From: Eledone cirrhosa
Taxonomy: Eukaryota
NCBI GenBank assembly: GCA_964016885.1
Contig: OZ024749.1
Location: 31,124,001-31,188,000 of the forward strand
Direction: 5' to 3'
DNA length: 64,000 nt
A program made the translations under genes and the position numbers. Numbering within the stretch: position 1 is the first letter of the stretch; the number at the start of each line of letters is the position of its first letter. Shown here piece after piece: positions 1 through 64,000 of the stretch. The notes below the pieces were generated by a model. That model was not told the DNA's origin and searched no databases. It saw only the letters and a list, made by a program, of their open reading frames with translations.

Positions 1-1478
1 ATATCTAGGTGTTTGTGAAGGAGACGGAATCAAGCACTCGACAATGAGGGAAAGGATAAGGAGGGAATGTTACCGCAGAGTGAGAGCAATCTTAAAAACG
101 GAATTGAATGCAAGGAATAGGATCGATGCCATAAACACGCTTGCCATACCAGTAGTAACCTACAGTTACAATGTCATCAACTGGACAAGCACAGAGATCC
201 GTAGGCTCGATACAAAAATTCGAAAATTCTTAACCATGCACAGAATGCATCACCCTAAAGCAGATATAGATAGAATATATCTCCCTAGGAAAGAAGGGGG
301 ACGTGGGTTAATCCAGTTAGACATTGCGTTGAAAACTGCAACAATTGGATTATCTACATATCTAAGGGAATCACATGATTGGATGATCAAACTCGTTTTG
401 AAACACGAAAGCATCAAAAGATCATATTCCATTACAAAAGATGCACAAAGATACAGTAATGGACTACAAATTTCAGAAGTCCCATTTACTGCTGAAATGG
501 AAAACACAGAAAAAGCAAAGCAGGTAAAAGTAACTGCAAAGAAAGAACTGCTACAGAAACTGGCTAAGAAATGGCAAGAAAAGCCTCTGTATGGAAAATA
601 CCCAGAGCGAGCTAACAATCCTGATGTTGACAAAACTTTAACCCAACAGTGGTTGGCATCCACTGGACTGAAATCGGAGACTGAAGGACTGATTATATCG
701 GCACAAGATCAGTGTCTGCCAACAAAAAATTACTAAGCCAACATAATAAAAAATGGATGCAGCCCATTATGCCGTGTATGCAAAAAACAACCAGAGACCA
801 TTGACCATATAATTTCAATGTGCAGTCCTATAGCTCCAACCGAATACCTAAACAGGCATGACAGAGCTGCACAATACATACATTGGATAATGTGTAAGCA
901 TTTTGACCTGCCCCATCAAAAGAATTGGTGGGAGCATCAACCACCTCCCATACTTGAAAAAGATCACATCTCAATCTTGTGGAACTTTAGCATCCAAACA
1001 GACCGAAAAATAGATGCAAACAGACCTGATATAATATTGAAAGACTTTCAAAAGAGGGTATGCCTGCTAATTGATATGTCTGTTCCAATAGACAAGAATG
1101 TATCTATAAAAACATTTGAAAAATTGAGCAAGTATAAGGACCTGGAGATAGAAATTGGAAAATGTGGAAATTGAGAACTAAAACAATACCAGTGGTTGTA
1201 GGCGCTCTGGGAATGATACCTAAGGGGTCTAATGATTACATATCGCAAATCCCAGGAAACCCGCGTATAGGAGAAATACAAAAGATAGTACTAATGGGAA
1301 CTGCCCATATACTAAGGAAGATTCTGTCAATATAAGTACATCACAAGTCTAAACACTAAAGTTGCATGTGTGAATATGTATGTTCTTTCTTGAACATGGC
1401 GGACCTTGTTGTCTCTTGAGGTCACTGGTTGTGACTTGGTGATAACTCGTATGAACATAAAGCAAGATAAATGCAACT
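1..1478 (+). mobile_element. R4/Dong-clade non-LTR retrotransposon, 3' part (RT C-terminus, CCHC, RLE endonuclease, 3' UTR), disabled; runs off the left edge
   Basis: Near-identical to 27640-29116. Premature TAA at 734-736 (CAA in the other copy) and a 1-nt deletion near 1160. Motifs CRVC..ETIDHIISMC, RHD, RPDII..IDMS..KY.DL. Followed by (TAA)n. Confidence 0.93.
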
Positions 1479-1499
1479 GTAATAATAATAATAATAATA

Positions 1500-1678
1500 A
1501 TTGTTTCTACCTTTGGCACAAGGCCAGCAATTAACCAGTGCATTACTGGTACTTTATTTTATCGAACCCGTAAGGATGAAAGGCAAAGTTAACCTCGGCG
1601 GGATTTGAACTCAGATCATATAGGGACGTAACTCTATGCTTCAAAGCATGGTGTCCGACTCTCTACCGATACTACCAA
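1500..1678 (-). mobile_element. tRNA-derived SINE, major family
   Basis: Reverse complement of the recurring unit with B-box-like GAGTTCAAATCCC, core CTTTCATCCTTACGGG..CGATAAAATAAAGTACCAG and 3' end GTAGAAACA. Confidence 0.85.
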
Positions 1679-1715
1679 AATAATAATAATAATAATTATT
1701 ATAATAATAATAATG

Positions 1716-2727
1716 ATTTCATTTATTAGCCACAAGGGCCGACATGTAGGGGACAATACAAAGACAGGGACTGTGAGGGTTTACAATAAGGTCGAGTAAA
1801 AGTGCACAATGGCAGAGACTAATTTAACAATGAAGATATAAGAATATAAAATAAACTATGCATAAATATAACAAAATAAGTTCCCCGATAGGGGGTGGAC
1901 GACCCTGGGATGACTCGGGTACCCTACCAATCCTGAACCACCCTGCGCTTCTAGGGCACCCAGGGAGAGCACCCCTCTCCTGAAGTTAGCTAGCCTATAG
2001 GCGCATGGTCAGAGTAGGCCCATTCACACGAGCCATTCTCGCCATATTCATCCACCTTTTAGCAAATGTACTGGGGGACAGCACTTCTCTCTCCACCCCC
2101 ACCTTCCTTTCCAGGTGAAACTTGAAGAAGTTGATGAGGGATTGGCCGAAGAGAAAAGTCTCTGTCTTCAGGCCTTTTAACCTGGTCCACCATATAACCT
2201 CTTTCTCAACTGCCACCAGACAGAGGAAAATGTCCTGCTCTTCCTGACCTAAGGAAGGCGGCGTGTCGATCTTCACTATGGACTCGGCCGTTAGCCGATT
2301 CGTTCCACACGCGACAGCAGCTGTTCGACATAACTCCACAAGTCAGTAATGCACGGACATTGGATAAGTACGTGCAGAACGGTTAGGTCGTTCTGTGGGC
2401 ATCTTGGGCAGGTCCGTCTGACAGCACTTCCGTGCCTGTAGAGTTTATCCCGAACCGGCAGTGCCCCCCGGTAACACTGCAAAGCGAGGGATTTGTGGAA
2501 ATTGTCCTTCGTCCCCGGCTCGAAAGTACTCCGGTACAGACTGGTCAGTTCGATATCGTCGAGGCCCAAATCTTCTCCGAGTGCGTCATCGCACTTGACC
2601 ACGACTAATCCTCTATAGAACTCGAAAGTGGAAGTTCCACTGATCGCATTGCCCGCTTGGTAGAGGGCAGTGAGTGCCTGGCAACATTCTAGGTGCCAGT
2701 CACTCAGTCTCACTCAGACTGCAGCTC
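1716..2727 (-). mobile_element. L1/Tx1-type LINE 3' fragment (zf-RVT region plus 3' UTR), frameshifted
   Basis: ORFs 2291-2713 and 1995-2339 contain ALPVRDKLYRHG...TCPRC...TVLHVLIQCP, a zf-RVT-like CCHC. AATAAA at the 3' end next to an (ATT)n tract. Confidence 0.75.
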
Positions 2728-2729
2728 AA

Positions 2730-2926
2730 ATGGTTTCTCATTTAGGCACAAGGCCAGCAATTTTTGAGTGAAGGGAAAGTCGATTAAATCGACCCCAGTG
2801 CGTGACTGGGACATTATTTTATAGACACCGTAAGGATGAAAGGCAAAGTTAAAATCGGCAGTATTTGAACTCAGAACGTAAAGAGCCATAACTCTATGCT
2901 AAAAAGCATGGTGTCAGACGCTCTAC
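2730..2926 (-). mobile_element. tRNA-derived SINE, major family
   Basis: Same core and ends as the other copies, with a longer GTCGATT-containing 3' part. Confidence 0.8.
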
Positions 2927-3055
2927 AGAATTTCGATCATTCATTCATTCGTTGGTGTTTTTCTATCCTATACGTGGTTCAACGTTTCTATTGATCTATC
3001 TAATCATCGATCTCTATCAATCATCAGTCAGGAATTATATATTTAATATATTTAA

Positions 3056-3139
<84 letters not shown>

Positions 3140-3584
3140 ATATATATACTGTATATATGTGTATATATATATATTTATATATATATAATATGTATATATA
3201 CTCCTTCTTTATTTAATCATGCAGCACTATCCATCCATATTTGCATCCATGTGTCTGTGCTTCTATCTATGCTGTTACATAGAAGCACATACACTACGAT
3301 ATCATATATGATGAAAGCCTTGAAAGTGCTGCTAGTGAGGCTTTGAAAGTGTTCAGATCATAAAGTTCCATATTCAGAAACCAGTTGGGAATGCTGATGA
3401 GGGGGGAAGAGGAAGAAACACGTGATCTCGTGTGATGTCGTCAAAGAATGAAGTATCTCTTTAATAGCCTATATCGTGACGTACGTTTTACAAGTTAAAT
3501 GTCCAGCTACCTTCTTTTGCTTTGATATTACCATAAAGATTTATTGATAGTTGGAGGTCGGAATGATATGTCAAGCATAAATAC

Positions 3585-4485
3585 ATACACACACAAATAC
3601 ACACAGGCACGATTGCACATACACACATACAAACACACACACGCACATACACACAGGCACGATTGCACATGCACACATACAAACACACATACATGCGCAC
3701 ATACACACAGGCACGATTGCACATACACACATACAAACACACATACGCACATACACCAAGGCACGATTGCACATACACACATACAAACACACATACGCAC
3801 ATACACACAGGCACGATTTCACATGTACACATACAAACACACATACGCACATACACACAGACACGATTGCACATACACACATACAAACACACAGGCACGA
3901 TTGCACATGCACACATACAAACTCACATACGCACATACACACATACACGATTGCAAATACACACACACACACACATACACGAACGCACATACACACATAC
4001 AAACACACAGGCACGATTGCACATGCACACATACAAACTCACATACGCACATACACACATACACGATTGCAAATACACACACACACACACATACACGAAC
4101 GCACATACACACACGCCAACGCATATACACACACATATACACACGATTGCATGCACGCACACGCGCACACACACACACAAACGCACATACACACATACCC
4201 GATTGCACATACTCATACACACATACACACATACGTACACACATAGACGCACACAAACATGCACGAATGCACATACACACACGAAACGCATATACATACA
4301 CACACGATCGTACATACGCACGCACACACACACACACATACGCGTGTAAATGCAATTTCATGAGCACACACTACCACACTACAAGCTAGAATTCCCACAG
4401 AAATACACACGCACACACATGGACGCACAAGCACATACACACACAAGCCTGAACATAAATTCACATGCATAGACACACACACATA
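3585..4485. repeat. CA-rich minisatellite with recurring GCACGATTGCACA(T) anchor
   Basis: Units of about 50 bp repeat and degenerate to the right. Confidence 0.9.
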
Positions 4486-4792
4486 TAAAGTTACATACAG
4501 ATGTATATGTATATATAATGTTCATGTCTACCTTTATATATATATATATATGTGTATGTGCGTGTGTGTGTGTTTCTGTGTATATATGTGTGTGGGGGGG
4601 GAGGGGGCGAGTGTAATGGGGGTATGCGTCTATAATTATCTATATTATTATTATATATGTGAGTATAGATACATAAGTTAATTATATATACATATGTATT
4701 TATGTTAAAAAGTAAACAGAAATAATAAAGCAAACGTCACAGAACAGTGACGAAATATATTAGTTTAACGCTTGAAATAATAAGGAACGTCA

Positions 4793-4826
4793 CTTAACGT
4801 TTCGGACATTAGTCCCTCATCCGAAG
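4793..4826 (-). ncRNA. Degenerate minimal hammerhead (PLE pLTR remnant)
   Basis: Minus strand: CGGATGAG GGAC TAAT GTCC GAAA CGTTA. Core deviates from CUGAUGA. Confidence 0.45.
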
Positions 4827-4942
4827 ATAGAATATGAAATAAATGATGATGTAGAGCGCTAAGTAGTGATAAGAGGAATAAACGGATAAACAATTGAGAA
4901 AGAAAGATAGACTTAATTTGTCAATCATGTATATGGGTGTGT

Positions 4943-5103
4943 GTACGAGGAAGACCGAGGTTAACATATGTTGATGTCCTAAGTACAGTCACTGATGTCT
5001 TGGAGACGCAGGACATGGCAGCAATAATGGGGGACAGAGACCGCTGGTGGAGCTCGTCCATGGAGCTCGGGAATTTTACCCGCCCTAGACATTGATGTAG
5101 GTA
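4943..5103 (+). mobile_element. RTE-type LINE extreme 3' fragment
   Basis: Translates as VRGRPRLTYVDVL...DMAAIMGDRDRWWS, matching the RTE C-terminal RGRP...M.DR..W motif. Confidence 0.6.
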
Positions 5104-5699
5104 TATTTAACTGCCTTAATCCTTAGATTCTTTCCAGATAGATAGTGATTTTAAAGTAGCTTATAAGCATTTATTAGACTATACACGTGTATGTATGGCG
5201 CCGTAACGGCTGATAGAGTCGTAGGGGCACCGTATTGACATATAGCGTTTCTTGGTCATTTTGAGCAGGGCGAAGCCCATCACTCTCCAGGCCCTAATAC
5301 AGCAGATTTCTTCCAGAGAAAGATGAGAAATGAGAGGAAATGAGAAAGAGATGTAGGGGAAGAATCATCGACTTCTGTAGTAGACTGATACTTTTTTTTC
5401 TTGATCGCGAAAGGATGAAAGGCAAAGTGGACTTCGGCAGGATTTAAACTCCGAGATCAGAGAACCGGAACGAATAACATAAAGCATTGTATCCGAGGTT
5501 GTTAACGATTCTGCCAATTCACCTCCTAGACAATATAGAGCCGAGGTCTAATAACTTTGAATCATCATTGTTGTCAGTGTAGCTTGCGAAGTTCAGACCC
5601 TGGCACTTCCATTTCTCATTACCAATGAATTATTAGTTAAATTTATTCTCATCAAAGTTCTCCCTCATACACTATACTCTCAGAATAGTTATTGGAGCT

Positions 5700-5803
5700 A
5701 ATGTATGTGTGTGAGTGTGTATATGTGTGTGGGTATATGCGTGTGAGTGTGATATCATGTGTGTGTGTGTGTGTGTGTGGATATATGCGTGTGAGTGTGA
5801 TAT

Positions 5804-5838
<35 letters not shown>

Positions 5839-6001
5839 ATATATGCGTGTGAGTGTGATATCATGTGTGTGTGTGTGTGTGTGTGGATATATGCGTGTGA
5901 GTGTGATATCAAGTGTGTGTGTGTGTGTGTGGATATATGCGTGTGAGTGTGATATCATGTGTGTGTGTGTGTGTGTGGATATATGCGTGTGAGTGTGATA
6001 T

Positions 6002-6036
<35 letters not shown>

Positions 6037-6059
6037 ATATATGCGTGTGAGTGTGATAT

Positions 6060-6094
<35 letters not shown>

Positions 6095-6143
6095 ATATAT
6101 GCGTGTGAGTGTGATATCATGTGTGTGTGTGTGTGTGTGTGTG
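5700..6143. repeat. Minisatellite (GT)n-GGATATATGCGTGTGAGTGTGATATCAT, about 8 units
   Basis: Constant anchor with a variable GT tract. Confidence 0.92.
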
Positions 6144-6590
6144 GTTGTAGTTTAGGATTAAAAAAGACAGATTGAATATGATTGCACAAACAATGAGTAA
6201 AAAGGGAAGAGGGAAAGAAGGGTAGATTTGGCTGTATGGGGAAGTAGAGGAAAGGTTAACATAAAATATTATGTGTTTCACAGCTAATAGAAAAGAAAAA
6301 TAATGTCTCAAAATATCGGACGTTGGTCTTTCATCGAAAGAGTGAGAGCGAGAGAGAGAGAGAGAGGGGGAGAGAGAGAGTGAGAGAGAAAGAGAAAGTA
6401 TACTTCTCAGATAGTATGTTGGAAAGCTGAAGAAAAATTAAAAAGAAAGTTTATGAGGATAGGTGAGGTAGGCTGGCATGTTTGTTTGTTGTAATGAAGC
6501 TAAGAATAACACTAAACAATGTGTCTTACCAAGGAAACAAGCAAACAAGCAATGTCTGCTTAAATATTACGTTCACTGATAGGTATATAC

Positions 6591-6622
<32 letters not shown>

Positions 6623-6635
6623 GTATATATATATA

Positions 6636-6688
<53 letters not shown>

Positions 6689-6721
6689 ATATATATATGT
6701 GTATATATATATGTATATATA

Positions 6722-6772
<51 letters not shown>

Positions 6773-6951
6773 AGAGAGAGAGTGAGAGAGAGAGAGGGGA
6801 GAGAGTGGAGTGGCAATGCGAAATGGAAAGCAAAACAGGAGGAGCGACAGAGAGAGAGAGAGAGAGAGGGAGAGACAGAGAAAGTGTGCGAGAGTAAGAG
6901 AGATAGTACGAGAGAAAGAGATCCAGAGCAAGAGAGAAAGAGAACGTGAGT

Positions 6952-7053
<102 letters not shown>

Positions 7054-7224
7054 AGGGTGTGAGAGGTGAGATTAGAAACTACAGAAGATCCTCATGTGAA
7101 CAATAGATGTAGAACAGACATATCGGGCGCTGCCAGACATACAAGATGTCTTAAGTCTTGATCAACACGTAATCTGCTCCACTTCACACTTAGCAAATGT
7201 TGCATATAATTAAGGCAAAGGAGT

Positions 7225-7273
7225 ATATATGTAGTGAGTTTACTTTGGTTGTTTATCACTGTCTATACATGTT

Positions 7274-7322
<49 letters not shown>

Positions 7323-7342
7323 GTGTGTGTGTATGTGTATGT

Positions 7343-7414
<72 letters not shown>

Positions 7415-7740
7415 GTGTGATTTCACATATGATGTGGTTGTATGTAGTGAGATTACTTTGGTTGTCTATCACTATCTATACATGTTTATATATACATATA
7501 TATATATATGTATACGTGTGTGTGTGTGTCTGTGTGTGTGTGTGCGTGTGTGTGTATGTGTGTGTGTGTGTGTGTGCGTGTGTGTGATTGCACATGTGAT
7601 GAGGTTGTATGTAGTGTGATTACTTTTTGTATGTAGTGTGATTTCTTTGGTTGTCTATCACTGTCTATACATGTTATATATACATATATACACACATATA
7701 TATATATATATATAAATATACGTGTGTGTGTGTGTGTGTA

Positions 7741-7785
<45 letters not shown>

Positions 7786-7848
7786 TTGTACATATGGTGA
7801 GGTTGTATGTAGTGTGATTACTTTGGTTGTCTATTACTGTCTATACAT

Positions 7849-7895
<47 letters not shown>

Positions 7896-8120
7896 CGGGG
7901 GGGTGCATATGGTGGGGGTGTATGTAGTGTGAATACGTTGGTTGTCTCTTACTGTCTATACATATTTATGTATATATATATATGTGTGTGTGCGTGTGTG
8001 TGAGTGGGTGTTTGTGCATACGGTGAGGTTGTATGTAGTGTTATTGATTTAGTCGTCCCCTAGCGTCTATACATGTAAATATATATATGTGTGTATATAT
8101 GTGTGTATGTGTGTATGTGT
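7225..8120. repeat. Compound tandem repeat (TATGTAGTGTGATTACTTTGGTTGTCTATCACTGTCTATACATG plus TA/GT tracts), 5-6 units
   Basis: Anchor recurs near 7230, 7441, 7630, 7806, 7921 and 8031. Confidence 0.85.
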
Positions 8121-8272
8121 CTGAACCTATGTGGGTGTCTTTGCACATACCTGTACATTAGTGTAATTGTGTGTGTATGTGACATATAATGAAAGAGCTT
8201 GTGTGTGTATACAGTTCAATGTTTCTGGTTGTCTGGCGTATTCCATGCCTCCATACACACACAGACACACAT

Positions 8273-8314
<42 letters not shown>

Positions 8315-8336
8315 TTATATAGACACACAGAGACAT

Positions 8337-8430
<94 letters not shown>

Positions 8431-8780
8431 GAAATCTATAGAAATTATTGTAGCAAGACGCCAACAGTATTCCATAATATATAGTATATAAGTGACTATA
8501 GCGTCAAAATGGAAAAATAGTTAACGTAAGATGTAGGAAAATAATTCAAACTCAATTCAAAAAGAATCATGATATAGATTTATCCAACAGAATCAGGATA
8601 TAGATTTATCCAACAGAATTTGGTGAAATCCAGGGAAAAATCAATAGGTCTTTAACTCAGAATAAAATAAAGTTTAAAATACTCATCCTTCAATTTGGAA
8701 AAACTACAAATGCTCTGTATAGTCTTAAAAGACTATTTCACGAAACTTTCAGTGGGGATGGTCACGGTTGGAATCGATCA

Positions 8781-8809
<29 letters not shown>

Positions 8810-8818
<9 letters not shown>

Positions 8819-9212
8819 AAATAATTAAGTCGAATATTTAAAACTTGGCTTCGTTTATTAAAGGTGTACTGCTATATATATTTCGGTGACAGCCATCCTT
8901 GGCTGTGACCTCTTCAGGCAGTCCGAATTGGTGTGGTAGAGACAGGTACATATGTTATTAAAGTGTTTAACTCCGTCGAAACTCCGATATGTCCAGTTTC
9001 TGGTTGGGTTGTTATTTCTCTGAGGAACTGGAATCATATCATATGATTCCAGTACATACACTTTAATAACATGTGTACCTGTCTCTACCACACTAATTCG
9101 GACTGCCTGAAGAGGTCACAGCCAAGGATGGCTGTCACCGATATATATATACCAGTACACCTTTTAATAAACGAAGCCAAATTTTAAATATTTGATTAAT
9201 TATTTTATTTTA
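8810..9212. mobile_element. Fold-back PLE pLTR insert in (TA)n
   Basis: Arms about 8810-8965 and 9057-9212 are inverted copies, each with a hammerhead. Inner palindrome CTGGAATCATATCATATGATTCCAG. Confidence 0.8.
8868..8922 (-). ncRNA. Type I hammerhead ribozyme, intact core
   Basis: ACTGC-CTGAAGA-GGTCACAGCC AAGGAT GGCTGTCACC-GAAA-TATATA-TA-GCAGT. The mirror copy at 9102-9156 has GAAA changed to GATA. Confidence 0.85.
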
Positions 9213-9459
9213 TATATATATATATTTTATATATATATATATTATATATATAAATTGGGTCAAATACTGGTCATAATGATTGCGAAGCGAAATCATTTAA
9301 ACATTCGTCCATGCAGTATCTCACCACCATATATATATATATATATAACCAAAGATTAATATGGTTCATTGATTACTCAATGAATATAGTTTTACAATAG
9401 ATTAAAAGCACTCTACATTTACTGTAGCACTCTGGAGTTATTATTATTCAGAATAATAA

Positions 9460-9646
9460 GGGCGGTGGATTGGCAGTATCGGTAAGGGTTGGACGCCATG
9501 CTTTGAAGCATAGACTTACCTCCCTTTATGATCTGAGTTCAAATCCCGCCGAGGTTAACTTTGCCTTTCATCCTTACAGGGTCGATAAAATAAAGTACCA
9601 GTAATGCACTGGGATATTTGCTGGCCTTGTGCCAAATGTAGAAACA
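9460..9646 (+). mobile_element. Full-length tRNA-derived SINE with 20-bp TSD
   Basis: A-box-like TGGCAGTATCGG and B-box-like GAGTTCAAATCCC. TSD ATTATTATTCAGAATAATAA at 9440-9459 and 9647-9666. Confidence 0.92.
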
Positions 9647-9699
9647 ATTATTATTCAGAATAATAATAAATGAAGGCATTCACATAATCAAAATATATG

Positions 9700-9761
9700 T
9701 TTTATTATATATATTTCGAAGGTACTCTGCTGTTTTTTCAGCACGTCCTCGTCAGATAAAA
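9700..9761 (-). ncRNA. Type I hammerhead ribozyme
   Basis: TTTTAT-CTGACGA-GGACGTGCTG AAAAAA CAGCAGAGTACCTTC-GAAA-TATATA-TA-ATAAAA. Stem II is imperfect. Confidence 0.65.
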
Positions 9762-10030
9762 TACATTACTTGATGTATGACATACCTCAACGGTCTTGAT
9801 AGTTCAATTCCAGTATTGGCAGTGAGTTATATAAATCACTGCCAATACTGGAATTGAACTATGTACCTTCGAAATATATATATAATAAAATATATATTTT
9901 GATTATGTGAATGTCTTCATTTATTTATTATTCTGAATAATAATAGCTCCACAAAACTTGACTGGAGAGTGCTTTTAATCTATTGTAAAACTATATTCAC
10001 TGAGTAATCAATGAACCATATTAATCTTTA

Positions 10031-10114
<84 letters not shown>

Positions 10115-10159
10115 GTGACGAAACATAAGTCAATTGCATGAACTCATAATCCTTTATTT

Positions 10160-10215
10160 ACTGCTATATATATTTCGATGATAGCCATTGAATGGCTATG
10201 ACCTCATCAGGCAGT
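10160..10215 (-). ncRNA. Type I hammerhead ribozyme, intact
   Basis: Reverse complement of the motif at 10323-10378. Confidence 0.88.
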
Positions 10216-10322
10216 TAGTCAGTTCTTAGATATGCCAGCTCTGTGTGTATAGTGTTGATGTCCCAAGGCTCTGATACGATCAACACTATACACACAGAGC
10301 TGGCATATCTAAGAACTGACTA

Positions 10323-10378
10323 ACTGCCTGATGAGGTCATAGCCATTCAATGGCTATCATCGAAATATATATAGCAGT
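10323..10378 (+). ncRNA. Type I hammerhead ribozyme, intact
   Basis: ACTGC-CTGATGA-GGTCATAGCCA TTCAA TGGCTATCATC-GAAA-TATATA-TA-GCAGT, then AAATAAA. Confidence 0.9.
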
Positions 10379-10534
10379 AAATAAATGATTATGAGTTCAT
10401 GCAATTGACTTGTTTCGTCACTATTATAACTCCGGAACTTATATCTTCGCTGAGTGCTCCCTATCCGCATACTGAAGTACTGGATTTTACCAACACTTAC
10501 TTTCTTGCTATATATATATATATATATGGTGGTG

Positions 10535-10810
10535 AGATACTGGATGGACAAATGTTTAAATGATTTCGCTTCGCAATCACTATGACCAGTATTTGACCCA
10601 ACTCCTTAGCGACTTGCATGGCTAATCCAAACCTGTAATTCAAAGGGCCAGGCCTTTCACATATTGCGTCATGCTGAATCTATCTAAGAACTATCCTAAG
10701 GTTACACGTGTCTCTGGAATGATCAACCACTTGCATGTAATTTTCATGGGTAATTTGTTCCATTGATCGAAAATTCGGAACACCCATCGTTGAAAGGGAC
10801 GGAGATCCAT
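10535..10810 (+). mobile_element. Old SINE-like repeat of a second family
   Basis: Degenerate tRNA-like head followed by a body (AAAGGGCCAGGCC...TACACGTGTC...GACGGAG) that I recall as a cephalopod repeat. Unverified. Confidence 0.45.
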
Positions 10811-10880
10811 TGATATACCTCTGTGTGTATGTGTGGTGTATGTATTGGTGTACGTGTGTGCATATGCACTTTGGCATAAC

Positions 10881-10915
<35 letters not shown>

Positions 10916-11518
10916 GTGGTGTTGTATTTTCTTACCTTAAGTTGCTCGCACATTGCTCGGTTTGTTGTTTATTTTCGCTGTTTTTTCACTGTTTTCTATT
11001 TTCTTCCCTCCCTCCTCTGTTTTCCCAATAACTAATCCAGTTATTGACGCTCTGAGAGGTAGATATCTTGTCTTTAAAGCGTAGAAATATCCGAGACCGT
11101 TGAGTAGACAACTGATGAGGAAATCCCTTCCCTCGTTCTTTCTTTCTTTTTCTACTTATCCCCACTCCATTTTAAGCTATATATATGTATATGCATATTT
11201 ATAAATATATATATATATATAAAAAACATATATATATATATATATATTTATATATTCACGATTTCACCGAATTTAAATTCATAGAAATCTGGGACTTGTC
11301 TCTTTCTTCCTCACTTTCTGTTGCTTCACCATTTTGTTTGTTTACCCTCGCGTCCCCTTTATTTACGTGTCCCAACGACTTTTTTTAGCCGTTGCTCGCA
11401 CCAACCGGAGGTATATGGTCTTTGATGCGATGAAATGCCTATGATGGTTGGAAGATCACTGATGAAGGACAACCTTTTTTCATATGTAACCCATTTGCAA
11501 CTCCGCAGCGCCCTTATT

Positions 11519-12098
<580 letters not shown>

Positions 12099-12101
12099 AC
12101 A

Positions 12102-12154
<53 letters not shown>

Positions 12155-12284
12155 TGTAACTGCTCACTCTTAATCTTAGCCAACTTTTCCTTGATATCTT
12201 TCCTAAGCTTTAATAGATGTATACTCCATATTCTTCTGAGTTTTTGGCTTGTATTGGCCGATAGTGCTTCTTGTAGCTTTACTT

Positions 12285-12322
12285 GCCCTGATGAGTCCTT
12301 AATAGGACGAAACATTGTTGGC
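12285..12322 (+). ncRNA. Minimal type I hammerhead in a solo PLE pLTR (about 12150-12475)
   Basis: GCC-CTGATGA-GTCCT TAAT AGGAC-GAAA-CATTG-TT-GGC-TAATAAA. The segment is bounded by (TA)n. Confidence 0.8.
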
Positions 12323-12471
12323 TAATAAAGACTTTTGATGTATTGAAGGCTTCTTTGGTTTATTTTTTATAATTCTTCGGCTCTGTTTAATTACATTGAG
12401 CTATATCTTATATTGTCATTTCTATAATATGAAGAGGGTGTTTAACTCCAACACACTCTAGTATTTTAATT

Positions 12472-12541
<70 letters not shown>

Positions 12542-12964
12542 GGTGGGTTTGTGTGTGTGGAGTTACAATGGAAAGTAAGATTAGTGAAATCTATATCGAT
12601 TACCTATCTATGATTAAATGATACATGATTAATAATGGCGTCTTCATTCTGACTATTGTCCCACGATTATTACTGTCAGCTATAATATACTTACACAAAC
12701 ACACACTCACAAACACACACATACATACACATTCGCAGTTTCTCACTCACATACATGCACACACCTACACACACATAAAACAACATGAATGTATATATAT
12801 ATGTACTCGTATATACAAACTCGCACGTACACATATTCACATCACTCATCAATTAGCAGCAGCAGCAGCAGCAGAAACAGCAGCACAGGAGCAGCAGCGG
12901 CAGTAGTAGAGGGAGGGGTGAGGAGGAGAGGGTGAGGAGGAGAGGGTGCTCTAGTAGTAGTAGC

Positions 12965-12997
<33 letters not shown>

Positions 12998-14059
12998 AAG
13001 AAGAAGATTGTTTTAGTCTCTTTTTTTTAATAATGGAACAGACTGCACGTAAAAGTACCAGGAACAACAAATCTGAGTATTTCACAAAACACCTGTACCC
13101 TTAACGGTGTCATCACGGAGATCCTTTCTCCCTCTAATTGGTGCTTAGGTTATCAAACTTGAAAGTATGAAATGCAAAGGACATTACGATGGGGTTTCAA
13201 CTCAGATCTCCGAAGTCCAGAAGAAATATTCAACATCGTTAACGACTCTGCCAAATTGAACACCTTCTCCATAATACCGGTTCAATTAAAATATGGAGAT
13301 GAGCTTGGTTTAAACACCATTACAGATTAAGAATGTATGACAAATATATGCCGTTCTATAATTATTCCATAGAAATTTCAGAACGTCCATAAAGCAACTA
13401 TTAAAGTGGAAATATTCTTTTAGATTAATTATTCAAAGATAACGTTTCTTAAATATTCCTATATATTTGGGAAGGAAATAATAAGTTTGAATGGAACATT
13501 AAAATAAGATAAAATAAGATAAAATAGACATATAGGAGAAATAATCTCGGTAAGATTATATGAATATGTTAAAGAAATAGATTTTTTTTTAGATAGAATT
13601 TATATTTTACAAGCGAGCAGATATACAATATAGTTAACAAGTAATCTTACAACGCGTCTCCCTCACCATCCTCCGAGGAATCGCCTTCTCTATTCTGTCC
13701 GTCGGGGTCGCGAAGAGGCCATCGCGTGATTCCCCATTTGCTTAAAATAATGAGAGATAGCGAGAGTGAGAGAGACGTTAGGCAGTGACTTTATCAGCAT
13801 TGCTGATGTATTTTGTAGAGTTAAAGGTTAAGTGATTTTCTACCGATCTATTAGTAATTGTAAGACAGTTGGTATTTGTGAAATATAATGGTGACAATGA
13901 GGTGATGTTATTAAACTGTTATAAAATATATCGAAATAAAATATGAATAAAGGTGCTAAGTTCTGATGAAAAAAAAGATATATTTTCAAAAAACTTCTGT
14001 AGAAGGAAAAGAGAGCGACAATTCGGTTTAATCTTCATAAATATATTATTTATCCCTCA

Positions 14060-14470
14060 GCGGGATTTGAACTCAGAATATAAAGGAGTGTAACTAAATG
14101 CTGCAAAGTCATATCGATTCTGCTAATCCAGGCTCTTAAATGATTTTTAATTTAGGTACAAAGGCAGCAAGTTATGGGGAGGGTAATTTCGACTACACCT
14201 ACCCCAGGACCTGACTTGTGCTTTATTTCATCCACACCAGAATGAAGAAAGGCAAAGCTAAATCGGTCGGATTGGAACCTAGGACGGAGAGAACCGTATC
14301 GAAATACTACAATGGTTTTCATCCGGCAAACTAAGGATGCTGCCAATCCAGTGACCTATATGCTTTCTAATAATTGTTTCTACTTTAGGCACAAGGCCAG
14401 CAATTACCCAGTGCATTACTGGTACTTTATTCTATCGACCCCGTAAGGATGAAAGGCAAAGTCAACCTCT
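14060..14470 (-). mobile_element. Cluster of three partial or diverged SINE copies
   Basis: GGGATTTGAACTCAG near 14062, diverged copy about 14145-14350, young 3' half about 14373-14470. Confidence 0.7.
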
Positions 14471-15194
14471 AATAATAAACATTTTTTAAATAATATTATT
14501 AGAGTGGTTCGTGAGTATGAGAAAATATTCAGCGAAGGGGAAATAATTCAAATTGACAGATTAATAAAAAAAATCAAAATGTTTTCCCTTTTTTTATATT
14601 TAGTTAAAGGAAATTGGGGAGGAAAGGATCGATCTAAATATTGGGATTGAAATAAAATAAAATCAAAATATAAAGAAATTCTTAAATAAAAGAATATTAA
14701 AATAATATTAAAATATAATTTACTGAAAATTGTACAAGTAAGTTTATTATTGGTTCCCGTGTAACTATTCTACAACGAATACATATTATGGACTTTTTCC
14801 TTTGCTCCTCTCTTCCTATCACATCAAACCGATTTTTCCTGTCCTTCGAGGTATGATTTTACTCCACACTGTCATCGACGGCCTTTTACAATTTTGGCAG
14901 CTATCCTTGCATTGAGTTTTTCTCTTTATTCGATGAATTCTAATATATTCGCGCCTCAATTCCAGAATAAATGTTGAGCAAATAGTTTCTGCAGAGATTA
15001 TTTGCTTATATTTAATCTATACTCATAATAAATATTTCCTCTGCGGGTTTATATATATATACTTCTATATATATACAATCCTTATCGAGCTCTCATCAGC
15101 GAAAGTAAGGTTTTTTTTAAATATATACCACACAGGGAAGAATATAGGAAACATAAGTTTAAAATGCAATTTAACTGTTTAAGAATGTTTATGT

Positions 15195-15740
15195 GGGTTT
15201 CTCTGAGGCTTGGCCTCCAGATATGCGAGCCACACAAATGTCGCTGCAGATCTACCATGGACTCTTTCGGCCTCCACCCGCTTTCCTGTCGCTACAGTGC
15301 CGGCCGCCTTCCATGCCATGCTGCCCTCAACGAGATCATAAAGCCTGGCTTGATGCTGCAGGCTTCACCTCGCAGCTCGAGCTGGTGGGCCTGGACCGAG
15401 GGGACGGCAAAAGGACAGATGGTATGATCATCTTCCCGTTCCGTGGTCTTAAACCCCTCGTCTGGGATCCTACTTGCAGCGGCACATTCTCCAGCGGCAA
15501 CCTGGTGCAGTCTGCGACTAACCCAGGTTCTGCTTCACTTCGGTCTGCAAGTATCAGTCGCTCTCTGACAGCTTTGCAGTGGAGCACTAGCAGTTGAGAC
15601 TTCTGGTGTCCTTGGCTCTGGGGCTTACTACTTACCACCATAGCTGGCTAGCCGCAGGTGTGATCCTCGCAAGATGGAATGGCACTTCTAGTGCATCTCC
15701 CTTATCATCCTCGGAGGAAACACCTTCTTTATTCTGTCCG
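15195..15740 (+). mobile_element. CRE-like non-LTR retrotransposon 3' fragment (zinc knuckle plus RLE), frameshifted
   Basis: LRLGL...CRC...DSFGLHPLSC...HAALNEII, then GDGKRTDG...LVWDPTC in a second frame. Confidence 0.75.
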
Positions 15741-16929
15741 CCGAAGCCGTGGGGCGGCCAGCACGTGGGACCATATTTGCTCATAATAGAAAGAGAAGGG
15801 TGATAGAGATGGAGGCGATGACAGTGGGAGTTCGGCTCTTCTGTGTTCGGACCTGGTGTAAGCGTCAGTTATCCGTAAGGATGTAGTGATTCATCTACTA
15901 TTATCTAGGGCGCTGATTTCACGGGGTGCCTTTCTTTATTTCCCTTTTTGTTTGTTTCGTTTACAATAATTTATAACTTCACTCGTTTCATACATTTCAT
16001 GATTTTCAAGAGAGACGGAGATATGTGTGGCTATGCCGGCACACACACACACATATATATGTTTTTCGTTTCGAGGTGGATAGACAAGTACGGTCCTTCA
16101 TATACTAGACATTTCCTTTCACCTAAATTTGCTTGATTTGTGCAAAACTTATTTTCCTTCGTTAACTTATTCCTGTGAGCGTCCTAGGGCCCCAGTGCTT
16201 ATACACGCAAAGGATCGTATTAAAAGTAACTGTCCCCAATTGTTCCTGTCAGATCCCAGAGTGAAACAAAGTGAGTTGAGGGATGCTATTCAAACATGTT
16301 GCCCGTGATCTACCTCTGGATCTTTTGCCGTAAAATCTGTCCAACAATTATTTCCTGAGACATTTTAACCACATCGTTAATATCGGATCTGTGTTCTCTC
16401 AATTCGTAGAAGTGTCAATTCTACCTAGAATATAAAGTGAAGAAATATAATTATCCTTATGTCAATAAATATCAAAAGTAAATAATGTTCAAATGTTGAG
16501 GTGAGATTGTGTCAGAAACTACGTAATGGTGTTGAACAAACAGGTATACACATTTACGTATAAAAATATTTTTAAATATTTACGTATATGTATTTGTTTT
16601 GCAAGGTATTTGATATGAAATTGTGTGTCGAAACAAATATTGTTATACTTGGGCAGGGTCATATTGTTGTAATAATATTGCCAGAAATAATAACAGAACA
16701 AACTCACTGTTTCGTTGGTTTTCGTTTTTGTATCTTTTATATCTCCATAGTTAATTTTATTTGGCAATCAACGTTTATCATTGATTGACCAACGGTTAAA
16801 AATACAGATATAAATACATATATATAGTCTATCAAAGTTCTTTCGATGCACATTTGCAACATCATCAGTGGTACTATTATGTTTCCTCCTGTTGTATTGT
16901 ATGTCTACGCCATTTTTATTTTATTTATT

Positions 16930-16968
<39 letters not shown>

Positions 16969-17173
16969 CCACATACACACACTTCACCTTTAATTTTAAA
17001 TATTATTTCCTAAGCTGCTAATTTTACATCCCTCTGTTCTCTCCTTCTCTGAACTTTCATGATGAAGGACGTATGTCAGATTCGTTGAAACCCTTTCCAC
17101 ATCCTGCAAGGTTGAGCCGTATATAACTGTAAAATTGCATTCTGTGTTTTATTTGTTTCATTTAATAACTATG

Positions 17174-17216
<43 letters not shown>

Positions 17217-17256
17217 TGTTATACTTTGGGAGGGTCATGTTGCCAATAAAGTAAAA

Positions 17257-17336
<80 letters not shown>

Positions 17337-17481
17337 ATACACTCACACACACACGCAGACACACATACACACACAGACATACACACACACTCACACCTAC
17401 ATATATATATATATGTATATGGCCTCAGTTGGATGGCTGGTACAGAGTAAAAGAGTATATACAGATATATATATATATATA

Positions 17482-17581
<100 letters not shown>

Positions 17582-17940
17582 TATAAGAGTAAAAGTGTAT
17601 ATACATACATATATATATATTTATACACATGTTCACTCACACACACACACACACACACACTCTCTCACAAACACACATGAGAAATCTATGATTGTAAGTG
17701 TGACTTATTTTCATTTCAATATATTTCATTAATTAATTAAGTAAATAATTCTCATTAATGTAAATCTCCCACCTTAATTATTCACGGAACTTTATGGCTT
17801 GCTAATTAGAATTTATCATATTTCATTACGTATGACATACAGTTATAAGTCTTTCAATGTGGCTATACGTAGTCTGCGTGTTTGTGCATATGAATATATT
17901 TCTATATACACGTTTATATATATATATATATTTATATATT

Positions 17941-17993
<53 letters not shown>

Positions 17994-18222
17994 ATATACA
18001 TATATACATATACATATATATATATCTATATATATAGTAAGAGAGAGAGAGAATATACACACATCCAGACATGCATATAAACAAGCATGCATACAGGCAT
18101 ACATCGATACACACACATACACATACATATATACATACATACACACACACACACATATATATATATACATATATATATATACGTAGATACACATACACAT
18201 ACACAAACACACACATGTATAT

Positions 18223-18287
<65 letters not shown>

Positions 18288-18732
18288 CGTATATATACAT
18301 ATATACATACATTACATACATATATTTATATATACATATACGCATACATATAAACTTACATATAATCATACATACATGCACGCAATAAATTTATATACAA
18401 GCCGTACATATATATATATATATATATGTTTGAGTTAGTGTTTGTATATATGTGTGTGGTTTGTGTACACACATATGTACACTTATGTTCATTTGCTTAA
18501 ATATATTATCGTAAATTAATATCTTAATTTAGCAAAAGTTCATTACAGTATATATTGAAATATTGACATGTGTATACTGGCTTTTAATAAACTCTTACCT
18601 TATCTAACGATATTGACAGAAAATGGTCTTGATTTGATCCCATAATGTGTAGAGCTAGAAAAATATATACGTAATTATTTGTTTGATGATCTCGCGTCCC
18701 ATACAATTCATTGCCATGGACCACACCAATAT

Positions 18733-18910
18733 AATTGTTTCTACTTTAGGCACAAGGCCAGCAATCACCCAGTGCATTACTGGTACTTTATTTTATCGAC
18801 CCCGTAAGGATGAAAGGCAAAGTCAACCTCGGCGGGATTTGAACTCAGACCGTAAAGGGACGTAACTATGCTGGAAAACATGGCGTCCGACCCTCTACCA
18901 ATACTGCCAC
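18733..18910 (-). mobile_element. tRNA-derived SINE, major family
   Basis: Close match to the family consensus. Confidence 0.88.
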
Positions 18911-19066
18911 TATTCGTATGATGTCCAGCTGTTTTTGTTATTTTTATGAGTCCGTCTGGCCCCCCACTCTAGGGAGGAACAAAATAAGGGTAAACGAATA
19001 TTTAAATATATATATGAATATTAAAAAAATATAAAATTGAAATCCCGGTTAAGCGCAATTTTGTTG

Positions 19067-19113
<47 letters not shown>

Positions 19114-19290
19114 TTTGTGTGTGTGTGTGTGTGCGTATGTGTGTTTGTGTGTGTGTGCGTATATATATATATATATGGGGGGGGGGGGGTATTGCTGTGA
19201 ACTTCCATTACACTCAATCCTAACAATGTAGTTCGCCATTACAATTCTGATTAGGAGGACACAAGAATCAATAGAATGAAACTCTATACT

Positions 19291-19332
<42 letters not shown>

Positions 19333-19612
19333 TAATTTAATATATCAACTAATATAAGCGCACAGATGCACGCCTATGCCAGCAAATACACAGGTTATGT
19401 CATAGTACCTAGGTGGTTCAATGCAGGAGGATGCAGAACAATAATATAAAAGACGTAAAATAAGAAAATCTTTTAAAAAAATTTTTTTAAAAAATGTTTA
19501 CTTACTTAAATTTCCACTCCAACTAATTAGTTTCTGTAATGGGATAAAGACAGTTACGTAATCTAACTGTCGAGAATTCATTGCGTCATCAGGGAGTCTA
19601 TATATATATCTA

Positions 19613-19669
<57 letters not shown>

Positions 19670-19726
19670 ATGTACGTGTGTGTGTGTGTGTGTGCATTGA
19701 TAGATAGATAGATAGATGACAGACAG

Positions 19727-19807
<81 letters not shown>

Positions 19808-20264
19808 CGGAGAAGGAGGAGAGAGAGAGTGGCGGGTTTCGCGGTGCTGAGATCCGGGAAGAAGAACTTGTGGAAGTACTCAATGCATGGCAAGCTGTAG
19901 AATGGGTATAGAGAAATGTATAAAACTGAACCAAAAGACTTGTTGAACTAAAGCCGAATCGCTTCTATATTTGTATAAAATTCTTTCGTAACACCAAAAC
20001 GATTTCTGAATGGCAGCCATAATTTCAAAATTTCTATGATATTTTTAGTAGTGGGGCCCGTCTCATGATCTACCACATCTTACGCGGCCCACCTTATGAT
20101 GAGTCTCATCCTATGCGGCCCATGGTTGGTGAAATCTGTCCTTGCCTTACATAGACTAATTATATATGTCTTTCGTCTGATCTGGAAGAATTTTTGACAT
20201 ATGTTTCCGTTTTTTTCGGCCGTTGTTAGAAATATGTTCTTTGACTCATAAATTTATGTTGCTA

Positions 20265-20315
20265 CTACTAGTACAATTACTTCTACCACTATTAAAACGA
20301 CCACTGCTGCTGCTG

Positions 20316-20380
<65 letters not shown>

Positions 20381-20396
20381 GCTGCTGCTACTGCAG

Positions 20397-20462
<66 letters not shown>

Positions 20463-20686
20463 TCAGCACCACCACCTCAGTCACCATTACCACTACCACC
20501 ACCTCAGCCACCATTACCACCACCACCACGACTAACACCACAACCACTACCACCAGCACGGCCACCACCATTACCTCCAACACCATCACCAAGTACTACA
20601 CAACCATCACTACCACAAACACCACCACTAACACCACCACATCACTACAATTACCATCACCACTACCACCACATCTACCATCACTA
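20265..20686. repeat. (CTA)n/(CCA)n trinucleotide low-complexity tract
   Basis: Directly visible. Confidence 0.9.
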
Positions 20687-21072
20687 GTATATGATCAATT
20701 CGTTCATGTCATCCGCAGTATTTACAAACCAATTCACCATTATTATATCATGACAATAAATATATATCCTGTCTGACGTTTTGTATTTTCTTTATATCTG
20801 ATTCTCGTTATTTTCCTTATGTTATCTTATTTAAAAGGTTTTTATTTCTATATATTATATTTTGTGTATCAGTAAATATTTTATTCGGATTACTTAATCC
20901 AAAGTCTCGGAACCTCATGTCGAGATATTGTTCAGCTGAAAATATTAATAAATAATACAAATATATGCAGCAAGATTCCTAGTCAAAGTCGTATCTCAAT
21001 CGTGACCAGGAGTTTTATAAAGCCGATTACCTTTGATTTCTTATCATCGATCCTATGTTTGTGTGTGTGTGG

Positions 21073-21123
<51 letters not shown>

Positions 21124-21409
21124 TGTATATATATATATAATGTATATGTATATGTGTATATATATATATATATGTATATATATATAGAGAGAGAGAGAGA
21201 TAGATAGATATATACAATTATATATGAATATTTATGTATATGTATATATATTTATATATATGTATATTTATATACACATATATATACATATATATACATA
21301 CATATTTGTATATATATATATATATATAAGTGTGTGAGTGTGTATATATATGTATATATATATAAGTATATATATATATATGTATATATATATACATATA
21401 TATATATGT

Positions 21410-21513
<104 letters not shown>

Positions 21514-22057
21514 ACATATATATACGCATAATATATATATCAATTCATTATATTGCAAAGAGAGAAGCTTCTTATTTTCTTCTTTGACTTTTGCTTCTTT
21601 TGTTTGTTTTCCTCTACGCTTTGTTAAGTTTTCCTTTTAATTTTTATGTTGTTTGACAAAATCTTACAACTCAGTCATAACCCAATAAATGCATTCTTAG
21701 TCTTTCTTCTTCTGTCTTAGGTCTTAAGCTTTCTGTCTTATTCTCTATCTCTCTCACTCTCTCTGTCTCTCTTCCTCTCTTCCTCTTCCTTTCTGTCTCT
21801 GTCCCCCTGTATTTCCCACTCTGAGACTCTTTCTTTCTGACTGTCTTATTTAATGTAGAAATCTTGAAGTCAGAAAATGGCTGTAACGAATGTCGATTGT
21901 TATAAGTAATAATAATAGCTCAGAAAATTGTATAATATACATTATAGAGGGAAAAAAAGTGACCCAGTATCTGCTTAAAGGAATCGAACTCCGCATATGG
22001 CGAATTCCGGCTGAGTACTCACAGTGGCCTCTGACAACATATTCCGTCTAATTAGAG

Positions 22058-22243
22058 GGCTGTGGTTTGCCAGAATAAGTAGAGCGTCAGACACTATGCT
22101 TTACAGCATATAATTATGGCCCTTTGCGCTCTGAGTTCAAATCCTCCGAGGTTAACTTTGCCTTTCATCCTTACGGGGTCGATAAAATAAAGTAGCAGTA
22201 ATGCACTGGAGTAATGGCTGGCCTTGTGCCAAAAGTAGAAGCC
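22058..22243 (+). mobile_element. tRNA-derived SINE, major family
   Basis: Head, B-box, core and 3' end present. Confidence 0.82.
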
Positions 22244-22516
22244 CTAATTAGAAAACAAAACAACAGCTTCATTTCAAACACCATTTCGAAGCTAAACTAT
22301 CGGAATGTTGATTAGATTAAAATTCTTAGGAAATTAAAAATCTCAAACGCAGATATTAATTATAAACATCGTCGATTCTTATACATAATATCTTCGATAA
22401 TTGCATAGCGAACCTATATAGAGAGAATTTGTGGCCAGCAGCCACTACTGGGAATCGAAATCTGTACCTGTCATAGACACAAACATATATATATAAATGT
22501 GTGTGTGTGTGTGTGT

Positions 22517-22630
<114 letters not shown>

Positions 22631-23430
22631 GGATAGCAAAGTTTTAAAAAATGTAGTTCTATTTGCATGTAGAGAGCTATATATATATATATATATATAT
22701 ATATAATGTCTGTGTATGTGCGTGTGTGTGTCTGTGTAGGTATGTGTGTGCGTGTGTGCGTGTGTGTGTGTGAGAGTGTGTGTGTGTATGCGTTGTTCAA
22801 GTTATATTTATTGTGCATTGTGCATTTTGTGGTCAAAAGAATTGATATAAGGTAGCTTAATGCACAGAAATATTACAGAAGAATGAAATAATATAATCCC
22901 TCGTTAGACATAAAACTGTATTCTGTATTTTATTTATATCACTGCCAATACATGAAAGATCATGTGATGAGGGTAAAAAACCTACGAAAAACAAAAGATA
23001 CAAAAACAAAAAAAAATCAACACAAAAAGATTGACAATATGGCTGTGTCGTTGTATTCAAATTTATATTTTCAGCAGTATTGCTTGATCACAATATATGT
23101 TATGGCACATCAAAGATATTAGTCCTGTGTTCACAGAAACAATATGTGCATTTTATCCATTAATATATATTTATGCAATATTGTTACGGTTTTTGCATTA
23201 ATAATTATATAGATTACAAGGTGCCACAGAGTTTTGTCATACAACCTCAATCTATATATTTCCCGTCATTCATTCATCATTTAGTAGATTTTTCGTAATA
23301 ATAATATATATTAATGTGTATCAAAGTCTATCATGTAATACCCAGTGTCGAGATATTTACAATTGAATGTACTATTATAATGTAATAATGATACAAAGGT
23401 ATATACATATATACTTGTATATATATATAC

Positions 23431-23517
<87 letters not shown>

Positions 23518-23607
23518 ATATTGTATATTTAGATATAATATATATATATATATATGCATATATATATTAAAATATATATATATATGTATATATATATACA
23601 CACACAG

Positions 23608-23693
<86 letters not shown>

Positions 23694-23824
23694 ATGTATA
23701 TATATATGTGTATGTATATATATATATATGTATGTATATATATATGACTATGTATATATATATATGAGTCCGTCATCCTACAAGTTATATTGATTGACCA
23801 CTTATTGTATTAGTATTAGTATTT

Positions 23825-23874
<50 letters not shown>

Positions 23875-24130
23875 CATTTTGGAACTGCCATGAAGTCAGA
23901 GTCGTCCCAATTGTCATAGGCGCACTAGGTACTATCCCAAAGAGTTTCCAACGATGGTTAAAGAAAGTTAGTCCAGTCCCGCTTTTTGGAACACTTCAAA
24001 AGGCATGCTTGCTGGGAACAGCAAGAATCCTCCGATACGTCCTGAATATCTGAGGCTGCAGGTAGTGGCTTGATATTCATTTCAACAAACTTTCCAGTTA
24101 AATAACATCAATGACTGAGACTCAAAGAAC
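23875..24130 (+). mobile_element. 5'-truncated R4/Dong-like element of a different family, inside (TAA)n
   Basis: Translates as WNCHEVRVVPIVIGALGTIPK...LQKACLLGTARILRYVLNI* (stop 24051-24053), homologous to the C-terminus of 26840-28975. (TAA)n on both sides. Confidence 0.85.
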
Positions 24131-24138
24131 AATAATAA

Positions 24139-24207
<69 letters not shown>

Positions 24208-25084
24208 TAAGAAGAATAGGGAAGAAGACGCACGAGGTGGTAGAACGTCACGAAATTGCTCCCGTAAGTTTTTTGATTTTTAACATATTTAAATCAATTG
24301 TGAAAGAACAATTCTTAGCACAAATGTTGCATAAAGGCACCGAATGAGGTCCCATAAAGTTTCGGATCCATATTATATTGTTGTATCGCTCAAATATTCA
24401 ATTTTGTATTATATATTTTGTATTCAAAAAAAGAAAATGGTTATAAATGGAACAAAACACCCTCTGTCTACAATATATAGAACAGCAGCAATTTCAATTT
24501 CACCAACACCAGAAACTTGATACACTACCTATCCCATCACACTAAATATAGCAGCCAGATAACGGCAATTTCACCAGCATCATAATAATAATTACTATTA
24601 CTATTGTCTCAAATTTTAAAAAATGTTTAATTCAAATTTTACGGGAATATGTCAACACAAAATATAATAAAAACATATATTAAACATACGAACACAAACT
24701 CATATCAGTAACCACAACACCACCGCTGCCACCACCCCACCGCATCCATCATCGCCGCCACCACTCATTCAATGCTACTGACACTATTCCCCTGTTAACT
24801 TGAGAGAGAAAAGGGAAGGTGGCGGTATCGCTAGACAAGAGCGAGGCTAGCAAAAGATATAAATAGATTGACTTGGTGACCTTGCCACGGCCAAACGTCT
24901 ACATCAACAATTATGGGCCTGCTGGCTCACCCCTTCCTCACCAACAATATAAAAAGCCCCGGCACCACCACCGACATAGCCAACAACAATAACAGCCAAC
25001 TACAACAAAAAGTATATTATATTATTGTAATGCACTGGGTGATTGCTGGCCTTGTGCCTGGAGTGGAGACAATTATTAATAATT

Positions 25085-28000
25085 TCATTCTTAAGCCACG
25101 CAATGCTCACATTAAGGAACCACTCATGATAATAACAATTTAAAAAAAAACAACAAAAAGAAAACCCCGTGACCAAGAAATACCGGGATGGCGGCTGGCG
25201 GGGAATAGCCATGTCTCTAGGGGAGAACGACCCCTCTAGTCTTGGTTGACACTCGTTCTAGAAGTGGTAACACGAAATGATTACCCCTTGGTGGATAAGG
25301 ATAAAACGCGACAAAATAAAGTAAATGTCTAATGATAAAATCTCATACCGGATCGGCCGTCACCCGGGTAAAAATGGGCCGCGTCCCTCAGAGAGGAACC
25401 AGACTGGGGTCGAAAAATCAGCTAATGGTTCAAACCTTCCCATCACTTCGGAGCTGGAGACCTCCCATAACCAGAATACTCCTACTGTTGGCCCTCCATG
25501 CTCACCACCAAGAAATCCAAAGAAAAAGAGAGAAAAATGGTCAAGGGAAGATAATAAAGAAGTCCTTGAGGCTTTCTACACTGCCATGTACTACCCATCA
25601 AATACATCGAATACAGAACAAACATATATCAACTGGAAAAAGAAACATCCCGAAAACAGAGGCTATATTGACAGTAACAAACTAGCCAATATACGAAGAA
25701 ATATTGTAAGAAAAAAGTTACTAACTGATATAGAAATTGATCAGATCAAGCTAGTAGCACAAAGTCAGCGAAGGGGAAAATGAAGCATGTGTCAGTGAAA
25801 ACGAGGTAAACTGTAACACTTCGAATCCCAGGGTTGGGGCGGAATCACTGGCAACAGAACAAATTAAAGAAAGGAGCGAAAAAGTGGAGGGAGTGCATGC
25901 TCAGGATGAAACTCCAAATGAAAATAATGAGATCGTAAATGATAAAGAAATGAATGAGAATGAACTTGCCAACTTGAAGGATGAAATTATGATCGAATGG
26001 ATGAAAATGAAAGAATCTGACATGGGGCAACGAGACACCCTCCCTAAGATCCAGAACTCCAAACAGAACCAAAAGATAATACACAAGACTAACATAATTC
26101 TCAAAAACATTATCATCAAAAACAAACTAAACATTACTGACTTAAATCATTTCTATTATGCATCGGTTAAAGTCACCACTCACTTATGTGGAGTGAAGAT
26201 GAAAAAACAAAGGAATTCCCACAAGAAATCTACTTGGCAAGATAACATCAATCGCCAAATAAACCTTCTCCGATCTGACATAGAAATTTTAACAAACTAT
26301 AAAGTAGGTGAACATGTTAAACAAACTAAACTTAGAAAATTGAAAAAAAAGTACAATATAAGATCAATATGTGACATAGATATGCTGATAGAAACAATCA
26401 AGCAAAAAGTGTCGGCCAAAGCTGCTCGTATAAGGCGCTTTGAAAAACGATCTAGATTCTATAAGGACAATAATATGTTCAAAAACAACCAAAGAAACTT
26501 CTACAGAAAAATTGGTAAGTCAACAATAACTGCTAAATCAATACCACCCAAGGAGGAAGTGCAAGAATTCTGGGAAAAGATCTGGGCCGAAGAAAAAGTT
26601 CATAACATACATGCCCCATGGATAGACAGACAAATGAAAGAAACAGCTCACCTTGAAGAACAAACATGGGAAAATATAACAGTTGAACAGCTGCGCTTGG
26701 CTCTAAGAAAAACCAGCAAATGGAAATCCCCAGGAAAAGACAAAATACAAAACTTTTGGATAAATGCCTTCACAGAGTCTCATGAGCTGTTAGCCCAACT
26801 TTACAATGAAATAGTTAAGGAGCCAGAAAAGATACCATCATGGCTAGTAACGGCATTACATTCCTGCTACCGAAGAATGATGAGACAAACAATCCCAAAA
26901 ATTACAGACCGATAACCTGCTTGACCACAATGTATAAAATTTTAACATCAGTCCTAACTGAATACACATATGACCACCTGATAACAAATGACCTATTTCC
27001 CATTGAGCAGAAAGGGTGTAAACGAGGCTCATATGGCTGTAAGGATCAGCTTCTGGTTAACAAAATGATACTGGAAGATTGTCATAATAGACACAAAAAT
27101 CTATCGATTGCTTGGATAGATTATAAAAAAGCATTCGATAGTTTGCCACACAGTTGGATTGAAAAATGTTTAGAGATTTTCAAAGTATCCCCCGTTGTCA
27201 GGAGGTTTTTGTCATTCAGTATGAAGACATGGAAAACGACACTCGTTTTGAATAGTGAAACAAAATCACTGGAAGCTGGAGAAGTTAATATTAAGTGTGG
27301 AATTTTTCAGGGTGACTCTTTATCACCGCTTTTATTCTGCATCGCACTTATACCATTAAGTAAAATGCTCAATGAAACAAAACAAGGATATAGAGTCTAT
27401 GACAAAACCATTAATCACCTGTTCTACATGGATGACCTGAAACTATTTGCAAAAAATGATGAACAATTGCAAGGGCTATTATCCACTGTGAAGCAGTTCA
27501 GTGATGACATTAAAATGGAGTTCGGACTGGATAAATGCGCCAAAGCAACGTTCACCAGAGGAAAGCTGCTGAAGAGTTCAGACATTAATCTTGATCGGGG
27601 GAACGTAATAAGAGAGCTTGATCAAGAAAAAACTTACAAATATCTAGGTGTTTGTGAAGGAGACGGAATCAAGCACTCGACAATGAGGGAAAGGATAAGG
27701 AAGGAATGTTACCGCAGAGTGAGAGCAATCTTAAGAACGGAATTGAATGCAAGGAATAGGATCGATGCCATAAACACGCTTGCCATACCAGTAGTAACCT
27801 ACAGTTACAATGTCATCAACTGGTCAAGCACAGAGATCCGTAGGCTCGATACAAAAATCCGAAAATTCTTAACCATGCACAGAATGCATCACCCTAAGGC
27901 AGACATAGATAGAATATATCTCCCTAGGAAAGAAGGAGGACGTGGGTTAATCCAGTTAGACATTGCGTTGAAAACTGCAACAATTGGATTATCCACATAT

Positions 28001-29115
28001 CTAAGGGAATCACATGATTGGATGATCAAACTCGTTTTGAAACACGAAAGCACCAAAAGATCATATTCCATTACAAAAGATGCACAAAGATACAGTAATG
28101 GACTACAACTTTCAGAAGTCCCATTTACTGCTGAAATGGAAAACACAGAAAAAGCAAAGCAGGTAAAAGTAACTGCAAAGAAAGAACTGCTACAGAAACT
28201 GGCTAAGAAATGGCAAGAAAAGCCTCTGTATGGAAAATACCCAGAGCGAGCTAACAATCCTGATGTTGACAAAACTTTAACCCATCAGTGGTTGGCATCC
28301 TCTGGACTGAAATCGGAGACTGAAGGACTGATTATATCGGCACAAGATCAGTGTCTGCCAACAAAAAATTACCAAGCCAACATAATAAAAAATGGGTGCA
28401 GCCCATTATGCTGTGTATGCAAAAAACAACCAGAGACCATTGACCATATAATTTCAATGTGCAGTCCTATAGCTCCAACCGAATACCTAAACAGGCATGA
28501 CAAAGCTGCACAATACATACATTGGATAATGTGTAAGCATTTTGACCTGCCCCATCAAAAGAATTGGTGGGAGCATCAACCACCTCCCATACTTGAAAAA
28601 GATCACATCTCAATCTTGTGGAACTTTAGCATCCAAACAGACCGAAAAATAGATGCAAATAGACCTGATATAATATTGAAGGACTTTCAAAGGAGGGTAT
28701 GCCTGCTAATTGATATGTCTATTCGAATAGACAAGAATGTATCTATAAAAAAATTTGAAAAATTGAGCAAGTATAAGGACCTGGAGATAGAAATTGGAAA
28801 AATGTGGAAATTGAGAACTAAAACAATACCAGTGGTTGTAGGCGCTCTGGGAATCATACCTAAGGGGTCTAACGACTACTTATCGCAAATCCCAGGAAAC
28901 CCGCGTATAGGAGAAATACAAAAGATAGTACTAATGGGAACTGCCCATATACTAAGGAAGATCCTGTCAATATAAGTACATCACAAGTCTAAACACTAAG
29001 GATGCATGTGTGAATTTGTATGTTCTTTCTTGAACATGGCGGACCTTGTTGTCTCTTGAGGTCACTGGTTGTGACTTGGTGATAACTCGTATAAACATAA
29101 AGCAAGATAAATGCA

Positions 29116-29116
<1 letters not shown>
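25085..29116 (+). mobile_element. Near full-length R4/Dong-clade non-LTR retrotransposon (5' boundary approximate)
   Basis: Structured 5' UTR, single ORF with RT, CCHC and RLE, 3' UTR shared with 1336-1478, ending in (TAA)n. Confidence 0.93.
25325..28975 (+). pseudogene. R4/Dong RT-RLE ORF broken by two frameshifts (near 25780 and 26850)
   Basis: ORF pieces 25325-25783, 25884-26915 and 26840-28975. Motifs WKSPG.D, NYRPITCL, DYKKAFDS, GIFQGDSLSP, YMDD, YKYLG, CxxC..H....C, RHD, RPD..D. Confidence 0.92.
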
Positions 29117-29148
<32 letters not shown>

Positions 29149-29557
29149 TGCTTCTGCTTTAGGCACACGTCCAACTATTTGGGGTGAAAGAAAAGTCGAT
29201 TGAATCGACCCCAGTGTATTACTGGGACTTTATCTTTCAACACGTAAGCATAAAAGGCGAAGCTAGCCACGGTGGCAAATTAGCTTTACATTTATGTAAT
29301 AAGTAGCCAACGAATTGGGGTGAAAACATAAAAGGACTAAGGTTAAAATACTAAGTATATAAGATATAAGGAATGAATGAATGAATCATATCAGGAAGTA
29401 TATATCCTAGGAAGAATTATAAGCAATGTGCAGGGGGCGGGGCGTGAATACTTGAAAAGACAATGACACAAGGTTTGAAAATCCGTCCGGTGAAACGTGC
29501 GTCCACGAATATGGTTTCTTAATTTGTTGTTGGACAAACCAACTCTCTCTCTCTCTG

Positions 29558-29623
<66 letters not shown>

Positions 29624-29960
29624 GAAGTTCTATTTAAATTGTTGGGATACAACAAGCAAATATTTTTATAACTGATATAAAGCACTCGACAAATAATTGG
29701 AGTAAAAATACGATATTAACAAATGGAGACTATATTTATAAAACCATATTCATTGTTGGAAGGTCCCGTTTAGTCACTATCCGGGAGCTTCCAACAGTAA
29801 TGGTCGCATTCTTTAAGGGTATGGCAATATTTATTTCTAAAACTGCTCTATATTATATTTTATCTGATGAAAGCACACCAAAATTTCACTTGGTGTCCTT
29901 GAAATATGTATAATGAAATAAATATGGTTTTATAAATATAGTTTCCATTTGTTAATATCC
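29624..29960. mobile_element. Fold-back PLE pLTR insert, family L copy 1; hammerhead 29857-29919 (+)
   Basis: ATTTTAT-CTGATGA-AAGCACACCA...TGGTGTCCTT-GAAA-TATGTA-TA-ATGAAAT. Short inverted arm plus tail on the left. (TA)n flanks. Confidence 0.8.
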
Positions 29961-29983
29961 TATATATATATATATATATATAT

Positions 29984-30345
29984 AAAGAAAAAGAGATGAA
30001 ATCGAAAATGCAACTGAAGTCTTATTTTTTTAAAAAATATATATATTTATTTGGTTCCTTTACCGGTTTCGCAGTTCTTCTGCTTTGCAAAAGGTGAGTT
30101 GAGATGGAGGGTCTGTGGTTTTTCTCACATCAGATGTGAGAAAAACCACAGACCCTCCATCTCAACTCACCTTTTGAAAAGCAGAAGAACTGCGAAACCG
30201 GTAAAGGAACCAAATAAATATATATATTTTTTTTAAAAATAAGACTTCAGTTGCATTTTCGATTTCATCTCTTTTTCTTTATACTTCCACTAGTGTAGGA
30301 CACCTCGGTTATTTTTCATTTTGTAAAAAAAACCTCACTTTCTAA
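29984..30345. mobile_element. ~300-bp near-perfect palindrome (centre 30132) plus one-sided tail; degenerate hammerheads
   Basis: 29984-30131 mirrors 30133-30280. CCTT-TTGAAAA-GCAG AAGAA CTGC-GAAA-CCGG-TA-AAGG...AATAAA. Confidence 0.8.
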
Positions 30346-30702
30346 TATATATGTATATATATAGATATATATATCTATATACGAGTATAAGTGCCTATAT
30401 AGGTGGGCGGGTGCAATGTATGTGTCTTATAAGTGTGTCTAATTTGGAGAGATCTATTAGAAAATTCAGGAATATATAATTAATAGCCACATCAAGAACA
30501 TTTTGTTATTTTATGAAATATAGTTTTAACTATAACGATCAAAGATGTTAGCTGTTAATAAACATTATTTTAAAAGTGTTAATACTGCATATCAATTCAT
30601 ATAGCCACATTATTAATATATATCTATAACGATGTGTGTGCCTGTGTGTCTGTGTGTCTGTGCCTGGCTGTATATATGTATGCATGTAATCTATATTTAC
30701 AA

Positions 30703-30778
<76 letters not shown>

Positions 30779-30842
30779 GTATATATGTATGTATATATGT
30801 ATATATATATATTATATATATATATGCATATACATGTATATG

Positions 30843-30877
<35 letters not shown>

Positions 30878-30880
30878 GTG

Positions 30881-30951
<71 letters not shown>

Positions 30952-30970
30952 ATATATATACATATACCTG

Positions 30971-31005
<35 letters not shown>

Positions 31006-31937
31006 ATATATATATATTTTGTATATGTATGTTTGTATGTATGTATATTTAAGAGAGTATGTATGTGTGATTGTGTGTGTATTTATCAACAAAAATTAAT
31101 TAAGTACGTAATATAGAGTTGCAACATAGGTGGAAGCACTAAAACTTTGGTGTGGAATAATGTTAAAGATCAAGTGGTTTCCATAGATTATATTGATTAA
31201 CAGGTTTCTATCAATATTTCTGCCATAGAATTAATGAAAAGTGGAGTTCAGTGGAAATGGGAACTTTTAAAATCTGATTTTCTAACTGGGGTTAATGGAC
31301 TTAATATATAGTTATTATAGAATGTACTAAACTGATTAAATCAATCCAGTATTTACCTTGTAATTTGTACTAGACATGAAGAGGAAATGGTCTAGATGTG
31401 TTGTTTCTAGTGTGTGCATTTACTAAACCTACCTATGAAAATCGATGCTGCTTCTTTGATCTGGCTAGTTTCCTTCTATATTCCAACCGGCACATCAGAT
31501 TTTAGCTTGTCTCTCATCTTCTCCTCAGCCATGTTGCGTCCAAATCAACAGATACTTCACGATGACTAAAATGTCAGCTCTCAGATAACATGATAATTAT
31601 AGCATTTTTCCGTTGATGTAGTGTAGCTGTTTCTTTTTTAGGGGTTTAATGAAGGTGATGGTTAATACTTACATCATCTAAAGCTACAGTAAAGGAGATA
31701 TACTCAGAGTAGTGATCTTGGGAAAAAGGGTTCAAGAAAATGGACTCCGTTAAAATAATTCATGTTCATAAGATGAATTTAAACCGTTCAAAGGATTAAG
31801 AGTACGACCATGCCCAGGGACGATCCATTGAGCTTCCTCAATATCATTAGAAATGAATGTGTTGAACCGAAGAGTTCATAACGTGACATAACTTAGAGAT
31901 TCAAAGTCAAATATTTAACCATCACCCTAACCATAAG

Positions 31938-32205
31938 TGGAGGTATGTTGCCTAGTGGTAACTGTGTTGAATTTACGATCATAATGTCATGGGTTCGTTT
32001 CCCTGCTGGGTTGAATTTTGTGTTCTTGGACACAACACATCATTTCACGTTGCTCCAGTATACTCTGCGAAAAATGAGTACCAACAATAGAGTTTAACCC
32101 TGCGATGGACTGGCGTCCTGTCCACGAGGAATCTTGTACTCTCAGTCGCTTCATGCCATGAAATCGGAATAAGCAGACGTCAAATCGCTTAAGGCAGACT
32201 CCAAC
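31938..32205 (+). mobile_element. tRNA-derived SINE with V-domain-like core
   Basis: TTGCCTAGTGG and GGGTTCGTTTCCC boxes, plus CCCTGCGATGGACTGGCGTCCTGTCCA. Confidence 0.65.
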
Positions 32206-32354
32206 AACGTTTGCTCCCTCCACGGTTTATAGATTTGACAATATTTACCAACACAGCAATACCTATAGACATTGACAGTTACTTTCTACAGTGTAGAAAG
32301 TAACACATACACGTGCGCGCGCAAACTAATACACACACGTACACACAAACAAAC

Positions 32355-32463
<109 letters not shown>

Positions 32464-32483
32464 GTATGTGTGTGTGTGTGTGT

Positions 32484-32542
<59 letters not shown>

Positions 32543-32633
32543 CCTTGTGTTTGGTACAGAAAAAAAAATTGTCTCCTGCTTTTTATTGCCGGGTCAAAGG
32601 CCACTGCTCTTTTCAACAACGTCAAATAATAAC

Positions 32634-32741
<108 letters not shown>

Positions 32742-32871
32742 GTATACGTCTATCTATCTATCTATCTATCTATCTCTCCAACAGGGGGCTCAAACATGCG
32801 GCCCGCGAACTACTTTCCTATGGCCCGTGGTAGAACCAATATTTCAGATTCGATTATAACTGGTGTAAATA

Positions 32872-33070
32872 AGGCGGTGAGCTGGTGGAATCGTTAGCAT
32901 ATCTGGCGAAATGCTTAGCTGTGCTTCTCCCGTTTTTACGTTCTGAGTTCAAATTCCGCCAATCTCAACTTTGCCTTTCATCCTTTTGGGGTCGATAAAT
33001 TAAGTACCAGTTGTGAACTTGGATCGATGTAAGCCCTATATTTTATGCCTGATGCCTTTAGTAGAAATGA
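32872..33070 (+). mobile_element. tRNA-derived SINE, older subfamily of the major family
   Basis: GGCGGTGAGCTGG head, GAGTTCAAATTCC and shared core. Confidence 0.8.
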
Positions 33071-33188
33071 TTATAAGTGGTGAACATCGTCAGGCACCAC
33101 CACGTTTGGCCCACTGTTCCTCTCCTCCAAGACGTAATGGCCCTTTTATGTCCTTGAGTTTGAGACCCCTCTTCTACACACAAACACC

Positions 33189-33233
<45 letters not shown>

Positions 33234-33239
33234 TTTACT

Positions 33240-33488
33240 TTTTTTCTGTTTCTGGACTACGCCCATGCTGGAGCATCACCTTGGTAAGTTATGGGGACTT
33301 CAACAAACCAACAAGCATTGGTGGGAGGGAAAACACAAACGCAAAGACACACAGAGACATATATACATGTATACGAAGCGCTTCTTTTAGTTTAGGTCTA
33401 TCAAATCCACTCACAGCGCTTTGGTCCGCCCGGGCAGATGGACTGAACCCGGAAACATGTAGTTGGGAAGCTAGCTTCTTGTCACACT

Positions 33489-33492
<4 letters not shown>
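33240..33492 (-). mobile_element. tRNA-derived SINE, third family (related pieces at about 37430-37710 and 52440-52550)
   Basis: Minus-strand head GTGTGACAAGAAGCTAGCTTCCCAAC...CCGGGTTCAGTCC. GCCCATGCTGG and TCCACT segments are shared with the 37.5-kb copy. Confidence 0.65.
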
Positions 33493-33580
<88 letters not shown>

Positions 33581-33603
33581 GATAGATAGATAGATAGATA
33601 GAT

Positions 33604-33883
33604 AATATTATAATGAAATGACATTATATTTCGAATACCTGATGATATCACCGGATTAATACGGAACCCGGTCATTGAAATGATCATAGTATAATAAACC
33701 TTTCAAGGATTTACACAAGTCCAGCCTCCTGTCATTTCATTATAATATTTAACTCCGTACTAGCACCACCAACTACAAAATCAAAGACGGTTGAACTGCT
33801 TTACGTTGAGTACTCTCCATATTATTAAATTAAGATTGTCCTCTACGGAATTGACCAGCTCTATCCAGTGGTGAACCTCAAAC

Positions 33884-33887
<4 letters not shown>
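33604..33887 (+). mobile_element. PLE pLTR insert with hammerhead 33635-33692, 20-bp inverted arm and tail
   Basis: ATAC-CTGATGA-TATCACCGG...CCGGTCATT-GAAA-TGATCA-TA-GTAT-AATAAA. 33604-33623 is the reverse complement of 33730-33749. Confidence 0.72.
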
Positions 33888-33943
<56 letters not shown>

Positions 33944-34822
33944 TTGTGTGTGTGTGTATGTGTGTGTGTATATGTGTGTGTGTGAGTTATCAAATTAACA
34001 ATGAAAATAAAAAGAACAAAGTCAAGTTACTTTATAACTTTGTTTTATTTTGTTCTTTTTATTTTCATTGTTAATTCAATACCTAATATCTGACTCTGTA
34101 TCTAAAGAATTAATTCAGCGAAACACAGAACTTCTCTATGGATTTCACAAGTTTACATTGAGTTCTATCCAGAGGTAGACCAGACTGAAAAAATAAAAAA
34201 AATATATATATGTGTCTGTGTGTGTATAATATATATATATATATAAATCTACATACATACATATATATATATACATACATTTACCTATGTATATAGCTAT
34301 GCATTTATACATTTGTATATATACATGCATTTATATTTAAGTGCGTAAGGATGTTGACATGATTTATTTTTTGGGGGGTAAGGAGAGAATTTTGACTCCA
34401 GATTTTATTACCTAGGGAGATTAAATACCACAGCTCGGGCTGAAACTTACCAGGTCCTCAACCTCATCAAACACCAACGCCGGCCTGTGTGTGTATATAT
34501 GTATGTTTATGTATGTATGTTATCTCTTTCTCTTAATTTCGAGTATATTTTATTTGACCGGCCACCTTCCTGGTGGCAAGGTTGTAAAAGAAAAGAAATT
34601 GTCATACCTTGAATCGCAAGAATGTTTTGCAAATTTTGAAGGTGCCAGCTATCGCAGCCATGTGTAGACTATGAATTAGGGAGCTGCGCTTTTTGTCCGC
34701 AAATCCAAGTTGAGCCATACTTTTGTTCCAAGCGGGTTGGTATATAACGCGTAGCTCCAATTGTATGTATGTATGTATGTATGTATGTATGTATGTATGT
34801 ATGTATGTATGTATGTATGTAC

Positions 34823-35508
34823 ATGGAAAGCTCTATGTGTGACAGTATAGAAGCTCTTGTGCTTAAGCAGCGACTCCGTTGGAGTGGTCACCTTGCCAGG
34901 ATGAAGGATTCTAGAATACCAAAACAACTCTTCTATGGAGAGTTGGTTAAAGGAAAACGACCGCCACATAAACCAAAAAAGAGGTATAAGGATTCCTTGA
35001 AGGCCTCTCTGAAAGACGCTAACATCTCTGCTGATACATGGGAAAATATTGCTGCTGATCGTAATAAATGGAGAAAGACTGTATATGAGGGAAAAGTTGC
35101 CTTTGAGGCATCTCGAATCGCACACGAGAAAGTAAAGCGGGACGTGAGGAAGGGTATTGCTGTTGCACTTCCAGACGGCGAGGGTCCTCCTATGTTTCTG
35201 ACATGCAGCGTCTGTGCGAGACTCTGCCTAAGCAAAGCTGGACTCGAAAGTCATCTTCGCAGTCATAAAGTAAGACCAGTGGTTGACTACCAGGCTGCTG
35301 TTGGAGATGCTACTCATCATGCTTGCCAAACATGTGGTAGAGAATGTAAATCAGCAGGAGGACTCAAGCGACATGCAAAAGTACACGAACTCCAACCACA
35401 GCCGACTATTCCCAGTAAATGTTTTGGTTGCCGACTCTGTGCAAGACATTTTGGATCATTGGCTGGGCTAAAAAGCCACATTCGATTGCAGCACTGTTAG
35501 TTGCTATC

Positions 35509-35548
<40 letters not shown>

Positions 35549-35627
35549 GCTTATGTGCGTGCGTGTGTGTGTATATATATATGAATATGTATATTATTAT
35601 TGTTGTTGTCGTTATTATTATTATTGC

Positions 35628-35721
<94 letters not shown>

Positions 35722-35762
35722 TGTGCAATGGCCATACTCGATAACGAGGGGGCAGCCATCAT
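34823..35762 (+). mobile_element. RTE-clade LINE 3' fragment ending in three C2H2 zinc fingers (stop 35500), inside (TATG)n
   Basis: RLRWSGHLARMKDSRIPKQLFYGEL..GKR...PKKRYKD...WENIAADRNKWR is the RTE C-terminus. 3' hairpin CTCG ATAA CGAG precedes (TATG)n. Confidence 0.88.
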
Positions 35763-36507
35763 GTATGTATGTATGTATGTATGTATGAACGTATGCATGT
35801 GTGTGTATGACTGTATGTATGTATATGTATAGACCCACACTTTTCATCACTGTTGCTTCTTTTTCTTGTCGTTTCTGTTGTTCTTGTAACTGTTGTAAAA
35901 ATTGACGTTGTCCTTATTTTCATTTTCTTTGATTTCTTTCGTTTTTCTTTTATCTACGTAGGAAATTCGTTGACAAGCTTCTTTTATTTATTTTCTTCGT
36001 TTTCTTCATTTAAATGCATTCACACTGGCTGTCTCAGTGACGTACAAATATGGCTTATAACACTTACCTAAGTAAATAGCCTTCCAGCGCCTCCTAGTGC
36101 CCCCCAAAATCTTCAAACGCCCCACCGTTGAGAAACTTTGTTCTGCATAGTTTCTAAGTTTGACAATATTTAACCATACGGCAGTAGTTAATATGTTTGA
36201 CAATTTTTCACGAAGCTGTTCAAATAATGTCTAATGCTTACATCAATGTATTTAGTCTCCTAATTGGAAACGTAAGATGTCTGCAAGAAATGCTGGCAAG
36301 ATATATTTACTCAACTATTTCCATCTCATTCGTATTTCTTATGTCTTTCTCTTACAACTAATACACGAATGTATACTAACCCAGTTATCAATCACTCGCA
36401 CTCTCTCGCACTAGTGTGGAACTACCTCTTGAAATGGCCATACTCTACAATCCCAAGTGTCGAGTACTCTGTTGAGTAAAGGTTTACTTATTATTATTTA
36501 GTCCTCT

Positions 36508-36568
<61 letters not shown>

Positions 36569-36570
<2 letters not shown>

Positions 36571-36644
36571 AAAGGGGGTGTGGTAAGTTACAAGGTGGAC
36601 CATAACGCACCAGAGTTCAGCCGGCGGGGTCTTGACTCTTTTCC

Positions 36645-36645
<1 letters not shown>
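36569..36645. mobile_element. Minimal two-ended PLE-like insert, family P
   Basis: Inverted tail of the 40294 family joined to its arm end, between (TA)n tracts. Confidence 0.55.
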
Positions 36646-36676
<31 letters not shown>

Positions 36677-38099
36677 CGTGTGTGTGAATATATATATATA
36701 GTTAGTTAGTTCCACAACAGTTAGCGAACCATATATATATGTATGTATATATATATATATATATATCTTCCAGCTATAACGACATATATACGTAGAGATT
36801 TGTATAACATTATTTGGCAATCATAACGTCACCTATATACAACTCTACATGCAAATAGAGAATACATATATAATTCATTCATCCTATAAATAAAGACAAC
36901 TAATATCTATTTTTTTCGGTTATACCTTATATTTAAACTATAGTTGATGCTTTAGATCACAGACCAGCTGGATCAGAGATGACCTGGGGCTAAAGAATAA
37001 CTACAACAACGATAACGACAACGACAAAAACACAAACACCACAACAACAGCAACAACACTAACTTCAGCATTATCTTAATTGCGAATTCAATGACAGTCA
37101 CATATTTCTCTCTGTTTGAGTTTAAAATCTCCTCAGGGGAATTAGACGAGATCATATTAAATCTCATTTGATAGACACATCACAATCTATAAACAAACCA
37201 TGAATAATATATAACCCCTTTAAATTGTTTGTCTAATTTTTTTTTTTTTTGAAAAACTAGATTATTTATATATTTGTCGCGGAGGATAGAAAACCTACAC
37301 AATAACTCAAACAAATATATTTTGATTTAATATAATTTAATTAAACATTATGAGAATCAGACGAGCTATCAAATATCAATTATATTCATAGAAAAAAAAT
37401 CTGTTTCGACTTACTTCTAATTATGAAAAGCTAACGTTCTGCTTCATTTAGCTTTTTTACTGATGTCAGTCATTGCATTGCGGCCATGCTGGGGCATCCT
37501 CATTGAAGTATTAAATTGATCATATTGAACCAAGCACTTATGATTTAAAGTTTGGTATTAATTTTATCGATTAGAGTTATGGGCTTCTGTAGTTTCCGAC
37601 TACCAATTCCACTAAAAATAATGAATCAACCGGAGGTTATAGTAGAAGACGGTTCCCTAAAAGCCATGAATAGGACTTAACCTGTAAAGCACGTAGCCTC
37701 GCCTGCACCTATACACGGGGGTCGGTTGTCAAGTTAATAGGCTGAAAGACTGAGTGTATTTTATTAGAAATATGGTAAGAAACGCTACTTCTCTTCAGTA
37801 CTAAAACAAATTACTTTTTCAGCTCAACTTTTGACGTGGCGTCATCGACGATCCTTTCCAATAGATACCAAATAATTTAGAGTAGGTACGTCAAACCGAG
37901 GGTCACATGGGTCACATATGTGTTGTCTGAGGGCCACTAATTGCGTACATTACAACTAATTTTTTTTTTCATTTTATATCACGAAGATAAATCATGCTTA
38001 CGCTGTAAAAACCGTAGGTGTGCTTGTAATGGCTGCAAGTGGCCCCCGGGACGTATGTTTGACGTGTCTGTTTTAGAGTATACTATTTCCACAGAAAAT

Positions 38100-38520
38100 G
38101 GCGGTGGATTATGTATATTAGATAGGCGATGAACAAAATGCTTTGCAGCATAAAAGTTAAATCTCTTTACGTTCTGGTTTAATTCACACGGAGATTACTT
38201 TTGCCATTCATCCTTACAGGATTTATAAAATAAAGTACCAATGCAGCACTGCGGTCGATTTAATCGATTTTTCCGTCCCTCCAAATTGTTGGTATTGTGA
38301 CTAAAAATGGCAGAGGATTGTGGGAATCGGTAGAACGTCGGACAACATGCTTTACGAGTTATAGCTTCAGCCCTTTCTGAATTCTAATCCCACTGAGTTT
38401 ACCTTTGTTTTTTATCCCTGCGGGATTGATAAAAGATGGTGCCAATAAAACACTGGGGTCAATTTCATCGATTTTCCCTTCAACCAAAATTGTTCCTTTT
38501 GTACCTAAACCAGAAACCAA
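38100..38520 (+). mobile_element. Two tandem diverged SINE copies
   Basis: Heads near 38100 and 38309, with two cores. Confidence 0.72.
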
Positions 38521-38893
38521 TATTATTATATTTCTCCGGAAAAATCTCAAACATTCCTTATTCATATATTGAACATGTAATCAACAAAGACCCATTCCCG
38601 AAGACTTCATTCCAAGAGTCTAGGAATGATGCCATTTACTGAAGTTCCTCTTACGTATAGTTAAACTTATTCAGTTAACTTTGGAGAATTGTCAATCATA
38701 ATAAGTTATTTCGCAGCATGAATAATTTCCTCTAGTCATAACAACACTCATGATATTTTCTTTAATATGAGAAAGATATATATATGTATAAATAATAAAT
38801 AAAAGTGCACGCAACAACATATATGTGTATTTATACATATATGTTTGTTTGTATGTATATATGTAAATACATACATATACATATATATGTATA

Positions 38894-38967
<74 letters not shown>

Positions 38968-39064
38968 TAAAGTGCACGCAACAACATATATGTGTATGTA
39001 TACATATATGTTTGTTTGTATGTATATATGTAAATACATACATACATATACATATATATGTATA

Positions 39065-39128
<64 letters not shown>

Positions 39129-39190
39129 CGACGATGTATAAATAAATAATATTAATACTAATCCCTGGTTTTATTGAATTTTGAATTATG

Positions 39191-39223
<33 letters not shown>

Positions 39224-39239
39224 GGGGGGTGTATGTGTT

Positions 39240-39297
<58 letters not shown>

Positions 39298-39477
39298 TGA
39301 GAGATATAAAAATTATATTGCTAATCAATGTCTCTGGTGATTGACAGTAAGATCAAAAGGGGATATATAGGAAACTAGATTAGTGGAAAAAAAGTCAGAT
39401 AAAAATGCCTTCATCATGGCAGATGGCAACTGAATACACTCACACACACACACGCAAACACACGCACACACGCACAC

Positions 39478-39511
<34 letters not shown>

Positions 39512-39835
39512 GTTTGTGTGTATATTTATATACATTATATTTACATATATAATATTTTATACCATAAAACAAATATATAAATTAATTGTATATTAAATTA
39601 GAAAAGAGCAGATGAAAAATCTATTAACTCTATAAAATTATATTTGTTATAGAGTTACAAGGCAGGGTGCAAATACTGACAAGGTGACACACAATTATTA
39701 GTCGGTTAGAGGCAGCATTTAGATTTGATGATTTTATTCAAGATTTGCCTTTTTTTATCTTTATGGTGTGGCCCGAAAATACGATTTTCTTACAAACTTG
39801 ACCATTTCACCTCGTATTATTTCTTTATTATTTAT

Positions 39836-40016
39836 AGGATTGGAAGTGTTGGTAGAGGATCGGACGCCATGCTTTCCAGCATAGTTACGTCCCTTTGCGC
39901 TCTGAGTTCAAATCCACCAAGGTTAACTTTGCCTGTCATCCGTACGGGGATCGATAAAATAAAGAACCAGTAATGCACTGGAATAAATGCTGGCCTTGTA
40001 CCAAAAGTAGGAACAA
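39836..40016 (+). mobile_element. tRNA-derived SINE, major family
   Basis: Matches the family consensus. Confidence 0.85.
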
Positions 40017-40052
40017 TTATATATATTTATTTTTCGTCATATATATATATAT

Positions 40053-40087
<35 letters not shown>

Positions 40088-40089
<2 letters not shown>

Positions 40090-40230
40090 TAGCACACTGG
40101 AGGGTAATATCCGTAGTTGTAGAGCACTCAGTCCATGGGACGAGTTAGATAGAAGTGGTAACACAACAGTTAGTTCACCATACTGAGAACAATTGTTTCT
40201 CGGTATGATGAACTAACTGTTGTGTTACCA

Positions 40231-40233
<3 letters not shown>
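40088..40233. mobile_element. Fold-back PLE terminus, family O: tail plus ~80-bp palindrome centred on CAATTG
   Basis: Palindrome 40153-40233. Same sequence as the PLE 3' end at 62509-62620. Confidence 0.78.
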
Positions 40234-40293
<60 letters not shown>

Positions 40294-40295
<2 letters not shown>

Positions 40296-40453
40296 GAAAA
40301 AGTTTAACCGCGGCGGCAGAGCTGAAGCCGTCGAAACGGCTTGAGTTCTGCCGTCGGGGTTAAACTTTTTCCTATTACCCACTCTACTACCCAAAGTATT
40401 GAGTACTCTGATGCGTTATGGTCTATCTGGTTCCTTACCACATCTCCTTCGTT
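40294..40453. mobile_element. Fold-back insert, family P: palindrome 40295-40372 plus tail
   Basis: GGAAAAAGTTTAACC...GGTTAAACTTTTTCC, tail with TGAGTACTC, (TA)n flanks. No complete hammerhead core. Confidence 0.65.
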
Positions 40454-40816
40454 ATATATATATATATATATATATGTATAGAGTGAGAGATAGAAAGCAG
40501 GACTACAACTGTTTCATTCGTGAGAAATCATCAGGAAGCTGACTGTCCAGGCAAATATGGTGGTATTTATATATTTTCTGATGGCAGGAGAGGGTGGGGA
40601 TTGGGATGGGTGGAGGTTATTGGGTGATGGATTTAAAGAAAAGGGAATTAAGTCACGCTTTTTAGCATGATGTTAGAACAATTGCATTTACCTCCAAATA
40701 TTGTAAATATATAGTAAGTCTATAAAACATTTGTAAATATATTGTCATTCTATATAATGTTTTTAAATATATAGACATTTTATAAAATGTTTTTAGATAT
40801 ATTGTCAGTCTATATA

Positions 40817-40995
40817 ATTGTTTCTACTTTTGGCACAAGGCCAGCAATTACCCAGTGCATTACTGGTACTTTATTTTATCGACCCCGTAAGGATGAAAGG
40901 CAAAGTTAACCTCGGCGGGATTTGAACTCAGAATGGCAAGGGCCGTAACTCTATGCGTCAAAGCATGGCGTCCGACCCTCTGCCGATACTGCCAA
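40817..40995 (-). mobile_element. tRNA-derived SINE, young copy
   Basis: Consensus-like over its whole length. Confidence 0.9.
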
Positions 40996-41332
40996 AATAT
41001 TTGTAGGAATATGATAGTACCAACCAAACTAATGTTCCAGTGGTTCTTTCATTGTTGATACTATTAGCCAGTTTCAGCTCCAGGAAAATGGAGACATGAT
41101 GGGAACACAGAATTAAATTCCACAAATGAACACTTCTAAGTATTTAATATTTCAGATAATCCACGAACCATGGAACATAAAACAACGAAAGGCCACAGTG
41201 ATCTTGGTGAGATTTAAGAGCAAAGAACAGTGAACCGGAAAGATCACTGAGGCATTTATGCCAACGCTCCCTAACCGATCTAACGACAATTTTCCATTGG
41301 AATCAGTACGAATATCATTATATTTGTACTGA

Positions 41333-41905
41333 CGTTGGATTGGTAGTATCGGTAGAGGGTTGGACGCCATGCTTTCCAGCATAGTTACGTCCCTTTACGA
41401 TCTGAGTTCAAATCCCGCCGAAGTTGACTTTGCCTTTCATCCTTACGGGGGTCGATGAAATAAAGTACCAGTAATGCACTGGCTAATTGCTGGCCTTGTG
41501 CCTAAAGTAGAAACAATTATATTTGTACTGATTCCATGCTTTCGGACGCCATGCTTTCCAGCATAGTTACGTCCCTTTACGGTCTGAGTTAAAATCCCGT
41601 CGTGGTTAACTTTGCCTTTCATCCTTAAGGCGTCGATAAAATAAAGTACCAGTAATGTACTGGGTAATTGCAGGCCTTGTGCCTAAAGTAGAAACAATTA
41701 TATTTGTACTGATTCCACATTCCATTTGAATAGAAAATTTCTAGTATAGGCACAATGCCAGTAATTGGCGGGGGAGGAGTAGTCGATTTGATCGACCTCA
41801 ATACGTCATTGGTACTTTATTTTATCGACCCCGTAAGGATGAAAGACACAGTTAACCTGGAACTCTGTCCGTAAAGGACCGTAACTCTATGCTGCAAAGC
41901 ATGCT
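41333..41905. mobile_element. Three SINEs: two tandem (+) at one target site and one (-)
   Basis: Copies at about 41333-41515, 41543-41696 and 41737-41905. ATTATATTTGTACTGA occurs three times. Confidence 0.88.
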
Positions 41906-42317
41906 GTGATCAGTACAACTATAATGGAAACTGGAAGATATTTAACGGGTGTGTGAAATTACTGGTACAACCAAGATGTGGTAAATAATAACAGATTTAG
42001 TATTAAAGTGAATGAAAACGAAACCCCAAAAAAATAAAAGGACTATAAAACGAATCACACACAGAACGAATACAATGAAAGTACTTAATGGATTATGAAG
42101 CCTATAAACAAAATTAGATAAAATTGCCGAAGATCATTTGGAATTATGAAAATGGTAAACAACGAAAAATGCCAACGGTCAACTCATTTCGTAACAGAAA
42201 AACAAAAATAACTAGTAATCTTCTCTCTGGTATTATCTCTCTATCTCTGGATATATATATGTGTTTGTATGTATGTGTGTGAATTTTATATGTATATACA
42301 GAAATATATTTATGTAA

Positions 42318-42362
<45 letters not shown>

Positions 42363-42503
42363 AGCATTATATGTGCATCTCTCTATATATTTTTACATAT
42401 ATATTATATATATATATAGAGAGAGAGAGAGAAAGAAAGAGAGTGCGAGAGAGACACACATATAATGCTCACATACATAGATATACACACGTACAAACAT
42501 ACA

Positions 42504-42534
<31 letters not shown>

Positions 42535-42744
42535 GTTCATATACATATATATATACATATATATACATATGTATATATATATATGTATATTTTATCTGCA
42601 TAGAAATAAACGTATTCATCAATGTTTAATGTAATACACATTTCTTAAGCCTGATGTTGTGAGAGGGGCGGGTATCAATAACACGATCTTGTGACTCTTC
42701 AATATGGTTTCGAATCCACTAGCTGACACAATCATGTATATATG

Positions 42745-42804
<60 letters not shown>

Positions 42805-42807
<3 letters not shown>

Positions 42808-43185
42808 AAAGTTCTATTTAAATTGTTGGGATACAAGCAAATATTTTTAGAACTGATCTAAAGCACTCAACAAGTATTTGGAGTAAACATACGATATTAA
42901 CAAATGGAAACTATATTTATAAAACCATATTTATTTCATTATACATATTTCAAGGACACCAAGTTAAATTATGGTGTGCTTTCATCAGACAAAACATAGG
43001 ACTATCCGGGAGCTTCCAACAGTAATGGTTGCATTTTTTAAGGGTATGTCAATATTTATTTATAAAACTGATCTATATTATATTTTGTCTGATGAAAGCA
43101 CACCATAATTTAACTTGGTGTCCTTGAAATATGTATAATGAAATAAATATGGTTATCTAAATATAGTTTCCATTTGTTAATATCG
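42805..43185. mobile_element. Fold-back PLE pLTR insert, family L copy 2; hammerheads 42933-42994 (-) and 43082-43144 (+)
   Basis: Inverted arms each carry CTGATGA...GAAA-TATGTA-TA. Tail on the left. Confidence 0.82.
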
Positions 43186-43217
43186 TGTATATATATATAT
43201 ATATTATATATATATAT

Positions 43218-43315
43218 AAGTGTTTACACAACAGTTAGTTCACCATACCGAGAACAATTGTTTCACCTTCAGATCTTCAGCTCGGAATGGGCATGGTTAT
43301 AGGAACAGGAAGGAG
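43218..43315 (-). mobile_element. Tail-less family O pLTR with minimal hammerhead (about 43248-43285)
   Basis: CCGAG-CTGAAGA-TCTGAAGGT-GAAA-CAATTG-TT-CTCGG. Stem II is weak. Confidence 0.65.
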
Positions 43316-43359
43316 TGAAATATTCATTATCATGGCATTCGTTATAACGAAATTTCTAC

Positions 43360-43397
<38 letters not shown>

Positions 43398-43402
<5 letters not shown>

Positions 43403-43569
43403 GAAATTCCGTTATAACGAATACCATTATAATGAATTTTTCAGTATAACGTAATTTTTTTCCACCCCCGACCACACGCTCGCAGTATCAGGTCGAAGTC
43501 GTTATAAAGAATTTCTCGTTAAAACGAATTTTTATACTCCCTGAATTTCGTTATAACAGAATTTCACTA
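43398..43569. mobile_element. pogo/Tigger-like MITE
   Basis: Imperfect TIRs GTAGAAATTCCGTTATAACGAA / TTCGTTATAACAGAATTTCAC, internal CGTTATAA repeats, TA flanks. Confidence 0.6.
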
Positions 43570-43576
43570 TATACAT

Positions 43577-43620
<44 letters not shown>

Positions 43621-44061
43621 TTGTGCGTGTGTGTATGTATATATATATTTATATACGTATGTATATGTATATATAAATATGCACATGCAAACACACACAC
43701 ACACATATATCTATATATATATATATATAAACTAAACAAATATAGCTATTACTTCAATGTTTCAGAAATATTTATCAAGCAAGCTCAAATATAAAATCTA
43801 AGGCTTTTTCTGCCATTGCGATGTCAAAAACAATATTTATGCGCCATTATGTTGGTATGCATTTTTTAAACTTTCCTGGTTTAGAACAAAGTGTGAGAGA
43901 AATATTTATTATTTCATATTTTCATTTACATAATTTTTTTGTCAATGTTATATTTGAAATTATTAGTATTACACACTTCAGAATATTTCTTTATATATAT
44001 AAAATATTTCTCTCTCTCTCTCTCTCTCTCACTCCCTCTCTCTCCCACTCCCCATCTATCT

Positions 44062-44342
<281 letters not shown>

Positions 44343-44511
44343 ATATATATATATATATACAAGAAAGTACGTCCATAGAATCATTTGATAAAATATATAC
44401 AGTATTTCCACTCCCAATCAGCATAATCAACCACACAAAAAATCAATTTAAATATATATATATATGTGTGTGTGTATGTGTGTGGGTGTGTATAGTATAT
44501 TATTTATGTAT

Positions 44512-44685
44512 GGCAGTGTCAGTAGAGAGTCGGACGCCATACTTTCCAGCATAGTTACGTCCCTTTACGATCTGAGTTCAAATCCCGCCAAGGTTGACTT
44601 TGCCTTTCATCCTTACGGGGTCGATAAAATAAAGTGCCAGTAATGTACTGGGTAATTTGCTGGCCTGGTGCCTAAAGTAGAAACA
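44512..44685 (+). mobile_element. tRNA-derived SINE with 13-bp TSD
   Basis: ATTATTTATGTAT at 44499-44511 and 44686-44698. Confidence 0.9.
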
Positions 44686-45190
44686 ATTATTTATGTATAT
44701 ATATTGTAAATAATCATTGCAGCATCGTGTATATTAAAATATTTAGAAATATAGGAAGACTCGAACGCTGGAATCTAGCTGTGAATGCAGCTTAGACTAT
44801 CGGGTAAAATACCTCTATAGATGGAAAACGTGACCGGCTGCCACTACAGGAAACCGAGCTCTATACCTCTCCAATACCAGCTGAGCACTCTTTATTATTA
44901 TTAAGCTAAATGAAACCTGACAATGCTTACCGTGTTAAATAAATTTAAATATCAGCTTTTATGTGCGACAACATTTCGCATGAACTTTTGGAGCATTGAG
45001 TATGGAAAAAAATGTTTAGAAACTTAGAAACTTTCGAACGCAAGAAAATAGCTGTGAATATATATATGTCTGTGTGTGTATGTGTGTGCGTGTGTGTTTG
45101 TGTATATGTGTGCGCGCGTGTGTGTGTGTCGTTGTGTGTGCCCTTATACATATGTAAATAAATGTACGTGTATATATATGTATACATATA

Positions 45191-45267
45191 CAAGGAGTCT
45201 CTGAAAATGTGTACACACTTTTATTAGAATGCTATTGAAGTGTGTATACATTTTTTGGGACAGCCTG
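45191..45267. mobile_element. 77-bp Tc1/mariner-type MITE
   Basis: About 30-bp imperfect TIRs (CAGGCTGTCCCAAAAAATGTATACACACTT-like) with TA on both sides. Confidence 0.7.
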
Positions 45268-45674
45268 TATATATCTATATATATATATATATAGCTAGAT
45301 AAAGCTTTCTTCTAAATCACAAATATGTAACATATAATTTTTAAATAATGTCTCTCATGTGGATTGCACTAGATTGCCTAATGTCTATATTTTACGTCGT
45401 TGCACAGATAACTGCGGTATTTTGGTATTTTAAACATTTTAAGCCGCTTCAGTTGTATTAATATTTTATTTGACTATTTTGATTTAATAAGTCATTTGTA
45501 AACACACATTTTGTTGTATATAATTATGTAAATCTTTTCTTCTTCTCTTTTATCGATTAGTCTTATTTATTCCAAAGATGTCAGGGGAAAGTAAATTTGA
45601 ATGATTTTATTCTATCTGTTTCAAAGGGAGTATAAAAGAGCAGCATCTTCCAACAACATCAACACAATGACATT

Positions 45675-45945
45675 CTCGGTAGAAGATCGGTTAAATAGCT
45701 TCGTGAATCTTAGTTACGACTGATATCGTGTTGAGTTCAAATCATACCGAGGTAAACATTTCCTTTCTGGGGTCGGTGAATGTAAAGTATTAGTTGAGTA
45801 CCAGTCTCGATAAAAAGTAATATCATCATTATATAAACAAATCCCGCCGAGGTTGACTTTGCCTTTCATCCTTACGGGGTCGATAAAATAAAGTACCAGT
45901 AATGCACTGGCTATTTGCTGACATTGTGCCAAAAGTAGAAACAAT
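45675..45945 (+). mobile_element. Old SINE remnant followed by a young 5'-truncated SINE
   Basis: Diverged core 45722-45805. Consensus-like 3' half from about 45838. Confidence 0.75.
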
Positions 45946-46161
45946 TATATAAAAGAGTATCGTCATTAGGTTTATTCTGCTGTGACGCGCGTTTCGCAAT
46001 TGGTCAGCTGAAGGTTCGATCTGTATCGATCGGGCCCAACTCAGTCGGGCCTGAACGATAGAGATCGAACATTCGCGAAACACTCGTAAACACTGCATAA
46101 ACAAAATTACGATACTTTGAGACTGCGCACAACTTATAGTTAATATATATATTTATATATA

Positions 46162-46230
<69 letters not shown>

Positions 46231-46238
<8 letters not shown>

Positions 46239-46594
46239 GTAGTTTAGAAAGCCACAACAATGCAGATGGGAAATCTCGAGGTAGGAAGTGAGTGAGAAAT
46301 AGGAGAAAAGTGAAAATTGAGAGAAACGAAAATGAAAACAAAACAAAGGTAGAAGGGTTACCGTAGTGGAGATTTAATCCCAATATTTAGGGCTTACGCC
46401 CATCAACGGGGGAAAGTTCCAAAAGGGGGGGGGGGGGAACAGGTTAAGCCGGAGAAAGTTGTATTGTCGTTAAAACTTTTCTCCTATTTCTCACTCACTT
46501 CCTACCTCGAGATTTCCCATCTGCATTGTTGTGGCTTTCTAAACTACATATCTTACACATTTCACAATGCTTCAAGCAAACTTTAACACCCTCA
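46231..46594. mobile_element. Fold-back insert in (TA)n: ~77-bp inverted arms plus one-sided tail
   Basis: 46235-46311 is the reverse complement of 46475-46551. Spacer holds a very degenerate hammerhead-like GGGC GTAA GCCC on the minus strand. Confidence 0.7.
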
Positions 46595-47045
46595 TATATA
46601 TATATATATTAACCAATATTGTGTGTGTGAATACGTATATGTATATATTTATATATATATGAAACTAATAATATCTGTAACATTTACTCCTGCGTTTGTT
46701 TATTGTTGTATTTTTCTGTTATTCCGAACTATATATATATGGAGATCGATAAATAATTAAATATATAGATATATGAAACTAAATTCACAAAATATATATG
46801 TGAGTCTGTAAAAAATTAAAGAGTTTTTTACTATATTTTACTTCTGCCCTACCTATGATATTTTAGAATTGTCTCCCTTATATATCCCGGTAATATATCG
46901 GAGTCACATACCAAGATATTATGGCATATGATGTAAAACATATGTTTGTGGTTAATGGAAAAAGAATGTCAACGTTCGCCCATACGTATATATGTATACA
47001 TGTGTGTGTTTGTGTGTTCTCTTTAGTTGCGTTTAAATTTAAGTT

Positions 47046-47117
<72 letters not shown>

Positions 47118-47150
47118 ATATTAAATATATATATATATATATATATATGT

Positions 47151-47578
47151 AAGAGTTCTATTTAAATTGTTGGGATTCAACGAGCAAATATTTTTATAAC
47201 TGATATAAAGCACTGAACAAATATTTGGAGTAAAAATACGATATCAACAAATGGAAACTATATTTATAAAACCATATTTATTTCATTATACATATTTCAA
47301 GGACACCAAGTTAAATTATGGTGTGCTTTCATCAGATAAAATATAATATAGATCAGTTTTATAAATAAATATTGACATACCCTTAAAGAATGCAACCATC
47401 CGGGAGCTTCAAACAGTAATGGTTGCATTCTTTAACGGTATGTCAATATTTATTTATAAAACTGATCTATATTATATTTTATCTGATGAAAGCACACCAT
47501 AATTTAACTTGGTGTCCTTGAAATATGTATAATGAAATAAATATGGTTTTATAAATATAGTTTCCATTTGTTAATATC

Positions 47579-47580
<2 letters not shown>
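47151..47580. mobile_element. Fold-back PLE pLTR insert, family L copy 3; hammerheads 47280-47342 (-) and 47476-47538 (+)
   Basis: About 160-bp near-perfect arms 47238-47399 and 47419-47580. Tail 47151-47237. Confidence 0.85.
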
Positions 47581-47637
<57 letters not shown>

Positions 47638-48060
47638 AATATTATGTGCAACTGCGGTCGATGGGGGAGTTTGTGAGTGTGTGATTTTTTATTGTCTTAT
47701 TCTGTGTATAATGATTTATGAGATATAAACGATATATCATAAATATAACCAAGACACAATGAAAACATGAAGCTTACACACCAAAATATAATTTTTATAT
47801 GAATATATATACATACATAGTTAATAAATGAAACAAACAAAACAGAGAATGCCAAATTATACATTTATATTAGGAGGTTTGCGTCGTAAGGTCTTCTGCA
47901 TACTACGGTATATGACTGGGTATTCCGCAAACCTGATAGTCTACTAAACAGCAAACAAAGAAAATAGGTTCCAAAATAATTCAACGACATTCCGTGTATG
48001 ATACAATCTAACTAAACGTAAACTAACCTCTATGCTACTATTATGTAGGGCGGCGGTACA

Positions 48061-48275
48061 GCGGTGGATTGGCAGTATCGGTAGAGGGGTGGACGCCATG
48101 CTTTGGAGCATAGAGTTACGGCTCTTTATGATCTGAGTTCAAATCCCGCCGACGAGGTTAACTTTGCCTTTCATCCTTATGGGGCCGATAAAATAAAGTA
48201 CCAGTCACGCACTGGAGTCGATTGAATCAACCCCGGCCCCTCCGAAAAAAAAAATTACTGGCCTTGAAAGAAACC
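48061..48275 (+). mobile_element. tRNA-derived SINE, major family
   Basis: Consensus match. ATTATGTAG occurs on both sides. Confidence 0.85.
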
Positions 48276-49354
48276 ATTATGTAGTGTGACGGTAATGAAA
48301 TGTGTTACGGTTGTAAATAAATATCTTTGAATTTAGTGCTATGATCGCCAACATATGAGCTATTAACCACGAGGTATAAAGTCACACTGTGTGACATCCT
48401 GAAGCAATATTTGTATCAAATCTAGGACTATGAGAGTCAGAATATTGAGGTCTTAATCGTGGAGACAATTAACCAACCTTGTTGATATACGTTTAAATGA
48501 CGCCGGATTGAAATTTGTACCGGAAATAGGAACAACAATGGCGGATGGAGAGACACCTGGTGTGTGTTTCCTTCCCTGGTTTCAGCAGAAGGTCGGCACA
48601 GAGGAGTTGAGAGACGAATATTTGAAAAATGTTTCGTAAAAAATTCAAGAATCCATATGCTGTTCTGTACGTTTCTCAGAGACACACATACAGAAGGAAA
48701 CATACGTAAACACGCAGATAGACAGACATACGTCCACATGTAGATGTATGCATACGTACAGACACAGCAAAATAATTTCCCCATAACTGTACAAACCTCA
48801 TATACATTCACACACACAAAAACCTACGCAGAAACGGCCCATACACATGCACCAACACACGACAATAAACACGTACGTATGCATATACATAGAGACATTA
48901 TATCTAGACAAATAAATACATACGCACATATATATATATATATATATATATATACGCATGTATCTATGTGTATACATATATATGTATATATATATACATA
49001 TATATATATTTTTTTTTTTTTTTTTTTAGTATTTTAAACATTTTATATATACACACACACATATATGCACATGTATATATATATATTTCGTTTCTGAATT
49101 TATTGGCAACATGACCCTCTCAAAGTATAACAATATATATATATATTCATACATATATATACACACACTTATATATACATACATAAATGAATATATATAT
49201 ATATATATATATTCATTTATATATGTAGATATAAGTGTGTGTATATATATGTATGAATATATCCATAAAAAAGGAGTTTTTATCGGCATAATATTGCATG
49301 AATAATCCTTTTATTCCTTTCTCGTCTTAATTTATTGTTATTGTTATTACATTG

Positions 49355-49410
<56 letters not shown>

Positions 49411-50689
49411 AGATATTTTTTCTACAATGCATTGGGGGTGGGGGGATGATATATGATAAATATACATATATTTACATATTTTCTGTTGATAGAATATTTT
49501 TACGTATTAAAACAATAATAAAATCGATATGGTTTTCATTTTTGTTAGTTGATTTTGAAGATTTTTGACGTGAAATTGTGTGTTCAAACATCGATTAGTG
49601 TACTTGTTCTGGGGGGCCGTGCTGCCAATCAAGAGGCAGGCACCGGTTTAGTTTCAATTCGCTTTTATAATTAATTAGATAATTATCACATTAATCACGG
49701 CATTAATATAATTAATTAATTAAAGACTGAATTATAAGCTAAGTAATTCAGTTGCTGAATAAAGCATGTGAAGACATTAATTTTATGCAAATTATGTTCA
49801 ATACTATATGGTGTTCATCATTGCTTTTCAAATACAGTACTGGTTGTAAAAATAGAATTTGTTTATAGTCTATAGTTCAGTAAATGAAATTTCAATGAAT
49901 GAGCTAGAAATCGGAGTTTGGCTGTCGTTTAGGCTGGATGACCATGTAGCACAAGGAACACACATCGTTGCTGTAACTATAACAACATTAGCCGCCATAG
50001 TAGCTGTTGTGATGGTGGTAGAAGTGGAATTAGCGGCTTACGTCAACGAAAGCTCTGGAACTCTTAATAAGTTCAATTTTGTTACTTGAAAGCATTATCA
50101 ATTCATTTTAGTTAGCTGAAAGCTTATCAACCTGCACTATAATTATGTTTACCCATGAAAGTTCTTGATCCCTGGCATTAAACCATAGTGGAGTTAGAAG
50201 AAATAGTAATAAAATTCACTTTAAGTTGTTGAAAGTATAAGGACCAAAACTCTAATTATATTAAACTTATGGTGAGAGATTCAGGTCTAGATAGGAAATA
50301 TAAATTGATATTTAGATAGATTTAAAGCATTGTTAAAATAAGGGTAGGAGTATACTGATCCCAAATAATACATGTGTTGAAAATCCTGTAAAATCATAAC
50401 ATTTCCTTCAAAATATTTCCAAACTTAAAACTGTTTAGTATCTGACCACTCACACTATGCTGCAACCAAGCACTAATGCTCCACCGATAAATTGAAATTA
50501 CATTTACTACGTTAAACAAAAAACGATAAACCAATCCTAAACCTCCTTCCACTCCAATGATCAAAGATGAAAATATTTTAAATAAAAACCAACAATGTTT
50601 TACATGCGTTAGCAATACGTGCAATGCTTGGGTATCATAACAGGCTGATACTGTCAATCCATTTCACTCAATAATAATAATAACAATAA

Positions 50690-50880
50690 TGATTTCTGAT
50701 TTAGACACAATGCCAACAATTTGAAGTGGAGGGGAAAGTCGATTAAATCGACCCCAATGCATCTATTGTGCTATATGTATCGACCCTCCGCTGGATTTGA
50801 ACTCAGAATGTAAAGGGCCGTAATTCTATGCTACACCGCATGATGTCCACCGCCCTTTCGATACTGCCAATACACCGCCA
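50690..50880 (-). mobile_element. tRNA-derived SINE, internally deleted
   Basis: Head and 3' end present, part of the core missing. Confidence 0.72.
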
Positions 50881-50899
50881 TGACGTCCAATACAATAAA

Positions 50900-51493
50900 C
50901 TAGCTGAACGACCCGGCGTTGTCCAGGTTTCTGCTGTTCTTATTCAGATTAGTAAAGAATAAAGATGAAGATATATTTTTTCTCATAATTATTTCAAAAT
51001 ATTAACTTCTTATAAAAAAAGATATCAAAATTGTAACGATAATGGAACTTAGAAATGAAAATCTTTCAATCTTGAAGCACCTCAGGGTGAACAATATTCA
51101 TTGTGTCATCACATGTGTACATATATGTTTAATTCTCTGTGTATCTGATTAAGTATTTACGTGAAGATGTGTGTGTATGTAACTTATTAAGGCCTAATGT
51201 ACGTAACGAACTCGCAAACTCACACACACTGACAGACACCTAAACACTCACATATAAAATGTGACGACATCGTGTTATAAAATGACCGTTTATCATAGTT
51301 GACTATAGAAAGATTATTTTCGAAAAAATGTTATATTGTTTTAATCCAAATGAAAATAACATTTACATGTTGTTAATCACGGGTTCTCATACTATTACCT
51401 TGTAAAATGTGATTTGATTTCGACGAGCCGTTTTAGACTGCATAAGGAAAAGATAGACAGACAGAGAGACAAAGAATTTTATAGATATATAGA
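50900..51493 (-). mobile_element. Non-autonomous Helitron
   Basis: Minus strand begins A|TCTATATATC and ends with a GC-rich hairpin (50911-50928) about 7 nt before CTAG|T. Has a short (CTGT)n near the 5' end and no TSD. Confidence 0.7.
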
Positions 51494-52189
51494 TGGTTTC
51501 TAAGTTAGATATAGCACCAGCAATGAATTAAGGAGAGGGAAATTATTTATAGTGACCTTAGTAAAGGGTAAGAGTACAAACCTCCTTCGGTCACAAACGA
51601 CCATGGGATTTACTCGTAGAAAGTTCCCTCCGTGGCACAAGTCCAAGCAAGATTGTTTGTGGAAGACCAGCAGTCAGTCACCCATGCATACCACCCACCC
51701 ATCCCTACACCATGGTTGTTGTTGAAATGTCCCTAGTAATATATGCTATTTATATTAACGACCCCCCAGGGAAGAAAACCATTTGGAGAGCCACAACTAA
51801 GTACAGCAAGGTATTTCATCCTACACATTAACAATTCTTCCAATGCACCGTTTTAACTCATATGTAATAAATAAAATATTAGAATAACTATTCAAATTAA
51901 TTTGTTTTATTACTATTTATTTAAATATAAGCTCACTGTTATAAATCAATTATTTTGCAATACCCCCTAATTAATGTAAACATTTCAATTTTAATATATT
52001 GAAATTCTAATTTTTTATTTGTTTAAGTACTGTATGTGTCTGAGAGAGAGACAGAGAGAGAGAGGGGGTGGGAGAGAGAAAGAAAGAGAGATAGGCGGAG
52101 AGGAGGAGAGAGGGGAAGATAGATGGGGAGAGAGGGTGACGGAGAGAAAATGTGAGGGACTGAGAGAGAGAGAGGGGAGGACTGTAAAT

Positions 52190-52385
52190 AATGGTTTCTA
52201 CTACAGGCACAAGGCCAGCAATTTTGGGGGAGGGGAAAGTCGAGTAAATCGACTCCAGTGGGTGACTGGTACTTTATTTTATCAACCCCGTAAGGATGAA
52301 AGGCAAAGTTAAACTCGGCGAATTTGAACTCAGATCATAAAGGGCCGTAACTCTATTCTACAAAGCATGGCGTCCGACCATCTGC
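52190..52385 (-). mobile_element. tRNA-derived SINE, major family
   Basis: Matches the family consensus. Confidence 0.85.
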
Positions 52386-52948
52386 CCTGGGGACTATATA
52401 TAATGCTATATAATAGTATATAATGTTATACAATATAGACGTAGGTATTGTTCTGTGGTTAAGGAGTTCGCTTCGAAAACATGCAGACATGTGTTGTGTC
52501 CCATTGCGGCAATTTGGGCAATTGACTTCTAATAGACTTGGGTTGATCAATGCATATATACATTTAAGAAAGTTTTCCATTATCAGGCTAAAATTCCTTT
52601 AGTCACAAAATACGACGCAAGCTTCTATTTATACTATATATATATATACATATATGTGCGTGTGTGTGTCTGATGTATATATATATATTATATATTTATA
52701 TATTTAATATAGAAATATATTCTACAGGACTAGAACTGTTTCATTATATATGTGTATATACATTAAATCGATCCCAAAAGGATACTAGTACTTATTCTAT
52801 TGACGTGGACGAAGACAAATGATTGAATCTAAAATCATTGTTATATGCATGAAACTCCATATACCACACAAGAAGAGAACTTGTGACATAAATGTAATAA
52901 GAAGTTTATCACAATTTAGGTATGTTTCAATACATTTGTCACCACCAA

Positions 52949-53090
52949 TAAAATAATATACTAAATAATATACTAAAATAATATGCTAAAATAATATACT
53001 AAAATAATATACTAAAATAATATACTAAAATAATATACTAAAATAATATACTAAATAATATACTAAATAATAGTAAAATATTATACTAAA
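52949..53090. repeat. 13-bp tandem repeat TAAAATAATATAC, about 11 copies
   Basis: Directly visible. Confidence 0.92.
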
Positions 53091-53539
53091 TAAAAAAAAA
53101 GTGCTAAATATTCTTTCGGATACATATGAATTTTAATCGCTTTAAGTTACCCAACCTCCCCATGTATAAAATGTTAGCTGTCGTTATCGCAATCTATTTT
53201 CTATCAAGCATTCATAGTTTTAAAATCAATGACGGAGTGTCAAAGTCGTATAACTATCGTAATAACTTTCGCTCAAGATACTGTTCTCAATAATTGCTTT
53301 TACTAGTGTGATATAAAGCAAGCTACACGATTAAATTGCTTCTATACATTTATAACGATAAAAGTAAAACATTAAATAATGAACGAACTTTTTTTAGGAG
53401 AAAAAAAACAAACATCCAGAGTGATGTTGAGTGAGAGAGATTCAGAGCGAGCTTGAGAGAGGAGAGCGATAGCAGAGAGAGGAAAGAGGGAGAAAGAATG
53501 AGAGAGAGAGATAAATAAGGAAATGAAATACGCACATGT

Positions 53540-53583
<44 letters not shown>

Positions 53584-53725
53584 GAGAAAAAACCGCTCAT
53601 ATATACAGAGAAAGAGTGAGATGTATACTGAAAGAGTCGAGGGAGTTAGGAGGGAAAGGGAGACTTAATGAGAGAAAGAGAGATATATGAAAAAACACAC
53701 ATGTATACACAGAATCAGAGAGAGA

Positions 53726-53769
<44 letters not shown>

Positions 53770-54254
53770 CAGTAGGCAGAGAACTTTAGTGAGATAAAGA
53801 TGAGAAATGGAAATAAGATAGAAAATAAAATCGAAATAAGAAAGATCACGTGATGGCGTGTTTATAACAACTTTTTATAGTTATCTTAAATGAATTAGTA
53901 CTAATCAACAGATGGCGCTGCGTTGAAGTTCTGTTTACAGAGATATCGAATAATAATTGAGAATATGGATAATATATTGGTGTCGTATATATTGATGTAT
54001 ACATTTTCCTTGGAGAACAGGAGTTTGGAGGACAGGGTGGGAGTTCCGAAAATAGGAGTGTAGTGGATGGCAGTGTGGGGGACTGGGTTGGGGTAGTAGA
54101 TAGGAGTGCGGGCGATGTGGTAATATTTAGTATATGTATTATTTCAAATTATCATTTTTTACGTCTGAGCATATATGAGTATAGAAACAAAATTGACGTG
54201 CTCACATAGAAATATAGTATCTATGTTTCTTTTTGCCTATCTCTCTCTCCAACA

Positions 54255-54335
<81 letters not shown>

Positions 54336-54403
54336 CCTATCTACCTATTTTTCTATTTCTATCAACCTACGTTTATATATATTTTTCTATTTCTATCAAC
54401 TAC

Positions 54404-54448
<45 letters not shown>

Positions 54449-54452
<4 letters not shown>

Positions 54453-55800
54453 AAGATTGAAGAATAACATGGTCGGGTGTACAACAAAGGGGCTTTATTT
54501 CAAGTATTAACAATTGTTTCATTAAACAGGTGAGTCTAGAGGCCGCTAATCACTCGAAGTTGCGTCACTCGACCTTACATACAGTGTTTACCTCTGATCA
54601 AATCCTCAGAATACTAGAGAACACACATATGGCAATGGTATATATAGAGATACAGCGTAGAATGAAAACAATAACATCAATAATAAAATATAATGATAAA
54701 TAGGTAAAGAAGTTACAGATTAGAAAAGTAAAAAAATATAAAGAAATAAAAAATAAGTGAAAGTATATAAGAACAGAATACTATAGTTGATAATAGTGGT
54801 GGTGGTGAGTAAGTGTCTGTATAAGGATGTGGGGGTGGAGGTAGTACTAGCATGAAAAGCAATACTTACGTGTAGAGAATAAGAGGTAGTAACAAATGAC
54901 AGATAAAAGAAAAAACAATAAATTAAAAATTAAATGAGAGATACGAGGATGAGACATAAGGGTTAAGGATGGATGGGGAAGGGGGGGATATGTGTGTGTG
55001 GTAAATATTTAGCCTGCTGATTGTCTTATCTTAATGGGGTTGATGTGGCTTCAGGGAGAGAGAGTGAAAGAAAGGTTAGGGGACTTATGATCTAGTGACC
55101 AGTCGGTCAGTTGACAGCTAATAACAGTGTGGTGGTACGTATTCCGTACGTTAAAATCCGGGCAGTTCAGTTCGAATTTTGGGATTGCTGGGTCGAATCA
55201 TGTTGGTTTGAAATTTGTGAACTTGGTAGCTGCTTTGTGCCTACAGAAAATGTATCTTTCTATTTTAAGCAGCATCTTATTCTACTTTAAAGTGGGACAT
55301 TCCATTGTTGTAGGTCCTTATCCCGATAATTTTGATCTGCTAATCCAATATTCCTGGTTTGTGTTCTTAAGCTGCCAGGTTTTATTGGCCAGCTTTGTAG
55401 AGTTCTCAAGTATACGGTCCTTCTTGGGGTGTCTGTGAATATACCATTTTTTTTGGAACTCCCCAGCCGTGGAACCTATGTAGTGCCGTGTTAAGTTGGC
55501 GGAATTTATAGTACACGGGTACACCATATTTGAATCCAAGTATCTATTTTGTAGTGGGTATTTATCCGGTAGGTGGCAATTACAGTTGGAGACCTTCCTG
55601 TGTGCAGGTTCTCCGTTGCGGTTTTGCATGTTGTTATTGGTGGGTTGAGATTCAGGCCTATTAATGTTTTGTTGTGATGCGCACTGATGAGTGCGTGGTT
55701 GTGATGTTGTTATGTGTTTGGCTTTTGTATTTGGTATGATGTATGTTGGTAGGTTATTTTCTTTAGAGATTCTTTTGTAGTTGATTTTATGTATGTGTGA
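54449..55800 (-). mobile_element. Penelope-like element remnant A: GIY-YIG region, 3' UTR and long-stem-II hammerhead (about 54503-54615)
   Basis: CNC..P..YPL....SNMVYPCTI.....HYIGST..EF.K.WY.H...TKLA...WQLK. pLTR homologous to 11699-11860. Right boundary approximate. Confidence 0.8.
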
Positions 55801-55814
55801 TTCTAGTTTTTCTG

Positions 55815-56680
55815 TTAAAGTGTTTATTAGGTTCACGCTTTTGAGAGTGTGGGGAGCAGGGACATTTCGGGCATAAGCCCTTCATCGGTAGAAAAGTGGG
55901 TAGGAAGAGAATTCCGAGGGTGTGTGTGTGTGGTGGAAAGACATTTAGTATTATTAGTTGTGGGGTGGGCCAAGGGGGTGGGGCGGTGAAATCGAGGAGT
56001 GTGTTAGTGGTGTTAGTGGGGTGTTTGGGGGGGAGGTGGACGGTCGAAGGCTAAATGAATATGGGTGGGGAGTTCAAGCCGGGGGGGGGGGAAGATGGTG
56101 TGTTGTTCGACCATGAGGCGGGTGTTCCATGGCATTGCTGCAGCCCACAGACTGTGAGGTGGTGGGCGGAATCTCCAGAGGAGCCAAAGTGGCGAGCGAT
56201 GGGGGAAATCCCGCCGAGACGAATATCCCGGAAGTGTTCAGTGAAACGGTCCGCCAGGCGAAGTCCAGTCTGTCCGACGTAGGTTGCGCTGCACTCCGTG
56301 CAGCAATATCCGTATACTAGGTTGGAGGAGGTGCAGAGGAAGGCGTGCCGGACAGAGAGAGAGTGGCCGTTGGGACGTTGGAAGGTGGTGGTCTTGGTGA
56401 TGTGGGGGCAGGTGTGGCAGCGAGGCCTGGAGCAGGGAAGGGACCGGGTTGGGGCGTGGGTTGGGGGGTAGGGAGCTGCGGACGAGGAGGGTGCGGAGTT
56501 TACGCGCGCGTTTGAAGGAGGGGAGCGGTGGGGATTGGAAGATGGGGGAGGTGGAGGGGTCGGACTGGAGGCGGAGGAAGAGGCGGAGGATGGTTCGGTG
56601 GAGGGGTAGGGTGGAAGGGTGGTAGGTTATGGGGAATGGGAGACGATGGGTGGGTGTGCGGTGACGTGGGGTGAGGGCAT
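55815..56680 (-). mobile_element. Penelope-like element remnant B (Neptune-like linker plus GIY-YIG) with degenerate hammerhead at about 55860-55890
   Basis: PPLPSFKRARKLRTLLVRS, then in a shifted frame PRCHTCPHI...FLCTSSNLVYGYCCTECSATYVGQTGLRLADRFTEH. CCGATGAA GGGC TTAT GCCC GAAA TGTC follows. Confidence 0.82.
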
Positions 56681-56845
56681 TATATATATATATATATATA
56701 TTCAATATTATAAGCAAGTCAAGGATATGAAATTATCATTTATTCACGCATTTATATGCATATTTCAACACGGCTAAAATATCACATCATTGAGCTTATC
56801 TCATCTTACCAAACAAAATAGCGAAGTACTACAATATAATCACAT

Positions 56846-56901
<56 letters not shown>

Positions 56902-57111
56902 TAAATTCAGCGAGAATCGCATTTCGGCGGGCAGAAAAGGAGAAACGAAACGCAAAATCAGAGTTATGCTAGCAAGTGCTCTATAGTTAAAAAACCAGAG
57001 CTAAACATATGTTAAAACGCCATACAAACTGAAAAAGAGGTCAAGAAGGCATTAACCACCTAAGCCAAAAAACAAGTCAAGCTATACAGGTCAAAGAAAA
57101 TAAATGATAAA

Positions 57112-57169
<58 letters not shown>

Positions 57170-57291
57170 TATAACCGACCTGGACCCATTGGAATTGTCG
57201 GTAAAATCCAAATGCAGTGTTTCTATAACACCTACATCAATAATACTGTCTGCTTAAAACAGTAAGCTTTTGGTATAATGATCGAACAAGG

Positions 57292-57360
<69 letters not shown>

Positions 57361-57591
57361 TAGGGGTGGATTGGAAGACATATGAATATTTCAAACTGTA
57401 ATCAAACAAAGAATAACTCAGAAGCCCTTTTAATTGCTGTTAATATACGTCTATATATAGTTTCAAATGATACAGCTTAGGGTCAAAGCAGATGTTATTT
57501 GCTTAATCTCTTAAACTCCTATATATATACTTATATATATATATATCTATCTATCTATCTATCTATCTATATATATATATATATATATAAG

Positions 57592-57665
<74 letters not shown>

Positions 57666-58296
57666 ACCCTTATCTAGTCTTATCTCGATTTTAGTCTTTG
57701 TATTTATCATACGACTTAAATATATATATGTATATATATATATGTATATTTGGAGAGAGAGAGAGGGGGAGTGAGAGAGTGACTTATATTTATTTCTATA
57801 CCCACATCACCTACTTTCCCACACACACACGCACTCTCACAATTAGTTTCATGGTCAAATCCTTCTACCTTTATAACAGCGCCATCAAAGACTGGGTGAC
57901 TGGGTCCTTTTTAAAAAGCACGCCTTGTTGCAAACAGTCCGCCAGGCTTCTCGTTTGATGCTATTTTCTTCCTTGTCTGACACGAATCTCAAAATACCAT
58001 AAATCAGTATCGAAATAGACTTGACAATATTCAAAATACGCAAGAGAAACACTGATTCAGTTTGCAGAAAGTTTTCTTTAAAAATGTTGCCTCATTGATT
58101 ACAACACAGCGTGATAGTGAAGTATCGCCGTTTGCCGAGACATTCTGAGTAATGACTGTTATCTATTTATTTTGTGACGTTTGGCCAGACGCGTTTAAGA
58201 TGAAGCTATTTTAAAACTGTATCTCACAAACCCACTCACTCTCTCAGGTGACCACTCATTTATAACTATTTTCTCGTTGGCCCCCCAAAACATATT

Positions 58297-58914
58297 ATTA
58301 TTATTCGGTGGATTCTGAGTTCAAATCCCGCCGATATCGTTTTGAGTTCAAATCATACCGAGGTAAACATTCCCTTTCTGGGGTCGGTGAATGTAAAATA
58401 TTAGTTGAGTACCAGTCTCGATAAAAAGTAATATCATCATTATATAAACAAATCCCGCCGAGGTTGACTTTGCCTTTCATCCTTACGGGGTCGATAAAAT
58501 AAAGTACCAGTAATGCACTGGGTAATTGCTGGCCTTGTGCCTAACGTAGAAACAATTATTATTCGGTGGATTCGCAGTATCGGTAGAGGGTCGGACGCCA
58601 TGCTTTGACGCATAGAGTTACGGTTCTTGCCATTCTGAGTTCAAATCCCGCCGAGGTTAACTTTGCCTTTCATCCTTACGGGGTCGATAAAATAAAGTAC
58701 CAATAATGCACTGGATATGTGCTGGCCTTGTGCCTAAAGTAGAAACAATTATTATTGTTATTTTTAATATGTTTTTTTAAATTATTTTAGAGGACGTTTC
58801 TATTTAAGTTTGGAACCGTTAATTTAAAATAAATTCATCCTTACGGGGTCGATAAAATAAAGTACCAGTAATGCACTGGGTAATTGCTGGCCTTGTGCCA
58901 AAAGTAGAAACAGT
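58297..58914 (+). mobile_element. SINE cluster: chimeric copy 58316-58554, full copy about 58564-58747, 3' fragment about 58835-58914
   Basis: Three cores. 19-bp TSD around the chimeric copy. Confidence 0.88.
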
Positions 58915-58994
58915 TAATTTAAAATAAAAATAATATATAATGCATGCAACAAAAAATTGACGACAACAAAACAACAACCACGACTGTGACTAAG

Positions 58995-60500
58995 TCAAGA
59001 CAGCAGCACCACCACCACCACCAACAACAACCCCACCACCACCATTAGCACCACCAACAGCCCCACCACCAATACCACCATCATTAGCACCACCACGACC
59101 GACAACAGAAACAACAAAACTATGACGGTGGTCTCGACAACACAAACATCAGCACCACCATCACCATCATCGCCATCATCAGCAGCACCACCACAACCAA
59201 CAGGGCCTTCAGCACCACGAACAACGACAGCAACAACAACCACGACGGTGGTCTCGACAACACAAACACCAGCACCACCATCACCACCATCACCATCATC
59301 GCCATCATCAGCAGCACCACCATCACCATCATCGCCATCATCAGCAGCACCACCACAACCAACAGGTCCTTTCAGCACCACGAACAACAACAGCAACAAC
59401 AACCACGACTCTGAGATCGACAACACAAACATCACCACCACCATCACCATCATCGCCATCATCAGCAGCACGACCATCACCATCATCGCCATCATCAGCA
59501 GCACCACCACAACCAACAACAACAAAAATAAACACCACTGTGGCGCTAACAACACGAACATCAGCACCACCATCACCACGTGTACCACCACCACCACCTC
59601 TACCCCCACCACCACTACAAACAACAACAATAACCATTACATGTACACCATCGTCATCAATCCCCACCACCAACGCCACCACCACCACCACCAACAACAA
59701 TAACAACAATAACAACAACATTTCCACGACACAAACACCATCACCACCACCACCAACAACACCACCACCAACAACAACAACAACAAGACTACGACCACCA
59801 GCGCTATAAACAACAACAACAATAACCACGACATGAACACCATCGTCATCACCCGCTCCCACCCCACCATCACCGTCAACAATAACAACAACAACAACAC
59901 TGTCCACGACACAAACGCTATCATCACCACCACCACCACCGCCATCCACCACCACCAGCACGACCACCAACACTACCACCACCAGCACCACGAATAACAA
60001 CAACAATAACCACGACAGGAACACCACCACCACACCGCCACCGCCATCCACCACCACCGCCCCCACCACCACCACCACCAACACTACCACCACCAGCACC
60101 ACGAATAACAACAACAATAACCACGACAGGAACACCACCACCACAACGCCACCGCCATCCACCACCACCGCCCCCACCACAACCACCACCACCACCACCA
60201 CCAACACTACCCCCACCAGCACCACGAATAACAACAACAATAACCACGACAGGAACACCACCACCACCACCGCCATCCACCACCACCGCCATCCACCACC
60301 ACCGCCATCCACCACCACCACCACCACCACCACCACCACCACCACGAATAACAACAACAATAACCACGACATGAACACCACCATCATCACCATAGTAGGC
60401 ATCAACGCCACCACCATCACACCCCACCCCCACCCCCACCAATAACAACAATACCAAACACAACGATGACTAGGGTAACAACAACAACAACAACAACTAT
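58995..60500. repeat. CAC/CAA-rich compound minisatellite
   Basis: Recurring units such as CACCACGAATAACAACAACAATAACCACGACAGGAAC and CATCATCGCCATCATCAGCAGCACCAC. Confidence 0.88.
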
Positions 60501-60678
60501 ACTATATCGGTAGTATGAACACAGTAATCAATATTAATGTTAGAAATAACACCAAGGGGCATCCTTAAAAAGTAAGTAACAATAAACAGCGGGAAATGTC
60601 GAGGTCGATATGATTGTATGTACTGAAGATAGCAAACATTGTTCAGGTTTCAGGTTTTAAATACACACACAGACACAC

Positions 60679-60754
<76 letters not shown>

Positions 60755-60832
60755 ACTCTCTCTCTTTCCCTCTCCCTCACTCTCTCACTCTCTCTCTCAC
60801 ACGTACATACACACACATACATACACACACAT

Positions 60833-60878
<46 letters not shown>

Positions 60879-61160
60879 TATGAAGAGAGAAGAATTGTTT
60901 GTGACAAACAAAATGGCGTAGGATAGAAGAAAGGAAAGGCACAGAAACGAAGAAAGAAATCCCCAGTCACTGAAGAGGTCACAGAGTGTGTGACGAAAGA
61001 ACTATGACTATATATATATAAACAACTATCTGGTTGTGGAACCAACCAACCAACCAGAAATTTATAAATTTGTAAATTTATAAATATATAATAAATTAAA
61101 TTTAAGTGAAAGCAACTGGTGCGTGTGTTTCTTATTGGCAACATGACCCTCCCAAAGTAT

Positions 61161-61201
<41 letters not shown>

Positions 61202-61204
<3 letters not shown>

Positions 61205-61286
61205 CGAAAGAGTTGTGGTAAGGAACCAGATGGACCAGAAATAGCCGTCGAAATGGCCTGAGCTCTGCCGCCGGGGTCATAAATGT

Positions 61287-61289
<3 letters not shown>
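61202..61289. mobile_element. Minimal two-ended insert, family P
   Basis: TAACGAAAGAGTTGTGGTAAGGAACCAGATGGACCA (inverted tail of 40294) joined to AGCCGTCGAAATGGCCTGAGCTCTGCCG. (TA)n flanks. Confidence 0.65.
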
Positions 61290-61324
<35 letters not shown>

Positions 61325-62384
61325 AATTATACAATTATCAAAGTTGTGTTCAAATCATTTAATACCTGACAATCGTTTCTTCCAAACTCTCGTTTGGAAT
61401 CATCGGAGCCTTATCAATGTATGCACATATAATTAACCTCCTACTCAACTGAACAATAATATAGATACATATAAATTGATATTGTGCGCAACAGTTTCGT
61501 ATTTACAGGGTGGAATGGATGTGACATATATTTTACGAGAATTTTACAATAATTGTACAAACATTCAAGTTCAAATTAAAATTAAAATATACATGAGAAG
61601 GAGACAAGCAAAGACATTATGCATATATAGATAAATAAATACTGCACTTTACGCAAATATGTTAATGTATTAGAATCTATGGTGGATACTGAATGTTGAT
61701 AGTGTTCGAATTTATGTGTGTTGAGAAACATACAGTTTTTGCAGATTTTTCCACGACATACGTTGAATTAAATTTTAGTTAATGTTCATATTGAATGTTT
61801 TAAGTTAGTTAGAGTAATGGATTGTAAATTAGTCTTAATGAATTCATATTCACAGACTATATTTGATCAGCCGTTAAATTTTATATATATATATATGGTG
61901 GCTGCCAACTCGTTTTCGAGTACGGCCACTACTTTATATCCATGTAGGAGAACCCCTACTGATGCGCTGAACGAGTGTGACTTTTTAGTCCAGCCAGCGA
62001 CTTGAAAGCTCTGGTACAAACACTACACTTGTGACAATTATTGACACATAGTGCTGGGCCCATGGTACCATGTGACGACAAATGCAGAGAGATCTCCAGA
62101 TATAAAGCAATGCCTGTGCCGTGAAGCTTTTATAGTGAGCAAAGGCACTGCACAAAGCCAGTCCCACTCTCTTAACCAAGATGATATTTACCAAAAAGAA
62201 GAACAAGTCAACATCATTGGATACCATCAGGGTTGCAGGTGTTATATCAGAGTTTTCCTTCTCCTAGAATTCTGCCTTGACAAAGGCTAAGGGGTCATCT
62301 CTCCCATATATATATATATACATATATATACGTACATATATATCCGTACATATATATACGTACATATATAAACATACGCATATA

Positions 62385-62502
<118 letters not shown>

Positions 62503-62508
62503 GAGAGA

Positions 62509-63660
62509 GAGGTAGAACACTGGAAGGTAATATCCGTAGTGGTAGACCACTCAGTCCATGGGACGAGTTAGGTAGAAGTAACACAACAGTTAGTTCATCA
62601 TACCGAGAAAAATTGTTTCACCTTAGCGGATCTTCAGCTCGTAGTAGACATGGTTATATTGATCAGGAAGGACAACCGTATGAACGCGCATGCGCAGAAG
62701 CGGTCACTTAACACAGGCAATACAAAAGTGCGTGCGAGGAGTGTAAGGGAGATAACTGCGAAAGTCCGAAAGGTTCTAGTTGATAAGAAAATTAGGATGT
62801 TGCTGTTATTCAATCCGGAGCTTTGTAGTTATGTAAGAGGTGTTTCCAGACATGTGGACAACGTGTGAAGAAATCATAACTTAGTTTAGGCAATCGCTAT
62901 TGCGTAATCTCTTTAGAATATGTATCCGTTCATCAATACATAGTCCACAAGACGGATTGCCCCTTGCGTATGGCTTGGACTTAGTGATGGCTTTCCATTG
63001 AATGGAGTTGTCTATACTTGAGTCTTTGAGGGACCATACGTGGCTCGCGTGTTTCGTGGATGATCGTTTATCCGGGTACCTAAACGTCGACTCATGGTTA
63101 AGGAAGCATCGCTTAAATCGGACCTCTGTCATAGGATTTGACCTCCTCTGGTTGATTTGGTAGGTTGGAAGTGACCTCAGCTTCATAAACTACAGCGAGT
63201 GTGTTGCATTGTTGTTGAAGGGGACAAGCTTCAGGCATTCAGCAAGACCACCCGGTGGGGTGTGGCTCTTAGGGCTGTTGGTGATGTGGGCCTTCATATT
63301 CTTAGCGCAGGAGTACCCTAGTTTTACTTTGTGTCTGTTAAAGATGGAGCGGTATCTTTGACCTATGGGAAAGTGTTTATCTAAGAGGGCTAAAAATGTT
63401 TTTCCGACATTGGTTTTAACGTTGAGTGAGAAGGGAGGAGAGATTGTTTGTCTATTGTTACACTTTCTTTTCTTATTGCTGTTGCTGTTAGTGGGAGAGT
63501 AAGTGATAGATTGCGAGAACTCTCTGTTAGCTAAATTAACAATAACCATTAAACAAATTGTAATATATTGTAATTGTATTCCAATTTAATTTCTTGCCAT
63601 GGATATGGCAGATATTTGTTGGTAAATAAATGCTTTGTTGACTGAGGCCATTGCATGTTT
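62509..63660 (-). mobile_element. Penelope-like element remnant C (possibly Naiad-like) with family O pLTR and hammerhead (about 62604-62642)
   Basis: PPFSLNVKTNVGKTFLALLDKHFP...IFNRHKVKLGYSC and FLNHESTF...WSLK...IQWK...CGLCIDER. Hammerhead CGAG-CTGAAGA-TCCGCTAAGGT-GAAA-CAATT-TT-CTCG. Right boundary uncertain. Confidence 0.83.
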
Positions 63661-64000
63661 TAAAAATGTTTAATTAGTAGTTACATTTTACTCCGTTATA
63701 TAGTCCATCTTAAAGAGAGGATGGACTCCATCAGGTTTAATGATAAAAACCTGTCAATACAGCTCCTCTAAGATATTACCGGGAGATTCTAGAATATGCA
63801 TGCATCGATAGTAGTCCATGGCCAGCACAAAAATGCCATACCTGTGACCAACATTATTCCAGCGGTAACAAAACACTGAGAAGTTCTTTTTCTTTTCTTT
63901 TTTTTACAATTACTGAATATATAGAACTGCAGTATTAATATGTGTTTCATATTTTGAGAATTTCGTGTAAAACAGAAGTTTTATATAATTATAGAACAAT

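What the first reader, a model, noticed from the sequence alone, without database searches (positions are those of the whole stretch)
10113..10509. Youngest example: two intact hammerheads on opposite strands in one hairpin
Seen: arms of about 146 bp differing at only a few positions, and both ribozyme cores are perfect. Inference: transcription in either direction yields one sense ribozyme, always in the downstream arm. The upstream antisense arm could sequester it in a long duplex, giving a dsRNA substrate for Dicer or ADAR instead of cleavage.
Basis: partly seen in the sequence, partly recalled or inferred. Interest (0 to 1): 0.75.

Follow-up and report, generated by a model that had tools for sequence, protein, structure and literature searches.

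The report
Mirror-image Penelope retrotransposon remnant
This hairpin is a short, back-to-back leftover of a known kind of jumping gene (a Penelope-like element) whose end repeat carries a hammerhead ribozyme motif; the layout is already described and common in this genome, and it is likely a by-product of insertion rather than a regulatory switch.

Summary
In detail: arms 10114-10259 and 10279-10424 match at 143 of 146 columns, and each has an intact minimal type I hammerhead core pointing away from the centre. It is one insertion of a repeat family with at least 3,243 exact tail-less ends. Longer copies frame an RT + GIY-YIG ORF with Hydra-clade Penelope-like motifs. The layout (inverted truncated pLTR, tail on one end, (TA)n target, hammerheads on opposite strands) is in print (PMC4209133, PMC3846280, PMC8557442), and this scan found it before on other DNA of this genome. 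A transcript is predicted to fold as one duplex that blocks the ribozyme (88 kcal/mol), but nothing shows function: cores decay like their flanks, there is no A-to-G excess, and 'youngest' is not established. The useful by-product is mechanistic: inverted partners accompany 26 of 38 tailed copies but 0 of 34 tail-less ones, paired arms share variants, and 5' ends pile up at one site upstream of the uncut ribozyme. This fits priming from both ends of a break at two fixed RNA sites (inferred).

The parts
10035..10113 (.). Left part of the (TA)n target site
   Evidence: Sequence; the unfilled twin of this site lies in the other arm of an older hairpin, 9255-9420
10114..10260 (-). Inverted, 5'-truncated pLTR arm without tail; ends at the family's main 3' end
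   Evidence: 3,243 exact genome matches to this end joined to (TA)n
10160..10215 (-). Minimal type I hammerhead motif, left arm (CTGATGA at 10210; predicted cut between 10165 and 10164)
   Evidence: Descriptor scan, alignment
10258..10260 (.). Inversion junction: 3-nt microhomology (ATG/CAT) shared by both arms
   Evidence: the exact junction 20-mer occurs at 2 places in the genome, and with variants at 5 of 49 loci examined
10258..10278 (+). 5' start of the forward arm (hairpin loop); begins at the family's 5'-end hotspot, the inferred RNA start
10279..10424 (+). Forward pLTR arm
10323..10378 (+). Minimal type I hammerhead motif, right arm (CTGATGA at 10328; predicted cut after 10373)
10425..10509 (+). 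One-sided 'tail' of 81-85 nt: the first bases of the element body, which in full-length copies run on into the ORF
   Evidence: 220 exact genome matches to the pLTR-tail joint
10510..10527 (.). Right part of the (TA)n target site

Best explanation
This is a single, short insertion of a Penelope-like retrotransposon, two hammerhead-bearing end repeats joined head to head inside a (TA)n run, and it likely arose when both ends of the cut target primed reverse transcription on the element's uncut RNA. Shown: the family, its ORF, the (TA)n target, the two fixed outer ends (one without, one with the 81-85-nt tail) and the 3-nt junction. Inferred: the element's endonuclease cuts both strands of (TA)n; one end primes at the pLTR end and the other at the tail end; both cDNAs run through the intact hammerhead towards the RNA's 5' end (about window 10257) and are joined by microhomology. 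The ribozyme belongs to the parent element and would need a partner in the same orientation (dimer) or protein help; here it is a passenger. If a host transcript crosses the locus it would form about 145 bp of dsRNA, but that is incidental.
For: Family: 1,283 first-look candidates, the 40 scored all 97-100% identical. 4 of 8 long loci fetched hold pLTR-ORF-pLTR with RT and GIY-YIG motifs that align with 14 homologues and meet the Hydra-clade motifs. Empty-site control: the twin arm of the older host hairpin shows an uninterrupted (TA)n between the same flanks. Tail rule: inverted partner in 26 of 38 tailed against 0 of 34 tail-less loci taken in order along contig C1, Fisher p = 1.7e-10 (2 and 6 loci set aside because the element ran off the fetched DNA). 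29 of 31 pairs are tail + tail-less, 2 tail + tail, 0 tail-less + tail-less. Arms of a pair share 14 derived variants against 2.4 +/- 1.5 for random partners, 0 of 1,000 shuffles. Either arm may be the longer at the centre (11 against 10, 8 equal). 5' ends fall in a 9-nt window upstream of the ribozyme in 12 of 39 tail-less arms and 13 of 65 arms of tailed loci; 595 exact (TA)n-joined starts there against 26 at the ribozyme cut site. In vitro, a Poseidon PLE cuts and extends both strands, starts at two internal sites that bound the tail, and uses uncleaved RNA (PMC11167929).
Against: Shared variants are also expected from fold-back copying or early arm-to-arm conversion, so they do not single out two-ended priming. 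Three pairs disagree at subfamily-type columns (L004, L026, L109), which a single template does not explain without new mutation. Two hairpins found with a tail-free query show no tail because their second arm stops early (L053, L055); they were left out of the 31 pairs. 12 of 38 tailed loci have no inverted partner. Tail-less loci were fetched with 1.5 kb upstream, tailed ones with 2.5 kb. The RNA start is inferred from DNA only. Pfam did not recognise the family's own ORF pieces (0 of 4) and gave one sub-threshold GIY-YIG hit among 9 homologues, so the protein call rests on motifs.
Confidence: 0.8

Rival explanations
1. Same element, other route: one cDNA (or an antisense RNA) folds back on itself at the 3-nt microhomology and is copied into the second arm (self-priming), and the second end is trimmed at the pLTR end.
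For: Proposed for head-to-head Penelope copies in PMC3846280 (passage). Predicts shared variants and junction overlaps (17 of 29 pairs overlap by 1-19 nt).
Against: Either arm can carry the centre loop (11 against 10); both outer ends match the two fixed ends also seen on single copies; three pairs disagree at diagnostic columns.
Confidence: 0.2
2. One reading: the hairpin is a functional switch that trades ribozyme cleavage for dsRNA processing by Dicer or ADAR, for example to silence the family.
For: A transcript would form a near-perfect 145-bp duplex. Penelope copies yield small RNAs in a rotifer and in Drosophila (passage of PMC3846280). An earlier scan note reports A-to-G-rich hairpins of another family in this genome (unchecked).
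Against: Cores change at 24 of 1,500 sites (1.6%) against 247 of 13,194 (1.9%) in flanks; 128 of 150 arms still have intact cores, so two intact cores are the expectation for a young family. A>G 36 and T>C 40 of 451 substitutions, below G>A 69 and C>T 66; none of the 25 most diverged of 180 arms has more than 2 of either (arms under 88% identity were filtered out). Arms accumulate private changes (140), so duplexes are not being maintained.
Confidence: 0.07
3. The hairpin is itself a mobile unit (a MITE-like or retrozyme-like element amplified as a palindrome).
For: The same junction recurs at 5 of 49 loci.
Against: Only 2 exact junction matches in 3.0 Gb; among the 5 loci the tail sits on different arms (L001 against L041); most pairs have their own junction; no tandem same-strand hammerhead units here.
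Confidence: 0.03

Closest known systems
Hydra-clade endonuclease-bearing Penelope-like elements (PMC8557442; e.g. Penelope-13_HM, Hydra-1_Obim)
   Same: RW(K/R), DKT, CxCX5C linker, no CCHH, CxxC and CxH around the last E and N, C-terminal GIY-YIG, (TA)n target, hammerhead in the pLTR. Penelope-13_HM is listed with a 5'-truncated inverted copy and a hammerhead on each strand (supplement).
   Different: A different family from Hydra-1_Obim (the listed hammerhead sequence differs). Monomer about 4.0 kb with a long repeat-rich 3' UTR, against 'generally <3 kb'. Tail 81-85 nt against the 30-40 bp given for PLEs. RWR in place of RWK in the copies read.
Minimal type I hammerheads of metazoan PLE pLTRs (PMC4209133)
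   Same: Short helix I (5 bp), long helix II, G10.1-C11.1 pair, palindromic helix III stub; 'dual min-HHRs ... ~100-700 bp but in opposite strands' reported in Schistosoma mansoni.
   Different: [quoted passage not shown]
Poseidon_Ac (PAc) internal initiation and tail (PMC11167929)
   Same: Two fixed 3' ends that bound a tail lying just past the pLTR; AT-rich target; hammerhead inside the copied stretch.
   Different: Other clade; the paper parts I read do not link the tail to inverted pairs or describe a 5'-end hotspot. Here the tail ends before the first ATG of the ORF.
Metazoan non-LTR retrozymes (PMC7229834, search listing; bioRxiv 10.64898/2026.07.22.740005, first part)
   Same: Type I hammerhead, PLE-related.
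   Different: Retrozymes are tandem same-strand units; this locus has two units on opposite strands and derives straight from an ORF-bearing element.

Membership tests
EN+ Penelope-like element | Single ORF with RT and C-terminal GIY-YIG endonuclease between pLTRs (in the parent family) | tested here: met
   4 of 8 long loci; RT motifs and VVY...YIG align with 14 homologues. All copies read are frameshifted; Pfam hits absent or sub-threshold.
EN+ Penelope-like element | pLTRs from partial tandems; inverted 5'-truncated copy; tail at one end | tested here: met
   against the description in PMC8557442 and PMC3846280.
Hydra clade | RWK motif, DKT in place of DKG, CxCX5C linker | tested here: met
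   RMRWRA (RWR variant), HADKTNN, CNCRDPSLC in L031-L034.
Hydra clade | No CCHH finger; CxxC and CxH flanking the last E and N | tested here: met
   One Cys only between VVY and YIG; CNLCLSE...LLN...CRH.
Hydra clade | Insertion into (TA)n and hammerhead in the pLTR | tested here: met
Hydra clade | RT phylogeny grouping with named Hydra families | not tested
   No named Hydra protein was available as a tool sequence; the assignment is by motifs.
Minimal type I hammerhead ribozyme | Conserved core, helices I and II, NUH triplet, palindromic helix III stub | tested here: met
   a related family at 8.9-9.2 kb keeps stem II through a two-sided change (T-A to C-G).
Minimal type I hammerhead ribozyme | Self-cleavage as monomer or dimer | not testable with these tools
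   Needs a cleavage assay.
Non-LTR retrozyme | Two or more tandem same-strand units each with a hammerhead | tested here: not met
   One unit per strand at this locus.
Functional hairpin-RNA (endo-siRNA or ADAR substrate) locus | Transcription and processing of the duplex | not testable with these tools
   Only the fold is predicted.

The most novel reading that the evidence does not exclude
These hairpins are fossils of a two-ended copying step unique to Penelope-like elements: both ends of a cut (TA)n prime on the same uncleaved element RNA, one at the pLTR end and one 81 nt further on, and both cDNAs stop at the RNA's start just upstream of the hammerhead. The tail then marks the second priming event, and the hammerhead makes neither end of the template.
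Probability: 0.5. Interest if true: 0.5.

Novelty: new member of a known kind. Interest (0 to 1): 0.22.

Why it matters
As a locus it matters little: a passenger ribozyme pair in a decaying insertion. As a family it gives counts for an open question, how Penelope-like elements (the sister group of telomerase RT) make inverted repeats and one-sided tails: the tail is tied to the inverted partner, paired arms come from like templates, and template ends do not sit at the ribozyme cut. These are directly testable in the published in vitro system. The same reading was reached earlier in this scan on other DNA.

Tried and rejected
Rfam: no family at gathering score in the window; the E-value scan of 10090-10530 gave only sub-threshold miRNA-precursor hits caused by the long stem and no hammerhead model; rejected as uninformative. 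Expression: no RNA holder listed among 6 runs; four runs of unknown type laid as contigs show the family and both fixed boundaries (loose ends at 10258 and 10424) but no piece spans the locus. Pfam on 4 ORF pieces: 0 real hits; PDB sequence search: none under E = 0.35; the protein atlas gave no answer. Host gene: Pfam on the 150 longest of 218 open frames in the window found a LINE RT (26819-28972), a zf-RVT piece and a C2H2 zinc-finger frame (34748-35497), nothing beside the hairpin, so whether it lies in an intron is unknown. Ribozyme-defined ends: of the first 100 of 3,569 places listed, 96 run on through the cut site, 3 continue in TA; 26 (TA)n-joined starts at the cut site, which TA likeness alone could give; rejected as a main route. 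ADAR traces in the family: not found. Hairpin as its own mobile unit: rejected. Classical L1 twin priming (recalled model, arms non-overlapping): rejected because both arms cover the same sequence. Scan notes near this place: none.

Full report
Observation. The hairpin is real. Arms 10114-10259 and 10279-10424 match at 143 of 146 columns, with one mismatch and one 2-nt gap, around a 19-nt loop; the fold is far beyond shuffles (z = -32). Each arm holds the same minimal type I hammerhead motif, pointing outward: ACTGC, CTGATGA, an 11-pair stem II, GAAA, the palindrome ATATATAT, the triplet AUA and GCAGT. Rfam has no model that scores it. The label 'youngest' is not established: the hairpin at 47236-47582 has arms 98.8% alike against 97.9% here, and the right arm of this one already has three private changes from the family majority.

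What it is. The right arm plus the 85 bases after it (10279-10509) is a repeat unit: 1,283 first-look candidates, and all 40 scored are 97-100% identical. [quoted passage not shown] In these the upstream unit runs on through 10425-10509 into the ORF, and the downstream unit stops at the position of 10424 and meets (TA)n. So the arm is a pLTR, and 10425-10509 is the start of the element body, the 'tail'. The ORF aligns with 14 of 15 homologues found (E 4e-74 to 7e-38; one short one left out) and carries the motifs given for the Hydra clade: RW(K/R), DKT, CxCX5C, no CCHH, CxxC and CxH, with (TA)n targets (PMC8557442 section 11). Pfam did not confirm the domains, and no tree was built. The host is probably an octopus (from an earlier scan note, and a SINE I recall as cephalopod; not tested).

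Target site. The insertion sits in the (TA)n of one arm of an older hairpin (9255-9459 against 9925-10601). The other arm keeps the empty site, with the same flanks either side of an unbroken TA run. This fixes the insertion as 10114-10509 with no loss of flank.

Already in print. PMC4209133 (parts 1-2 of 4 read) reports minimal hammerheads in PLE pLTRs, including pairs 100-700 bp apart on opposite strands, no cleavage of a monomer and low cleavage of dimers. PMC3846280 (passages) and PMC8557442 (passages, section 11, supplement part 2 of 59) describe the inverted truncated pLTR and one-sided tail; Penelope-13_HM is listed with a hammerhead on each strand, and an octopus Hydra family with another hammerhead is listed. 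PMC11167929 (parts 1-2 of 4) shows cutting and extension of both strands, two internal RT starts that bound the tail, no need for ribozyme cleavage, and a hammerhead that cuts only with protein. bioRxiv 10.64898/2026.07.22.740005 was read in part 1 of 5; its supplements were not consulted. Five paper searches showed no listing that counts the tail-to-inversion link, but only the papers above were opened.

How it most likely arose. Exact 20-mer counts give 3,243 tail-less ends and 220 pLTR-tail joints. In 40 + 40 loci taken in order along contig C1, an inverted partner lies upstream of 26 of 38 tailed and 0 of 34 tail-less copies (2 and 6 set aside; upstream DNA fetched 2.5 and 1.5 kb). Across all loci (19 duplicates dropped), 31 pairs have both arms reaching the pLTR end: 29 tail + tail-less (in two the tail is split off by a later insertion), 2 tail + tail, 0 tail-less + tail-less. 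Most of these were found through the tail; of 9 hairpins found with a tail-free query, 7 have a whole or partial tail and 2 have a second arm that stops early. Paired arms share 14 derived variants against 2.4 expected (0 of 1,000 shuffles), and have 140 private ones; at the commonest subfamily column 18 of 19 pairs agree, but three pairs disagree at one of two such columns. 5' ends cluster 17-25 nt upstream of position 10279: 12 of 39 tail-less arms, 13 of 65 arms in tailed loci, 595 exact (TA)n-joined cases, and also at inversion junctions where TA likeness cannot help. The cut site has 26 such cases. I infer that the RNA starts near window 10257 (a CA step, like an initiator; motif recalled), that RT starts internally at the pLTR end or the tail end, that both ends of the broken target can prime, and that the two cDNAs are joined by microhomology, here ATG/CAT at 10258-10260. 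Fold-back self-priming remains a live rival.

A transcript in either direction is predicted to zip into the duplex before the sense ribozyme folds (88 kcal/mol gap; stem II probability about 1e-17). But there is little to suppress: the monomer lacks a stable helix III, and opposite-strand cores cannot pair in cis. Intact cores are expected from youth (128 of 150 arms), cores change as fast as flanks (1.6% against 1.9%), and the family shows no A-to-G excess among 451 substitutions in 180 arms of at least 88% identity. Selection on the fold is seen only between element families (two-sided change in stem II), which points to a role in the parent element. Transcription of the locus is untested.

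Verdict. A real but ordinary object: a new family member of a known kind, in a published layout that this scan has already met on other DNA of this genome (383 of 495 notes fit the look-up words). The counts on tail, pairing and 5' ends are a modest, testable addition on mechanism. Interest 0.22.

Noticed in passing
window 8787-9240: Older head-to-head hammerhead pair of a related family (arms 88% alike); the left core at -8917 is intact, the right one at +9107 is mutated; stem II shows a two-sided change against the 10.3-kb family.
   Followed up: partly
window 9255-9459, 9647-9760 and 9858-10601: Older hairpin that hosts the insertion; it has its own hammerhead-like motif at -9755, a tRNA-SINE-like insert at about 9460-9646 in one arm and a 64-bp palindrome at 9799-9862.
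   Followed up: partly
window 42891-43186, 47236-47582, 29864, 44288: A third hammerhead family (CTGATGA aagcacacc...GAAA tatgta TA) in two more head-to-head hairpins, arms 97.2% and 98.8% alike, and single copies; stem II closes A-U, not G-C.
   Followed up: partly
window 29981-30283: 303-bp near-perfect palindrome without a loop (97.7%) just downstream of a hammerhead motif at 29864; no hammerhead inside by my descriptor.
   Followed up: no
window 60970: Isolated compact hammerhead-like motif (CTGAAGA, short stem II, GAAA gaac TA), unlike the other families.
   Followed up: no
window 34748-35497 (+); 25758-28972 (+): C2H2 zinc-finger reading frame of 250 aa, and a LINE with a 718-aa RT frame.
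   Followed up: no
L024:1746-2550: Five tandem 135-nt hammerhead-bearing repeats of this family between a tailed arm and an inverted tail-less arm; looks like a retrozyme-type array derived from the pLTR, as rolling copying of a small circle would give.
   Followed up: no
G000 genome-wide; e.g. L057, L058, L060, L095: Hundreds of about 170-bp solo units with one fixed 5' start, flanked by (TA)n on both sides (595 exact starts); a SINE-like population that is likely short run-off cDNA.
   Followed up: partly
L119:477-511, L128:2424-2442: Two hairpins fold back exactly in the ribozyme's stem II palindrome, and L116 at the predicted cut site.
   Followed up: no
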